Source: a bacterium
Lineage (GTDB): Bacteria; UBA8248
Assembly (NCBI GenBank): GCA_965204535.1
Contig: OZ241996.1
Span: 480,001-544,000 of the forward strand
Direction: 5' to 3'
Length of the DNA: 64,000 nt
The notes below the pieces were generated by a model that ran no database searches, had not been told where the DNA came from, and saw only the letters and a program-made list of their open reading frames with translations. Positions 1 through 64,000 of this stretch are shown here, one piece after another. The position numbers and the translations under genes are program-made. Within the stretch, counting starts at the first letter, position 1. Every line of letters begins with the position of its first letter.

Positions 1-299
1 CCGGCGGGGGGCAGGCGGATTTCTTGCGCGAACTTTTAGCCGCGCAGAACGACAAGTGGGTCTACAACGTCGCGCAGTTCGCGATGGGCCTCAATCCCGA
101 ATGCAGGGATTTTACCGGCGAGATGCTGAACGATGAAGGCGTGAACGGCACGATCCACATCGGCATCGGAACCTCCGCCAACCTGGGCGGCGACGTGCAG
201 GCCAAGACCCACTTCGACGCCATCATCCGCGCGCCTTCGGTCTGGTTCGACGGCGAGGCCATCATCAAAGACGGCGAGATACTCGTAAACGCGGAATGA
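1..299 (+). CDS. Leucyl aminopeptidase / M29-like metallopeptidase, C-terminal part (truncated by window start)
   Basis: C-terminal motif GTIHIGIGTSANLGG...HFDAII is typical of aminopeptidase-T-like proteins; stop overlaps the next start. Confidence 0.65.
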   Translation, partial: GGGQADFLRELLAAQNDKWVYNVAQFAMGLNPECRDFTGEMLNDEGVNGTIHIGIGTSANLGGDVQAKTHFDAIIRAPSVWFDGEAIIKDGEILVNAE

Positions 300-2386
300 T
301 GGATAACAATTTGAACATTCGCCTGGGCGTAGACATCGGAGGCACGTTCACCGACCTCGTGCTCATCGACGAGGCGCGCGGCGCGGCCCACATCGCCAAG
401 GTGCTGACCACGCCCGACGATCCCGCAGAGGGGACGCTGGCCGGTTTCAGGACAATACTCGAATCGGCGGGTATCGACGCATCCGATCTGGCGAGCATCG
501 TTCACGCCACCACCCTCATCACCAACGCGTTGATCGAGAGAAAAGGCGCGCGCACGGGCCTCATCACCACGCAGGGGTTCTCGGACGTCATCGAGATCGG
601 CCGCGAGAAGCGCTTCGACCTCTACGACCTGCACCAGGAGATGCCGGAGCCTTTGATCGCAGAAGAATTCCGGGCCGAGGCGCCCGAACGCGTCCACGTG
701 GACGGCGAGGTGGTGGTTCCCCTGGACGAGGAAGCCGTGAAGCGCGAGGCGGAAAGGCTCCTTGAGATAGGTGCGGAATCCATCGCCGTCTCGTTTCTCC
801 ATGCGCCGGTGAACTCTGCGAACGAAAGAGCGGCGCAGGCGGCCATCGGGGAAGTAGCGGGCGATACGCCCGTTTCCATCTCATCCGACGTGGCCCCCGA
901 GACGGGCGAGTACGAGCGCGCCTCCACCACGGCGGCGAACGCCTACGTGCGGCCCATCGCCGATGCGTACCTGACGCGCCTGCTCGCCAGCCTGCGCGAT
1001 TCGGGCTTCGCGGGTGACCTCTTCATCATGCTCTCCAATTCGGGCTTCGCGGCGGTCGAAAGCGTGCGCGAGCACCCCGTGCGGATCATCGAATCGGGGC
1101 CTGCAGGCGGCGCGCTCGCGGCGGCGCAGATCGCCCGCTCGCTGGGCGAGGCCCACGCCCTGGGGTTCGACATGGGCGGAACCACGGCCAAGATATGTTT
1201 GATCGAAGACGGCGAACCCGCGACGGAAAACCGATTCGAGGTGGCGCGGACGTCGAGGTTCCAGAAGGGAAGCGGCCTGCCCATCCTCTCGCCAACGGTG
1301 GATTTGGTCGAGATCGGCGCGGGCGGCGGCAGCATTGCGCAGATAAGCGACCTGGGATTGATCCGCGTCGGGCCGCAGAGCGCGGGCGCGGCCCCGGGGC
1401 CCGCCTGCTACGATCAGGGAGGCGCGCAGCCCACCGTCACGGACGCGAACCTGCTCCTGGGCTATCTCAATCCAGATTTCTTCCTGGGCGGCGCGATGCG
1501 GCTAGAAGCCGAACGCGCGCGCGAGGCCGTCTCCTCGCTGGCTGAGAAGCTCGACATGAGCGTCGAGGATGCGGCGTGGGGGATTTACGAGATCATCACC
1601 GAGCAGATGGCGAGCGCCGCGCGCGTGCACATCGCCGAAAAAGGGGGCGACCCCAGGAACTACGCCCTGATCGCCACGGGCGGCGCCGCGCCCCTTCACG
1701 CCTGCCACATGGCGAAAAAACTCTACATCCGCCGGGTCGTCTGCCCGCCGGACGTGGGCGTGGCTTCGGCCGCCGGTCTCCTGGCGGCGCGGCCGAGGGC
1801 GGACGCCGTTCGCGTCCTGGTGTCCGACGTGGATGCGGTCGACTGGGCGCGCGTCGAGGAGTCGTACCGGGAGATGGCCGCGCAGATGACGGATTCCCTT
1901 GGCGAGGGGATAGAGGTGGACGGGCGCTGGGAGTTTCTTTGCGCGGCCGACATGCGCTACCGGGGGCAGACGGACACGGTGAGCGTCCCCCTGCCAGAAG
2001 TTGGGGCGATGCCGGTGCGTGACGCCGCGAACATGCAGGAGCTGTTCGAGCGTGCCTATGAGCGGCGGTATTTGCGAAAGATCGAGAACGTGGCGGCGGA
2101 GGTGGCCGCCTGGCGGCTGACCATGCTGGGTCCCGGCCCCTCCGAGGCGGAAGTCCCGCCCCTCAAAGACGATACGGATTTCGATAAAGGAGTGAGAGAA
2201 ATATATGCGGGTCCCGAGCGTGGATTCTCGGAGGCGCGCGTGTATCACCGGTATTCGCTGCCCGCCGGGCGGGAATTTTCAGGCCCCGCCATCGTCGAGG
2301 AGCGCGAATCCACCATCGTGGTCCCCGAAGACGCGCGCTTCAGGAAAGACGCGGGTGGCCACATCGTCATAGAGGTGGAAGGCTGA
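299..2386 (+). CDS. Hydantoinase/oxoprolinase family subunit A
   Basis: GVDIGGTFTD, HATT, ESGPAGG, DMGGTT, GAGGGS, GPQSAGAAPGPACY and PTVTDAN motifs. Confidence 0.93.
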   Translation: MDNNLNIRLGVDIGGTFTDLVLIDEARGAAHIAKVLTTPDDPAEGTLAGFRTILESAGIDASDLASIVHATTLITNALIERKGARTGLITTQGFSDVIEIGREKRFDLYDLHQEMPEPLIAEEFRAEAPERVHVDGEVVVPLDEEAVKREAERLLEIGAESIAVSFLHAPVNSANERAAQAAIGEVAGDTPVSISSDVAPETGEYERASTTAANAYVRPIADAYLTRLLASLRDSGFAGDLFIMLSNSGFAAVESVREHPVRIIESGPAGGALAAAQIARSLGEAHALGFDMGGTTAKICLIEDGEPATENRFEVARTSRFQKGSGLPILSPTVDLVEIGAGGGSIAQISDLGLIRVGPQSAGAAPGPACYDQGGAQPTVTDANLLLGYLNPDFFLGGAMRLEAERAREAVSSLAEKLDMSVEDAAWGIYEIITEQMASAARVHIAEKGGDPRNYALIATGGAAPLHACHMAKKLYIRRVVCPPDVGVASAAGLLAARPRADAVRVLVSDVDAVDWARVEESYREMAAQMTDSLGEGIEVDGRWEFLCAADMRYRGQTDTVSVPLPEVGAMPVRDAANMQELFERAYERRYLRKIENVAAEVAAWRLTMLGPGPSEAEVPPLKDDTDFDKGVREIYAGPERGFSEARVYHRYSLPAGREFSGPAIVEERESTIVVPEDARFRKDAGGHIVIEVEG

Positions 2387-3933
2387 TGTCGTTCGATCCC
2401 ATCACGCTGGAAGTGCTCTGGCGGCGGCTCATCGGCATCGTGGACGAGGCGGCGGCGACGCTCGTACGCACCTCGTTCTCGACGCTGGTGCGCGAGTCGA
2501 ACGATTTCTCCTGCGTGATCACCGACGATCAGGGCCACTCGCTCGTGCAGTCCTCGACCAGCATCGCCTCGTTCATCGGCACCCTGCCCATAACGGTTCG
2601 CCATTTCTTGAGAGCCTTTCCGCCCGAGGCGCTGGAGCCCGGCGACATCCTCATCACCAACGACATCTGGTACGGAACGGGCCATCTCCCCGACGTGAAC
2701 ATCGTGAAGCCGGTGTTCTACCGGGATAGATTCATCGGTTTTTCGGCCAGCACGGCCCATCTGCCCGACATCGGCGGCAAAATCCGCTCGCCCGACCCGA
2801 GGGAGGTCTACGAGGAGGGCCTCCAGATCCCCATGATGAAGATGTACCGGCGCGGCGAGCCCGACCGGACGCTCATCGACCTCATCCGCTACAACGTGCG
2901 CGTGCCCGACCTGGTGATGGGCGACATCAACGCCCAGCTCACGGCGAACCGCCTGGCGGAAAAGCGCCTGGGCGATCTGCTGGATGAATACGGTCTGGAG
3001 GATCTGCGCGCGCTGACGAAGGAGATCCAGGGCCGCTCGGAGAAGGCCATGCGCGACGCCCTGCGACGTCTGCCCGACGGGGAGTTCGCGTCCGAAATCG
3101 AGACCGACGGCCTGGCGGAACCCATACGGGTGCGGACGCGGATCGAGAAAACGGGCGATTCCCTGGTCATCGACTACGCGGGTTCCTCGCCCCAGGTCGA
3201 TCGCGCCGTGAACGTGGCCTACAACTACACCTACGCCTATTCGGTCTACCCCATCAAATGCGTCCTGTGCCCCGAGGTACCCAACAACGAGGGGTGTTTC
3301 CGGCCCATCGACGTGCGGACGGAGCCGGGCAGCATTTTAGAACCCTTACACCCCGCCGCCGGAGGGGGCCGGATGCTGGTGGGCCACTACCTGCCCGCCG
3401 CCGTCTTCGAGGCGCTCGCCCCCGTCATCCCCGAAGAGGTGCCCGCGGCGAGCGGCTCCCCGCTCTGGTGCGTGAACTATACGGGGCTGGACAAGCGCGG
3501 CGTGCGGACGGCGGGGCTTTTCTTCCAGAACGGGGGCACGGGCGCCACCGCGCGCGGGGACGGCCACGCGTGCCTGAGTTACCCCAGCAACGTCTCCCAC
3601 ACGCCGATAGAGGTGATCGAGCGCATCACGCCCTTCACGCTGATTGAAAAGACGATACTGAGAGACTCCGGCGGCGCCGGGAAATTCCGGGGCGGCTGCG
3701 GGCAGCGGATCGTCTTCCGGAACGACTCGCCCGCGCGCATCACGGTCTCGTTCATGGCCGAGCGCACGAAATCAGCAGCACCTGGGCTGTTCGGCGGCGG
3801 GCACGGCGGGCGGGGGCAGGTGCGCATCAACGAGCGCGAAATCGACCCCAAGGTCACCACCGACATGGAGCCGGGCGACACCTTGACGCTCATTACGCCG
3901 GGCGGCGGGGGCTACGGGGAGGCGGAATCATGA
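2386..3933 (+). CDS. Hydantoinase B/oxoprolinase family subunit
   Basis: DPITLEV start, PGDILITND, HLPDIGG, EEGLQIP and terminal TPGGGGYG; coupled to subunit A. Confidence 0.93.
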   Translation: MSFDPITLEVLWRRLIGIVDEAAATLVRTSFSTLVRESNDFSCVITDDQGHSLVQSSTSIASFIGTLPITVRHFLRAFPPEALEPGDILITNDIWYGTGHLPDVNIVKPVFYRDRFIGFSASTAHLPDIGGKIRSPDPREVYEEGLQIPMMKMYRRGEPDRTLIDLIRYNVRVPDLVMGDINAQLTANRLAEKRLGDLLDEYGLEDLRALTKEIQGRSEKAMRDALRRLPDGEFASEIETDGLAEPIRVRTRIEKTGDSLVIDYAGSSPQVDRAVNVAYNYTYAYSVYPIKCVLCPEVPNNEGCFRPIDVRTEPGSILEPLHPAAGGGRMLVGHYLPAAVFEALAPVIPEEVPAASGSPLWCVNYTGLDKRGVRTAGLFFQNGGTGATARGDGHACLSYPSNVSHTPIEVIERITPFTLIEKTILRDSGGAGKFRGGCGQRIVFRNDSPARITVSFMAERTKSAAPGLFGGGHGGRGQVRINEREIDPKVTTDMEPGDTLTLITPGGGGYGEAES

Positions 3934-4385
3934 AGCCTCTGCTCGGCGATGACGCCTGGGCGTTCGTGGAGCGCGCGCGCGTGGCGCGGCTGGCGACGGC
4001 GGATAAGGACGCCGCGCCCCACGTCGTGCCCGTCGTCTTCGCCGCCGTGGACGGAAAGATATACATTCCGGTGGACGGCAAGCAGAAAAAAGACGTCGAG
4101 CGGCTCAAAAGGCTCGACAACATCCGCGAGAACGCGCAGGTCTCGTTTCTGGTCGATCACTACGAGGACGACTGGGCGAAACTCGGCTTCGCCCTCATCT
4201 TCGGGAACGCGAGGATCATCCACGCCGATGCGGACGCCGCAGCTTACGAGAAGGCTGCCGAACGCTTGCGTGAAAAATACGCGCAGTATCGCGGCGCCAT
4301 CACGATCCACGCCTGGATGATAGAGATAACGCCGCACCGCGCCGCGTCCTGGGGCGCGATGGGAGAGGAGGAGTCTCAAAAGTGA
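3930..4385 (+). CDS. PPOX-class (putative F420-dependent) oxidoreductase, Rv0121-like
   Basis: RVARLAT...PHVVPVVF...RLDNIRENAQVSFLVDHYEDDW. Confidence 0.8.
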   Translation: MKPLLGDDAWAFVERARVARLATADKDAAPHVVPVVFAAVDGKIYIPVDGKQKKDVERLKRLDNIRENAQVSFLVDHYEDDWAKLGFALIFGNARIIHADADAAAYEKAAERLREKYAQYRGAITIHAWMIEITPHRAASWGAMGEEESQK

Positions 4386-5206
4386 AGCTCAGCTATCAGA
4401 TCGCCACGCCGGATATCTCCACCCCCAACCTCCCCAGCGCGCAGGGGACCCTTGAGGAAAACCTCGACTGCATCGCCGAGGCGGGATTCTGCGGCGTGGA
4501 GCTTTCGGTGCGAAAGCCCGCTGAACTCGATTTGGACGATATAGAGAAGCAGATCAATAGCCGGGGCCTCTCGGTTTCGATGATCCACACCGCAGCGATG
4601 GGCTTTCAGGACAGGATATGGCTGTGCCACCCCGTGCCCGAGATCAGGGCGGTCTCCTACCGCCGCCACCTGGACGCGCTCGATATGGCGGAAAGGTTCG
4701 GGTGCGGCATGGTGATCGGCTCCTCGCGCGGGAATCTCTGCGAGGATGAGCGCCGCGAGGATTCCCTCGGCTGGATGCGCGACGCGCTCCTCGGTCTCGC
4801 GGATGAGGCCGCAGCGCGCGGCGCCAGACTCTATCTCGAGCCCTTGTGCAGCCACTGGATCAACAACGTGACCACGGCGGCCGAGGGCGCGGCGCTTTGC
4901 CGGGAACTCGGCCACGAGGCCCTGGTTCTCATGCTCGACACCTACCACATGAACGCGGATGAGGCGTCGTTCACCGACCCCATCCTGGAATCGAGGGAGC
5001 TTCTCGGCCACATGCATATCGCCGAGAACAACCGCTACTATCCCGGCGGCGGGCACATTCCCTTCGGCGAGGTGGTCGGGGCGCTGCGCTCGATAGGCTA
5101 CGGCGGCTGGCTGACCTGCCAGATCGTCTCCAAGCCCGACATCCGCACGGCGGCTAAGCTGGCGGCGGAGAATCTAAGGGCGCTCATCGGGGATGGGGCG
5201 TCCTGA
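4382..5206 (+). CDS. Sugar-phosphate isomerase/epimerase (xylose-isomerase-like TIM barrel)
   Basis: LEP, LDTYHM, HMHIAENNR.YPGGGH and GYGGWL motifs. Confidence 0.85.
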   Translation: MKLSYQIATPDISTPNLPSAQGTLEENLDCIAEAGFCGVELSVRKPAELDLDDIEKQINSRGLSVSMIHTAAMGFQDRIWLCHPVPEIRAVSYRRHLDALDMAERFGCGMVIGSSRGNLCEDERREDSLGWMRDALLGLADEAAARGARLYLEPLCSHWINNVTTAAEGAALCRELGHEALVLMLDTYHMNADEASFTDPILESRELLGHMHIAENNRYYPGGGHIPFGEVVGALRSIGYGGWLTCQIVSKPDIRTAAKLAAENLRALIGDGAS

Positions 5207-5625
5207 GGCATTCTCCGTTCGTCGGGGTTGCTGAAAAACCTCTCCTCGCTCGGAATTGACTACTGCCGGAATAACGATCAAAAACACATTCACCCGTAGT
5301 GACAGCCCCTCCTCGGGGCTGTCCCACAGCCCCCCGTGGCCGCCCGCATCGTATATGTTCATCCCTGTGGCTACGCTTCGCAGGGACAGGCACGGGGGCC
5401 TGTCCCTACGGATTGAGGGCGCTTATCGAGGATGGGGCGTCATAAGGCTTTCGAAAAAGCCGCCGCCCCGCCACCCGCATCCGCCGCCGAATCGTGGGGG
5501 TAATCAGGCGGCAATGGGGCAGCGGGGCAGTGCTTGTTTCATGTAACTCTCAATCTTCCCTGCATTCCAAAATTTGCGTTCAATGAATGTTTGACAGTCT
5601 ATGGTGCGTAACTCCCGCACATGAT

Positions 5626-5688
5626 GTTAAATATCTTTAATAAAGTTAAAGATATATTAACTATCTGGCAAAACTCGCATTTTGTCAA
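5626..5688 (-). promoter_or_regulatory. AT-rich palindrome (possible operator) with an adjacent minus-strand TTGACA -35 box
   Basis: ATATCTTTAA-N5-TTAAAGATAT perfect dyad at 5631-5655; TGTCAA at 5683-5688; -10 match is weak. Confidence 0.4.
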
Positions 5689-5843
5689 GAGGAAAAATCG
5701 AAAAAATCAAATTTTACGGGTGGGAGTCGGTTCTTCTGCGGTGTCTGGAGCGCGGCGCTGCTCGCCTTCCTGCGTTCGCTTTGAGGGGGTCCATACCCGA
5801 CGCCTCAGGAGGGACGCGGACCCTCGTCAGGAGAGATAAAGCC

Positions 5844-6995
5844 TTATTTCTTGAGCGAAAAAAGGCGCCTCGCCAGTTCGGCATCGGGTATGGAAATTTT
5901 CCCCTCCCATGCGAGTTCGGCCAGAAGCCTTCCGGTGAGCGGACCGAACTTGAATCCGTGGCCCGAGAAGCCGGCCCCGAACGCGATGCGCGGGTTCTCG
6001 GGATGCAGGTCGATGATGAAATCCTCATTCGGCGCGTTGGTGTAGAGGCAGTGCTCCGCGCCCGCGAGCGTCCAGTTCTTGCAGGTGAAAAAGCGCGCCA
6101 TGAAACGCCTCACGTCGTCGATTTTCTCCTGGTCGATGGCGTCGGGCGGGTTGTCCGGGTCGTCATCCACCCCGACTCTCAGATGCCGGCCCACCTTGAC
6201 GCCCGCGCGCCCGAATACCGGCATTCCGTAGAACAGGTTGTTCTCGTCCTGTTCCCTGTAGGCCCAGACCGGGAAACGGCCGGGCCGGTAGGCGTCCGGG
6301 TCGTCTTCGGGCGTGAAGTACCCGACCGTCTGGCGGGCGATGTTGAGCTTGGGCCGAATGAACGGGAGTAAATCCTTCGCCCATGCCCCCGCCGCCACGA
6401 CGAGGCGCTCGGTCTCGATAGTCCCCCCGTTCGTTTCGACCTTTACGGGGTCGGACGCCGGGTCGAATCCGTGGACGGCCGTGTTCTCATGGATTTGCGC
6501 CCCGCTCTCGCGGGCCAGCGCGGCGAGCGATTCGATGGCCTCTATCGAGGATATGAATCCCCCCGTCTTGTCCAGCAGGGCGCTCTCGGCGTCCTCGAAA
6601 GTGAACTGGGGGAACCGCCCCCGCGCCTCGTCCGCGGTGAGGAGTTCCACGTCCACGCCCTCTTGTGCCACCGCCTGGACGTAGGAATGGTAACGCTCGC
6701 ACGGCGGCCCGGTGTATATCCCGGGATTGGAATATACGAGTTTTTTGCCGGTGTCCTTTTCGAGCCTGGGCCACTCTTCCTTATGCACCCACTGCATGAG
6801 GCGGACGTATTCGGGGGCGACGTAGGCGCTTCTCGTGACGCGGGCGGCGCCGTGCGAACTGCCCCTGTCGTGGCCGATCTCGAAACGCTCCACCAGCCCG
6901 ACGCGCGCGGCGCCCAGGCGCTTCAGGTGATAAAGGGCCGAGAGCCCGTTGATGCCCCCGCCGACCACCAGGGCGTCGTAAGTATCGCCGTTCAA
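5844..6995 (-). CDS. Monomeric sarcosine oxidase / N-methyltryptophan oxidase family FAD enzyme
   Basis: VVGGGING FAD motif, HDRGSSHG, CLYT and GFSGHGFKFGP. Confidence 0.88.
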   Translation of the reverse strand: MNGDTYDALVVGGGINGLSALYHLKRLGAARVGLVERFEIGHDRGSSHGAARVTRSAYVAPEYVRLMQWVHKEEWPRLEKDTGKKLVYSNPGIYTGPPCERYHSYVQAVAQEGVDVELLTADEARGRFPQFTFEDAESALLDKTGGFISSIEAIESLAALARESGAQIHENTAVHGFDPASDPVKVETNGGTIETERLVVAAGAWAKDLLPFIRPKLNIARQTVGYFTPEDDPDAYRPGRFPVWAYREQDENNLFYGMPVFGRAGVKVGRHLRVGVDDDPDNPPDAIDQEKIDDVRRFMARFFTCKNWTLAGAEHCLYTNAPNEDFIIDLHPENPRIAFGAGFSGHGFKFGPLTGRLLAELAWEGKISIPDAELARRLFSLKK

Positions 6996-7471
6996 GAAAA
7001 CTTACCTCATGCGGTGATGCCGCGCCGCCGGATTTTCATACTTAGCCGGCGCGGGCAATCTTTTTCACGTCGTCTACAGGGAAACATCCATAGCAAATCG
7101 GCGTGTTTCCGCCAAGTGGTCTTCGGAGGGAGGCGATTGTGCCTGGTTTGCGCTTATCCCATTTTCTGTAGAGACGATTCACGAATTGTGAGGTTGACTA
7201 GGGTAGGGACAGGTCGCGACCTGTCCCTGCATCGAAAGCCACAATTTTCCCGTGTTGCCTTGATGACCCGTAGGGACAGGCCCCCGTGCCTGTCCTGGTG
7301 GAGGACAACCACGGGGGGTTGTCCCTGCAAACGTGCTTTCTCGGTGCTCGTTTGGCATAGAAGAAGAAAACTCTTGTGGTGAAGGCGCGGTTAGCCTCGT
7401 CGTGGTAAGGTGGCGTTTCATCAACTCGATAGCAGCGATATGAAATTCACATAGCTGGAATGGAGGTCGAA

Positions 7472-8896
7472 ATGAGCGCCGATGGACTGAATTTTCTCTC
7501 AATACATGAGCTTGCCCGGCAGATCGAGCAGAAGAAAATCTCACCGCGCGAGGTGGTGGACGCGCATCTGCGGCAAATCGAGGCCCTGAACCCCGAACTC
7601 AACGCGTTCATCACCGTGTGCGCGGACGAGGCACGCGAGGACGCGGCGAAGGCGGAAAGCGAGATTCAGGGCGGCCGCTACCGCGGCCTTTTGCACGGCG
7701 TGCCGGTCGGCATCAAGGACATCATCGATACCGCGGGCGTCCTGACGACGCAGGGGTCGAGCTTTTTCCCCGAAAACGTGCCGGCGGCGGATGCCGAGTG
7801 CGTGAGGAAGCTGAAAGAAGCGGGCGCCGTCGTCGTCGGAAAGTGCAACACGCACGAGTTCGCGGCGGGCTCCACGACGGTGAACCCCCACTACGGCCCC
7901 GCGCGCAACCCCTGGAATCCCGAGCGCGTCTCGGGCGGTTCGAGCGGCGGCTCGGGCGCTGCGGTGGCGGCCTATATGTGTCCGGGCGCGGTGGGAACCG
8001 ACACGGGCGGCTCCATCCGGGGGCCTGCGAGCGCATGCGGCACGATGGGCCTGAAACCCACCTACGGCCGCGTGAGCCTTCGCGGCATTTTCCCGAACTC
8101 CCCGACGCTCGACCACGCCGGCCCGCTCGCAAGAACGGCGCGCGACTGCGGCATCATGCTGCAGGCCATGGCGGGCTACGACCCGGCGGACGCAGGATCC
8201 AAAGACCGCGAGACGCCCGATTTCTGCGCCCTGATAGGCGAGGGCGTCGAGGGGATGCGCTTCGGGGTTTGTGAGGACCTCTATCTCCCGGAAAACGACG
8301 CTTCGGTGCAGAAAGGCTTCGAGAATGCGATAGAGACCATGAAGGCTCTGGGCGGCGCCGTCGTCCATGTGCGATATCCGAACGCGGATAGAATGAGGGA
8401 TGTGCGGCGCATCATCGCCAGCGCCGAACTGGCGGCGGTTCACCGCGAGCGGCTCGCTGCGCATCCGGAAAAATTCGGCGACGACGTCCGCGAGCGCCTG
8501 GAAATTTCGAGCCGCGTGACGCTGGAAGAATACATGCACGCCATGAGAGAGCGGCGCACCCTCACCCGCGAGATGGCGAAGGTGTTCGATGAGATCGATA
8601 TTCTCCTGGCGCCCGGCTATCCCTGCCCCGCGGGGCCCGTTGCGACGATAATGGGCACGGTGAACGGGAAGGAGCATCTCTTCACGGGCCTCGGCAGACC
8701 GCAGACCGGCCCCTACAACCTCTTCGGTTTCCCGACCATGGCGGCGCCTTCGGGCTTCAGCGAAGACGGCCTGCCCGTATCGATCCAGATCGTGGGGCCG
8801 CCCTGGGAGGAGGCGCGCGTGCTGCAGGCGTCCCATGCGTTCGAGGAAGCCACGCCGGAGGTCCGGCGGAAGAAGCCGGCCATGGTCGGCGGGTGA
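7472..8896 (+). CDS. Amidase signature family protein
   Basis: GVPVGIKD, GGSSGGSGAAVAA and GTDTGGSIR; RBS GGAGG upstream. Confidence 0.93.
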   Translation: MSADGLNFLSIHELARQIEQKKISPREVVDAHLRQIEALNPELNAFITVCADEAREDAAKAESEIQGGRYRGLLHGVPVGIKDIIDTAGVLTTQGSSFFPENVPAADAECVRKLKEAGAVVVGKCNTHEFAAGSTTVNPHYGPARNPWNPERVSGGSSGGSGAAVAAYMCPGAVGTDTGGSIRGPASACGTMGLKPTYGRVSLRGIFPNSPTLDHAGPLARTARDCGIMLQAMAGYDPADAGSKDRETPDFCALIGEGVEGMRFGVCEDLYLPENDASVQKGFENAIETMKALGGAVVHVRYPNADRMRDVRRIIASAELAAVHRERLAAHPEKFGDDVRERLEISSRVTLEEYMHAMRERRTLTREMAKVFDEIDILLAPGYPCPAGPVATIMGTVNGKEHLFTGLGRPQTGPYNLFGFPTMAAPSGFSEDGLPVSIQIVGPPWEEARVLQASHAFEEATPEVRRKKPAMVGG

Positions 8897-8934
8897 TTTA
8901 CCGGATCATTTTCTCATCATGAGGGTATAGAGAT

Positions 8935-9783
8935 ATGACGCAAACCGATGGTTCCACGCTCGTTTCGGCGGCGTGGCTCGCTGAACGCCTGGATAATCCG
9001 AATCTCCACGTCATCGAGGTGTCCTCCGCGGGCGACGACGCCTCCTACCGCGAAGCCCACGTGCCGGGCGCGCACTGGTGGTTCTGGAAAGGGGCGCTCT
9101 GGCACGAGACGGACCGCGCGTTCGCAGCACCCGAAGCGCTGGCCGAACGTCTGGGCGGGATGGGCGTCGGGCCGGATGATGAAATCGTCCTGTACGGCGA
9201 GCCGGTGCAGTTCGGAACCTACGCCTTCTGGGTGCTCAGGATGGCGGGTTTTCAGAACCTGAAGCTGCTCGACGGCGCGAAGAAAAAATGGATGGCCGAC
9301 GGGATGCCCGTATCGAGCGATGCGCCGGAAGCCGCCGCCGTCGCACACACCGCGCCGGATGGGGGCGAGGTCTTAAGCGTGGGCAGGGACGATATTCGAG
9401 ATAAGCTGGGCGCGCCGGGCAGGGTGCTGCTCGACGTGCGCTCGCCCGAGGAATACAGCGGCGAGCGGGTGATGCCGCCTCCCGGTTTCGACCACGGGGC
9501 CGAGCGCGCGGGGCGCATACCGGGGGCCGCGCACCTGTTCTTCCGGGAACTGCTGAACGAGGACGACACCTATAAGAGCACGGAGGAGCTTGCCCGGATT
9601 CTCGGCGGCGCGGGCGCCACAGGTGATGACGAGATAGAACTCGTCCTCTACTGACGCTTGAGCCACCGGGCCAGTCTGGTCTGGTTCGCCATGCGGTATC
9701 TGCTGGGCCATGAAGACGTGAAGATTTACGACGGCTCCTGGACGGAGTGGGGGAGCATCGTCGGTTTCCCGATTGAGAGATGA
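8935..9783 (+). CDS. Two-domain rhodanese/sulfurtransferase (SseA/CysA-like) with probable selenocysteine at TGA 9652-9654
   Basis: HVPGA, LDVRSPEEY and GRIPGA motifs; reading through the TGA gives Y-U-RLSHRASLVWFAMRYLLGHEDVKIYDGSWTEWG..., the conserved rhodanese C-terminus, ending at TGA 9781-9783. Confidence 0.88.
9655..9690 (+). promoter_or_regulatory. Candidate bacterial SECIS hairpin
   Basis: ACCGGGCCA-GTC-TGGTCTGGT stem-loop at 9665-9685; apical G (followed by U) lies 20 nt after the UGA. Confidence 0.65.
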
Positions 9784-9976
9784 GGGAACCCCGTAAGTCG
9801 GCGCAGGGACAACCCTTTCGGGTTGCCTTTCAAGGAGAAAAGGCCGACCCCCCGCGAAGGGCCACCGGAATGACGGGCGTTGTCCTGCCCTCTGTGGTTG
9901 TCTTTTTTCGGACAGGCACAGAGGCCTCGGACAGCCCCGACGAGGGGCTGTCACTACATCTCCCTCGCCCCAGAAC

Positions 9977-10335
9977 CAACCCCCCCTACCCCCCCTTGTC
10001 AGGGGGGTAAGAAAGACCCCTCCCCCGACAAAAAAGGATCAACTCCCCCCTTGAGGGTCTGGCTTCCCGAGGGGAAAGCCAGACGAGGAAGCCGAACCGA
10101 CAGGTGAAGGCTGACTCGGTGGGGGGACATGCCACTGAAAAAACTCCCCCCACCGAATCGCTTGCGGGCTTCGCCCTTAGCTCTTCGACTCCCCCTCAAG
10201 GGGGGAGTGAAATACCTTGGGGGTCATTGCTGACTGATGAAGGAAGAACCAACGCAGGGGGGCTTTTCTTCCACCCCCTCGTTGGCGGGCATCGCCTTTT
10301 TTTACCCCCCTGACAAGGGGGGGTAGGGGGGGTTG
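9977..10335. repeat. MITE-like family A copy (TIR CAACCCCCCCTACCCCCCCTTGTCAGGGGGG) with a family B element nested inside
   Basis: Inverted termini at both ends; internal ACTCCCCCCTTGAGGG...CCCCCTCAAGGGGGGAGTG element at about 10042-10210. Confidence 0.85.
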
Positions 10336-10371
10336 CCTTTCAGGGTGAGGAGGTGAGCACGACCGGTCGGA

Positions 10372-10406
10372 AGAAAAAAGGCCGACACCCCGCGAAGGGC
10401 CGGCGG
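10372..10406 (-). terminator. Probable intrinsic terminator downstream of the lipoprotein gene
   Basis: GC-rich hairpin followed by a T-run on the minus strand. Confidence 0.5.
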
Positions 10407-10675
10407 AAGGCGGGACTTGCTGCGACACAATCCCTGAGGTCCGAGGCCCGGCCGAGCGGGGCGCCGGCCTGTCTGCATGACGAAAACAGGGGCCGCCCGT
10501 TGTTCCCCCTCCCGGCTCGAGGACTCAAACTCATAACCGGGAGCGGTACAGTTTGCTCCATCACGAGGGAAGCAACCAACGGGCAACCCCCTTTTCGCTC
10601 TACTTGAGATTTGCTGCCCGCCCGGGCCCCGGGGCGGTGAAGCCCCGGAAGCCTGAGGCGTCGTGCTCTTCGCTG

Positions 10676-12421
10676 CTACTGCTTGTTCACGCCGAAGGCG
10701 CCGACCATTTTGCCGGCCGTGCTGAACTCGGAATAGAACGTGCCGGTCCCGACCTTCGGAATGCCGCCGTCGTCATTGTCGTAGAGCGTTCCGGCCCACT
10801 CGCCGGAGGCGGCGGCGGCCGTCCCGCCCATGGTCCAGACCGTATCGTTGCCGTCCTGGTCTGTGCCTGTCCGAGTAATACCCCCGGTGGGAGCAACGGC
10901 AGCTTCCTTCAACTCGACGGACCAGTCACGCGACATGCCGTCCGCGCCCATGAACTGGTCGATGGTGCCCGTGATCGAATTGTCGGTGAAATCGGCTTTA
11001 AGCGTTGCCCTTGCGGTGAAGTGGCCTGCGTCGTTCGTTCCCCCGGTCGCGCTGTAGAGCGCGTACTTGCCGGCGGCGCCGCCCATGTAGGTCGCCGTTC
11101 CATTCAAGGTATCGAGGGCAGCGGCAGCCGGGACGGCGCCCTTGGTATCCGCGAAAGCGCTCGCGGTGAATTTGCTGCCGTCCTCGGACTTGTGGATCCA
11201 CCAGCCGTAGGAGGCGTAGATCGCGTCCGGCGTGCTCACGACCCTGGTGTTCGGATCGGCGGGCTTGAAGTTCCAGCCGGTAGCGCCTGCCGTAAACGTG
11301 TTGTCGGTCGCCGAAGCCACGGTGCCAAGCTGGAAGCCGTCAGCAGCTACCCGTGAGGCGCATATGGTATCGCCGGTGGGCGTGCAATACCAGGTGCCCG
11401 ACACCCCGTGATAGCTGCCGGCAATCATCACGCGCCGACCACTCTCCGCTAGCTTGAAGGTCTTGACCCCGGCACCCTGGTCGAAGCTCGGACTGGCGAT
11501 CCGCTTCTGGGTGGGCGCGTCGGTCGTCGAGTCGACGACCAGTTCTCCTTCATCATTCAACAGGTACTCGAATCCCGTGGCTGTCGCACTGCGAGTGCCG
11601 AACGGCTTGCCCTGCGTCGGCTCGTCCACGTTCGAGTAGACGACCGCTTCGTACATGCCGTCGTCGTCGGGCTCGGCCGTGTACTTCTTGCCCGCCCAGC
11701 CATGCAGGGCGGCTACCGTCGCATCCTTCTTTTCCGACAGAGCGACGGGATCGGCGGTGCCGATGCCCACCATGATGCGCGTGTCGACGGCAACGCCGGT
11801 GTCGGGAACGGCGGCGTTGTTGTACGCGGCGCCCCGCTGGTCCGCGGTCAAGGCGGTGTTAGCGGCCGTCGTTGTGGTGGCATCGCCACTCGGCGCAGCG
11901 ATGCCGGTATGGAGCTTCATGGCATCCGCCATCATGGCCGCATCCTTGGCCTTCTGCGCATCGTCCATCGCGGTCATGCGGGCCGTCTTGGCGGCGGCAA
12001 GCTGGGTTTCGAGCGCGGTGACGGTTCCGGTGTTCGCGGTTTTCTCCGCCGCCGGAACGTTCTCTGCCGCCGCGATCGCCGCTTTCGCGGCCGCGACCGC
12101 CGCATCGGCGGCGCTCACCTCGGCAGCGTCCGAGTCGTTGTCGACCTTGCCTACCGCCGTCTGGGCGGCCGCCAGTTTCATCTTGATGTCTTCACGCTCC
12201 ATAGCCAATTTCTCTGCCGCCAAATCTGCGGCTGAAGTGCATGTCTCATTGTCATTCCATCGGCCCCCCGCGTCCTCGCACGCCATCTGCGAGTCATCAG
12301 GCATCTCGGCCGGCGCTTGCGTAGAGCCGCCCCCGCCGCCGCAGCCGGCCAGCGTCAGCGCGAAGACCGCCGCCAGCGCGAAAGCGTAAAGCTTGTTTAT
12401 CGGTTTCTCTCTGAACATCAT
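10676..12421 (-). CDS. Surface lipoprotein with Ala-rich stalk and a transferrin-binding-protein (TbpB)-like C-terminal beta-barrel
   Basis: Lipobox LAGC followed by a Gly linker; Ala-rich helical region; ATYMGGAAGKY, LKADF..ITGTID and terminal MVGAFG; RBS AGGAGG. Confidence 0.8.
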   Translation of the reverse strand: MMFREKPINKLYAFALAAVFALTLAGCGGGGGSTQAPAEMPDDSQMACEDAGGRWNDNETCTSAADLAAEKLAMEREDIKMKLAAAQTAVGKVDNDSDAAEVSAADAAVAAAKAAIAAAENVPAAEKTANTGTVTALETQLAAAKTARMTAMDDAQKAKDAAMMADAMKLHTGIAAPSGDATTTTAANTALTADQRGAAYNNAAVPDTGVAVDTRIMVGIGTADPVALSEKKDATVAALHGWAGKKYTAEPDDDGMYEAVVYSNVDEPTQGKPFGTRSATATGFEYLLNDEGELVVDSTTDAPTQKRIASPSFDQGAGVKTFKLAESGRRVMIAGSYHGVSGTWYCTPTGDTICASRVAADGFQLGTVASATDNTFTAGATGWNFKPADPNTRVVSTPDAIYASYGWWIHKSEDGSKFTASAFADTKGAVPAAAALDTLNGTATYMGGAAGKYALYSATGGTNDAGHFTARATLKADFTDNSITGTIDQFMGADGMSRDWSVELKEAAVAPTGGITRTGTDQDGNDTVWTMGGTAAAASGEWAGTLYDNDDGGIPKVGTGTFYSEFSTAGKMVGAFGVNKQ

Positions 12422-12649
12422 TTAGCGAGTCCTCCTGAATCAATAGAAAAAGGGATTTTCAGTGAATTTCCGGCTTTCTCCGATTAACCTCCTTTCGTGA
12501 GCTTTCATTTCGGGCCTTCACAAACTGATTCGTATTTTCGGCCGCCTGAAACGCGGCGGAGTTGAACCCTTTCATGCTCCGGGCCGGTCGTTCCGCGAGA
12601 GGCGGATTCCTGCGGTATGCGTCCACCTCGAACCCGGGCTGGCGGCCGC

Positions 12650-12840
12650 TAATTACTGTTATCAGCCCCCAGAAACCCCGTTTTCCGCCGGAAAACCCGT
12701 TTCGGGGCGTATTCGGGCCGCAAACAAGCGAAAGATGAGCGAAAAAAGGCGCAAAACGGCCTCCGAAACCCCTCCGGGGACCCCGGAATTGCGCTTGACA
12801 TGGCCGTGAGAGGTGTTATATTTTCTGATAACAGTAATTA
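12650..12840. promoter_or_regulatory. Candidate invertible promoter segment flanked by 16-bp perfect inverted repeats
   Basis: TAATTACTGTTATCAG (12650-12665) and CTGATAACAGTAATTA (12825-12840); internal TTGACA (12795-12800), 16-nt spacer, TATATT (12817-12822) with an extended TG, on the + strand. Confidence 0.75.
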
Positions 12841-13020
12841 TCGGACTCTAGAAAAGCCGTTTCGGTCGGAATCGACCACCGCCGTCATGCCTGCGCGGAC
12901 ATATATGTCCGACATATATGCGGATGACGGTCCTTCTATGTATCGCCGAACCCCGGAATGACGATGGAAAGCCGCACCCAGGGTAGTGGGCCGTTCGTGA
13001 ACGGCCCTTGCCGGAGAAAC

Positions 13021-13475
13021 GGGCGGTTCGCGAACCGCCCCTACGAGGGTTGTTGAAAAACCCTCCGGTGGGGAAGGAATCCCGATCATCGAATTGTTCA
13101 CCGTAGGGACAGGCCCCTGTGCCTGTCCGAGGCCCCTGTGCCTGTCCGAGGTCGCAACCTGTCCCTACGGATACCTCGCCCCAAAGGCAACCCCCCCTAC
13201 CCCCCCTTGTCAGGGGGGCAAGAAAAAGCAAAACCCACTCAGCTCGGCGGGGGCGCATCGCCTTTTTATACCCCCCTGATAAGGGGGGGTAGGGGGGGTT
13301 GGTTTTATGGGATTTCCCTTTCAAGGGGGTTGCCATTACCCTCTCAGGGGGTTTTTCAGCAAGCCCCTCAAGGGGGGAGTGAATCCTCTCTGCCGAATAG
13401 CAAACAAGTCTGAAAGGGGGGTAGGGGGGCTGTCCTTTATCCCCCGAGGAGGGGGACTTTTCCAACAACCCTCTC
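13021..13475. repeat. Cluster of GTAG-type REPs, IS1182-like ends and a MITE family A copy (13188-13301)
   Basis: GGGCGGTTCGCGAACCGCCCCTAC, GTAGGGACAGG...CCTGTCCCTAC, GGGTTGTTGAAAAA and family A termini. Confidence 0.85.
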
Positions 13476-13522
13476 AAGGGGAGATGATGGAACCCTCGTA
13501 GCGTATCACAAAGACCCGTGCA

Positions 13523-14503
13523 TCATTTCACGGGATAGCGCGGCTCCTCTCCCCGCAGGACGCGCAACACGTCGGTCGCCGCCTTTCGCCGCATGTCCTC
13601 CAAAGCCGCCGTGCTGTACCACGCGCTGTGCGGCGTGACGCGGCAGTTGGGAAGGGCGAGCAGCGGGTGATTCGGACGCGGGGGTTCAACTTCCAGCACG
13701 TCGAGGCCCGCGCCCCGGATGGCGTTTCTCTTTAAGGCATCGGCCAGCGCATTCTCGTCCACGAGTTCGCCGCGCGCCACGTTGATCAAGACGGCGTCTT
13801 TCTTCATGCGCTCGAGCGCTTCGGCGTTCACCATGCGCCGTGTTTCGGATGTCAAGGGCGCGTGCAGGGAGATGTAGTCGGATTGCTCCCAAATACGTGA
13901 GAGCGCGGCGTTCTCGGCTTCCAGCTCCTCGAAAGCGGATTCTGACGCGAAAGGATCGTGCGCGATGACGCGCATCCCGAAGGCGCGCGCTTTTCCGGCG
14001 AGAGCCGCGCCGATCCTCCCGATTCCCACCACGCCCAGCGTCGCGCCCCGGAGCGGGGCGATGGGCCGGAGCGCGGCGATGCCCCAGCCGCCTTTTTCGA
14101 CTTCCGCCATTCCCCCTTCGAGTTTTCTGGCGAAGTAGAGGATGAGCGCCATGGCGTGATCCGACACCTCATCGACGCAGTAATCGGGTACGGAGGTGAC
14201 CTGGATACCCTTCGCCCTGGCGGCTTCCAGGTCGACGTTGTCCACGCCCACGCCGCCGCGCGCGAGAATCTTGCAGCGCTTTAGCTGAGAGACGACCTCT
14301 GCGGTGAAGGCGGGAATCGAGCCGATGATGACGCCTTCCGCCTCCGCGCAGAGTTCGACCAGGGATTCAGCGTCCGCTCCCATGCCCAGGCGCAGGCGGG
14401 AACCCAGAGGCGAGAGTATTTCCTCCTCGACCGTGGGGGGCCCGAAGCGCGTTCCGGCGACGGCGATGAGCGGGCCGTCTTTTGCGGGTGGACGTAAAAC
14501 CAT
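13523..14503 (-). CDS. D-isomer-specific 2-hydroxyacid dehydrogenase (PGDH/CtBP-like)
   Basis: GVGVDNVD, VPDYC, GIGRIG, INVARG, GLDVLEVEP and VTPHSAWY. Confidence 0.92.
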   Translation of the reverse strand: MVLRPPAKDGPLIAVAGTRFGPPTVEEEILSPLGSRLRLGMGADAESLVELCAEAEGVIIGSIPAFTAEVVSQLKRCKILARGGVGVDNVDLEAARAKGIQVTSVPDYCVDEVSDHAMALILYFARKLEGGMAEVEKGGWGIAALRPIAPLRGATLGVVGIGRIGAALAGKARAFGMRVIAHDPFASESAFEELEAENAALSRIWEQSDYISLHAPLTSETRRMVNAEALERMKKDAVLINVARGELVDENALADALKRNAIRGAGLDVLEVEPPRPNHPLLALPNCRVTPHSAWYSTAALEDMRRKAATDVLRVLRGEEPRYPVK

Positions 14504-14561
14504 GGTTCCCCCGGAAATCCGCGTTTTCGTGCGGCGGGAAGAATGAAAAAGCGCTTCGGCG

Positions 14562-14598
14562 TAAATAAAAACACCGCGGCCCGATGACCGCGGTGTTT
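14562..14598 (-). terminator. Intrinsic terminator after the ferredoxin gene
   Basis: AAACACCGCGG...CCGCGGTGTTT perfect stem followed by a T-rich tract on the minus strand. Confidence 0.7.
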
Positions 14599-14615
14599 GA
14601 ATCAGCAGGATGGAG

Positions 14616-14927
14616 CTAGCGCAGCACGTTGTCCGACCTGCGCGGCGGGTCGTTCGCCGGGCGCGGCTCGACCGGCTCGTTGTTCTTGAATTCCTCGGTG
14701 AGTTCCGCGTTGATTTCCGCCCATACGGGGTCGTCGTCTTCGCTCTCCAGAATGGCGTCGATCGGGCATTCGGGCTGGCAGACGCCGCAGTCGATGCACT
14801 CTTCGGGGTCGATGATCAGGAAGGGCTCCCCTTTGTATTCACCGGGGTGCATACAATCTACGGGACAGACGCTCACGCACGTCGCATAGCGCTCGCCCAG
14901 GCATTTTTCCCCGATTACAAATGTCAT
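14616..14927 (-). CDS. Dicluster (7Fe-type, FdxA-like) ferredoxin
   Basis: CVSVCPVDC and CIDCGVCQPECP motifs. Confidence 0.9.
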   Translation of the reverse strand: MTFVIGEKCLGERYATCVSVCPVDCMHPGEYKGEPFLIIDPEECIDCGVCQPECPIDAILESEDDDPVWAEINAELTEEFKNNEPVEPRPANDPPRRSDNVLR

Positions 14928-15126
14928 GGATAATCCCTCCTCGAAAAATGATTATTCTTTCGATTCGAATCCCGAGGGAACGGGCTCCCTGGCGATTCAT
15001 CTTTCTGAGAATTATGTCAGCCTGGATACCCCCAAGCGCAGAGCGATGCTAGCAGATGCCGCTCCCGAAAATCAAGGGTATAGAAGCACAAAATCAAGAT
15101 TCTTTTTACCGGAAGGCGGGGTTTTT

Positions 15127-16083
15127 TCAGCTTGCCGGTTTCGGCGAGGCGTCGAAAATTTTCCCGAGTGCGCGAAGCATGGCTTCGACCGATTCCGGCG
15201 GGACGCCGCCGAGTTCTTCGTGGAAATCGAACCCCTGGAGCCAGCGGAACTTCTCGAGCGAGGCGGCGCTGATGTGCGAGTCCACGCCCAGCGATTCGAG
15301 CGTCGAGACGACGTCTTCCATCTCCTGCGCGCGCCTTTCGGCGACGATGAGGCTCGTGCCCGCCAGGCTCAGGGCCAGATCTCTAAGAGGGAGGCCCTCC
15401 ACGGTGCCGGCGATGGATTCGAGGAGTTCCTCCACCAGCCCGCAGCGCCTCGCCGCCTCGATGGCTTCCAGGAAAGTCATCATCAGCCCCTTGGTGAACA
15501 CGCTGCGCACGACCTTGAGGGCGGAGGCGTCTCCCACGCGATTGCTCAGGACCTGAAGCTGCATCCCGAAGCGCGCCATGGCCTCGCTCAGGCGCCTGGC
15601 TTCGGGACCCGAGATCAGGGTGACGACTTCGTGCCCGTAGACTTCCGCGGGGTCGCAAATCGCCCCGTCGACCGGACTGCCTCCGCCGGCCTCGATGACG
15701 CGGCCGATTTCTTTCTTCGCCTCGGGCGTCGTGGTGTTCAAATCCAGGTATACGGCGCCCCGGATGAAGGGGGAGGCGCTGCGCGCCGCCTCCAGCGCGC
15801 TTTCCGGCGTGACGAGCGAGAGCACGAAATCCGCGCCTTCGAGCGCCTCTTCCATGGACTGCGTCATGAGTATCGCCGGGTGATCGGAGGCGTCGATGTG
15901 TTCGGGCCGCCAGGGCGGTCTTTTCCAGACGCGCACCCCCGCCGCTCCGGCCTCCGCCAGCCCCCGGGCGATGGGCCTGCCCGCCATGCCGAATCCCAGA
16001 ACGCAGACGGTGGGAGAATTTTCGAGGTTCAAGAAAGTTTCTCCATGCGACTTCATGTGGGTGGGTATATGATTCCCGGTCAT
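15127..16083 (-). CDS. NAD(P)-dependent oxidoreductase, 3-hydroxyisobutyrate/6PGD family with DUF1932-like C-terminus
   Basis: LGFGMAG Rossmann motif, ASALKVVRSVFTKG and RRAQEM; start uncertain. Confidence 0.8.
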   Translation of the reverse strand: MTGNHIPTHMKSHGETFLNLENSPTVCVLGFGMAGRPIARGLAEAGAAGVRVWKRPPWRPEHIDASDHPAILMTQSMEEALEGADFVLSLVTPESALEAARSASPFIRGAVYLDLNTTTPEAKKEIGRVIEAGGGSPVDGAICDPAEVYGHEVVTLISGPEARRLSEAMARFGMQLQVLSNRVGDASALKVVRSVFTKGLMMTFLEAIEAARRCGLVEELLESIAGTVEGLPLRDLALSLAGTSLIVAERRAQEMEDVVSTLESLGVDSHISAASLEKFRWLQGFDFHEELGGVPPESVEAMLRALGKIFDASPKPAS

Positions 16084-16200
16084 ATTCCACGCAAACGGGA
16101 TTTTATGGAATGATTATAAGACAAGGCGGGCGTGCGTCTCCAGCGCGTCCGGTATTTTTCATTCACCGCGCGGGCCGGGACGGAGGACGTTCCTCCAGGC

Positions 16201-16418
16201 GGGGTTGTTGAAAAAATTCTTGAAAGGGTAATGGCAACCCCCTTGAAAGGGAAACCCCATAAAGCAACCCCCCCTACCCCCCCTTGTCAGGGGGGTATAA
16301 AAAGGCGATGCGCTCCCGCCGGGCTGAGGGGGTTTTGCTTTTTCTTACCCCCCTGACAAGGGGGGGTAGGGGGGGTTATTCCCTTGGAATTATTGGCAAA
16401 GACTTTTCCAACAGGCCC
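16201..16418. repeat. MITE family A copy (16265-16377) bracketed by IS1182-like ends
   Basis: GGGGTTGTTGAAAAA ... TTTTCCAACAGGCCCC enclosing family A termini. Confidence 0.85.
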
Positions 16419-16517
16419 CACACATGGCGACTTCCGCAAAACGCGCTCGTTGATGAGACGAACGCGATAGACGCGCGAGAAGACGCGCGCGGCCTGCTCT
16501 CGCGCTGGCGCGAAAGT

Positions 16518-16982
16518 CTAGTTCGTCACCTTGAGCCTGTAGTCGGGCGTCGGGTTCAGGGGGCAGGAATAGTGATAGTCGCCCTCTTTGAGCGTGATGT
16601 GGTAATCCCTCGATTTCCCCTTCGCGAGGCCGCCCCCCGAGACCTTCGGCAGCGTGAGGCGTCCTATTCCTGCGCCCCTCAGATAAAACCCGAGTGGATA
16701 GGGCACGTTCTTGTTCGTCACCCGGAAAATGTATTTGCCGGGCTTCAGCGTGATGGTTTTGGAGCCGGCGAGGCGCTTTTTCCCGCTTTTCGAGTTGATG
16801 GCCTTGCAATCGGCCGCCCCCATGGTCTTGAACCCGTGGTCCTCCCCCTCGGGTTCGGTGAACTGGCAGCCAGTCTGGGTGAGGGTGATGACGGTCGGCC
16901 CGGCGGCGTACACGCCAGTCGATGCGAGAGACAGCAAAGATGCCGCGAGGAAAATCATGAGCGTTTTGTAGAGGTTTTGCAT
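16518..16982 (-). CDS. Secreted cupredoxin-like domain protein
   Basis: Signal peptide; ITLKPGKYIFRVTN and ITLKEGDYHYSCPLNPTP. Confidence 0.65.
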   Translation of the reverse strand: MQNLYKTLMIFLAASLLSLASTGVYAAGPTVITLTQTGCQFTEPEGEDHGFKTMGAADCKAINSKSGKKRLAGSKTITLKPGKYIFRVTNKNVPYPLGFYLRGAGIGRLTLPKVSGGGLAKGKSRDYHITLKEGDYHYSCPLNPTPDYRLKVTN

Positions 16983-17161
16983 GGCCTGGTTCCTTTTCGG
17001 GTGTGTTTCCGACTCTTCCGGTTTTCATGCCGTTTGACTGATTGGCTGGCGGCTATATTTGATGATAAGCGCATTTCGTGATGCAGGCTTACTCAGAACA
17101 GCATATCAAAAAGATGCGGTGCATGGATGAAAAAACGCCAAATCCATCGTCAGCCGAATGA

Positions 17162-18232
17162 TCAGGCGGGGAGGCTGAACCAGATGTGGATGACGCCTTC
17201 GTCATACGATGCGCCCACTTCGCCGCCATGCGCCTCGACGAGAGCTCTCGCTATCGCCAGCCCGATGCCCGCACCCTCGCTTTCGCGTGAACGCGATTTG
17301 TCCGCGCGGTAGAACCTCTCGAAGATGAGGCCGACGTCTTCCTCCGGGAATTCCGCGCAGGTATTTGAAAAAATGAAACTTACCATATCTTTTTCCTTGG
17401 CCGCATCCGCGCGGACGCGGAACGCACCTCCCTCGGGCGTGTACCGCCATGCGTTCTGGACGATGTTTCCAATGGCCTGAACAATTTTGTCCTTGTCCGC
17501 CTGAACGAGGGGGACGTCACCGCCGAAATCCACGGTCACACCGATATTTTTGGATTCGAAATCGTGCCGATAGAGTTCGATGACGCGCTCGATCAGATGG
17601 GGCAAATGAATTTCTTCTCGTCTCAAGTAGACCTTTGCGGCCTCGGCCCGGGTGAGTTGTTGAAAGTCCTGGACCAGGCGCACGAGGCGCACGATTTCCT
17701 CCTTCAACATGGAGAACGTTTCTTTGGCGGGCGGGATGACGCCTTCGATCAGACCTTCGAGGTAGCCTCGCACCGTAGTGAGCGGGGTTCTCAACTCATG
17801 GGCGATATCCACCAGCATGGTTCTTCTCAAGTTCTCGATTTTCTCCAGGTTATCGGCCATATGGTTGAACATCTTCCCGCACTCACCGACCTCGTCTTTC
17901 GATGTAATATCCGCGCGGGCGGTGAAATCGCCCAGCGATACTTTCCGGGATACTTCCGCCATCGCGTACAACGGGCGCAACACCCTTCGTGTGAGGAAGA
18001 AACTCAGGGCGACGGCCATGATCATGGTAAATATGCTCGCGTTGATGATGTAGCGATGCACGGCGTCCAGGAACATCCGGTGCGTTTCCGTTGGCGAGAT
18101 GTTGTATTTGCGCATCAGGGCGGCGAAGTAATCGGCGGCGAGGAAATCGATCGACAGCCAGACAACCAAAGTGACCAGCACGATGACCGGAAGGTTGATG
18201 GCCAGGAGTTTCCAGAGCAGGCGACTCTTCAT
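17162..18232 (-). CDS. HAMP-domain sensor histidine kinase (BaeS-like)
   Basis: Two TM segments, HAMP, AHELRTPL H-box, FERFYRAD and GIGLAI. Confidence 0.93.
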   Translation of the reverse strand: MKSRLLWKLLAINLPVIVLVTLVVWLSIDFLAADYFAALMRKYNISPTETHRMFLDAVHRYIINASIFTMIMAVALSFFLTRRVLRPLYAMAEVSRKVSLGDFTARADITSKDEVGECGKMFNHMADNLEKIENLRRTMLVDIAHELRTPLTTVRGYLEGLIEGVIPPAKETFSMLKEEIVRLVRLVQDFQQLTRAEAAKVYLRREEIHLPHLIERVIELYRHDFESKNIGVTVDFGGDVPLVQADKDKIVQAIGNIVQNAWRYTPEGGAFRVRADAAKEKDMVSFIFSNTCAEFPEEDVGLIFERFYRADKSRSRESEGAGIGLAIARALVEAHGGEVGASYDEGVIHIWFSLPA

Positions 18233-18233
18233 G

Positions 18234-18944
18234 CTAATGACCTCCTTGTTCTTCCGTTTCTGCAAAACGATATCCCACGCCGCGCACGGTGAGGATAAGG
18301 CGGGGATTGGTGGGGTCGCCCTCGATTTTTCGGCGGAGTTTTCCGATGTGGACGTCCACTACTCTGGCGACCACAGCGTCCGAAGTATCGTAGAGCCTGG
18401 TGAGTAGTTCGTGGCGGGAAAAAACGCGCCCGGGCGCGCTCATGAGCGTCAGGAGCAGCTTGTATTCCGAGGGGGTGAGCGCTATGGGTTCGCCGTTTCG
18501 GGTGAGTTTGTGTTTTTCGGGCTCGAGAATAAGGTTGCCGAAGGAGAGTTTCGTCTTCCGGAGCATGGGCGCGTTTTTGGTGCGCCTGAGGATGGCCTTG
18601 ACGCGCTCGATGAGTTCTCTCGGGCTGAAGGGCTTGACGACGTAATCATCAGCGCCCAGCGAGAAGCCGAAAAGCCTGTCGATCTCTCTCTCCTTGGCCG
18701 TGAGCATCAGGATGGGAACTTCGGACTCCTCCCGGAGCCGCCTGCACACCTCCCACCCGCTCATTTTCGGGAGCATCAGATCGAGCACGACGAAAACGGG
18801 CGTCCACTCGCGCGCCAGTTGCAGGGCCCGCTCCCCGTCATGGGCAATGATGGTGTGGAAACCTTCTTGGCGTAAAGACTTGTCGATGAGCGATGCGATG
18901 TTCTTCTCATCCTCGACGATGAGAATGGAATCTTCTTGGTTCAT
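18234..18944 (-). CDS. OmpR-family response regulator
   Basis: ILIVEDE, LDLMLP, GADDYVVKPF and TVRGVGYR. Confidence 0.95.
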   Translation of the reverse strand: MNQEDSILIVEDEKNIASLIDKSLRQEGFHTIIAHDGERALQLAREWTPVFVVLDLMLPKMSGWEVCRRLREESEVPILMLTAKEREIDRLFGFSLGADDYVVKPFSPRELIERVKAILRRTKNAPMLRKTKLSFGNLILEPEKHKLTRNGEPIALTPSEYKLLLTLMSAPGRVFSRHELLTRLYDTSDAVVARVVDVHIGKLRRKIEGDPTNPRLILTVRGVGYRFAETEEQGGH

Positions 18945-19118
18945 GGAATTGTTTCTCCGCCTCAAGTGCCTGTTGAAATGTTATCAACATCGGCGGCGAT
19001 TCGACGTTAAGATTTTGTAAGGAATTTTTTAAGGGAGTCAAGAAAAAACGATACGGGGCGGGGTAAGGCGGGGTTCTCCTCTCTCCTCATGGTGCGGCGT
19101 GTGCGGCGCCGGTTCTTC

Positions 19119-20009
19119 TTATTCTTCCAGGCCCATCAGGCGGGCGGGGTTTCGCTGCACCATCCAGCGAATCTCCTCGTCCTCGAAGCCCAGGCGCAGC
19201 ATCGTGGCGATGAACATGCGCAGCATCTCCGTCGGCGGGGGATTGAGGTCGAGTTGCGCGTCGGTGCTCATCACGCATCGCTCGGGGCCGAGGACGCGTG
19301 CGGTTTCGGCCACTTTCACGGGGTCCAGGTCGCGCCACATGGGGAAGGCCGATATCCAGGTGAATTCGACGATGTAGCCCAGGTCCGCCACCTCGCGCAG
19401 TTGCGCCTCGCTCGCGTCGATGATGAAGATGATCGGGTGGGTGAAGATGAATTTTTTGACCCCGATCTCCTTCGCGCGCCTCGCCAGGGCAACGCCCTCC
19501 TCGGCGGACAAATGTCCCGTGGCCACGGCCACGTCCACGTCGCGGGCGATTTCGAGTATGGCGTCCGCCTCGGGGCGTATCGCGCCGTTTCCATCCAGAA
19601 CGGTCAGGCCCTGCGCGGGCGGGGGTTGGCTGTAGGCCTCCGCGATGCGCTTGCTGTAGGCCCCCACCTCGATGTCGTTCGCCGCGGAGTAGGTGGGCAT
19701 CCAGATGACCTTTACGCCGAGGCGCGCCGCGCTTTCCGCCGCGAAGGGCGAAAGCCCGCCCACGTTGGCGTTCAGCGTGATGGCCCCGAAGGCCGTGACG
19801 CCCGGATAGACCTCGTTCAGAATCCTGGCCTGGGCGATGGTGGGCCACAGGTGGCTCTTCATCACGAAGCCGCGCATGCCGACGTCGCGCGCGAGTTCCG
19901 CCCATTCGTGGTCCAGCACGCGCCCGGGTTCTTCCACGAATACCTGGGGGAAGATATGGGCGTGAACGTCGATGGCGCCTTCGAGAAGATCGTCCGCCTT
20001 GGTGCGCAT
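19119..20009 (-). CDS. Amidohydrolase-like metal-binding TIM-barrel protein (DUF6282-like)
   Basis: IDVHAH, VMKSH, WMPT, ATGHLS and STD motifs. Confidence 0.7.
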   Translation of the reverse strand: MRTKADDLLEGAIDVHAHIFPQVFVEEPGRVLDHEWAELARDVGMRGFVMKSHLWPTIAQARILNEVYPGVTAFGAITLNANVGGLSPFAAESAARLGVKVIWMPTYSAANDIEVGAYSKRIAEAYSQPPPAQGLTVLDGNGAIRPEADAILEIARDVDVAVATGHLSAEEGVALARRAKEIGVKKFIFTHPIIFIIDASEAQLREVADLGYIVEFTWISAFPMWRDLDPVKVAETARVLGPERCVMSTDAQLDLNPPPTEMLRMFIATMLRLGFEDEEIRWMVQRNPARLMGLEE

Positions 20010-20180
20010 GAAGAAAAACCCTCCGGCTGCGAGTCGAAAAATCATCTGAAATCAAGAAAATCCATCATGCGTCATGAGGGGGCGGCGGGCAAGCCGGTTC
20101 CCGCCGCGCGATTCAGGTGATATTCTCCAATAAATGTTCTCATGACGAAAAAAGTGATTTCTCCCGGAAAAGGATTTCTC

Positions 20181-21311
20181 ATGCCCCCCACCCAGAGCAT
20201 CGGAACGCCGGTGCGTGAAATCGAAACGCCCGCCCTGATAGTCGACCTCGACGTCATGGAGGAGAACCTCGCCCTGATGGCGAAGCGCCTGGAGGGAACG
20301 GGCGTCAGGCTCCGCGCCCACGCCAAGACGCACAAGAGCCCCTGGCTCGCGAGAAAGCAGATGGCGCTCGGCGCGGTGGGGGTTTGCTGCCAGAAGGTGA
20401 GCGAGGCCGAGGTGATGGTGGAGGGCGGGGTCGGGAACGTGCTCGTGAGCAGCGAGGTCACGGCCGCCTCGAAGCTCAGGCGTCTGGCCGCGCTCGCGCG
20501 CCATGCGAACCTGATGGTGGTGGTGGATCACCCCCAGGGGGTGGCGATGCTCTCAGAAGCCGTGACGGCGGCGGGAGCGGAAATCGGCGTGCTCGTCGAC
20601 GTGGACGTGGGCCAGGGCCGCTGCGGTGTCGCTCCCGGAGAGGCGGCGGCAGAACTGGGCCGGCGCGTGGAAGCAGCGAGGGGACTCGAACTCAAGGGGA
20701 TTCAGGCCTACCACGGCAAGGCCCAGCACGTGGATGGATTTGCTGAGCGACGCGAGGTCTACGCAGACGCCATCGCCAGGATGCGCGAGACGGTGGACGC
20801 GTTCGAGGCCGCCGGGCTTCCGCTTGAGGTCAGGAGCGGCGGCGGCACGGGTTCATGGCGCTGGGATGCGGAATCGGGCGTGCTGAACGAGCTTCAGGCG
20901 GGGAGTTATTTGTTCATGGATTCCCACTACGGCAGCATCGGCGGCGAGAATTCCGAAATCTATGACGACTTCAAGCCGAGTCTTTTCGTGCTGACGACCG
21001 TGGTGAGCGCGACCGGCCCCGGCCACGTGGTGATGGACGCCGGCCACAAGGCGCTTTCCTCGGACAGCGGGCTGGCGCCCTGCCTCGAACTCGAGGGCGC
21101 CGTGCACGCGCGGGCTTCGGATGAGCACGGCGTACTGGAGCTGTCCCCGGCATCGAGGCGGCCCGAGATCGGCGAGACGCTCCTGTTCCAGCCCAGCCAC
21201 TGCGACCCGACCATCAACCTCTACGACGTCTACCACGGCGTCCGCGGCGGAATGGAGGAGGGTGTCCTGGAAGCCGTGATCCCCGTCGCCGCGCGCGGCT
21301 GCGTGTGGTAG
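20181..21311 (+). CDS. DSD1 / D-threonine-aldolase family PLP enzyme
   Basis: TPALIVD, RAHAKTHK, GGGTG, ELQAGSY and HCDPTINL. Confidence 0.9.
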   Translation: MPPTQSIGTPVREIETPALIVDLDVMEENLALMAKRLEGTGVRLRAHAKTHKSPWLARKQMALGAVGVCCQKVSEAEVMVEGGVGNVLVSSEVTAASKLRRLAALARHANLMVVVDHPQGVAMLSEAVTAAGAEIGVLVDVDVGQGRCGVAPGEAAAELGRRVEAARGLELKGIQAYHGKAQHVDGFAERREVYADAIARMRETVDAFEAAGLPLEVRSGGGTGSWRWDAESGVLNELQAGSYLFMDSHYGSIGGENSEIYDDFKPSLFVLTTVVSATGPGHVVMDAGHKALSSDSGLAPCLELEGAVHARASDEHGVLELSPASRRPEIGETLLFQPSHCDPTINLYDVYHGVRGGMEEGVLEAVIPVAARGCVW

Positions 21312-21351
21312 GTCAGCCCCGACTGAGAAAGGAGGGGCTGCCGACCGATGA

Positions 21352-21700
21352 GGGGCTGTTGAAAAACCCCGCGTCGGGGGTATTGTTTTTATCCCCTGGC
21401 AAGGGGCTGTTGAAAAACCCCCTGAGAGGGGAATGGCAACCCTCTGAAAGGGAAACCCCATAAAGGCAACCCCCCCTACCCCCCCTTGTCAGGGGGGTAT
21501 AAAAAGGCGATGCGCTACCGCCGAGTTGAGGGGGGTTTTGCTTTTTCTTGCCCCCCTGACAAGGGGGGGTAGGGGGGGTTGCCTTTGTCCCCTGACAAGG
21601 GGAATTAGGGGGTTGAACGCGACCACGGAGGGAGCGTTCGCTCCCTTGATAAAGGCTTTTTTGGCAACCCCGCATGTGTGGCGGACATATATGTCCGACC
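21352..21700. repeat. Two IS1182-like left ends, a MITE family A copy (21465-21583) and a REP-like palindrome
   Basis: GGGGCTGTTGAAAAACCCC twice; family A termini; CGGACATATATGTCCG. Confidence 0.85.
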
Positions 21701-21715
21701 TGCGAACCCAGGCCC

Positions 21716-22240
21716 TTACGAGGGCTTTCCGAACGTGGCCACCCTGTCCACGCGGCACTCGAAGAGCACGCGCTTCTCGTCGATGGCAGGGTCCCTGAGC
21801 GCATAGGGCGGGTCCGCGCCCGTGTATTTCGTCCAGATGCGGTCGAGCTGTTCGGTCGCCCGCTCGCCGCCCGGGCCGTCTTCGTGTATCTCGTTCACCA
21901 CCGTGCACTTGATGCTCATCCAGTGGTAGGGGTTTTCGGGGTTCACGAGGAGGATCGTGAGCTGCGGGTTGTTTCGTATCCATCCGCACTTGGGCCGGTG
22001 CGAGGCCGTGTTCACCAGAATGGTGTCGCCCTCGTAGTCGAACCACATGGGCGTCATGTTCACCCGTCCGTCGGGGCCGATGAGGCCCAGCGTGACCGTG
22101 ATCGGCTTGTCCAGCAAATCTCGATAGATGGGGTCCAGATCCGCCAGACCGCTCGCCTTCGCCCTCTCGCCTATGGCGAACTGGCCCTCCTGCAGACCCT
22201 CGGACACGTCCTTGAACTTGGCTACGGTGAATTCCGCCAT
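21716..22240 (-). CDS. Pyridoxamine 5'-phosphate oxidase (PPOX/FDOR) family protein
   Basis: PDGRVNMTPMWF, NTA..RPK and NPENPYHW; RBS AGGAGG. Confidence 0.8.
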   Translation of the reverse strand: MAEFTVAKFKDVSEGLQEGQFAIGERAKASGLADLDPIYRDLLDKPITVTLGLIGPDGRVNMTPMWFDYEGDTILVNTASHRPKCGWIRNNPQLTILLVNPENPYHWMSIKCTVVNEIHEDGPGGERATEQLDRIWTKYTGADPPYALRDPAIDEKRVLFECRVDRVATFGKPS

Positions 22241-22448
22241 TGCGCACGTCCTCCTGAAGCGTGAAAAAGTGATGAGTGGATTTCCCCGGATGCTAGCAGG
22301 GGGCGGGCGGCCCGGCAAGGGGAGGGACGGGTCGCCGTGCGCAGTTCTCCAGCCTTGCGCTATTCCTCTCCCTCACCATGTCGTTGCGTATGCCCACAAT
22401 TTGATGTAGGGTAGAAAGGAAATATTTTTTCTACCCTGGGGGCTGGCG

Positions 22449-22706
22449 ATGGGTCTCAATATTAAAAATGAGGAAACCTGTAAGCTCGCTGCTGATTTGG
22501 CCCGACTGACCGGCGAGACGATGACCGGCGCGATTACGGTTGCCCTGCAAGAACGTCTCGAACGCGAGAAAAGGCTGCGCGACGCAGACGTTCGCGCTCA
22601 AAAACTGCGCGCCATCGCGGAGCGCTGTGCGAAACTTTTGGACCCGGGGCCGCCCGCCGTAGAACATGGGGACATGCTCTACGACGAGCGGGGATTGCCC
22701 AGGTGA
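22449..22706 (+). CDS. vapB: VapB-family antitoxin (Rv0623-like)
   Basis: MGLNIKN...LARLTGETMTGAI...LYDERGLP; overlaps vapC. Confidence 0.88.
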   Translation: MGLNIKNEETCKLAADLARLTGETMTGAITVALQERLEREKRLRDADVRAQKLRAIAERCAKLLDPGPPAVEHGDMLYDERGLPR

Positions 22707-23089
22707 TTGTCGATAGTTCGGCGCTCCTCGCCGTTCTCTACCGTGAGCAGGACGCGGAACGCTACGAGAAGGCCATCGCCTCGGCCGCGCACCCCCGCAT
22801 GTCGGTCGCCAATGTGCTGGAGACTTCCATCGTATTGGAAAGTCGCGGCGGCGCGGCGGCGGGAGACGAACTCGATTTGTTCCTGAGAGACGCCGGAATC
22901 GAATTGGTGCCCGTTGGTCTGGAACATTTGGAAGCGGCCCGGCGCGCCTGGCGGCGCTTCGGCAAGGGGAATCATCCGGCATCGCTGAATTTCGGAGATT
23001 GCTTCGCCTACGCGCTCGCCGACCTGATGGACGAGCCGCTGCTGTTCAAGGGCGAGGACTTCACCCGCACCGACATCGAGGCGGCGTGA
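22703..23089 (+). CDS. vapC: VapC PIN-domain toxin
   Basis: MIVDSSA, HPASLNFGDCFAYALA and LLFKGEDF. Confidence 0.93.
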   Translation: MIVDSSALLAVLYREQDAERYEKAIASAAHPRMSVANVLETSIVLESRGGAAAGDELDLFLRDAGIELVPVGLEHLEAARRAWRRFGKGNHPASLNFGDCFAYALADLMDEPLLFKGEDFTRTDIEAA

Positions 23090-23178
23090 GCGGAAAGAGA
23101 ATGTGGACCCGGGCGAATAGTGAAAGAAGTTGAATCCCCGCTTGCTTGATACCCATATCGGGCATTATAATTCCCATT

Positions 23179-23841
23179 ATGGGTAATTCGGCGGCATCAC
23201 ATCTCTCTCGCATGACTCGCCGCAGGGCGTCCGGACCCGATGCCGCATCCACAGGTCTCGCGGATGCGCTGTTCACCACCACCCAGCAGCGGCTCCTGGC
23301 GCTGCTGTTCGGCCAGCCCGGACGGAGCTTTTTCGCGAGCGAATTGATCCAATTAACAGGGTCCGGCTCCGGCGCCGTGCAGCGTGAACTCAAGCGCTTC
23401 GCATCCTGCGGGCTGGTGAGCGTCACCTCTATCGGCAGGCAGAAACATTACCAGGCCAATCCGGGTTGTCCGGTGTTCGAGGAGGTGAGCGGCATCGTGC
23501 GCAAGACGCTCGCCCTGGTGGAACCGATCCGGCGGGCGTTGGAGCCGCTCGCCGCTCGCATCGAGCTCGCCCTGGTGTACGGGTCGGTCGTCAAGGGGAC
23601 CGATACGGCGGGCAGCGACGTCGATCTGCTCCTCGTCGCCGACGGCGTGATGCTGGAGGAGGTTTACGACGCGCTCTCGCCGGTGGAGGCCGGCCTCGCC
23701 CGGCGGATCAGCCCCACGCTTTATACGTCCACGGAGTTCCATGAACGCAGAGCCGCCGGGAACTTTTTTCTGAAGAACGTGCTCGCCGGTGAGCACATCA
23801 TCCTCATCGGGAGCGAAGATGACGCATCCGCAACTCGATAA
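23179..23841 (+). CDS. wHTH plus minimal nucleotidyltransferase (MNT) protein
   Basis: N-terminal HTH (ASELI..GSGAVQREL); YGSVVKG..SDVDL NTase motif; start uncertain (23179 or 23212). Confidence 0.8.
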   Translation: MGNSAASHLSRMTRRRASGPDAASTGLADALFTTTQQRLLALLFGQPGRSFFASELIQLTGSGSGAVQRELKRFASCGLVSVTSIGRQKHYQANPGCPVFEEVSGIVRKTLALVEPIRRALEPLAARIELALVYGSVVKGTDTAGSDVDLLLVADGVMLEEVYDALSPVEAGLARRISPTLYTSTEFHERRAAGNFFLKNVLAGEHIILIGSEDDASATR

Positions 23842-24238
23842 CCTGGTGCGCATCGGCCGGCTCAAGAGCGAGCCGGTCGCCGATGAGGAAATCGAGGGTC
23901 TGGTCCGCTCGGGCGTTCGCCGTCTGAACGACGCCGAGCGCGAAAACTTAAGCCTGGAGAGCCGTTTCGATCTGGCCTACAACGCCGCCCATGCGCTGGC
24001 GCTCGCCGCGTTGCGCCTGCGAGGCTGTCGCTCCGATTCGCGCTATCTGGTTTTTCAATGCCTCCAGCACACCGTCGATTTGCCGCAGGCGCAGTGGCGC
24101 GTGCTGGACAACGCCCACCGCAAGCGCAACCTCGCCGAGTATGAGGGCGTGCTGGACGTAGGTGAGGAACTCATCGCCGCGTTGCTGCGGGTGTCACGGG
24201 AAGTGGAAAGGCGCTTGAGCGAAGGAATAAGGCCTTGA
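23819..24238 (+). CDS. HEPN-like partner protein
   Basis: Helical protein with LAYNAAH and RKRNLAEYEG; overlaps the upstream MNT gene. Confidence 0.65.
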   Translation: MTHPQLDNLVRIGRLKSEPVADEEIEGLVRSGVRRLNDAERENLSLESRFDLAYNAAHALALAALRLRGCRSDSRYLVFQCLQHTVDLPQAQWRVLDNAHRKRNLAEYEGVLDVGEELIAALLRVSREVERRLSEGIRP

Positions 24239-24391
24239 AGCGGATTCATTTTGAATGCCCTGGAAAATCTTGATTCTCCGCTTTTCCTTTTACACTTATG
24301 GCGAAGTGACGACGAACGAGCGACGCCATGAGCGCTTATCGTGTGCTAGGATTCGCAAAGTCGAATTTCATCATAAGTGGAGGGCGGGTTC

Positions 24392-25315
24392 TTGAACCGC
24401 GTCGTATCGCTCCTGCCGAGCAGCACGGAGATCATCCACGCCTTAGGCTGCGGCGACCGCCTCGTGGGTCGCTCGCACGAGTGCGACTATCCCTCCGGAA
24501 TCACGGCGCTTCCCCCCTGCACCGCGCCCAAGTTCGACCCGAACGGCACGAGCCGCGAGATTGACGAGCGTGTGAAGGTGGTGCTGCAGGAAGCCGTCTC
24601 CGTCTATAGCGTCGACACCGCCCTGCTCGACGAACTCGCACCCGATCTGGTGGTCACCCAGTCCCAGTGTGAGTTGTGCGCCGTGAGCCTCAAGGATGTC
24701 GAAGCGGCCGTGCGCGAACTGGTGCGCTCGAAACCGGACGTTCTCTCGCTCGAGCCCAACGCGCTGGGAGACGTCTGGCGCGATGTCGCCTCGGTGGCGG
24801 CGGCGTTGGGAGTCCGCGAACGCGGTGACGCCCTGCTGGCGGAATTGCGTGAGCGGCTGGACGCCATCGCCGGGCGGTCGCGGGAGATGGGCCGCAGGCC
24901 GCGCATCGCCTGCATCGAGTGGTACGATCCGCTCATGGCGGCGGGCAACTGGGTGCCCGAACTCGTGGAGATCGCGGGCGGGGAGGACGTCTTGGGCGTC
25001 CGAGGCGAACACTCCGCATGGCTCGAATGGGCCAATTTAGAGGAAAGCAATCCTGAGTTCATCGTGCTCATGCCCTGTGGTTTCGACATCCCCCGCTCGC
25101 GCCGCGAGTTGGCAGCGCTCACAGAAAGGCCGGAGTGGGCGCGCCTCGAAGCTGCCCAAAGGGGAGAAGTGTTCGTCACGGACGGGAACCAGTTCTTCAA
25201 CCGCCCCGGACCCAGGCTGGTCGAATCCGCCGAGATACTGGCGGAGATTCTCCATCCCGACGCCTTCGCCTTCGGCCACGAGGGCGCGGGCTGGGAGCGT
25301 CTGGGCGCTGTTTGA
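24392..25315 (+). CDS. BtuF-like cobalamin/Fe-complex binding protein lacking a signal peptide
   Basis: RVVSLLPSSTE, VGRSHECDYP, GNWVPEL and FNRPGPRL. Confidence 0.8.
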   Translation: MNRVVSLLPSSTEIIHALGCGDRLVGRSHECDYPSGITALPPCTAPKFDPNGTSREIDERVKVVLQEAVSVYSVDTALLDELAPDLVVTQSQCELCAVSLKDVEAAVRELVRSKPDVLSLEPNALGDVWRDVASVAAALGVRERGDALLAELRERLDAIAGRSREMGRRPRIACIEWYDPLMAAGNWVPELVEIAGGEDVLGVRGEHSAWLEWANLEESNPEFIVLMPCGFDIPRSRRELAALTERPEWARLEAAQRGEVFVTDGNQFFNRPGPRLVESAEILAEILHPDAFAFGHEGAGWERLGAV

Positions 25316-25333
25316 TACCCACTGGAACCAATT

Positions 25334-26161
25334 ATGAACGAAGATAGTTGGGCGACTCTCCATGAGCGGGCATGCCGCAACGGTGAGGAATTCTACGTCG
25401 ACCCCGAGACGGGGTGGCGCGTCTTCACCGAGGTCGGGCTCAGGCGGCGCGGGAGTTGCTGCGGCAGCGGCTGCCGCCACTGTCCCTATGCGCACGAGGC
25501 GGTGCCGGTGGAAGAACGCCCCCGCCTCGCCCGCCGGTCCACCTGGATGACCGGCGTTCCGCCTCCCACCGGACCCGCCGACGCGCTCTTCTGGAGCGGC
25601 GGGAAGGACAGCTATCTCACCTGGCGGGCCTTGCGGCGCGAGGGTTTACGGCCAATCGTTCTGCTCACCACCTTCGATGCGGCGAGCCGGAAAATCGCGC
25701 ATCAGGAACTCGATATCGAACTGGTGGCGCGTCAGGCGGAACACCTGGGCGTCCCGCTGCTGGGCGTCCCCCTCCATCCGGGAGAGGCGTATGAGGCGCG
25801 CATCGCCGAGGCGGCCCGCATGGTTCCGCGCATCGCCCGCTTCGTCTTCGGTGACCTCCATCTCGAGCATATCCGCGATTGGCGCGTCGAGGCGTTTCGG
25901 GAATTGGCCGCCGATCTTGGCGCATCCCTCCACTTCCCGCTGTGGGGCGCGCCGTATGAGGCGCTGATGGACGACTTGGAAGCGAGCGGCGCGGTCTGTG
26001 AGGTATCGGCGGTGACCGAAGTTGCGTTAGGCGTCGTACAGGTCGGGCAGCGCTTCGACCGCGCGATGATGACGGGCCTGCCCGAGCGCATTGACCGGTT
26101 CGGCGAAAACGGGGAGTTTCACACCCTCGTCAAAGTCTGGGCGGGGGATGGGAGGCGTTAG
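25334..26161 (+). CDS. DUF5522-like Cys-rich domain fused to a Dph6/MJ0570-like PP-loop ATPase
   Basis: RGSCCGSGCRHCPY; WSGGKDS PP-loop; FGDLHL, PLW and GENGEFHT. Confidence 0.8.
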   Translation: MNEDSWATLHERACRNGEEFYVDPETGWRVFTEVGLRRRGSCCGSGCRHCPYAHEAVPVEERPRLARRSTWMTGVPPPTGPADALFWSGGKDSYLTWRALRREGLRPIVLLTTFDAASRKIAHQELDIELVARQAEHLGVPLLGVPLHPGEAYEARIAEAARMVPRIARFVFGDLHLEHIRDWRVEAFRELAADLGASLHFPLWGAPYEALMDDLEASGAVCEVSAVTEVALGVVQVGQRFDRAMMTGLPERIDRFGENGEFHTLVKVWAGDGRR

Positions 26162-26162
26162 A

Positions 26163-26501
26163 CTAAGCCCCTGGCGGCGCGAGCCGTTCGAGTCGGGAAA
26201 TGAGTTGGGGGATGTCCTGTTGGACGGTTTCCCACACGCGCATCAGGTTGACGTTGAAATATCCATGCACAAGGCGGTTTCGCATACCAATGATTTCGGG
26301 CCATGGGATTTCAGGATGCGCCTCTTTGGCGTCAGGGCCGACATGGGAGGCGGCTTCTCCGACGATTTCTATGGCTTTCAGGATGGCGAGTTGCGCCATA
26401 CGGTTTTGTTTGAACTCCGCGAAGCTCGAACCGTCGGCGAACGCCGCCGCCTCGCGCGCCGCCTGCAGCATGTCGATCAGCCAGGCTTCTTCACGCCGCA
26501 T
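26163..26501 (-). CDS. DUF86 / HepT-like HEPN RNase toxin
   Basis: EIVGEAA...IPWPEIIGMRNRLVHGY (RX4H motif). Confidence 0.9.
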   Translation of the reverse strand: MRREEAWLIDMLQAAREAAAFADGSSFAEFKQNRMAQLAILKAIEIVGEAASHVGPDAKEAHPEIPWPEIIGMRNRLVHGYFNVNLMRVWETVQQDIPQLISRLERLAPPGA

Positions 26502-26805
26502 AAATCGTCTCGGTGGACTGGAGGATGGCTTCGCGGCGAATATGGTTACGGCTTTGTTCGATACCCGCGCGCTCGACGAGGTCCACATCGCGCCCGAAAA
26601 TCTTTTTAAGCTCCTCCTCCATGCGAACCATGTCGAAGAGGGTATGGCGCGCGCTTTCCTCAAAACTGACGAGGAAGTCGATGTCGCTATCGGGGCCGAA
26701 GTCTTCGCGCAGCGCCGAGCCGAAGACGTCGAGCTGCGTGACTTGCCAGCGTTCGCAAAAAGAGGTGATTTCCTCGCGCGATGCTTCAAGGTCGAAACGC
26801 ATCAT
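26491..26805 (-). CDS. MntA-like minimal nucleotidyltransferase antitoxin
   Basis: VFGSALREDF..DSDID and GRDVDLV. Confidence 0.9.
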   Translation of the reverse strand: MMRFDLEASREEITSFCERWQVTQLDVFGSALREDFGPDSDIDFLVSFEESARHTLFDMVRMEEELKKIFGRDVDLVERAGIEQSRNHIRREAILQSTETIYAA

Positions 26806-26889
26806 GAAACTCCCAGGAAACGGAGATTTCGGGCAACGCGTGCATTTTCTCATAATCCGCGCAGCGCGTCTTGTCTTACAATAGACCCT

Positions 26890-27318
26890 CTAGGGCCGCT
26901 CCCAGTCGGCGACGCCGCCGGGAATGACGCGGAAGAGGGGATGGGGTTCGAGCGAGGCCTCCAAAAGATATTTCTCGTGTAGCTCCGGCGCGCGGGTTTT
27001 CAGCTTTTTCATTAGATGACGCCATTCGAAATCGAGTTGGCCGCTTGTTACCTCCAGTCGCTTCGAGGTGCGGCTGCGGCCTGTCTTGCCTTTATCGAAG
27101 CGGTAACCGCGCTCAATGGATTCCGCGTGCACGGCTCTCAGATATTCGGCGATGAGGGCGGCGGGTCTGGCTCCACCCCGGAACCGCTCCAGTTGGGGAT
27201 GATTGCGGTAGCCCTTCGTCTCGCCCGCCAGGACCGCCTGGGCGAGCAGGGCTTCGCGCCACAGGGCGACGAGGCCTTTGGCGTCGAGATATCTGGGATG
27301 AAGACTCCACAAGCGCAT
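26890..27318 (-). CDS. Pyrimidine dimer DNA glycosylase / T4 endonuclease V family
   Basis: MRLWSLHP.YLD.KGLVALWRE and GYRNHPQLERF. Confidence 0.85.
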   Translation of the reverse strand: MRLWSLHPRYLDAKGLVALWREALLAQAVLAGETKGYRNHPQLERFRGGARPAALIAEYLRAVHAESIERGYRFDKGKTGRSRTSKRLEVTSGQLDFEWRHLMKKLKTRAPELHEKYLLEASLEPHPLFRVIPGGVADWERP

Positions 27319-27369
27319 CGTTCATCACCCGGCAGCGTCGGTATTCGAAAGAACCCCCTTATGCCCCGC

Positions 27370-28170
27370 CTATTTTTCCTTTCTCGGCTTTCCGTTGATG
27401 AACGCTTCGCGGACGTAGCGCACGACCGACCATATCTTTTTATCGTCCAGCAAGTGGCCGTAGGACTGCATGAAGTCGTATTTCTTGATCCCGGTGACGT
27501 CGATGCGGCCGAGCTTGATGAGCCAGAAGAGAAACCCGTCATTGAAGCGCGCCATCTGCTCTCGCAGGTGATAGTTCATCGGCGGCGGCTGGATGTGGCT
27601 GACGAACGGCTTTCCAGGGTCCTGATCCTCCACGGGGCGGGCACCGTTTCCGAGGCCCTTTTCGCCGTGGCACTGGGAGCAGGCGTCGGTGAAGATTTCA
27701 CTGCTTGCCGCATCTTTCGGCTGCTCCCCTTTGCTGAAGCCGCGCACCCACCGGATGAGTTTTCTTATCTGCCCGTCGTCCAGCGCCTCGCCGAACGAGG
27801 GCATGGCGGTGGGGACGCCGTTCGTTATCTGGTGGCCCTTGGTCCGGTTTTTGAGCACGTTCATCTTGCCGAACTTCACGACGGCGAACATGTAGTCGTC
27901 CGTCATGCGCTTCATGTAGGGGCTGATGAACACCTGCGGTCTCGGCCTCACCGTCCGCCAGATCGGCCCCTTGCCGTCGCCCTTGACCCCGTGGCAGGAG
28001 AAACAGATTTCCCCGTAAATTTTCTTGCCCAGCCGGTAGTCCCCGCCGTTTTGCTTCGCCGTCTCGGGTTTGGGAGGGATTCTCTTGGCCGCATGAGAGG
28101 CGGCGGGTGCGATGAGACTCAAAGAGAGAGTAAGAACGAACCACACCCTCTTTTCCCTCAAAAACTTCAT
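27370..28170 (-). CDS. Exported diheme cytochrome c
   Basis: Signal peptide; CFSCH and CSQCH motifs; TAMPSF. Confidence 0.88.
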   Translation of the reverse strand: MKFLREKRVWFVLTLSLSLIAPAASHAAKRIPPKPETAKQNGGDYRLGKKIYGEICFSCHGVKGDGKGPIWRTVRPRPQVFISPYMKRMTDDYMFAVVKFGKMNVLKNRTKGHQITNGVPTAMPSFGEALDDGQIRKLIRWVRGFSKGEQPKDAASSEIFTDACSQCHGEKGLGNGARPVEDQDPGKPFVSHIQPPPMNYHLREQMARFNDGFLFWLIKLGRIDVTGIKKYDFMQSYGHLLDDKKIWSVVRYVREAFINGKPRKEK

Positions 28171-28267
28171 TTCCTGTCCTCTTCCAGCGGTCTCGTCGAT
28201 ACAGGGAGGCTGAGTCTCAAGCGCGGGCGCGTCGGTTGCTCACCCGATTATGCCGGTCAAGCCACCA

Positions 28268-29182
28268 TTATTTCTTCGCGCATGGATTTTTGGCGGCGCG
28301 AGGGTTCTTTGGAGCACAAGGATTCTGGCCCGCGCAGGGGTTTTTCGCTGTAGGCGGATTCCTGGTCGGGGATGAGCTTGGGGGTGCGCACGGGTTCGTG
28401 GCGGCGCATGGATTCGCAGGTTCGCCTAAGTTTCTCGCAATGGGAGAATCCCTGCCGGGATTTTTCGGCTCGCCAGGGTCACTTCCGCCGGGGTTTGCGC
28501 CACCGGCCGCGGGCTGCACCGTCCTCATGAACGCTTTTCGTTTCGCTTCCCAATCGAGCATGCGCTCGTACCGCGCGGGTGTGAGTGAAACCACGTAGGC
28601 TTCCAGGTCCTTGTATTCCTGCGAATAGGGATCCATGCGCGGGTTTCCGATGAACGTCCTGGCGCACCAGTCGTTGAACTGCCCGACGTTCATCACCTGT
28701 CCCGCCGGGCTCAGGCGCGGGAAGTGCTCCGCCGCTCCGATGAGGGGCGGGACGGGAACCGGATGCCTCGCGCCCGTGACGTCCACCACGGTGCCCCGGA
28801 TGGTGCGGCCCCTGGGGTGGCAGCTGACGCAGCCGGTGCTGCGGAAGATTTTCCTGCCCCGGGCGACGGCGTCCTTCACGCTGGCGTCGCGCTTCCGGGT
28901 GGAGAGGGAAGGCGGATGCGTGAAGGTCGGCTCCTTGCTCGCCGTCCGGGCCTCGCCGCCCGCAGGGGAGGTGGATGGTTTGACGATGCGCGGGCTCTTC
29001 TCCACCCTGGCGCAGGCGTTCTTCGGCGCACAGGGGTTGCTGGGGGCGCAGGGATTTTGGGCTGCGCAAGGATTTCCGGCGCACGGGTTCTTGGGTGAGT
29101 CCGCCGCATGGACAGTAAGGACGGCCCATATCGAGACGACAAGGAGGGCGCCGAGAAGGACGAGCCTCGATTTTCTCAGCAT
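28268..29182 (-). CDS. Exported monoheme cytochrome c with N- and C-terminal NPCA repeats
   Basis: Signal peptide; CVSCH; about 10 NPCA-like motifs. Confidence 0.8.
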   Translation of the reverse strand: MLRKSRLVLLGALLVVSIWAVLTVHAADSPKNPCAGNPCAAQNPCAPSNPCAPKNACARVEKSPRIVKPSTSPAGGEARTASKEPTFTHPPSLSTRKRDASVKDAVARGRKIFRSTGCVSCHPRGRTIRGTVVDVTGARHPVPVPPLIGAAEHFPRLSPAGQVMNVGQFNDWCARTFIGNPRMDPYSQEYKDLEAYVVSLTPARYERMLDWEAKRKAFMRTVQPAAGGANPGGSDPGEPKNPGRDSPIARNLGEPANPCAATNPCAPPSSSPTRNPPTAKNPCAGQNPCAPKNPRAAKNPCAKK

Positions 29183-29295
29183 GGTTCTTTCTCCCCTGGG
29201 GTATGGATCCGATGCGATAACCGGAAGGGGAATACCGTCATGGATTCTGCCTCGTGAGGCGGCGGCGCCGGACGCATTATATCAGAGTCTGGAGT

Positions 29296-29718
29296 CTAGG
29301 GGAGCAGCCGCATCCCCAGAACGGCGACGAACAGGGCGATGAAGACGGCCAGAAAGCCGCAGTAGGAGTGGATCTGCCTTAGATCATCTTTACCCGGATT
29401 TTTCCTCAGCTTCCGGCCCATATACGCCGTCGTCCAGAACAGGACGAGCGTCAGGGTGGCGAAATAGCTGTGCGCCGTCTCGTAGAGGGGGCCTTCCAGG
29501 GCGAAGCGCATGCCCCCCAATCCCAGTGCGTACCCCACGGAAAAAAGAGCAATAAACCACCGCCCGAGCCGCATGTGCAGCCGCGCGACCCGCGCGGTCT
29601 CGGGTCCGGCGCCCCCCATGCGCGAGCGCCTCACGCGCAGGCCGTTCGCCAGCGTGACCAGGCCCAGCGAAAGGGTGGCTATCTGAAAAGCCGGGTGAAT
29701 ATACGCCGCCAGATTCAT
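29296..29718 (-). CDS. Four-TM membrane protein with conserved His residues (DUF4079 / cytochrome-b-like)
   Basis: YIHP, RLHMRLG, TAHSY and QIHSY pattern in hydrophobic helices. Confidence 0.7.
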   Translation of the reverse strand: MNLAAYIHPAFQIATLSLGLVTLANGLRVRRSRMGGAGPETARVARLHMRLGRWFIALFSVGYALGLGGMRFALEGPLYETAHSYFATLTLVLFWTTAYMGRKLRKNPGKDDLRQIHSYCGFLAVFIALFVAVLGMRLLP

Positions 29719-29856
29719 GCGCTCCGCTCCGGGAAATCTCGTTAAAACGCAGCTTCACTTCCATTCCTGTTTACCTTGCCCGATGAGCAGACGCAAAGCT
29801 ATGATGGAGAAAACATGCACCGGTCCACTGGCCCTGAAACTACAAATGAGGTCACG

Positions 29857-30651
29857 ATGAACATAGAAGACGTGCGCGCCATCGCGCGCGGCAGCAGAGT
29901 GTTCGATTTAGGGGTAGAGCTTTTCCCCGGAATGCCCCACGTGCCGCTCCACGGCCCGTTCGGGTATTCGATGATCAGGGAGCACGGCGACTTCATGTAC
30001 GCGGGCGGGGCGTGCTCGGCGGTGGATACGTTCTTCTGCACCGGCCATACGGGCACGCACATCGACGCGCTCGGCCACGTCGCGCGGGACATGAAGCTCC
30101 ACGGCGGCCTGGACGTAGCCGGGCATCAGAGCAAGACCGGGGGTCTGAAGGCCCACGGGGTCGAGAGTGTCGCGCCCGTGGTGCGGCGCGGCGTGATGAT
30201 CGACATGGCGGCATACCTCAAAAAAGACGTTTTAGAGGCGGGCCGGCCCATAACGAAAGAAGAACTGGGAACCGCCGCCGCAGCCCAGGGCGTCAGGATA
30301 GAAGAGGGCGACGTCGTCCTCGTACGCACGGGCCACATGCGCCACTGGCCGGGCCGGAACTATTATCACCAGAAAGGCGGCGTGCCCGGAATCGACCTCG
30401 AAGCCGCCAAATGGCTCTCGGATCAAGGAATCTTCATGGCGGGGAGCGATAACTTCGCCGTCGAGGTGCTGCCCGCCCCCTCCCTGCCGGTGCACTGCCA
30501 CATGCTGGTGGACTGCGGCATCCATCTACTCGAAGTCGCCGTGCTGGAGGAGTTGAGCAAAGCCCGCGCGCATGAGTTTCTCTTCGTCTGTCTGCCGCTC
30601 AAGGTGCGCGGCGGCACGGGCTCGCCCGTCCGTCCCGTGGCCATCCTGTAA
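29857..30651 (+). CDS. Cyclase family (kynurenine-formamidase-like) metal hydrolase
   Basis: HTGTHIDALGH, GDVVLVRTG and GGTGSPVRP. Confidence 0.9.
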   Translation: MNIEDVRAIARGSRVFDLGVELFPGMPHVPLHGPFGYSMIREHGDFMYAGGACSAVDTFFCTGHTGTHIDALGHVARDMKLHGGLDVAGHQSKTGGLKAHGVESVAPVVRRGVMIDMAAYLKKDVLEAGRPITKEELGTAAAAQGVRIEEGDVVLVRTGHMRHWPGRNYYHQKGGVPGIDLEAAKWLSDQGIFMAGSDNFAVEVLPAPSLPVHCHMLVDCGIHLLEVAVLEELSKARAHEFLFVCLPLKVRGGTGSPVRPVAIL

Positions 30652-30680
30652 GCGTCTCTTCCGTTTCCGGTGAGATAGCC

Positions 30681-31928
30681 ATGCCCCGCGTGTTCGAGGA
30701 CAGGGCCAAAGCGCTTCTGAGCGATGCGGGTGTGCGCGTCCCCAAGGGACGCTCCGTAACGACGCCGGAAGAGGCGGCGGAGGCGGCGCGCGCGATAGGC
30801 GCTCCCCTCATGGTGAAGGCCCTGGTTCCCGCCGGAAAGCGCGGCAAGGCGGGGGCGATTCTCGTTGCCGATACGCCAGGTGATGCTGAGGATGCGGCAA
30901 GGAAACTCCTGGGCCGCGTCGTGCATCATTTCCCCGTGAGACGCCTGCTGGTGGAGGAAAGGGTCGCGATTGCGCAGGAGTGGTATCTCTCGGTCGCCTT
31001 CGACAGCGCATCGCGCGGGCCGCTCGTCATGTTCAGCACCGAGGGCGGCGTGGAGATAGAGGCGCTTTTAGAAGATAACCCGGACGCCTTAAAACGGCTC
31101 GAAGTCGATATATTAGACGGCCTGAGCGAGGAGCGGTGCATCTCCTTTTTGCGCGCGATAGGCGTGCACGGGGAGGGCCTCTACCGCGCAGCGATGGCCA
31201 TCGAGGCCTGTTACGCGCTCTTCCGGCGCACCGATGCGCGGCTTCTGGAGGTGAATCCGCTCGTCCTGAGCGATAAGGATGAGGTTATCGCCGCCGCGTG
31301 CGTGCTCGACCTGGACGCGGACGCCCTGTTCCGCCATCCCGAACTGGGAGCGCTGCTTGATGATGATTCAGGCGGCGGCTGGCGTCCGCCCACCCCGGTG
31401 GAGGCGAGGGTCGCCGAGATAGACGCGGGGATCCCTCCATACAACACGGCGCGCTTCACGGAGATCGAAGGCGGGGAAATCGCCCTCATGTGGAGCGGGG
31501 GCGGGGGCGGCCTGTATCTGCTCGACACGATGGCGCGCCTGGGCGGCAGGCCCGCGACGGCGTTCGACATCACGCCCGGCCCGCTGGAGGAGAAGTATTA
31601 CGAGATCACCAAAGAAATCCTCCGTATGCCGAACGTGAAGGGCGCGCTTGCGGGCAGCAACATCACGAGTTTCTCGCGCGTCCAGCTCAAAGTCCGCGCC
31701 ATCGCCCGCGCGGTGGAGGAAACGGGGGTCGATTTGGTGAAATTCCCCTTCATCGTGCGCTTCGCGGGCGCGGGCGGGGAGGAGGCGCGGGAGATCGCCG
31801 CAGGCTGTCTGGGCCTTCAGTATCTGGGCGATGAGGTGACGCTCGAAGAGACCGCCGAGCGCATCGTCGCCCAGGTGGAAGCCGTGAAGCGCGGGGAGCC
31901 GTGGATGAGCGCGGGAGGCGCCCCATGA
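30681..31928 (+). CDS. Succinyl-CoA-synthetase-beta-like ATP-grasp CoA ligase subunit (divergent)
   Basis: VKALV..GKRGKAG, GGVEIE, LEVNPL and DADALFRH. Confidence 0.85.
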   Translation: MPRVFEDRAKALLSDAGVRVPKGRSVTTPEEAAEAARAIGAPLMVKALVPAGKRGKAGAILVADTPGDAEDAARKLLGRVVHHFPVRRLLVEERVAIAQEWYLSVAFDSASRGPLVMFSTEGGVEIEALLEDNPDALKRLEVDILDGLSEERCISFLRAIGVHGEGLYRAAMAIEACYALFRRTDARLLEVNPLVLSDKDEVIAAACVLDLDADALFRHPELGALLDDDSGGGWRPPTPVEARVAEIDAGIPPYNTARFTEIEGGEIALMWSGGGGGLYLLDTMARLGGRPATAFDITPGPLEEKYYEITKEILRMPNVKGALAGSNITSFSRVQLKVRAIARAVEETGVDLVKFPFIVRFAGAGGEEAREIAAGCLGLQYLGDEVTLEETAERIVAQVEAVKRGEPWMSAGGAP

Positions 31929-32842
31929 GCATTCTCCTCGATGAGACCACGCGCGTCGTCGTGGCCGGCATCACCGGCTGGCAGGCGCGCGCCCACACAG
32001 GCTTCATGCGCGCGTACGGCACGAATGTGGTGGCCGGCGTTGTGCCCGGACGTGCGGGCGAGGATTGCGACGGCGTGCCCGTCTATGACTCGTTCGCCAC
32101 AGCCTTGGAAGCGCATCCGGCTGACGCCGCCGTCCTGTTCGTGCCGGCCGCCGCCGCGGCGGAATCGGCGATAGAGGCGGCGGGCGCGGGCGTTGGCATG
32201 ATCCTCGTATGCGCTGAGGGCGTTTCCCAGCACGACGTGGCGCGGATGATCGCCCATGCGCGGCGCGCGGGGGTGCGGCTCGTGGGGCCCAACAGCCAGG
32301 GAATCATCAGCCCCGGGCGCGCCAAGATGGGCGGTACGGGTGGTGAGCTGCCCGTCACGAACCTCCTGTTCCGGCGCGGGCCGGTGGGCGTTTTGAGCAG
32401 GAGCGGGGGCATGGGCAGCGAGACCTGCTGGCTCCTGACGCGCGAGGGAATCGGCCAGAGCACCTACGTGAGCGTGGGGGGCGACGCGATGGTGGGCGCG
32501 CCTTTTTCGGAACTCATGCCGTTGTTCGAGGAGGACCCCGATACGGCGTGCGCCGTCCTGTTCGGCGAGCCGGGCTCGTGCGCCGAAGAAGACGCGGCGC
32601 GCCTGATGGGGGAGGGCGGCTTCACCAAGCCCGTGGTCGCCTTCATCGCGGGGATGGTGAACGAGTCCGCTCCGCAGGGGGTGAGCTTCGGCCACGCGGC
32701 GGCCATCATCGAGCGCGGCGAGGGTTCGCCCGCGCGGAAAAAGGCGCTGTTAAGAGAAGCGGGCGCCGCCGTGGTGGAGGACATGCGCGAGATTCCCGCC
32801 GCCGTGCGCGATGCCTTGGGCGCTGGATTTTCTCGCCCTTAG
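31925..32842 (+). CDS. Succinyl-CoA-synthetase-alpha-like subunit
   Basis: GITG, YGTNVVAGV.PG, GPNS, SRSGG and SFGHAAA phospho-His motif. Confidence 0.88.
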   Translation: MSILLDETTRVVVAGITGWQARAHTGFMRAYGTNVVAGVVPGRAGEDCDGVPVYDSFATALEAHPADAAVLFVPAAAAAESAIEAAGAGVGMILVCAEGVSQHDVARMIAHARRAGVRLVGPNSQGIISPGRAKMGGTGGELPVTNLLFRRGPVGVLSRSGGMGSETCWLLTREGIGQSTYVSVGGDAMVGAPFSELMPLFEEDPDTACAVLFGEPGSCAEEDAARLMGEGGFTKPVVAFIAGMVNESAPQGVSFGHAAAIIERGEGSPARKKALLREAGAAVVEDMREIPAAVRDALGAGFSRP

Positions 32843-32951
32843 CTGGTAAGCCTATCCGGGATTTTCCCGGCATGAAGGTCCTGGTTTCGCCGCGTGGGGT
32901 GAGGAAATACGGGGCGGGCCGATGTATCCGTCCTTATGGCGAGAGGATTAC

Positions 32952-32980
32952 CGTAGGGACAGGTCGCGACCTGTCCCTAC
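32952..32980. repeat. GTAG-family REP palindrome (related copies near 5296, 5381, 7203, 7270, 9930, 13021, 13102, 39752-39822, 48489-48560, 52560, 53072-53146, 57068-57243, 57460 and 62446)
   Basis: GTAGGGACAGGTCGCGACCTGTCCCTAC; GTAG foot plus GC palindrome, often in inverted doublets. Confidence 0.85.
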
Positions 32981-33102
32981 CCCGCATCCCCGTTATTCCC
33001 GCTTCCGACGTCCGGGGAGCGATTTGGATTGCATAGAATGCCGAGGCGGAAGAGGCATCCTTGGCGATACATTTTTTTGAATTTGACAAGGAGAAATTGC
33101 AA

Positions 33103-34782
33103 ATGCCGAAAATGACAGGCGCCCAGGTCATGGCCGAGATGCTCAAGGGCTATGGCGTTACGCACACTTTTCTGGTTCCCGCCGTGCTCAGGCGCTCGAT
33201 GGCCGAGATGGAAGAGCGCACGAACATCGCCCGCATCCAGACGCACGGCGAGAAATCCGCCGCCTACATGGCGGACGGCTACGCCCGCGCGGGCAAGAAG
33301 CCGGGCGTCTGCATGGCGCAGGTCATCGGCGCGCTGAACCTGGCGGCGGGCCTGCGGGACGCCTATCTGGCGAAGGCTCCCGTCCTGGCCTTCACGGGCG
33401 GGCGCGTGCCCGAAACCAAGTTCCGCAAGGTCTACCAGGAGGTGGACGACGTTCCCGCCTTTGAGCCGGTGACGAAGTTCAACGCCACGGTGGACGACGC
33501 CTCGCGCTTCCCGGACATGCTGCGCCAGGCCTTCCGCGCCGCCATGTCGGGTTGTCCGGGCCCCGTGCACCTGCAATTCGCCGGAAACGAGGGCCAGCTC
33601 GACATCGAAGAGGCCGAGATGGAGGTGATCATCGAGGAAGACTTCAAGGAGCTTCCCCCCTACCGGCCCGAACCGGAAATGGCGCGCGTGAAAAAAGCGG
33701 TCGAGTTGCTCGAAAAGGCCGAACGCCCCGTCATCGTATCGGGCGGCGGCGTGCGCTCATCGGGCGCTTCCAAAGAACTCATCGCCCTGGCCGAGAAGCT
33801 GAACATCCCGGTGGCGACGTCGCTGAACGGCAAGGACAACATCCCCGGCAACCACCCGCTCTCGGTCGGCGTGGTGGGCACCTATTCGAGAAAGAGCGCG
33901 AACCGCGTCGTGAACGCGGCCGACCTCGTTTTCTTCGTCGGCACCGAGACGGGCGGCATGACGACCCACTTCTGGGCCGTACCGCCCATCGGAACGCCCG
34001 CGATTCAACTCGACATCGAACCCGAAGCGCTTGCGCGGAACTATCCCTTACAGGCCGCCGTCCTGGGCGACGCGAAAGTGAGCCTCCAGAAGATGATCGA
34101 TGCGGCGAGCGGTGATTCCGCCGCCTCGCGCGCGGGCTGGGTGGAGCGGGCGCAAGCGTTCGTGCAAGGCTGGCGCGATGAGTTCACCGGGTATCTCGAA
34201 TCGGACGCCGCGCCTATGCGCCCCGAGCGCATCTGCCAGGAGTTGACGGATTCGCTGCCTTCGGACTGCGTCGTGCTGGCCGACACGGGCCACTCGGGCA
34301 TGTGGATGGGCGGCATGTACGACCTCTCGCACCCGGATCAGAGCTACATGCGGAGCGCAGGCCACCTGGGCTGGGCCTTCTCGGCGGGACTGGGGGCGAA
34401 GTGCGCCGTACCGGAGCGGCCGGTGCTCACCTTCAACGGCGATTCGGGCTTCTGGTATCATCTGTCCGAGATCGAGACCGCGGTGCGCTGGAAGATAAAC
34501 GCCGTGACGCTGGTGAACAACAACGCCTCGGGCAACCAGTCGAAGCGCGGCTTCGACCGCGCCTACGGCGGCGAGCAGACGAAGCAGGCGTATGAGCTAT
34601 GGATGCTGAACGAGGTGAATTTCGCCGAGATCGCCGAATCCATGGGCGCGCTGGGCATCCGGGTGGAAAAACCGGGCGAACTTAAGAGCGCGCTCGACCG
34701 GGCCTTCAGCGCGAACCGGCCCGTCGTCATCGACTGCGTGAGCGATATCGAGGCCATGGCGCCGCTGGCTGTTACGGAGTGA
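33103..34782 (+). CDS. Thiamine-pyrophosphate-dependent enzyme (acetolactate-synthase-like)
   Basis: HGEKSAAYMADGYAR, PGPVHL and GDSG...NN TPP motif. Confidence 0.92.
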   Translation: MPKMTGAQVMAEMLKGYGVTHTFLVPAVLRRSMAEMEERTNIARIQTHGEKSAAYMADGYARAGKKPGVCMAQVIGALNLAAGLRDAYLAKAPVLAFTGGRVPETKFRKVYQEVDDVPAFEPVTKFNATVDDASRFPDMLRQAFRAAMSGCPGPVHLQFAGNEGQLDIEEAEMEVIIEEDFKELPPYRPEPEMARVKKAVELLEKAERPVIVSGGGVRSSGASKELIALAEKLNIPVATSLNGKDNIPGNHPLSVGVVGTYSRKSANRVVNAADLVFFVGTETGGMTTHFWAVPPIGTPAIQLDIEPEALARNYPLQAAVLGDAKVSLQKMIDAASGDSAASRAGWVERAQAFVQGWRDEFTGYLESDAAPMRPERICQELTDSLPSDCVVLADTGHSGMWMGGMYDLSHPDQSYMRSAGHLGWAFSAGLGAKCAVPERPVLTFNGDSGFWYHLSEIETAVRWKINAVTLVNNNASGNQSKRGFDRAYGGEQTKQAYELWMLNEVNFAEIAESMGALGIRVEKPGELKSALDRAFSANRPVVIDCVSDIEAMAPLAVTE

Positions 34783-35582
34783 TGGGTATTTTTCTGATAG
34801 GGGTCGATTGCGCGACGGAACCAAAGAAGACAGGTCTTGCTCGGGCTAAGTTCGACGGGGGGAATTGCTGTCTTCTGGATGTGAAAATGGGATCGACTGA
34901 CGTGGCGGGCCAGTTGTGTGAATGGATAAGCGACGACTCTCCAACTCTTCTCGCACTCGACGCTCCTTTGGGGTGGCCGGACGGTTTTGGGAGTAAGTTG
35001 GCAAGTCACAAAGCTGGTCAAACAATCAAGAGAACTTGTCGGGAAGTATTCTTTGATCGCGAAACGGATCGTGTTGTCCGTAAGGAGTCAGGACAAAAGC
35101 CGCTCAGTGTGGGTGCTGACAGGATCGCGCGAACCTCTTTTGTCGCCTTGGAGATTCTCGAAAAAGTTCGGCAAAACCAGAAAAGCAAGGGGCAGGATAT
35201 ATCCATAGCTTGGACCCCGGAAATTCAGGGCGTGCAGGCGATAGAGGTCTATCCCGCCGCCACTCTGAAAATGTATGAATACCCGAACAAGGGTTATAAA
35301 AAGCAAGGGAACATTGACCAGCGAAAAATCCGAGAAGAGATTACCAATAAGCTATGTAAGCATTTTAAGCCTAGAATTAAACAATCTTTACAAGATCGAA
35401 TGCTAGATGACCCTGACGCTTTGGATGCCGTTGTCTGTATTCTCGCAGCGTTAGATTTCCTGGTAGGTGATGCAATAGGGCCAGAAAACGGCCGAGAACG
35501 GAAGAGGGCCGAAAAGGAAGGCTGGATTTGGTTCAGGCGCGAACTTTTCGAGCGAGCTTCCTCCCCAGAAACGCGCGCGTGA
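34782..35582 (+). CDS. DUF429 predicted RNase-H-like nuclease
   Basis: IGVDCA, LDAPLGWP, RETD, IEVYPAA, DALDA and EGWIW; lower GC than neighbours. Confidence 0.8.
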   Translation: MGIFLIGVDCATEPKKTGLARAKFDGGNCCLLDVKMGSTDVAGQLCEWISDDSPTLLALDAPLGWPDGFGSKLASHKAGQTIKRTCREVFFDRETDRVVRKESGQKPLSVGADRIARTSFVALEILEKVRQNQKSKGQDISIAWTPEIQGVQAIEVYPAATLKMYEYPNKGYKKQGNIDQRKIREEITNKLCKHFKPRIKQSLQDRMLDDPDALDAVVCILAALDFLVGDAIGPENGRERKRAEKEGWIWFRRELFERASSPETRA

Positions 35583-36387
35583 CGCGGATGAAGGCGTCGG
35601 GTTCGTCCATGAAGACGTGGTGGTGCGCGCCCGGGATGACGGCGGTCTCCACGTGGGAGACTTTCTCGCGCACCCATTCGAGGGAATCCGATTTCAGCCG
35701 ATCCGATAGTTCTCCCGCCACGAGGAGGGCGGGCGTCTCGACGCGCAGCCAGCCGGCGCGCTGATCCGTCTCCGGGCGGGTGGCGTGAAAGCGCCTGTCC
35801 GCCTTGACCGTCCATCTGCCGTCGCCGTTTTGCCGCACGGCGTGGCGCGCGATGTGGGCGATGGTTTCGGGATTCACCTTGTCCGATGCGGGCAGGAGCC
35901 TGAATTTCTCCACGAACAGCTCCCGCGACGCCCAGGGTCTGGCGGGCCGGTTCCCGAAGGCGCGCACCTCGGCCAAGATCGCGTCCGTCGTCTTAAGCGG
36001 GGAATCCACGACGATGAGGCCTTCGATATCGGGCGGCTCGAGCGCGAAGAGGTTCAGCGCGATGACGCCGCCCATCGAATGGGCCAGCATCCAGGGTTTT
36101 CTCCCGCTCGCCTCTTTGGCCCATTCCACCCAGGCGGCCACGTCGCGCAGCAGGTCCTCGAAGATGTATTCATCCTGCCATCCGGTGTCCCCGTGGCCGC
36201 GGTGATCCGTCGCCACGGGCCGGAGCATGTCCCCGTAATGGGGGGCGATGTGATCCCACCAGCGCGCGTGCGCCGCCGCACCGTGCAGCATCAGGATGAC
36301 GGGCTTGTCCTCCCCCTCGACTCCGTGGTCCAGGGCGTGCAGCCGCACGCCGTCTCTTTCGATGAAAACGCTCTTCGGTTCCGACAT
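35533..36387 (-). CDS. Alpha/beta hydrolase
   Basis: LHG, DHRGHG, AHSMGG nucleophile elbow and AHHHV. Confidence 0.9.
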   Translation of the reverse strand: MSEPKSVFIERDGVRLHALDHGVEGEDKPVILMLHGAAAHARWWDHIAPHYGDMLRPVATDHRGHGDTGWQDEYIFEDLLRDVAAWVEWAKEASGRKPWMLAHSMGGVIALNLFALEPPDIEGLIVVDSPLKTTDAILAEVRAFGNRPARPWASRELFVEKFRLLPASDKVNPETIAHIARHAVRQNGDGRWTVKADRRFHATRPETDQRAGWLRVETPALLVAGELSDRLKSDSLEWVREKVSHVETAVIPGAHHHVFMDEPDAFIRVTRAFLGRKLARKVRA

Positions 36388-36525
36388 TCGCTCTGGCTCC
36401 AGGTTTCGTGACGCCTTTCAGATTCCGGGGGAGAATCCACCATCAGCGCGGGAATGGCAAGCCTGATTGCATTTTCGGGTGTGTTTCAGGGGAGGGGCGG
36501 CGCTTGGGGGTTGCTAAAAAACCGT
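36387..36525. repeat. Copy 1 of a ~140-bp diverged direct repeat (hydrolase upstream region); copy 2 at 39571-39710
   Basis: Shared TTTCAGATTyCGGGGGAGAATCCAC...ATGGCAAGCC...TGTTTCAGGGGAGGGGCGG. Confidence 0.85.
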
Positions 36526-36614
36526 TAACGACCCCAACGGAGTTCTCCCTCCACCAGAGAATTTCAAATCAACTCCCCCCTTTAGGGGCACTACAACCCA
36601 AGCGGAGGGAAAAT

Positions 36615-36766
36615 TCACTCCCCCTTGAGGGGGAGTCGAAGAGCTGAGGGCGTATGCCCGCAAGCGAACCGGTGGGGGGGATAATTCGGAATGGCAACAA
36701 ACGCATTTTACCCCCCACCGATTCAGCCTTCGCACAAACCGCTCGGCTTCATCGACTCCCCCTCAA
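36615..36766. repeat. MITE-like family B element, split by the IS (remainder at 38283-38298)
   Basis: TCACTCCCCCTTGAGGGGGAGTCG ... CGACTCCCCCTCAA|GGGGGGAGTGA. Confidence 0.8.
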
Positions 36767-38282
36767 GGGGCTGTTGAAAAACCCCTGGTTTTGTGATCGT
36801 ATGGATGTATTCCCCCTCGCCCGAGATGGGAGTTCCGGAGATGTTGGACCGCAAGAGGCGCGAGCAGATGGACTTGTTCGTGGCCGGCCCGCTGGAGAAG
36901 TTGATTCCCGAAGATCACATATTGCGCCAGGTGGACCGCGTACTGGATTTGAGTTGGCTTCGCGAGGAAGTGGCGGAGTGCTATTGCGCGGACAACGGTC
37001 GACCGGGGATCGACCCGGAAGTGGTGATCCGGTTGATGCTGGCGGGCCTGCTGCTGGGCTACGCGGAGGATCGCCGCCTGCTGCGCGAGGCGCAGGCGCA
37101 TCTGGCGGTCCGGTGGTTCATCGGGTACAGGCTGGACGAGGATTTGCCGGATCATTCGAGCCTGACGCGTATCCGTCAACGCTGGGGGGAGGAGCGGTTC
37201 AAGGAGATATTTCGGCGCACGGTTCAGTCTTGCGTGGAGGCGAAGGTGGCGAAGGGAGAAGTGGTTCACATGGACGCGTCTTTGATACGCGCGGACGTGA
37301 GCTGGGAGAGTCTGGCGGAGCGCCACGCGGAGAAGGTGGTGCGGGAGAACGACTCGGAGGATGAGACGGGGAAGAAGGGCGGCGGCGGGGGTTCGGGTCC
37401 GGTGAGCCGAACGGACCCCGACGCGCGCCTGGCGCGCAAGAGCGCTCGGGCGGGGTTCGAGCCGAGCTATAAGCACCACGCGGTGGTGGACGACGAGCGT
37501 GGGGTGGTTCTCGACGTAGAGGTGACGGAGGGGACGTTGAACGAGCGGGAGATGATGGAGCCGCAGTTGGATGCGGTTTGCGAGCTCACGGGTCGCGCGC
37601 CCGCGGTGGTGACGGCGGATAGTGGTTATGCGTATTCGAAGGTGTACGGCGCATTGGAGCGTCGGGGGGTCGCCGCGCTGATACCGGCGAAGAAGGAACC
37701 CACCCAGAGCCGGGTGCCGTTGCAACTGTTCCGCTACGACGAGCGGAATGAGGTGGTGAAGTGTCCGGGGGGCAAGACGCTGCGCCCCCGGAAGGAGACG
37801 GAGCGGGGGCGCTGGTATGTATCGAGGACCCGCGATTGCGCGGGTTGCGCGCTCAAGGCCGATTGTCTGTCGGCGTCTCGCACGAGCAGGGCGGTTCTGA
37901 TTCCGCACGAGTATCCGGCGCTGTTGCGCGCGCGCCGTCGCCACGCGCGCCGGGGGGAGGAGGAGGGCCGGCTGTGGCGCCGCCACATGTCGCGTTCGGA
38001 GGGCTATCACGGCGAGGCGAAGAGTCGGCACGGACTGGCGCGGGCGGTACGCCGGGGTCTTGCGAACGTGAAGATCCAGGCCTACCTGACGGCGACTGCG
38101 GTGAACCTCAAGCGGCTCGCCGCCGCTGTGGCCGCGGGTTTATTCGCTCTGTGGCGGGCCTGGGCCGCCCGGAAACGCCGAATGAGCGCATATCGCGGCC
38201 TCACGCGCCGATTGGGCTTCCTCTCCCAGGCCGCGTGAGCCGCCATACATCCCGCTTCAAAACGAGGTTTTTCAACAGCCCC
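36767..38282 (+). mobile_element. IS1182-family insertion sequence, 1516 bp
   Basis: TIRs GGGGCTGTTGAAAAACC / GGTTTTTCAACAGCCCC; CTCAA duplicated at 36762-36766 and 38283-38287 (boundary ambiguous within the C/G runs). Confidence 0.9.
36841..38238 (+). CDS. IS1182-family DDE transposase
   Basis: LIPEDHILR, GRPGIDP, LPDHSSL, MDAS, TDPDA, ADSGY and E...EAK..HGL..A..RG. Confidence 0.92.
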   Translation: MLDRKRREQMDLFVAGPLEKLIPEDHILRQVDRVLDLSWLREEVAECYCADNGRPGIDPEVVIRLMLAGLLLGYAEDRRLLREAQAHLAVRWFIGYRLDEDLPDHSSLTRIRQRWGEERFKEIFRRTVQSCVEAKVAKGEVVHMDASLIRADVSWESLAERHAEKVVRENDSEDETGKKGGGGGSGPVSRTDPDARLARKSARAGFEPSYKHHAVVDDERGVVLDVEVTEGTLNEREMMEPQLDAVCELTGRAPAVVTADSGYAYSKVYGALERRGVAALIPAKKEPTQSRVPLQLFRYDERNEVVKCPGGKTLRPRKETERGRWYVSRTRDCAGCALKADCLSASRTSRAVLIPHEYPALLRARRRHARRGEEEGRLWRRHMSRSEGYHGEAKSRHGLARAVRRGLANVKIQAYLTATAVNLKRLAAAVAAGLFALWRAWAARKRRMSAYRGLTRRLGFLSQAA

Positions 38283-38355
38283 CTCAAGGGGGGAGTGAAA
38301 TCTAGCACGCTCGTTCTGTGGGTTTTTCAACAGCCTCTTGAAGCGCGCCCGCACT

Positions 38356-39015
38356 CTACTTGTCATCCCCTCCGGGCCAGACGGCTTTCGCCAGCCGCCA
38401 GCCGCAGAACGCGCCCACAAACTGGGCGATGACGAAGGGGATCGCGTCGAACGGCTGAATGCCCGAGAACGTGTTGGTGTAAACCCGTGCGATGGTGACC
38501 GCCGGGTTGGCGAAGCTGGTCGAGGCCGTGAACCAAAGCGCCGACATGATGTAGAGCCCCACCATGGCGGGGATGAGGGCGGCGTTCGTGCGCAGCCCGC
38601 CCAGGATGACGAATATCAGCCCCGCCGTCGCGATTACTTCCGCCGACCACTGGCCGATGCCCGCCCGCTGTTTCGCCGAGACCTGGGCGATGTCCAGGTC
38701 GAACATCAAGTGCGCGGCGAGCACGCCCAGGATGCCCGCGAGGAATTGCGTGGCGACGTAGGGCGCGGCCTCGCGCTGTTCCATATCCCCGTTCAAGGCG
38801 AAGACCATGGTGACCGCCGGGTTGAAGTGCGCGCCCGAGACCGGCCCGAGCAGGGTGATCATGACGAAGAGGATCGCGCCTATCGCCAGTGAGTGCGGCA
38901 GGAGCGCGGCGCCCGCCTGCCCGTTTGAGAGGGCGTCGCCCATGATGCCCGAGCCTGCGATGGCGGCGAGCAGAAACGCGGTTCCGATTGCTTCGGCAAG
39001 GAGTTTGCGGCCCAT
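38356..39015 (-). CDS. Aquaporin/MIP family channel (arsenic-associated type)
   Basis: SGAHFNPAVT and TSFANPAVT motifs; directly downstream of arsC. Confidence 0.9.
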   Translation of the reverse strand: MGRKLLAEAIGTAFLLAAIAGSGIMGDALSNGQAGAALLPHSLAIGAILFVMITLLGPVSGAHFNPAVTMVFALNGDMEQREAAPYVATQFLAGILGVLAAHLMFDLDIAQVSAKQRAGIGQWSAEVIATAGLIFVILGGLRTNAALIPAMVGLYIMSALWFTASTSFANPAVTIARVYTNTFSGIQPFDAIPFVIAQFVGAFCGWRLAKAVWPGGDDK

Positions 39016-39027
39016 CGGTTCAATCCC

Positions 39028-39504
39028 TCATATATGGCTGATGGCGTCCAGGCGCGCTTTCAGCGTCGCGCGGTCCATGTCTTCGAAGTCAAGGGCGAGA
39101 AAAGCGTTGATACGGGCGCTCAGGCGGTGGTAGGCGACCCGGAACGCCCGGTCTATCTCGGCTTCGGGCGCAGCGGCGGGGTCGTCCACCCCCCAGTGCG
39201 TCGTGAGCGGCGCGCCGGGCCAGACGGGGCAGGTCTCGCCCGCCGCCGAATCGCACACGGTGATGACGAGGTCCATTTGCGGGGCGCCTGCGGCGGCGAA
39301 CTCATCCCAGCTCTTGGAGCGGTAGCCCGCCGTCGGCAGACCCAGCCGCTCCAGCAGACGGACCGCGCCCGGATTCACCCGCCCGGCGGGTTTCGAGCCG
39401 GCCGAGTAGGCGCGCACCCTTCCCGCGCCGTCGCGGTTCAGGACGGCTTCGGCGAGTATCGAGCGCGCCGAGTTGCCCGTGCAGAGAACGAGAATATGGC
39501 GCAT
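39028..39504 (-). CDS. arsC: Arsenate reductase, LMW-PTPase type
   Basis: LCTGNSARS, SKSWDEF, ITVCD..AGETCPVWPG and HWG.DDP. Confidence 0.92.
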   Translation of the reverse strand: MRHILVLCTGNSARSILAEAVLNRDGAGRVRAYSAGSKPAGRVNPGAVRLLERLGLPTAGYRSKSWDEFAAAGAPQMDLVITVCDSAAGETCPVWPGAPLTTHWGVDDPAAAPEAEIDRAFRVAYHRLSARINAFLALDFEDMDRATLKARLDAISHI

Positions 39505-39570
39505 GGAATCTCCCTCGTCTCGTCGTTCGGAAGTCGAACGCTTTCGATGAGATAATCTTCTGTTTCAGGG

Positions 39571-39710
39571 TTCGCTTCGCTCCGGATTTCGTAACGCCGT
39601 TTCAGATTTCGGGGGAGAATCCACGATTGGAGCGCGGATGGCAAGCCCGCGCGCTCTTTCGGGAATGTTTCAGGGGAGGGGCGGTGCTTCGGGGGCTGTT
39701 GAAAAATCCC
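39571..39710. repeat. Copy 2 of the ~140-bp direct repeat, upstream of arsC
   Basis: Aligns by eye with 36387-36525. Confidence 0.85.
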
Positions 39711-39894
39711 TGATGAACGAGGGTTTTATGTGACCGGGGAGGGGCGGTTTTGTAGCGGCCGCATATATGCGGCCCTTGTAGTGGGTGAAAAAAATCAGGG
39801 TCGCATATATGCGACCCCTACAGAAGCAAATTTTTCCTCTCTAGGTTTTTCAACAAGCCCCCATAATCGTTAATTCCGTTTCGGCTCGCCGGTC

Positions 39895-40977
39895 TCAAGG
39901 CTCGAGGATGCGCACCTGCTCGCCGCGGAGGCCCACGACGACCTCATCGCCCACGGCGAAGGCGCGGCGGCCGGGGTGGTGGGTGTCGTCGACCAGCAGG
40001 ATGTCCTCGCCGATGGCGACGCTGTAGCGCAGCAGGTTGCCGAGGAACTCGCGGTGCTGCACCCGGCCGGTCAGGACGATTCCGGGCGCCGTCTCGCCGG
40101 ATGCGGCGATGGCGACGTCCTGGGGCCGGAACACGGCGGTCCGCTCCTCGCCCGCCGGGTGGGAATCTCCCGCCAGCGGCAGGACGATGCCGTTCGACGC
40201 GGCGAAGCGCGCTCCGTCATCCCCCGCCTCGACCCGCCCTTCCATGAGGTTCGCCGTGCCGAGGAAGTGGGCGACGAAGCGGTTGACCGGCTCGTCGTAG
40301 AGCTCCATGGGCATTCCCACCTGCTGGAGGACGCCTTCGTCGAGCACGGCGATGCGGTCCGAGATGGTGTTGGCTTCCTCTTGGTCGTGGGTGACGAAGA
40401 TGGTGGTGAGCGCGAGTTCGCGCTGTAAATCCAGAATCTCGCGGCGCATCTGCACGCGCAGGTTGGCGTCGAGGTTCGAGAGCGGCTCATCGAGCAGGAG
40501 CACGCGGGGCTCGACGACGATGGTGCGGGCGAGGGCGACGCGCTGCTGCTGTCCGCCGGACAACTGAGACGGTCGCCTTTCGCTAAGCTCCAGAAGACCG
40601 ACCATGTCCAGTGCGGCGTCGACGCGCTTGGGTATCTCGGCGGAGGGCGTCCTGCGTTCTTCGAGGCCGAAGGCGACGTTTCTGCGCACCGTCATGTGCG
40701 GCCAGAGCGCGTAGGACTGGAACACCATGCCGACGTTGCGCCGCCAGGGGGGCAGCCTCGTCACGTTGTCTTCGCCGATGAGGATGCGCCCGCGCGGCGT
40801 CGGCCCGAAACCCGCGACCGCGCGCAGCAGGGTCGATTTACCCGAGCCCGAGGGCCCCAGGAAGGTGAACAGCTCGCCCGGTTCGATGCGCAGGTTCACG
40901 TCTTTCAGTACGTCGGTCGTATCGTAGGCGAGGCTCAACTGCTCGATGACGACGCCGGCGGCGTGATCTGATGTCAT
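39895..40977 (-). CDS. ABC transporter ATP-binding protein (FbpC/PotA-like, TOBE domain)
   Basis: GPSGSGKST, LSGGQQQR and LLLDEP. Confidence 0.95.
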   Translation of the reverse strand: MTSDHAAGVVIEQLSLAYDTTDVLKDVNLRIEPGELFTFLGPSGSGKSTLLRAVAGFGPTPRGRILIGEDNVTRLPPWRRNVGMVFQSYALWPHMTVRRNVAFGLEERRTPSAEIPKRVDAALDMVGLLELSERRPSQLSGGQQQRVALARTIVVEPRVLLLDEPLSNLDANLRVQMRREILDLQRELALTTIFVTHDQEEANTISDRIAVLDEGVLQQVGMPMELYDEPVNRFVAHFLGTANLMEGRVEAGDDGARFAASNGIVLPLAGDSHPAGEERTAVFRPQDVAIAASGETAPGIVLTGRVQHREFLGNLLRYSVAIGEDILLVDDTHHPGRRAFAVGDEVVVGLRGEQVRILEP

Positions 40978-40980
40978 GGG

Positions 40981-42696
40981 TCACACTCCCGCTACGATGG
41001 CCATATCCGGCGTTTGCTGCGTTTCCTTGCGCTGGATGATGCGGTGCGAGACGTAGGTCGCGATTCCGACGATGAGCACGGCGATGATGCCGAGCGCGGC
41101 GCCCGGGCCGCGTCCCGCCGCCGACTGCATGAACTCGTAGATGCCGAAGGCGAGCGGGGCGTCCGATTCCTGCGAGACGAGCATGATGGTCGTCGAAAGC
41201 TCGACCGCCGCGGTGGCGAAGCTGGTGACGAAGCCGGCGACGATGCCGCCCGACATGAGCGGCACGACGACCCGGTAGATGGTGCGGCCCTTGGTCGCCC
41301 CCAGGTTCTCGGCGGCCTCTTCAAGCATCACGCTCAACTGCTGCAGCGCCGCGACGCAGGCGCGCAGCGCGTAGGGCAGGCGTCTGATGGCGAGGGCGAC
41401 GACGATGATGACCCACCACGAGGCCAGCGGCTTGTCGATGATCGGCACGTTGAACGCGTAGAAGGTGCGCAGATAGCCGATGCCGAGCACGACGCCGGGG
41501 ATCGCCACCGCCCCCATCGCGGCGTAGTCCAGCCATTTGCGGCCGGCCAGATTCGTGCGCAGGACGATGTAGGCGATGGCCGTGCCGAAAAGGACGTCGA
41601 TGCCCGCGGCGAGGCCGGCGTAGAGCAGCGTGTTCGTGATGAACTCGGATGATTCCGAGACCACGCGCAGATAGTGCGAGAAGGTGTAGGCGTCGGGCAG
41701 CACGCTGAACGACCAGACCGTGCCGAGCGAGAGGATGGCGAGGCCGAAGTGCGGTGAGAGCACCAGCAACAGGATGAAGACGACGACCCCGTAGCAGCCC
41801 GCCTTCTCCCAGGGTCTCAAGTCGCGCTTCATCAGCCCGCCGCCGCCTTTCTGCACAGTGGCGTAGTCCTTGCCCCGAAGCGCCAGGAACGAGATCCACA
41901 GCGCGAGCAGGGAGAAAATGACGAGGATGACCGAAATCACGTAGCCCATGGGGTCCGAGATGCCGATGGAGGCGATTCGCAGGTAGGCCTGGGGCGCCAG
42001 CATGTTGTTGATGTTGAGCAGAAGCGGCGTGCCGATGTCGTCAAAGACTTTCAGGAACACTAAAGACGCGCCCGCGACGTAGCCCGGCATCGCCAGCGGG
42101 AACACGATGCGCCGGAACAGGCGCACCCCGCTCGCGCCGAGGTTCTGGGCGGATTCCTCCATCGACCGGTCGATGCTGTTGAGCGAGGCCGAGAGGTTCA
42201 TGAGGATGAACGGGAAATAATGGATGCTCTCGACCAGGATGACGCCGTTCAGGCCTTCCATGAAGGGAATCGTGAAGCCGAACCACTCATCCAGCAGCAG
42301 GTTGACCGAGCCGTTCTCGCCGAGCAGCAGGAGCATCGCCACCGCGCCGACGAAAGGCGGCATGATGAGCGGGAGCACGCCCAGCGTCTGGATGAGGATC
42401 GCCCCGCCGAAATGGAAGCGCGTCGTGAAATAGGAGAGCGGGAGTGCAAAAACCGACGCCAGCACCACCGCCATCAATGCGACGTAGATCGAATTGATGG
42501 CGGATTCCTGGAACAGGCTGTTGCGGAAGAAGTCGACGAAGTTGATGAGCGTCAGCGCGCCCGTATTCGGGTCCTGGAAGGCGACGTAGACCACGTTCAC
42601 GACAGGCACGACCAGGAAGGCGAGCAGGAACAGGCCGACGATGAGGCCCACCGCCGCCGGCCCCCACTGGCCGCGCGCCATCGCTTCCAGAGACAT
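40981..42696 (-). CDS. ABC transporter permease (FbpB/AfuB-like)
   Basis: Two EAA loops (MEESAQNLGA and LEEAAENLGA); about 12 TM helices. Confidence 0.93.
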   Translation of the reverse strand: MSLEAMARGQWGPAAVGLIVGLFLLAFLVVPVVNVVYVAFQDPNTGALTLINFVDFFRNSLFQESAINSIYVALMAVVLASVFALPLSYFTTRFHFGGAILIQTLGVLPLIMPPFVGAVAMLLLLGENGSVNLLLDEWFGFTIPFMEGLNGVILVESIHYFPFILMNLSASLNSIDRSMEESAQNLGASGVRLFRRIVFPLAMPGYVAGASLVFLKVFDDIGTPLLLNINNMLAPQAYLRIASIGISDPMGYVISVILVIFSLLALWISFLALRGKDYATVQKGGGGLMKRDLRPWEKAGCYGVVVFILLLVLSPHFGLAILSLGTVWSFSVLPDAYTFSHYLRVVSESSEFITNTLLYAGLAAGIDVLFGTAIAYIVLRTNLAGRKWLDYAAMGAVAIPGVVLGIGYLRTFYAFNVPIIDKPLASWWVIIVVALAIRRLPYALRACVAALQQLSVMLEEAAENLGATKGRTIYRVVVPLMSGGIVAGFVTSFATAAVELSTTIMLVSQESDAPLAFGIYEFMQSAAGRGPGAALGIIAVLIVGIATYVSHRIIQRKETQQTPDMAIVAGV

Positions 42697-42726
42697 TCTT
42701 TCCCCTTCTCCGCGCAGGCTTCAGGG

Positions 42727-44076
42727 CTAGAGCATGGACGCCGCCTTCTCGGCCAGCGCCCTGGCCTTGGCGTAGTTGGCCTTGACCTGCGCGTCCCATT
42801 CGCGTTCGATCTCCGCCTGGCGTCCCGTCACCTTCGTGGTCGCCTTCTTGCGCTTCTTCTTGAAGATCGCGTTGAATTCCTTTTTGCTCGCCTGGGCCGC
42901 GGTGATCGGCACCTTGGCGACGAGCGCCTTGGCCTCGTCGATCAGCTTCTTCGCCGCCATGTTTTTCTTGCCGCCCATCTGCGCCTCTGCGGCCTGGATG
43001 GCCTTGGTCGCCGCGCGCAGATCGCTTAAGCGGTAGGTGACCATCACGTCGAAGAGCGAGTTGATGACGTTGTAGCGGTTTTTGGAGAGCTGCAGGTCGA
43101 ACTTGACCGCTGCGCCGATGGACTTGTCCTTGAACGGGTTCGGGAAGTCTTTGGGCGCTTTGGCGTATGTCGCCGGGTTCACGGGCAGCCGCCTGATTTT
43201 CTTGTCGAGCAGCACTTCCTGTCCCGCGGGCGTGAGCAGGAACTCGATGAACGCCGCCGCGGCCTTGGGATGCGGCGCGTTCTTGACGATGGCGATGTTC
43301 GCGGGCACCAGCGTCGTCACCGGCGGGTAGATGAATTTCACCGGAAAACCCGAAGCCTCGGACGAGAGCCCAAAGAAGTCGATCACGATGCCGAGGCCGA
43401 ACTGGCCGGAGTTGACGCCGTCGGGCACGCCGAAGCTGCGCTCGGTGACGGTCTTGAAGTTGCCGGCGATGGCCTTCCACTCCGCCCAGCCTTTCTCCCA
43501 GCCCTTGCCCTGCAGGAGGGTTTCGACGGTCAGGTGGGTGGTGCCCGAGCGCGAAGGCGCGCTCATGCCGACGTGGCCGTGATAGACGGGATTCGCCAGA
43601 TCGGCCCAGGTCTTGGGTTCCGGCAGCTTCTTGGCCTTCAAGTAGCGGGTGTTCCACATGATGCCGTAGCCCGACGCCGCGAACCCCTTGTAGTAGCCCT
43701 CGGGGTCGTTGATCGGAAAGGCGCCCACCTTCTTGGGGATGCCCTTCACCTTGACCGTGTATTTCTGCAGGAGGTTGTCGCCCTTGAGGACCTCGAAGGC
43801 GTCGGGCGCGGATGCCCAGAACATGTCGGAGCGGTTGTTCGAAGCCGTCTCTTGTAAGTACTTGATGCCGGCGGTGGTCTTTTTCTTGAGCATCTCGACC
43901 TTGACGCCGGGGTGTTTCTTCTCGAAGGCCTTCTTGACGGTGGTCGTCGTATCCGGCGGATAGGACGTCACGATGACGAGTTTTTTCTCGAGCGCGACCG
44001 CGCCGAGGGGCGCCGCCAGGACGGCCAGTGCGAAGCCGAACGCGATGGCCCAGAGAGTCGTTCTCTTGATGGTCAT
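42727..44076 (-). CDS. ABC substrate-binding protein (AfuA/PgtC-like)
   Basis: Signal peptide; WASAPDAF, PSRSGTTH and IVIDFF. Confidence 0.88.
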   Translation of the reverse strand: MTIKRTTLWAIAFGFALAVLAAPLGAVALEKKLVIVTSYPPDTTTTVKKAFEKKHPGVKVEMLKKKTTAGIKYLQETASNNRSDMFWASAPDAFEVLKGDNLLQKYTVKVKGIPKKVGAFPINDPEGYYKGFAASGYGIMWNTRYLKAKKLPEPKTWADLANPVYHGHVGMSAPSRSGTTHLTVETLLQGKGWEKGWAEWKAIAGNFKTVTERSFGVPDGVNSGQFGLGIVIDFFGLSSEASGFPVKFIYPPVTTLVPANIAIVKNAPHPKAAAAFIEFLLTPAGQEVLLDKKIRRLPVNPATYAKAPKDFPNPFKDKSIGAAVKFDLQLSKNRYNVINSLFDVMVTYRLSDLRAATKAIQAAEAQMGGKKNMAAKKLIDEAKALVAKVPITAAQASKKEFNAIFKKKRKKATTKVTGRQAEIEREWDAQVKANYAKARALAEKAASML

Positions 44077-44284
44077 AGGATTATCCTCCTCGTTTTCCCA
44101 AAGGGGGCTTGTGTGTCAAGCGTCTTCAGTTTTCACAGTGAATCCGACATAATTCGGAGCCGGGAGTATACCACAAATAGCGCCAAAACAAGCGGCGAAA
44201 CCTATGCCGCAGGCGCAGAATGAGTGCGCGCTTTCGGGGGCTCCGCCTGAGACTTTTATCCCTTCACTGCGGAGCCTGCCCGCG

Positions 44285-44884
44285 CTATGACTTGTTCAAC
44301 TCCACGTCGATGGCGATGCGCACCTCGTTGCCCACGACGAGCCCGCCCGTCTCGATCAGGCGGTTGTACTTCACCCCGAAATCCTTGCGGTTGATCCGCG
44401 TGGTGGCGCTCGCGCCCATCTTGACGGTCCCGCGCCCCGTGGTGACCTCCCCGCTGATGTCGGCCACCTTGAGGACCACCTCTTTCGTGACGCCCCGGAT
44501 GGTCAGGTCGCCGACGAGTTCGAGGCCCTCCGGTCCCGCATTTTTCACGGATTTGGACTTGAACGTGATGGTGGGGTGTTTCTCGACGAGCAGGAAGTCG
44601 TCGTTCCGCAGATGGTTGTCGCGCCGCGCGTTGCGCGTGTTGATCGAGTCGGCGTCGATGACGATGTCCGCAGCCGCGGCGCCGGGGTTCTTCCGATCAA
44701 AACGGACCTTTCCCGAAACTCTCTGGAATTCCCCCTGCACCCAGGTGACGCCCAGGTGGCGCACCTTGAAGGAGACCGTCGTGTGGGTGGGGTCGATCCT
44801 CCAGTCGGCGGCTTGGGCGAGAGCGGGAGCTGTCAGCCATGCCGCCGCGATGAGCGCTGCTGCATATTTCGCGAATCTGTTCAT
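44285..44884 (-). CDS. YceI family protein
   Basis: IDPTHTTVSF.VRHLG, RDNHLR, GDLTIRGVTK and INRKDFG. Confidence 0.93.
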   Translation of the reverse strand: MNRFAKYAAALIAAAWLTAPALAQAADWRIDPTHTTVSFKVRHLGVTWVQGEFQRVSGKVRFDRKNPGAAAADIVIDADSINTRNARRDNHLRNDDFLLVEKHPTITFKSKSVKNAGPEGLELVGDLTIRGVTKEVVLKVADISGEVTTGRGTVKMGASATTRINRKDFGVKYNRLIETGGLVVGNEVRIAIDVELNKS

Positions 44885-45011
44885 GAGTAATTCCTCTGTA
44901 TGAATGGGTACCGGCGGCAAGAACGCGCATGATTTTAGGCGCGATGGCGCAAATGCGCAATGACGGGGAGGTATTCCATTTTCATACAGCGTCGATTCGG
45001 ATTCGCATCCG

Positions 45012-45400
45012 GGGGGGATGTTGAAAAAGGCCCCTTTTCAGGGGATAAAGGCAACCCCCCCCTTGACAGGGGGGCTTTAGCAACAACCCCACACATGCGT
45101 CGCTTTGCTTTTGATCGTCATTCCGGCGAATGCCGGAATCCAGAGCCGATGAGAGAATCCTGGGTTCAGGGAATCCCGCCGCGCATATCGGATCGCCGAA
45201 TGATGGATTTTTTTCCACTCATGTCCGCCTGGATTCCGGCATTCGCCGGAATGACGAACGAAACTGCGCCGCCTCATCCTGAGTAGCGGCGGAGCCGCGT
45301 ATCGAAGGATGCCCGCTCGTACCGGCGCGAGCCACTCGCTCTTCGATACAAACGCTCCTTTCTCAGTCACGTTTTACCTTCGGCAGCTACTCAGGGTGAG
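45012..45400. repeat. IS1182-like ends, a CGTC-family REP doublet (45116-45256) and a further TCATCCTGAG...CTCAGGGTGAG palindromic element
   Basis: CGTCATTCCGGCGAATGCCGGAATCCAG ... CTGGATTCCGGCATTCGCCGGAATGACG; second copy at 52893-53032. Confidence 0.85.
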
Positions 45401-45511
45401 GAAAGAGGCGTTGGCGATTTTCAGGGGTCGAATACGGGACTTTTTCAAGATCCCTCAGGGCAGGCTTGTCCGGCGTTTCGTTTCCCGACGACCGGCCCCG
45501 GCGTTGCTTCG

Positions 45512-45883
45512 CTATGCGTCTCCATACCGTTGCGGGGATTCTTCCTCCGTCTTTCGCCCCTCCAGGTACTTGCCGTACTCATCGTGCGCCGTCTCGTCGC
45601 ACAGATCCGGCCCGCGTTTATACGCCGCCCGCGATATCAGGTGCGCGGCGACGGGCGCGGTCAGGAAGAGGAAGAAAATGGCCAGAAGCGCCTGCGTCGT
45701 GACGGCGGCGCTCTGGAAGATGAGGCTGGCGCCCAGGAGGATGCCGCCCATGCCGAAGGTCGTCGCCTTGGTGGCCGCGTGCATGCGGCAGTAGACGTCG
45801 GGCAGGCGGATGAGGCCGATGCTGGCGACCAGCATGAAGAACGAGCCTCCCAGCAGCAGGACGGCGGCGAGTGCGTCACTCAA
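45512..45883 (-). CDS. mrpG: Na+/H+ antiporter subunit G
   Basis: GLIRLPDVYCRMHAATK and LTAPVAAH. Confidence 0.92.
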   Translation of the reverse strand: MSDALAAVLLLGGSFFMLVASIGLIRLPDVYCRMHAATKATTFGMGGILLGASLIFQSAAVTTQALLAIFFLFLTAPVAAHLISRAAYKRGPDLCDETAHDEYGKYLEGRKTEEESPQRYGDA

Positions 45884-46145
45884 TGATCTTCCCCCTCTCC
45901 AAAAACTTCGCATACACCGTCGTGCCCACGAAGCTCAGGATCGCCAGGGCCAGCACGGCGATGATGAACAGCTTGTTGTGCGTCTGGATGGCGAACAGCG
46001 CGATGACGCCCAAGACGTTCGTGGCGAGGGTGTCCGCCGCCACCACGCGGTCCGACGTCGTGGGGCCCTTGGCGAGGCGGATGAACGCCAAGAGCACCGA
46101 TGCGCCCATCATGACGAGGCTTATCTGAACGGCGAGCGCTATCAT
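45876..46145 (-). CDS. mrpF: Na+/H+ antiporter subunit F
   Basis: RLAKGPTTSDRVVAAD. Confidence 0.92.
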   Translation of the reverse strand: MIALAVQISLVMMGASVLLAFIRLAKGPTTSDRVVAADTLATNVLGVIALFAIQTHNKLFIIAVLALAILSFVGTTVYAKFLERGKIIE

Positions 46146-46615
46146 TCCACGGCTCCCACGATGGGTTCTTCCAGCCCCTCCCGGATGCCCTCGGCCACCT
46201 CGTCGGGGTGGTCGATGTCCAGCGTGTGGACGAATATCGTCTCATCGTCATCCGACACGTCGATGCTCAGCGTGCCGGGCGTGAGCGTGATGGAGTTCGC
46301 CAGCATCGTCACGCCCAGGGGCGTCTTGCAGACCGTCTTGTAGGGGATGATGCCCGGCCGAATGGATAATTTGGGCGAGAGGACGATCTTCAGCACCTGG
46401 ACGTTGGCGATGAGAAGCTCCCAGGTGAAGCTCCGCAAGTATCTGAAATAGCTGCCGATGCGGAAGAACGTCCTGTCCTGGTAGTAGGATTTCTTGAGGA
46501 AGCGGATGATGAAGATCGCCATGATCAGCCCGACGAAGAAATGCCCCGGCGTCGCGCTCCCGTGCAGGAATATCCAGATGGTGGCGATGGTGAATGCGAG
46601 CGTGGCGAGCGGCAT
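46142..46615 (-). CDS. mrpE: Na+/H+ antiporter subunit E
   Basis: LANSITLTPGTL. Confidence 0.92.
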   Translation of the reverse strand: MPLATLAFTIATIWIFLHGSATPGHFFVGLIMAIFIIRFLKKSYYQDRTFFRIGSYFRYLRSFTWELLIANVQVLKIVLSPKLSIRPGIIPYKTVCKTPLGVTMLANSITLTPGTLSIDVSDDDETIFVHTLDIDHPDEVAEGIREGLEEPIVGAVE

Positions 46616-46627
46616 CAGGCGTCTCTC

Positions 46628-48103
46628 CTATCCCAAATCCCGCATGGCGGCGATGTAGAGTTCGGGCTTCGTGATCTGGGCGGCCACGAGCTGCGCCCAC
46701 TCGAAGAGCCAGTAGGCGCCCACGCCGAAGATGACCGCGAAGGCCGAGAGGAAGGCGACCGAGCCGTATATCCCTGCGCCCGCCGCCCCGACCTCGCCGC
46801 CGCCCGTCCCCCAGGCGTAGCGCTGGTACGTCGTGAAATTATAATAAAGCGATATCACGCCGAATCCCAGGGCGATCCCCGTCGCGAGAATCGCGCCCTG
46901 TGAGAACCCCGCCTGGAGCACGAAGAGTTTGGCGAAAAAGCCCGTGAACGGCGGAAAGCCCGCCAGGGAGAGGAACCCCACGAGCATCAAAAGGCTCGCG
47001 AAGGGCGCCTTGCCCATCATGCCGCCCATCTCTTCGAGATCGACCGTGCCGGTGAGCTTCTGGTTCAGCCCCGCGCCGAGCAGCATCGCGCTTTTCAAGT
47101 ACGCGTGGCCGACGATGTAGAAGACCGCCGCCGCGAGGCCGGCCTGGGAGAGCAGGGCGACGCCGAAGGCGATGTAGCCCAGCTGGTTGATGGTGCTGTA
47201 GGCCAGGATGCGCTTGATGCTCGTCTGGGGCAGGGTGCCGAGCGCGCCCATGGCGATGGTCAGGAGGCACAGGAGGATCAGTCCGGGTTGCAGTATCAAA
47301 AACGCGGCCGGGAAGATGAGCGTGGCGCAGCGGATGATGGAGTAGATGCCCACCTTGACGAGCACGCCCGCGAGGATCGCGCTGATGGGGGTGGGCGATA
47401 TAGAGTGCGCAGACGGCAGCCACAGGTGCATGGGGAAGATCGCCGCCTTCACGCTGAAGACGAAGACGAAGACGAGCGCCGTCACCACCATCAGGGGCGT
47501 CGGCCCCAGGAGCTTTATCTTTACGGCCAGGTCGGCCATGTTCACCGTGCCCACCTGGGCGTAGAGCAGCGAGACGCCCAGCAGGAAAAGCGCCGATGCG
47601 ATCAGGTTCAGGCAGGTGTACTTGAAGGCCATCTCGAGCTGGTCGAGGTTGTAGTAAAAGCCCAGAAGCGCGTAGGTGGACATGAGCATGACTTCGAAGA
47701 AGACGAACAGGTTGAACAGGTCGCCCGTGATGAAGCAGCCCTGCATCCCCATCAGCAGGAAATGGAGCAGCGGATGAAAGGCCTCTTTACGCTGTTCGTC
47801 CGTGAGGTAGCTCCTCGCGAAGACCGCGCACGCCCCGACGATGGAGGAGGAGAGACACAAGAGCGTCGCGGCGAGCCTGTCCGCCGCCAGGACGATGGCG
47901 TACGGGAAAGGCCACAGCCCCATCCGGTGGACGAAGATCGTCCCGTCCGCCGTCGCGTGCAGGAGCACCCCTGCGAAGATCAGGTTCGCCAGCAGGGCGA
48001 GCAGGCTCACCGATTCCTGCAGCGCGCGGTTCTTTCTGACGAGGAACAGGAACGTGCCCACCGCCAGCGGCAAGACGACGAAGGTCGGGAAGAAGGCGTT
48101 CAT
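46628..48103 (-). CDS. mrpD: Na+/H+ antiporter subunit D
   Basis: TGDLFNLFVFFEVML, KAAIFP.H.WLP and KRILAYS. Confidence 0.93.
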   Translation of the reverse strand: MNAFFPTFVVLPLAVGTFLFLVRKNRALQESVSLLALLANLIFAGVLLHATADGTIFVHRMGLWPFPYAIVLAADRLAATLLCLSSSIVGACAVFARSYLTDEQRKEAFHPLLHFLLMGMQGCFITGDLFNLFVFFEVMLMSTYALLGFYYNLDQLEMAFKYTCLNLIASALFLLGVSLLYAQVGTVNMADLAVKIKLLGPTPLMVVTALVFVFVFSVKAAIFPMHLWLPSAHSISPTPISAILAGVLVKVGIYSIIRCATLIFPAAFLILQPGLILLCLLTIAMGALGTLPQTSIKRILAYSTINQLGYIAFGVALLSQAGLAAAVFYIVGHAYLKSAMLLGAGLNQKLTGTVDLEEMGGMMGKAPFASLLMLVGFLSLAGFPPFTGFFAKLFVLQAGFSQGAILATGIALGFGVISLYYNFTTYQRYAWGTGGGEVGAAGAGIYGSVAFLSAFAVIFGVGAYWLFEWAQLVAAQITKPELYIAAMRDLG

Positions 48104-48450
48104 CCCTTGAGCCTCCTGATCTCGTCGATGTCGTCGGTGCCGAACTTCTTGTAGGTGAAGAACGCCAGCACGAGCAGGAACGCCGTCACGGCCAGGCTGA
48201 TGACGATGGCGGTCAGCACCATGGCCTGGGGCAGGGGGTCGACGTAGGCGAACGGGTCGAGCGGGCCGCCCGTTTTGGGGACGATGGGCGCCTTGCCGTC
48301 CCCCACCCAGCCCGAAGCGACGATCATCAGGTTCGCGGCGTGGCTTAGCACCGCCATGCCGAGCACCACCTGAATGATCCTGCGCTGCATGATGAGGTAG
48401 GAAGCCACCGTCACCAGCACGCCGATGATCATCGCCAGTATCCAGACCAT
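48100..48450 (-). CDS. mrpC: Na+/H+ antiporter subunit C
   Basis: DPLPQAMVLTAIVI. Confidence 0.93.
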   Translation of the reverse strand: MVWILAMIIGVLVTVASYLIMQRRIIQVVLGMAVLSHAANLMIVASGWVGDGKAPIVPKTGGPLDPFAYVDPLPQAMVLTAIVISLAVTAFLLVLAFFTYKKFGTDDIDEIRRLKG

Positions 48451-48597
48451 TTCATAACTCCTGCGTGTTTTTCCGTCCTACGCAGTTTGTAGGGGTCGCA
48501 TATATGCGACCCTGCTTTTTACGCCTGCCGACCATGGGCCGCATATATGCGGCCCCTACACGACCAATCACAACCGCTCCCGCTCGATTCCTCAACC

Positions 48598-49023
48598 TCA
48601 TGAATCCTTCGCCTCCTCCTCGCAGAGGTTGGTGAAGATGCACATCACCACCCCGACCACCACGCCGTACACGCCCACGTCGAACAGGAACGCGGTGAAC
48701 AGCTCCACGTCGCCGATGAAGGGCAGGGCGAAGCGGTAGATCGAGCTCTTGAGATACGCGCCTTTTATATAGCCCCACACTCCCGTGAGGGTGGAGAGCG
48801 CGAGCCCCGCCAGGAAGATTCCCTCGTAGGGCCAGTTGAACCGCCGCCGGCCTTCTTCCGCGTCCACCGCCACCCACTGGAGCACGATGCCCACCGACGT
48901 CATCAGCCCCGCGATGAACCCGCCGCCCGGCTGGTTGTGGCCGTAGATGAGCAGGAACATGGAGAAGAGCAGCGTCAGGTGCAGCACGACGGGCGCTATC
49001 GTCTGGAGGATCAGTGATCGCAT
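48598..49023 (-). CDS. mrpB: Na+/H+ antiporter subunit B
   Basis: [12 protein letters not shown] and FDVGVY. Confidence 0.93.
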
Positions 49024-51356
49024 TTCATCTCTCCCACCAGCCGCATGAGGGCGTAAATCGCGATGCCGGCGATGACCAGCACGGTGATCTCCCCCAAGGT
49101 GTCGTAGCCTCGGTAATCGACGATGATGGCGTTCACCACGTTCTTGAAGCCGGCCACCGGCTTGCTCGTGCGCATGAAGTAATCGGCAATCGTGCGGAAC
49201 TTGTGCGTGTTCATGGCGGCGGCCATGACGAGCGTCGTGCAGACGCCGAGACCGATTGCGATGCCCCAGTCCCTTATCTTCTTCGCCGCCGAGCGCGGGA
49301 CGGGCTTGAGCTCGGGCAGGTAGTAGAACACCAGCAGGAAGAGCACGACCGAAGCGGATTCGACCATGATCTGGGTGAGGGCCAGATCGGGCGCTTTCAA
49401 GAGCAGGAACAGCCCCGCGATGCCGTAGCCCATCGTGCCGAGGGCGAGGATAGCCGCGATCCTTCGCTTGAACAGCGCCGTGGCGAGGGCCGCGCCCGCG
49501 ATCATGAGCGCGATCACGACGAGGAGAAACGACGCCCCCGCGAACCCTTTGGGGAAGACGTTCGTCCCCCAGTCCATTCGCCAGACGAGATAGAGGACGC
49601 AGACGGTGGGCAGGACGAACATCCAGCGCATGTAGCGCCTCAGGTTCCCGTCCTGGATGAGCATGAGGATCTCCCAGGTGCCATTTCTCAGCCAGTTCAC
49701 GAAGCCGTCATAGATTCTGTCGGGCGCGGGGGCGTTCCCCCAGATGCGGGCGCAGGCGTCGAGGGCGGTCTTGACGTGTGCGAAGCCGAAGTAGAGCGCC
49801 AGTCCCAGCGCCATGGTGATGACCGACATGATCAAGGGCATGTTCACCCCGTGCCAGAGGCCGAGGTGAAGTTCGATACTCGCCCCGCCGCCCAGGGTGG
49901 CGGAAGCGGCGGGGGCCACGATGGCGTTTTCGATCAGGCCCGGCGCCAGACCGAAAGCAAGTGCTAAGACAACAAGTATCGCGGGCGCCGCCAGCATACC
50001 GAGCGGCGGGTCGTGTGGATGCTTGGGCGCTTCGCCTTCCGCCGCCTGCCAGTAGGGCTCGCTTAAAAACCTCAGGTGATAGAGCGCGGTGAACACGCCC
50101 GCGAATACGGTCAGGTACGGCCAGAACCACGCCCAGCTTCCCGGGCCGCCGGGGTGGAGGCTGACTTCGTAGAGCATCTCCTTGGTGATGAACCCGCCCA
50201 TGGGCGGTATGCCGATGAGGCTGAGCGCCGCGATGACGGCGAGGACGTGCGTCTTCGGCATGAGCTTTCTTAAGTTCCCCAAGAGCCGCACGTCGCGCGT
50301 GCCCGCCTCGTGGTCGATGATGCCCACCGTCATGAACATCGCCGCCTTGGCCGCCGCGTGGTTGTAGAGGTGGAGCGTCGCGCCGATGATCGCCCCCTTC
50401 CCGCCGTAGCCCAGGAAGGTGACGATGAGGCCGAGCTGGCTGATGGTCCCGTAGGCCAGAATCGCCTTGAGGTCATACGCCCTGAGCGACAACAAACCCC
50501 CCGCTATCATCGTCGTCATGCCGAAGCCCGTCACCACGTAGCCCCAGGCGGGGTGCGCGCCCAGGATGGGGTAGAAGCGCGAGAGGAGATAGATGCCCGC
50601 CTTCACCATGGTGGCCGAGTGCAGGAACGCGCTGATGGGCGTGGGCGCTTCCATGGCGTTGGGCAGCCAGATGTGGAAGGGCCACTGCGCGCTCTTGGTG
50701 GCAGCACCCAGGATGATCAATAGGAAGACGCCGAGCGACACCTGGCTCGCTATGGCAGGATCCAGCACGAGTTGCGATAGCCGCCACTCGCCCGCCACGT
50801 CGCCCAGGAGCAAAAATCCCCCGAGCATGGCGAGGCCGCCGCTGCCCGTGATGAGGATGGCCTTGGTCGCGCCGTAGTTCGATGCGTCCCTGTCCGACCA
50901 GAAGCCGATGAGGAAGAACGAGGTGATGCTCGTGAGCTCCCAGAAGATGAACAGCGATATCAGGTGATCGGAAAACACCACGCCCAGCATCGAGCCCATG
51001 AACGCGATGAGAAAGCCGTAGTAGCGCCCGAGCGCCTCGTGTTCATGGAGATACCAGTGGGAGTAGAGGACGATGAGCGCGCCCATGCCCGCCACGAGAA
51101 GCCCCCACATGAGGCTCAACCCGTCCACCATGAAGGAGATTTCCACGTTCGCGGCAGGGACCCAGGCGATGGCGCGCGTGAAGGTCTCGTGCCCGCCGGC
51201 CGCCCATTCGCCGTAAAGATTAAAGAGCGCCCAGGTACTGACTACGGGCGCGACCATGGCGAACCACGCGGCGTGTTTTCTGAAACGCTCTGCGAACCAG
51301 GGGATGATGAGGGCGGCTGCGAACGGGAAGAACACGATGATGAAGGTGTTGTCCAA
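49011..51356 (-). CDS. mrpA: Na+/H+ antiporter subunit A
   Basis: [24 protein letters not shown] and [15 protein letters not shown]; TTG start inferred (ORF open to 51452). Confidence 0.93.
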
Positions 51357-51478
51357 AACGAGCGCCCTTCGGGAGTGGTTTTCTTTGAGCCGAATACCAG
51401 GCCTTGCGTTTTGCGCTTCGGTGATAATGGCATAATCTCTTGCATCGGACAACGAAGCGCCGACCTCCTTCGTTGAAA

Positions 51479-51748
51479 GGCAACCCCCCCTACCCCCCCT
51501 TATCAGGGGGGTAAAAAGAGAAAGTCCCCCTTGTCAGGGGGGTATAAAAAGGCGATGTCCCCCGGCGAGGGGGTGAAAGAAAAGCCCCCATGTCAGGGGG
51601 TAAAAAAGGCGATGCGCCCTCACCGCGCTGAGGGGGTTTTGATTTTTCTTGCCCCCCTGACAAGGGGGGGTAGGGGGGGTTGCTTTTATGGGGTTTCCCT
51701 TTCGAGGGGGTTGCCATTACCCTCTCAGGGGTTTTTCAATAACCCCCT
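51479..51748. repeat. MITE family A copy with internal partial termini and an IS1182-like end
   Basis: Family A termini 51479-51683; GTTTTTCAATAACCCC. Confidence 0.85.
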
Positions 51749-51778
51749 TCCGAGCGGAACTACAAGGAGGCTTCCATC

Positions 51779-52549
51779 TTGAGCGAGACGACCTACAACC
51801 TCTACGCCCTGTGCCAGGGCTCGCGCACGTGCGACGCCTCCTGGCTTCTTTACTTGAGCGAATCGGGGCGGACGCGCACGCTCCCCTATTTCTTCTGGGT
51901 GCTGATGCCCGAAGGCGAGGGCGCGCCGGTCGTCATCGACACCGGCTTCAGCGAGGAGTCCCAGAAGGCGCGCAATCCCGATTACGCCGACTACCGCCCG
52001 CAGCATGAGTTGCTCAGGAATTTCGATCTCAAGCCCTCCCAAGTCGAGACGCTCATCGTGAGCCACCTGCACTGGGACCACTTCATGTCGCCGAGGCTGT
52101 TCACCGGGGCGCAGTTCTATCTCCAGAAAAGAGAGCTCGATTTCTGGCGGAGCGACGCGGCGGAATACCACTTCATCAACCATTTCCTGGGCGACCTCGA
52201 AGAAGCGGAGAAGCTGCTTGAAGCAGGCCGTATGAAACTCGTGGACGGGGAGGCGGAGATCGCCGACGGCGTGCGCGTCCACTGGACGGGCGGCCACACG
52301 CCGGGCCACCAGATCATCCGCTTCCGAACGGCGCGCGGCTGGGCGGTGCTGGCCGTGGACGCGTGCTATCTCTACCGGAGCCTCGAATCCATGATACCCC
52401 CTGGCATCCACATCCACGTTGACGACGCCCTGCGCGCCCTCGAGACCGTGAAGGACCTGGCCGACGCCCCCGACCTCATCTTCGCCGGACACGACGAGAC
52501 GGACCTGAGAAGGGAGGAGGTGTATCCGGGGGTGAGGATGTTTGTGTAG
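51779..52549 (+). CDS. N-acyl homoserine lactonase-like metallo-beta-lactamase-fold hydrolase
   Basis: IDTG, SHLHWDH, GGHTPGHQ and AGHD. Confidence 0.88.
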   Translation: MSETTYNLYALCQGSRTCDASWLLYLSESGRTRTLPYFFWVLMPEGEGAPVVIDTGFSEESQKARNPDYADYRPQHELLRNFDLKPSQVETLIVSHLHWDHFMSPRLFTGAQFYLQKRELDFWRSDAAEYHFINHFLGDLEEAEKLLEAGRMKLVDGEAEIADGVRVHWTGGHTPGHQIIRFRTARGWAVLAVDACYLYRSLESMIPPGIHIHVDDALRALETVKDLADAPDLIFAGHDETDLRREEVYPGVRMFV

Positions 52550-52559
52550 GGGAGTGGTT

Positions 52560-53146
52560 GTAAGGGCGGACCGATGTGTCCGCCCGTTCGGCTGTCGAAA
52601 AAGCTCTCCTTCTCGGGGGACAAAGGCAACCCCCCCTACCCCCCCTTGTCAGGGGGGCATGAAAGAGCAAACCTCCTCCACCCGGTGACGGGTATGAAAA
52701 AGCGAACCCCCCTCGACGGGCGTCGGGCGTCGGCCTTTTTTACCCCCCTGACAAGGGGGGGTAGGGGGGGTTGCCTTTATGGGGTTTTCCTTTCAGGGAC
52801 TTTTTCAACAACCCCTTAACAGGGGGGTAAAGGCGATGCTCCCCGCCGAGGGGGTGTTGAAAAATCCCTCCTCGCTCGGAGTTGACCACCAACGTCATTC
52901 CGGCGAAAGCCGGAATCCAGAGCGTATGAGTTTGGATGCACGCAGCGTTTTATACCTTGCTATCGGCATGAGCGGCGTCAGGAAAAAAACAAAGGCGAAA
53001 CAAATGGATTCCGGCTCAAGGCCGGAATGACGGTAACCTGACAGGAATAACGTCAATCTTGAAGAAGCGATGGGCGGCTCGCGAGCCGCCCCTGCAGAAT
53101 CTTTATCCTCTTGCGCCAACGGGCGGACACGCCGGTCCGCCCCTAC
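52560..53146. repeat. Cluster of REP, MITE A (52625-52775), IS1182-like ends and CGTC-REP
   Basis: Same repeat families as elsewhere in the window. Confidence 0.85.
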
Positions 53147-53259
53147 GGGAATCAATTTGCGCCTGCTCCGTCTGACCTTGCAGTCGCCTCAGCCTGCGGC
53201 CACAATGCGCCCTCACGGCCATACACGAATCCAAACCCAAACACCAACAAGGAGACGCC

Positions 53260-54255
53260 ATGAAGAAGCCCTCCATCACTATCGTGACGACTGGCGGGAC
53301 GATATCGTCGAAATACGACACGCGAGGCAGCGGGAACGTGCCGGCGGCGGGTGCGGAGGAACTCATCGCTTCGGTGCCCGAGCTTGCCGGTGTCGCCGAA
53401 GTAAGCGTGGTCGAGCACTCGAACGTCACCAGCGACGTGATGGAGACGGCCACGGCGTTTGCGCTGCGCGACCGCCTGCGCGGGGTTCTGGCGGATGAGC
53501 AGACGGCGGGGGCGGTCGTCACGCATGGGACGGCCACCATGGAGGAGACGGCCTATCTCCTGGACCTGACGCTCGGCGGGGAGAAGCCCGTCGTGATAAC
53601 CGGCGCGATGCGAAATTCCGTCGCCCGCGACGCGGACGGCCCCCGGAACATCTTCTACGCCGCGAAAATCGCCGCTGAGCCCGAGGCGCGGGGCCGAGGC
53701 GTGATGGTCGCGCTGGACGGGGAGATATTCGCCGCGCGCGACGTCATCAAGGTGCACAGCCAGCGGCCCCATGCGTTCGCGTCGAGAGACGGCGGGCCGA
53801 TAGGGGTCGTCTCGGATGCGGGCGCCTTCTTCCACTACCGCCCCGAGCGGCGGCTTCACTTCGAGGTGTCGGCCCTCAAGGAAAACGTGCAGTTCCTGAC
53901 CGTGACGCAAGGGGTGAACGACCTGCTCGTGCGCGCGTGCATCGCTGAGCGCGTAGACGGAATCGTGGTGGAGGGCGTGGGCGCGGGCAACGTGAACGTC
54001 CCCTTCTACCGCGCGCTTTGCGATGCGCTCGACGCCGGCATCCCCGTGGTGGTCGGCGTGCGCATCTTCGCGGGCGCGCCGCACCGCGCCAAGGCGCACG
54101 AGGGCTCGTTCCTGAGCCTGATCGAGCGCGGGGCGATATCCGCGGGCTATCTGAGCGGGGTCAAGGCCCGGACCCTGCTCATGGTCGCCCTAGCGCATAC
54201 GGAGGACCTCAAGGAGCTCCGCGATATCTTCGAGCAAGCCGGGGGGAGGGGGTAG
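53260..54255 (+). CDS. L-asparaginase family protein
   Basis: TTGGTI, THGTATMEETA, VITGAMR, DGPRN and GAGN. Confidence 0.9.
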   Translation: MKKPSITIVTTGGTISSKYDTRGSGNVPAAGAEELIASVPELAGVAEVSVVEHSNVTSDVMETATAFALRDRLRGVLADEQTAGAVVTHGTATMEETAYLLDLTLGGEKPVVITGAMRNSVARDADGPRNIFYAAKIAAEPEARGRGVMVALDGEIFAARDVIKVHSQRPHAFASRDGGPIGVVSDAGAFFHYRPERRLHFEVSALKENVQFLTVTQGVNDLLVRACIAERVDGIVVEGVGAGNVNVPFYRALCDALDAGIPVVVGVRIFAGAPHRAKAHEGSFLSLIERGAISAGYLSGVKARTLLMVALAHTEDLKELRDIFEQAGGRG

Positions 54256-54283
54256 GGGGGAAGAACCTTTCGTCGTCTACTTC

Positions 54284-54373
54284 GCCGAAGCCCCCGACCT
54301 CATCTTCGCCGGCCACGACGAGACGGATTTGAGAAGGGAGGAGGTGTATCCGGGGGTGAGGTTGTTTGTGTAG
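54284..54373 (+). pseudogene. Duplicate of the 3' end of the lactonase gene (52460-52549)
   Basis: CCCCCGACCTCATCTTCGCCGG.CACGACGAGACGGA..TGAGAAGGGAGGAGGTGTATCCGGGGGTGAGG.TGTTTGTGTAG, near-identical. Confidence 0.9.
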
Positions 54374-54407
54374 CTAGAATGGGCAGGCGATAATTATACG
54401 AAAGCGC

Positions 54408-54436
54408 TTGACGAAAAAATAAATGCCCGTTAGTAT
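54408..54436 (+). promoter_or_regulatory. Sigma70-like promoter of the methyltransferase gene
   Basis: TTGACG-N17-TAGTAT. Confidence 0.55.
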
Positions 54437-54477
54437 GGGATAAAGAATTATTCCAGGCCCGCAAGAGACCCCCGAAT

Positions 54478-55980
54478 ATGAGTAAGGGGAACGACAGAAA
54501 TGGTGGGTATCTCTCCTGCGACGCCAATGGCGCTAAGCAGAAGGGAGCTTACTATACCCCTGACCCGGTAGTACGTAGTCTGCTCAGTTGGGCTGTCAGG
54601 AATCCTGATGATCGTCTTCTGGATCCATCTTGCGGGGATGGGCGCTTCATCGCCGGCCATCCCAACAGTGTCGGTATCGAATTGGACCCGTCTGCGACTC
54701 CCGTCGCCATACATCGCGCGCCTCATGCGATGGTTCATGAGGGTGATTTTTTTGCATGGGCGAGCAACACCGAAGAGCGTTTCGAATGCGCCGCCGGGAA
54801 TCCCCCTTTCATCCGTTATCAGCGATTCAAAGGCGTTCAACGTCAAAGGGCCATAGCTCTTTGCGCCGAGCTAGGTGCCACCTTCTCGAGGCTGACCTCT
54901 TCCTGGCCGCTTTTCCTGGTTGTTACGGCCCACCTCCTGCATCAGGGCGGACGCATGGCCTTCGTTGTTCCGGCGGAAATAGGACATGCGCCATATAGTG
55001 CTCCGCTGATCGAATATCTGATAGAGCGTTTCGACCACCTGCAAATCGTCGCAGTTCGAAAAAAGCTTTTCCCCGAGCTATCGGAAGATTGCTGGCTGCT
55101 CTACGCTGACGGTAAGGGTGGCTCCACTAGCCATATAAAACTTAGTGCTCAGGAACGGTTTACCTTCAGTGAAATGCCGCCGACTGAAACAACGAATGTA
55201 AGTGTGGAAACTTGGCGCAACTCGTGGAACAAGCGCCTGCGGCCTTTTCTGTTGCCCGTAGCGGCCCGAAATCTATACGGACGACTCGCTTCAGACGAGA
55301 ACAGCTTACGATTTCGTGAATTCGCGCAAGTCAATATCGGCTATGTTTCAGGGGCGAACGACTTTTTCCACCTGCGCCCGTCCGAGGTCGAGAGACTTCA
55401 AATCCCGAGCGATTGTTTGCAAACGACGGTGCGAAACGCACGTTCTTTGCCGCCTGTGCAGGTCAATCCATCCGCAGTCAGCCGCTGGCTCCGAGAGGAT
55501 CAGAAAACGCTACTATTACGCCTGAGAAAAGAGCAAAAACTTCCCCAAACCGTTCTGGCATACCTGCGCACTTCGCAAGCTACGCAAGCTGCCGAGGCAT
55601 TCAAATGTCGAACGCGCAATCCCTGGTACGTAGTCCCGGACGTCAAGATTCCCGATTTCTTCCTTAGCTATATGTCCGGCCGACGGGTCTCTTTCGTGCG
55701 GAATGCGGCGCGTTGCGCGTGCACGAATTCACTACATGCAGTGCTGCTAAAGGACAAATCGATGCTGCCACGCATTCAAGCGGCGTTTCGTTCGGGGGTC
55801 TTCCAGTTCAGCTGCGAAATAGAAGGTCATCCGTTGGGTGGAGGCATGTTAAAGCTGGAGCCCCGGGAGGCGGGCAATATCCTGGTCCCGTCCGAAACGG
55901 CGCTTTCAGAGGATGTAAAGAAGGTAGTTCAAGACGGCATAACGGCGCTTCAGGCCTGGAGGCATTATGAAGCGGCTTGA
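54478..55980 (+). CDS. N6-adenine DNA methyltransferase (gamma class)
   Basis: GAYYTP, LDPSCGDG.F and GNPPF; lower GC. Confidence 0.92.
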   Translation: MSKGNDRNGGYLSCDANGAKQKGAYYTPDPVVRSLLSWAVRNPDDRLLDPSCGDGRFIAGHPNSVGIELDPSATPVAIHRAPHAMVHEGDFFAWASNTEERFECAAGNPPFIRYQRFKGVQRQRAIALCAELGATFSRLTSSWPLFLVVTAHLLHQGGRMAFVVPAEIGHAPYSAPLIEYLIERFDHLQIVAVRKKLFPELSEDCWLLYADGKGGSTSHIKLSAQERFTFSEMPPTETTNVSVETWRNSWNKRLRPFLLPVAARNLYGRLASDENSLRFREFAQVNIGYVSGANDFFHLRPSEVERLQIPSDCLQTTVRNARSLPPVQVNPSAVSRWLREDQKTLLLRLRKEQKLPQTVLAYLRTSQATQAAEAFKCRTRNPWYVVPDVKIPDFFLSYMSGRRVSFVRNAARCACTNSLHAVLLKDKSMLPRIQAAFRSGVFQFSCEIEGHPLGGGMLKLEPREAGNILVPSETALSEDVKKVVQDGITALQAWRHYEAA

Positions 55981-56872
55981 AGATTTCACGGAGAAGGATT
56001 GGAAAGTCTGCCACTGGCTCGGAGCCAAAGAGACCTTCCATCACCTCGCTACATCCAAAGAAAAAACGCAAAGTCAACACATCGTCAAGCCGCTCCATTG
56101 GTATATCGCCTGCCGTCTGGTCATTGAAGGCGGGTTTCAACCCGATGAAATAAAGCCCCATCCGCCGTTCCAGGTTGTAAAGAAGGGCACAAGCTATCTC
56201 TTGCGCTTCGATTCGAATGCGGCAAGCGGTGAAGAGGCGACTGTATTAGGTGGTCTGAAAACCAAAGATATAGACGTAGTCGTGGAAAAACCCGGTATTG
56301 GTCCTGCCATTGCTATCTCCTGTAAAACCACCGGGAAGGCGTTTCGCAATCTCACCAATCGAATGGAAGAAGCGGTTGGTGAGTGTACAAACTTGCACAT
56401 GACCTACGCTGCGCTCGTAATCGGATTCTTCTCGGTGCTTCGAGCGCATCGCGCCGGGAGCGACCCTGAGTTCCATGTCAACGACGTTGCCCTCCAGGAA
56501 GACGGAAATCCGGTGGACGGTATCGTCCGCTACCACGAAGCATTCAAACAACTACAAGGACGCGGCGACTTACGTGATTCAATCAGTAAATACGAAGCGA
56601 TCAGCCTCGCTTTGGTGGAAACGAGCGGTCCGAATACCGGAAAGTTGCTCGATACCTTCCCGCCAATGGGAAGCCCTTTACGCTTCGAACGATTCTTTGA
56701 GACGATTTACAAACGGTATGATGAGCGGTTTGTATTTGCGGCGCCTATTTTAGCCAGACGCAACGTAACACCCCGGATTGAATGGGACTCGAATTCGCCT
56801 TTATTCAACGGCGACTTGCTGATGCAACTCGGAGAAGTACCCCAACTCGATTACGAACCTCGCACTTCTTAG
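55967..56872 (+). CDS. Putative Type II restriction endonuclease (PD-(D/E)xK-like, reminiscent of the XhoI/PaeR7I family)
   Basis: Overlaps the MTase; KDIDVVV...AISCK and NLTNRMEEAVGE motifs. Confidence 0.65.
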   Translation: MKRLEDFTEKDWKVCHWLGAKETFHHLATSKEKTQSQHIVKPLHWYIACRLVIEGGFQPDEIKPHPPFQVVKKGTSYLLRFDSNAASGEEATVLGGLKTKDIDVVVEKPGIGPAIAISCKTTGKAFRNLTNRMEEAVGECTNLHMTYAALVIGFFSVLRAHRAGSDPEFHVNDVALQEDGNPVDGIVRYHEAFKQLQGRGDLRDSISKYEAISLALVETSGPNTGKLLDTFPPMGSPLRFERFFETIYKRYDERFVFAAPILARRNVTPRIEWDSNSPLFNGDLLMQLGEVPQLDYEPRTS

Positions 56873-56937
56873 AGGTAATGCCTTTTTCACTCATGCCATC
56901 AGAGCCAGGCCCTCTCCGCTCGGTTGATAGCGACGCC

Positions 56938-57036
56938 GGAATCAAAGCGCGGACTTTGCTCATGGTCGCACTGGTGCATATGCAGGACCCCGAGGAACTC
57001 TGCGATATCTTCGAGCAGGCCGGGGGGCGGGGGTGA
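56938..57036 (+). pseudogene. Diverged duplicate of the 3' end of the asparaginase gene
   Basis: GIKARTLLMVALVHMQDPEELCDIFEQAGGRG* versus GVKARTLLMVALAHTEDLKELRDIFEQAGGRG*. Confidence 0.9.
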
Positions 57037-57288
57037 GGGGGGAGAGCAGAGAGAGGTGTGAGGGTATGTAGGGGCGGACCGGCGTGTCCGCCCTGTCGGC
57101 TCCGCGGGTCTTGCCTAACTTGTAGGGGCGGCTCGCGAGCCGCCTTGTAATTCAAGGCGCATTCTCATCCGTAGGGGACGGCCTCCGTGCTGTCCCACCC
57201 CCCGGCGTCGTCTCAGATGTAGGGACACATACGTGTGTCCCTCTCGGTCCCAAAACGCCCAAACAATCTCCCTTCCCGATCGTGAATG

Positions 57289-57359
57289 TTCTTGCCGGGC
57301 GCGACGAGACGGATTTGAGAAGGGAGGAGGCGTTTCCGGGGGTGAGGGGGTTTGTGTGA
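57289..57359 (+). pseudogene. Third, more diverged copy of the lactonase 3' end
   Basis: GCCGGGCGCGACGAGACGGATTTGAGAAGGGAGGAGGCGTTTCCGGGGGTGAGGGGGTTTGTGTGA. Confidence 0.85.
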
Positions 57360-57516
57360 GGTCAATCCCGACCGGGGGGGAGAGTTCTCTTGATCCGTTC
57401 GACCCTCAAAAGATAGACTTCCGCAACATTCAGGCTCGTGTTTATTTGCATTTGCTTCCGTAGGGGCCGCTCGCGAGCGGCCCGCCTGTGTCGTGTGAGT
57501 TTCGGGAGGAAGAGAG

Positions 57517-60500
57517 TTGAGCGTCAGTTTTCACGAAATGCTGGATCAGATTCGCGCCGTCTCCGATTCGGAGCGCGAGAAGGGTGGCCGCTTCGAGCGG
57601 GTGATGAAAAAGTTTTTCGCCGAAGACCCCTTGTATAAGGAGCGCTTCTCAAACGTATGGCTCTGGTCTGAATGGGCGGCCCGGCATTCGGGCTTTGACG
57701 GAAGCGATACGGGGGTCGACCTCGTGGCCGAAGAGAGCGAAGGCGGCTATTGCGCCATACAGTGCAAGTGCTATGCGCCCGACACGCGAATCTCGAAACC
57801 GGATATCGACTCGTTCATATCCGCTTCCGCCCGCGACCCATTCACCGCCCGCATCGTGGTGGATACCGGCCATCCGTGGGGGCCGAACGCCAAGAAGACC
57901 ATCGCCGGGCTCAAGCCCAAGTGCGACAGGCTTTGCCTGGACGATCTGATCCATCGGTGTTTCGACTGGCCCGATCTGGTTCACGAAGAACCCGAAGACC
58001 TGCGTTATCGGCCCGAGACGTTCCGCCTGCGTCCGCATCAACGCGAAGCGTTCGACGATTGCATGGCGCGTTTTCGAGAGCATGATCGCGGCAAGCTCAT
58101 CATGGCGTGCGGCACGGGCAAGACTTTTACCGCGCTCCGCATCGCCGAGGCCGTCGCGGGCGTCGGCGGACGGGTGCTCTATCTCGTGCCTTCGATTTCG
58201 CTGTTCGCCCAATCTATGCGGGAATGGGCGACGCAAAAGGATATTCGCCACCGTTATATCGGTATCTGTTCGGATACGCGCGCCGGAAAAAGGGACGAGG
58301 ACGCCTCGCTGGAAGAGCTTGAAATTCCCGTTACCACCGAGCCGTCTAAAATTTCAAAAGCCTTACAACTGGCGGGAGCGCGCGCGATGACGGTGGTTTT
58401 CTGCACATATCATTCGCTTCCCCTCGTGGAGGATGCCCAAAAAGAGGGTGCGCCGCCGTTTGACTTAATCCTTTGCGACGAGGCGCACAGGACGACTGGA
58501 ATCGAGCGGCCCGAAGACGAGAAAACCTCGCCTTTCGTGCTCGTTCACGATGGCGAAAAAATCAAGGCTGAAAAGCGCCTCTACATGACGGCCACGCCGC
58601 GCCTTTATACAGCAAGCGCCAAGGAAAAAGCGGCGCGCCACGAGGTCGAGGTATTCTCGATGGACGATGAGGCGACCTACGGGCCGGAGTTCCACCGTCT
58701 TCATTTCTCGCGGGCGGTCGAGCAGGATCTACTCTCCGATTATAAGGTTGTGGTTCTGGGCGTATATGAGCAGCAGGCCGACGTGATGCTGACCCGGCAT
58801 CTGGCATCGAAGGACAGCGATATCCCCATTCCAGACGCGGCGAAGGTGGTCGGCTGCTGGCGCGCGCTGCAAAACCCGGAGAACAAGGGGAAGGACGAGG
58901 GGTCGATCCGCCCCCTCAAGCGCGCCATCGCGTTCACGAATACGATCGAATCCTCGCAGCGGCTGGAAGCGCATTGGGAGGATCTCATCACGCAGGAACG
59001 CGACAGGCTGCCGGAGGAAGAACGAGCGGACGCATTGCAATGCAAGACACGCCACGTCGACGGGCAGCAAAACGCGCTGGATCGGAAAAACAGCATCGAC
59101 TGGCTCAAGGGTGATTCCGAAGAAGAGAACGGAGCCTGCCGGATTCTCTCGAACGCGAGGTGTCTGTCCGAGGGCATCGACGTGCCCGCCCTCGACGCGG
59201 TGCTCTTCATGAGTCCGCGAAACTCGCACGTAGACATCGTTCAGGCCGTGGGCCGTGCCATGCGCAAGGCCGAGGGCAAGGAATACGGTTACATCATCTT
59301 GCCGATAGCTGTGCCTGCGGGCGTAGATCCGGCTCGCGCCCTCGACCGCAACGAGCAGTTTGAGGTCGTCTGGAGCGTGCTCCGCGCTCTTCGCTCGCAC
59401 GACGACAGGCTCGACGCGGAGATCAACAAGATAGACCTCAACAAGGCGCTCCCTGAAGGCATCATCATCTTCGACGGAGAGGGGAGCGAAAAGGTGGATG
59501 TCTCCGAACTGCCTTTTCCACCTGTCGAACTGCCGCCCGGCGCGATGTTCGCCAAGATCGTGGATAAATGCGGGGACAGGAAATACTGGCAAAGCTGGGC
59601 GGAGGACGTGGCGGATATCTTCACCCGGCTGGTCGAGCGAATCGGGAACCTGCTGAAGAGTCCTGAAAACGTAACCCTTCGTGAGTGGTTCGGCGATTTC
59701 CACGAAGAGTTGAAAATCTCCATCAATGAATCCATCACCCGCGAGAGCGCTGTAGACATGATGGCCCAGCATATTCTCACGCGGCCCGTTTTTGAGGCGC
59801 TCTTCGAGGGCTACGATTTCGCCGCGGGCAACCCGGTGTCGCAGGCGCTGGACAGGCTGCGGGCGGACTTCGTCGAATTCGGTCTTGAAAACGAGATTCG
59901 GGACATGGAGCCTTTCTACGAGAGTGTCCGCAACCGCGCGCGCGGCCTCGACAACTCTGAAGCCCGCCAGCGTGTGCTCATGGAGCTTTACGAGAATTTC
60001 TTCGCCACCGCCATGAAAAAGGACGCAGACAGGCTGGGGATCGTCTATACGCCGCCCGAGGTGGTGGATTTCATCCTGCACAGCGCCGATCACGTATTAC
60101 AGGAGGAGTTCGGGCGCAGCCTGAGCGAAGAGGGTGTGCACTTGCTCGACCCGTTCACGGGCACGGGCATCTTTCTCGTGCGGCTTATTCAATCGGCTCT
60201 TATTCACGATGCCGATCTATTGAGGAAATACCGCGAAGAGTTACACGCCAACGAGATCATACTGCTCGCCTACTACATCGCGGCGATTCACATCGAAGAG
60301 GCGTTCCATGGCCGCCTCGGTCCCGAAACCGAGTATGAACCTTTTGACGGTATTGTATTAACTGACACCTTTAATCTGCATACCGAGAAAACGGGTTTTC
60401 CGAAAACATGGCTCCCGGATAACAGCGCGCGGGTGGAGCGCCAGCAGAAATCGCCGATTCAAGTGGTCGTCGGCAATCCTCCTTGGTCGGTTGGGCAGAG

Positions 60501-62259
60501 AAGCGCAGCAGATGAAAATCCGAATGTGGACTATCCTGAGCTTGAGCGGCGCGTCGCCGAGACATATGCCGCTCGTTCGACGGCAACAAACAAGAACAGC
60601 CTTTATGACACTTACAAAATGGCGATCCGCTGGGCTTCCGACCGTATTGGCGAGCAGGGTGTCGTCGCTTTCGTAACGAATGGTTCATGGATTGACGGCA
60701 ACGTGGATTCAGGTGTGCGCGCCTGTCTGGCGGAGGAGTTCAGCGCGATATACGTTCTGAATCTGCGGGGGAATGCGCGGACATCGGGCGAATTGCGACG
60801 TTCCGAAGGCGACAACGCTTTCGGTCAGGGTTCCCGTGCTCCGGTGGCGATCACGATACTCGTTCGCAACCAGAACGCCACGGGCGAGGATTGCCGCATT
60901 CACTACTGCGACATCGGCGATTATCTCAAGCGCGAGAAGAAATTATCGATCCTGCGTGAGGCCGAGTCGATTGTGGGAATCGAGGACTGGCGAGAGATTT
61001 CGCCCGATGATCACCACGACTGGATCGGTCAGCGCAACGCAGAGTTTCAAAATTTCAGACCGTTGGGGTCGAAGGACGCAAAGGCCGGCAGGGTGGATGA
61101 GGCGATATTCGAACTTTATTCGTCAGGGATAAAAACTGGCAAAGATGTGTATATGTGTAATTTTTCCCACGACATTTGCGCGGAAAATGCCAGTAGGATG
61201 GTGGAAGACTACATGGGTGCGATGGGGGAATTAAAAGGATCTGGCAACCAGCTCCCAGATATTGACAGCATTATTCGCAACTATTCCTCAAACCTTCGGT
61301 GGGACAGAGAACTCAAAAACAATTTGAAGAGAACAAAAACAGTTTGTTATCAGCCAGACAACATCATGAAGACTCAGTACCGTCCCTTTGTAAAGCAACA
61401 CTGTTACGTTGAATATCTATTCGTACAGATGAAATACCGAATGGATAGCATCTTTCCGTCTGCCGACAGCGAAAACCGAGCGATCTGCATTCCGGGCGTC
61501 GGTTCCACCAAGCCGTTCTCGACACTCGTGGTCGATATGATGCCGGACATCCAACTGATGTTTAATGGTCAATGCTTTTCACGCTTTCGGTATCAGGAGC
61601 AAGCCTACGCGCAGGTCGACCTTCCTGGCTTTGAAGAAAAGCTGATGCAGGTGGACAACATCACGGATACTGCCTTGCGAACTTTCCGCGTTCATTACAA
61701 GGATAATCAGATTAGCAAGGATGCGATTTTCGACTACATTTACGGCGTGCTCCACGCCTCCGACTATCGGGAACGCTTCGCCAACGACCTCTCGAAAGAG
61801 TTGCCGCGCATCCCCCTGGCCCCTGATTTTCACGCTTTCGCTGAAGCCGGGCGCGCGCTGGCGGAACTCCATCTGGGCTACGAGACCTGCGCGGAATACC
61901 CGCTTGAAATGACTTTTGCGGGAGAGGGCGAACCACGCCGGGAACATTTCCGCATTAGTAAGATGCGTTTTTCAGATAAGGAGGAGAAAACGACTCTCAT
62001 CGTCAACGATTTCGTGAGCTTGCGCGGTATCCCCCAAGAGGCTCATCACTATGTCGTCAACGGGAGGGCGCCCCTTGAGTGGTTCATCGACCGCTACCGG
62101 ATTACACAGGACAAGCAAAGCGGCATTATCAACGACCCCAACGGGTGGTTCGACGACCCGAGGGACTTGATAACCGCAATTCGGCGGGTCGTGCACGTGA
62201 GCGTGGAAACCGCCCGCATCGTCAGCGGTTTGCCGGAATCCTTGCCCTCTGAATCCTGA
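57517..62259 (+). CDS. Type ISP restriction-modification enzyme (LlaGI/LlaBIII-like)
   Basis: Mrr-like nuclease (DTGVDL..QCKCY), SF2 helicase (MACGTGKT, DEAH, TAT, QAVGRAMR), MTase (DPFTGTG, NPPW) and C-terminal TRD. Confidence 0.93.
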   Translation: MSVSFHEMLDQIRAVSDSEREKGGRFERVMKKFFAEDPLYKERFSNVWLWSEWAARHSGFDGSDTGVDLVAEESEGGYCAIQCKCYAPDTRISKPDIDSFISASARDPFTARIVVDTGHPWGPNAKKTIAGLKPKCDRLCLDDLIHRCFDWPDLVHEEPEDLRYRPETFRLRPHQREAFDDCMARFREHDRGKLIMACGTGKTFTALRIAEAVAGVGGRVLYLVPSISLFAQSMREWATQKDIRHRYIGICSDTRAGKRDEDASLEELEIPVTTEPSKISKALQLAGARAMTVVFCTYHSLPLVEDAQKEGAPPFDLILCDEAHRTTGIERPEDEKTSPFVLVHDGEKIKAEKRLYMTATPRLYTASAKEKAARHEVEVFSMDDEATYGPEFHRLHFSRAVEQDLLSDYKVVVLGVYEQQADVMLTRHLASKDSDIPIPDAAKVVGCWRALQNPENKGKDEGSIRPLKRAIAFTNTIESSQRLEAHWEDLITQERDRLPEEERADALQCKTRHVDGQQNALDRKNSIDWLKGDSEEENGACRILSNARCLSEGIDVPALDAVLFMSPRNSHVDIVQAVGRAMRKAEGKEYGYIILPIAVPAGVDPARALDRNEQFEVVWSVLRALRSHDDRLDAEINKIDLNKALPEGIIIFDGEGSEKVDVSELPFPPVELPPGAMFAKIVDKCGDRKYWQSWAEDVADIFTRLVERIGNLLKSPENVTLREWFGDFHEELKISINESITRESAVDMMAQHILTRPVFEALFEGYDFAAGNPVSQALDRLRADFVEFGLENEIRDMEPFYESVRNRARGLDNSEARQRVLMELYENFFATAMKKDADRLGIVYTPPEVVDFILHSADHVLQEEFGRSLSEEGVHLLDPFTGTGIFLVRLIQSALIHDADLLRKYREELHANEIILLAYYIAAIHIEEAFHGRLGPETEYEPFDGIVLTDTFNLHTEKTGFPKTWLPDNSARVERQQKSPIQVVVGNPPWSVGQRSAADENPNVDYPELERRVAETYAARSTATNKNSLYDTYKMAIRWASDRIGEQGVVAFVTNGSWIDGNVDSGVRACLAEEFSAIYVLNLRGNARTSGELRRSEGDNAFGQGSRAPVAITILVRNQNATGEDCRIHYCDIGDYLKREKKLSILREAESIVGIEDWREISPDDHHDWIGQRNAEFQNFRPLGSKDAKAGRVDEAIFELYSSGIKTGKDVYMCNFSHDICAENASRMVEDYMGAMGELKGSGNQLPDIDSIIRNYSSNLRWDRELKNNLKRTKTVCYQPDNIMKTQYRPFVKQHCYVEYLFVQMKYRMDSIFPSADSENRAICIPGVGSTKPFSTLVVDMMPDIQLMFNGQCFSRFRYQEQAYAQVDLPGFEEKLMQVDNITDTALRTFRVHYKDNQISKDAIFDYIYGVLHASDYRERFANDLSKELPRIPLAPDFHAFAEAGRALAELHLGYETCAEYPLEMTFAGEGEPRREHFRISKMRFSDKEEKTTLIVNDFVSLRGIPQEAHHYVVNGRAPLEWFIDRYRITQDKQSGIINDPNGWFDDPRDLITAIRRVVHVSVETARIVSGLPESLPSES

Positions 62260-62872
62260 ACATCTACCTACCACGCATTTCCCCGCAATTGCCGTACTCT
62301 CTGACATCGCGGATTCCGGTATCGTGCGCGCGTCGCGGGAAAACGATTCGCCCGCATGATTTGGAATGGAACGAAAAGGCGAGGGGGCTTTCTCATGGGA
62401 TCAGGCGAAGGGTCGAGAATGAAGACGGCAATCCCGGAAGAGCGCGGGCGGCTCGCGAGCCGCCCCTACGAAGGCATAAACCTTGCTCCTTGCTCGCGTT
62501 TTGTCACCGAGAGCCGGGGAGGCGCGCTCATGGAACGGGGATGGACGATGAAAATGAAAATAATGATATTTCCCGTAAATATCGAGAAATTCACGGGGTT
62601 TTTCGATAAATTTCTGAAAAATAACGTCCAGATAAATGATTGTAATCAAAAGGGTTATCACATAAATCTGAGCGTTCTGCACTCAGATATAGCGGCAAAA
62701 AAAGTTTTTTGGTTCCCGCGCATTTGCCCGCAACTGCCCGCATTTCCTCCCGCGCCGCATCACGCCCACAAACCTTCATTCATCAACCGGGTTTGATCAA
62801 CCAGCATGGCGGCGTCCTGTGCCTTGGGGTATGGTGTCGCCCAACCATTCACCTCCAGATAGGGAACGCGAC

Positions 62873-63886
62873 ATGAAAGTAGGGCTCTTCATCACCAACC
62901 AGCAGTACCTCGAAACCGACATGGTCAGCGCCCTGGACGAGCAGTACGCCATGGTGCGCCTGGCGCGCGACAGGGGCTGGGACTCGCTCTTCACCGGGCA
63001 GCACTACCTGAACGAGGGCAACAACAAGCAGCTCCAGATCGTGCCCTTCCTTGCGCGCTTACAGGCCGAAGCGGGCGAGATGACGCTCGGGCTCGGCATC
63101 CTGCTCATCAACCTGCACAACCCGGTCTACGTCGCCGAGACGGTGGCGACGATGGACGTCCTCTGCCGGGGGAACTTCGTGTTCGGGGTCGGGCTGGGCT
63201 ACCGCGAGGCGGAGTTCGACGCCTTCCGCGTTCCCAAGGGGCAGCGCGTACGCCGCTTCGAGGAGTGCCTGGAACTCGTGAAGCGCCTCTGGACGGAGGA
63301 GGAAGTCACCTGGGAGGATGAGGTCTGCAAACTCGACGGCGTGCGCATGAACATCCGCCCCGTGCAGAAGCCCTACCCGCCGATCTGGGTGGCGGCCAAT
63401 AATGACAGGGCCATCGAGCGCGCCGCCCGCATCGGCGACAACTGGTTCATCAACCCCCACTCCACAACGGCGACCATCAAGCGGCAGATGGCGCTCTACC
63501 GCGCGGAACTCGACCGCTGCGGCAAGCCGTTTCCGGCGGAATTCCCCTGCATCAAGGAGGTCTTCTGCAGCCATGACAAGAAGAGCGCCCTCGAGATGGC
63601 GGGGCCCTATCTGTTCGGGAAGTACCGGGATTACGCCAAGTGGGGCCAGGACGACGCCATGCCGGAAGATGAGAGCTTCGATCAGGAATTCGACGATCTG
63701 CTCAAGGACCGCTTCGTCCTCGGCTCGCCCGAGGAGTGCTACGAGCAGCTTCGCCCCTACTGGGAGGAAGTGGGGATGAACCACCTCGTCATCCGCACCC
63801 ACTGGGCGGGGATGCCGCTATCCACGGCGCTTCACAGCATGCGGATGATCTCGGACGAACTCATGCCGGCGCTCCGGAAGATCTGA
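62873..63886 (+). CDS. LLM-class flavin-dependent oxidoreductase
   Basis: NPVYVAE..ATMD, GVGLGYR..EF, PVQKPYPPIWVAA and RAARIG. Confidence 0.9.
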   Translation: MKVGLFITNQQYLETDMVSALDEQYAMVRLARDRGWDSLFTGQHYLNEGNNKQLQIVPFLARLQAEAGEMTLGLGILLINLHNPVYVAETVATMDVLCRGNFVFGVGLGYREAEFDAFRVPKGQRVRRFEECLELVKRLWTEEEVTWEDEVCKLDGVRMNIRPVQKPYPPIWVAANNDRAIERAARIGDNWFINPHSTTATIKRQMALYRAELDRCGKPFPAEFPCIKEVFCSHDKKSALEMAGPYLFGKYRDYAKWGQDDAMPEDESFDQEFDDLLKDRFVLGSPEECYEQLRPYWEEVGMNHLVIRTHWAGMPLSTALHSMRMISDELMPALRKI

Positions 63887-64000
63887 GGGTTTCCGTGCAC
63901 AACTGGCTGAATCATGGTATAGTGAGGCCATATTAAAATAGCACATGGCCGCAAAATGTGGGGGATCGATATGTCTGAAAAAAGGATGATATCTTTCGTT

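Follow-up and report, generated by a model that had tools for sequence, protein, structure and literature searches.

The 64,000-nt stretch analyzed in this study (the window; C1:480001-544000 of the 4.56-Mb, two-contig genome G000) carries one member of a family of promoter cassettes that is almost certainly a genuine DNA inversion switch. The copy in the window is itself probably an active switch, which would be flipped in trans by a Cre-type tyrosine recombinase. Judged from its sequence features, the system appears to be a previously undescribed form of invertible-promoter phase variation.

The anatomy of the window cassette (Table 1) agrees with what a first-pass annotation, made from the DNA letters, had claimed. 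The perfect 16-bp inverted repeats that it reported (12650-12665 and 12825-12840) match each other exactly as reverse complements, and the dyad around each of them was recovered with the spacer CAGTAA at both sites. The promoter was also reproduced (11/12 matches) and faces away from the lipoprotein ORF into repeats, which is the OFF state that the annotation had read from the assembly. A promoter scan of 10000-14600 found this site only (it reads with two spacings; shuffle mean 0.7) and gave none on the minus strand. The -10 box falls within the inner arm of the proximal site. No PF00589 or family-recombinase match was found inside the 64 kb, also as claimed. By itself the repeat is unremarkable, since perfect 16-bp inverted pairs with 50-500 bp between them occur 11 times in the window, the other 10 mostly within G/C-run repeats. 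What exceeds chance is the family, with 17 copies in the genome and spacer identity within cassettes. In the surroundings of the cassette, no Rfam family reaches threshold at 10406-10675, and a rhodanese-like ORF (8935-9654) ends about 130 bp short of its apparent gene end (window 9654-9783), possibly through an in-frame TGA or a nonsense change.

Table 1. Features of the window cassette and its surroundings (positions in the window).
Feature	Position	Strand	Details
Lipoprotein cargo, 581 aa	10676..12421	-	Lipobox LAGC (residues 24-27), Cys27, Gly run after it
Conserved leader, distal site to ATG	12422..12638	-	GGAGG at 12435-12431; identified by sequence; kept in 12-14 genomic copies
Distal recombination site	12639..12672	-	20-bp core 12646-12665; spacer 12653-12658; arms extendable to ~14 bp
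Invertible segment between spacers	12659..12831		173 bp; 191 bp including the 16-bp repeats
Sigma-70-type promoter, TTGACA-N16-TATATT with TG	12795..12822	+	Conserved in 17/17 copies
Promoter-proximal recombination site	12818..12851	+	20-bp core 12825-12844; spacer 12832-12837
Flank (recombinase position in 8 sister copies)	12852..13480		Repeats only at the window copy
Conserved non-coding 3' flank, common to many lipoprotein cassettes	10406..10675		15 genomic matches, whole or part
REP-like inverted pair left of cassette	9977..10332		Repeat-arm search
REP-like inverted pair right of cassette	13183..13306		Repeat-arm search
15-bp imperfect direct repeat, left copy, bounding the 3.7-kb insertion	9777..9791	+	One copy at the G016 empty site
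15-bp direct repeat, right copy	13481..13495	+	14/15 identical to left copy

A genome search for further switches, proposed in the same annotation, returned 17 cassettes, most of them ahead of lipoprotein paralogues; the reversed control pattern of promoter plus site has no occurrence. Sixteen of these cassettes are complete, and contig C1 ends within the 17th. The invertible segment in the window is 81-95% identical to those of the 15 other complete copies. For comparison, 11 genomes of the genus supplied 50 complete cassettes, which are fetched copies and not a census; outside this set are three more complete cassettes (spacers all matching), together with those of G020 and G032. Exactly one candidate partner site, 178-200 bp away, was present in each cassette, and therefore the pairing of sites was not selected. 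The 6-bp spacers are identical at both sites in 49 of the 50 cassettes (11 genomes, 22 different spacers), against 3.0 on average and at most 11 equal spacers in 20,000 shufflings of partners, a comparison in which the relatedness of cassettes and genomes overstates independence and inflates the statistic, not the pattern. For G000 alone, equal spacers were found in 16/16 cassettes versus a shuffle mean of 1.4. Across the genomes compared, complete cassettes without a recombinase have matching spacers in 17 of 17 cases. The 7-bp inner arms are equal in 7/50 cassettes and the outer arms in 3/50. Identity of the overlap region is described as a requirement of tyrosine recombinases in the accessible part of PMC10250229. 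The spacers are not unique locus addresses: 13 different ones occur among the 17 copies in G000, and four, including that of the window, are common to two cassettes. All but one of the four arms can be extended to CTGG-NNN-CCG(A/C)TAA, resulting in a site of ~34 bp, and the remaining arm holds the -10 box.

The enzyme that would act on these sites is found beside sister copies. On the side opposite the cargo, a full-length recombinase gene is present at 8 of the 17 cassettes in G000, a truncated one at two and none at seven; across genomes, a full or partial Cre-type gene adjoins 33/51 cassettes. Among solved proteins, the recombinase is most similar to Cre and Tre (E 5e-13 to 1e-11; Cre 4.7e-13). 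Archaeal Xer/XerA ranks behind Cre (E 1e-5), and 17 Cre/Tre sequences were placed above Xer proteins in the search. Full-length copies have 311-354 aa, and the catalytic R-K-H-R-W-Y is intact in all eight from G000 as well as in 22/22 aligned full-length copies of the clade. The criteria used for the Cre type were 300-400 aa, catalytic R-K-H-R-W-Y, 13-15-bp palindromic arms, an 8-bp spacer and no more than two asymmetries. At the switch sites, A-N6-T fits the 8-bp spacer, three arms reach ~14 bp, and the asymmetries exceed two. A survey of the phylum (51 genomes) found the switch pattern in 13 genomes, the recombinase in 14 and both in 12; the three discordant genomes include G005, with a truncated gene beside its switch, and G020, with a diverged switch. 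Listing the tyrosine recombinases of G000, another suggestion of the first-pass annotation, yielded the Cre-type copies as well as XerD and XerC-like genes. Its idea of a trans-acting enzyme is in line with the eight intact Cre-type genes beside sister copies and none at the window copy, and action in trans is predicted.

In the proposed mechanism, a Cre-type recombinase from the eight intact genes would act in trans on the window segment, four monomers binding the four arms and exchanging strands across the spacer. In the OFF orientation, as assembled, transcription from the promoter would run away from the cargo and, for most copies with a recombinase, into a hairpin and T-run. In the ON orientation, the transcript would start ~240 nt before the lipoprotein ATG, a distance given by the earlier annotation and reproduced arithmetically when a start assumed at 12829 is mirrored. 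Bound recombinase would also dampen the promoter, since a site arm overlaps the -10 box, and the differing spacers would limit recombination between cassettes.

The recombinase-side flanks bear on how the enzyme may be expressed. A T-run lies 43-60 nt past the site in 34/51 of these flanks; a hairpin of about -21 kcal/mol often precedes the T-run, which may act as a terminator, as an upstream promoter element or in both ways. Directly after the T-run, (T/G/C)TGGAA-N16-TATACT or a close variant is present in 17 of 33 recombinase-bearing flanks and in none of 18 solo flanks; as defined, this second promoter motif is absent from the other 16 recombinase-side flanks. Its -10 box reads CATACT in 7/9 cassettes in which the gene is cut short after 80-100 codons. 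At the window copy, the flank contains no recombinase, second promoter motif or T-run. The hairpin, T-run and second motif, all pattern matches among related copies, weaken the idea of a promoter toggling between recombinase and cargo, and a fixed promoter of the recombinase itself, outside the invertible segment, is the likelier arrangement. In many copies the cassette is followed by a convergent, excisionase-like gene with an HTH_17 domain, such as a 232-aa gene with a C-terminal HTH_17 domain (L092:5334-6029) that converges with the recombinase; this gene is kept even beside a truncated recombinase. The HTH_17 protein might influence the directionality of inversion.

Both orientations exist among sister copies. 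The promoter points toward the cargo side in 7/50 cassettes (two in G000, three in G002, one in G014 and one in G005). A classifier derived from the 43 OFF copies scored both outer flanks as exchanged in 7/7 flipped cassettes, and the fourth base of the outer arm travels with the flank; therefore, the crossover lies within TAA-N6-TTA, with breakpoints in the repeats. At the level of sequence, these copies show that inversion occurred in the history of the cassette family. They are paralogues and could be locked states, and we infer flipping for the window copy. Four of the seven have no intact enzyme beside them. The orthologous position of the window cassette is empty in G002, G008, G012 and G016 and is occupied by ~2 kb of other DNA in G011. 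Among the matches listed for public assembled contigs (five runs), there was no opposite-strand joint at the sites, which is not evidence either way.

The first alternative to be weighed is that the family is a real switch and that the solo copy in the window is frozen OFF, its lipoprotein gene serving as a silent reserve. The window has no recombinase, OFF is the state of 43/50 cassettes overall and of 15/17 in G000, and ON was found in 1/18 recombinase-less copies. Against this, sites, spacer match, promoter and ORF are all intact in the window, spacers match in every one of the 17 complete solo cassettes, and the break in contig C1 falls within the spacer of another solo copy. We thus consider a frozen window copy unlikely and prefer an active switch operated in trans.

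The ends of the assembly deserve a separate description. The two ends of contig C1, which overlap by 4 bases, both fall inside the spacer of the distal site of a recombinase-less copy, and the flanks at these ends (L101 end, L100 start) are adjacent to each other in G002. Such a break fits mixed orientations having broken the assembly there, which we take as a hint only. Both ends of contig C2 repeat C1 sequence almost exactly (C1:191838-206713), probably as an assembly duplication.

The first-pass annotation had assigned the sites to the Xer/dif type, and this part of it is not supported: the linked recombinase is Cre-type, a XerD-type arm is lacking, and the genome has a separate dif-like site. 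The linked recombinase scores 41.7 and 37.1 bits against the XerC and XerD models, for which the cut-offs are 335 and 330. The dif-like site is a single 28-mer at C1:1394749-1394776 in G000, 14 kb from the GC-skew maximum, which is present once in 3/5 relatives searched (G002, G008 and G020; no more than three mismatches); the exact dif pattern was found in none of 22 relatives. In one respect the likeness drawn by the annotation is real, as CCGATAA, the innermost 7 bp of the switch arms, recurs in the left arm of the dif-like site. The right arms of the switch sites read TTATCGG or TTAGCGG where the dif-like site has TTATGTAAAGT; the dif-like right arm is without counterpart in the switch sites, and therefore these sites were not filed as dif. 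Like dif, they have a 6-bp centre between partly dyadic arms. According to the available text of PMC5357621, dif has a 6-bp central region between XerC and XerD arms, with inner bases ATAA and TTA as seen here. Unlike the single dif at the terminus, the switch sites are scattered over 17 cassettes and probably have their own recombinase.

It could still be proposed that host XerC/XerD, or XerC alone, inverts the segment and that the Cre-type gene is a passenger. The dif-like 6-bp centre (PMC5357621, in its accessible portion), the CCGATAA common to the site at C1:1,394,749 and the presence of XerD and XerC-like genes in G000 are compatible with this proposal, and given the common CCGATAA, XerC might bind the switch arms. 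However, the XerD-type arm is absent from every switch site, and across genomes the switch tracks the Cre-type gene, so often its neighbor, and not XerC, which occurs in 23/23 genomes of the genus as compared with 12/23 for the switch pattern. On these grounds the switch sites were rejected as dif, and inversion by the host Xer enzymes is very unlikely. A Cre-type recombinase remains our preferred enzyme.

Cassettes occupy different loci in close relatives, and that of the window belongs to an insertion of 3.7 kb, which has REP-like pairs and copies of a 15-bp imperfect direct repeat as its boundaries. In the genome, the REP-like family amounts to 287 arms, with 104 pairs facing inward, and its arms flank all seven recombinase-less copies in G000, on both sides or across the contig join. 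Elsewhere, a 198-aa Y1 transposase, which we take to be RAYT-like, lies among repeats (L260:5504-6100) beside a lipoprotein paralogue that lacks a switch and has a fixed promoter-like site. In G032, which belongs to another family, a 76%-identical recombinase occurs with a switch (L266:4093-4282) that has equal 7-nt spacers at both sites and faces a lipoprotein-like ORF with a twin-arginine motif. Among five distant lipoprotein-bearing genomes, switches were found in one, the gammaproteobacterial G041, and a single contig-end site in another. In G041, related sites surround a 1.4-kb segment containing a Cre-type gene (31-39% identity), spacers match in 9/9 complete pairs, and both orientations occur; some of its invertible segments are enlarged by insertion sequences (L246-L256), the cargo being a lipoprotein or an adhesin. 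Locus L112 of the same genome has a 51%-identical recombinase directly upstream of a co-directional lipoprotein gene, with no switch sites found. An inverted-pair screen with a strict 11-bp exact seed detected no clear switch at L112 or at 23/80 metagenome recombinase loci. Viral relatives of the recombinase were found at 41 loci (25-42% identity).

The different loci in close relatives, the linked excisionase-like HTH gene and the 76%-identical recombinase with a switch in another family could suggest that the sites serve mainly for integration and excision of the cassette, with inversion as a by-product, but the sites are inverted and internal rather than at insertion ends, no such dyad was seen at the empty sites inspected, and the insertion ends are repeat nests, so that this explanation is hardly tenable. 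Equally implausible is a reading of the dyads as paired operators of a repressor, for instance the linked HTH protein, with no DNA inversion: one dyad does overlap the -10 box and start site and an HTH_17 gene is linked to many copies, yet operators should conserve arms and not spacers, the opposite of what was observed, and the flipped copies with exchanged flanks largely refute it.

Inversion would control mainly putative surface proteins. The cargo of most cassettes consists of paralogous lipoproteins with a common signal peptide and differing bodies, and other cassettes precede fn3, cadherin-like, Calx-beta or RTX-repeat proteins. The lipoprotein in the window has 776 homologues, reaches the cut-off of no Pfam or NCBIfam family, and has a signal-peptide motif with 18 matches in the genome. 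It is likely surface-exposed. A C-terminal TbpB-like barrel is suspected: Atlas neighbors of the lipoprotein with TbpB_B_D score 0.85-0.87, which is no more than a lead, while searches of Pfam and of PDB sequences gave no match and the single-sequence model (pLDDT 33) is unusable. One gene for a Slam translocon is present (PF04575, E 1.6e-29, C2:795287), unlinked. At G000:C2:376561(-), the lipoprotein cargo of a recombinase-bearing cassette is frameshifted after ~80 codons. The host bacterium is probably sponge-associated, and a sponge metagenome run contains 0.28 of the words; homologues carry the labels Nitrospinae and Rhodospirillaceae. The available text of PMC9531527 lists fn3, cadherin-like and Calx-beta among the domain classes reported as enriched in sponge microbiomes.

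By its sequence organization, the switch would work like fimS and the Mpi-served promoters, and it appears to belong to neither of these enzyme families nor to Xer/dif. In E. coli, FimB or FimE, tyrosine recombinases encoded next to fimS, invert this short promoter-bearing segment and so switch a surface structure. The cassettes resemble it in having a short invertible promoter segment, a tyrosine recombinase and surface cargo. Fim enzymes have ~200 aa and serve one locus; the recombinase described here scores 22.9 bits with the NCBIfam model of tyrosine-type DNA invertases (cut-off 222). Mpi is a single serine recombinase, whereas here several tyrosine paralogues of the Cre type travel with the cassettes and spacers vary between loci. 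In Salmonella, the Hin segment has its recombinase gene inside, and Hin is a serine enzyme; in contrast, the G041 enzyme is a Cre-type tyrosine recombinase, and window-type cassettes keep the enzyme outside the segment. The G041 variant, with a recombinase gene inside its 1.4-kb invertible segment, is similar to the Hin segment (PMC8987985) in this layout. As far as the available portion of PMC10403206 describes the Bacteroides fragilis Mpi capsule promoters, they likewise are many scattered invertible promoters with surface cargo, an OFF bias at some loci and an enzyme acting at distant loci, the last being predicted here. Cre/loxP of phage P1 and mined Cre-type enzymes, in the portion of PMC10250229 at hand, provide the closest structural relatives and share R-K-H-R-W-Y, dyad sites of ~34 bp within 1 kb of the gene and spacers identical within a pair. 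In contrast to the 13-bp palindromes of loxP, the arms here are degenerate (a 7-bp core plus a looser CTGG, one arm holding the -10 box), and inverted site pairs lie around a promoter in up to 17 cassettes per genome. Cre itself resolves phage dimers, as the part of PMC8138268 consulted states. A literature search, with most subscription journals outside its reach, found no paper on Cre-type invertible promoters or sponge-symbiont invertons; GTDB genomes were scanned for invertons in PMC11602134, to judge from its accessible text, and its tables may include these segments.

A broader proposal, which we regard as having about an even chance of being right, is that a mobile Cre-type kit of sponge symbionts uses one recombinase pool to flip up to 17 promoters of lipoproteins and adhesins, with the 6-bp spacer as a locus address that keeps most switches apart, and moves between phyla in two layouts, with the enzyme outside or inside the segment. 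If true, this would be a natural Cre/lox network for combinatorial surface variation. Its recombinase class is familiar from the resolution of dimers and as a tool of genome engineering. Promoter inversion at many loci, of which gut Bacteroides are the best-known case, would here take place in a bacterium that is uncultured and probably lives with sponges. A new recombinase, together with 22 spacer variants found in nature, is a further product of the set. If the cargo is phase-variable, questions of host recognition and phage escape would become testable from long reads.
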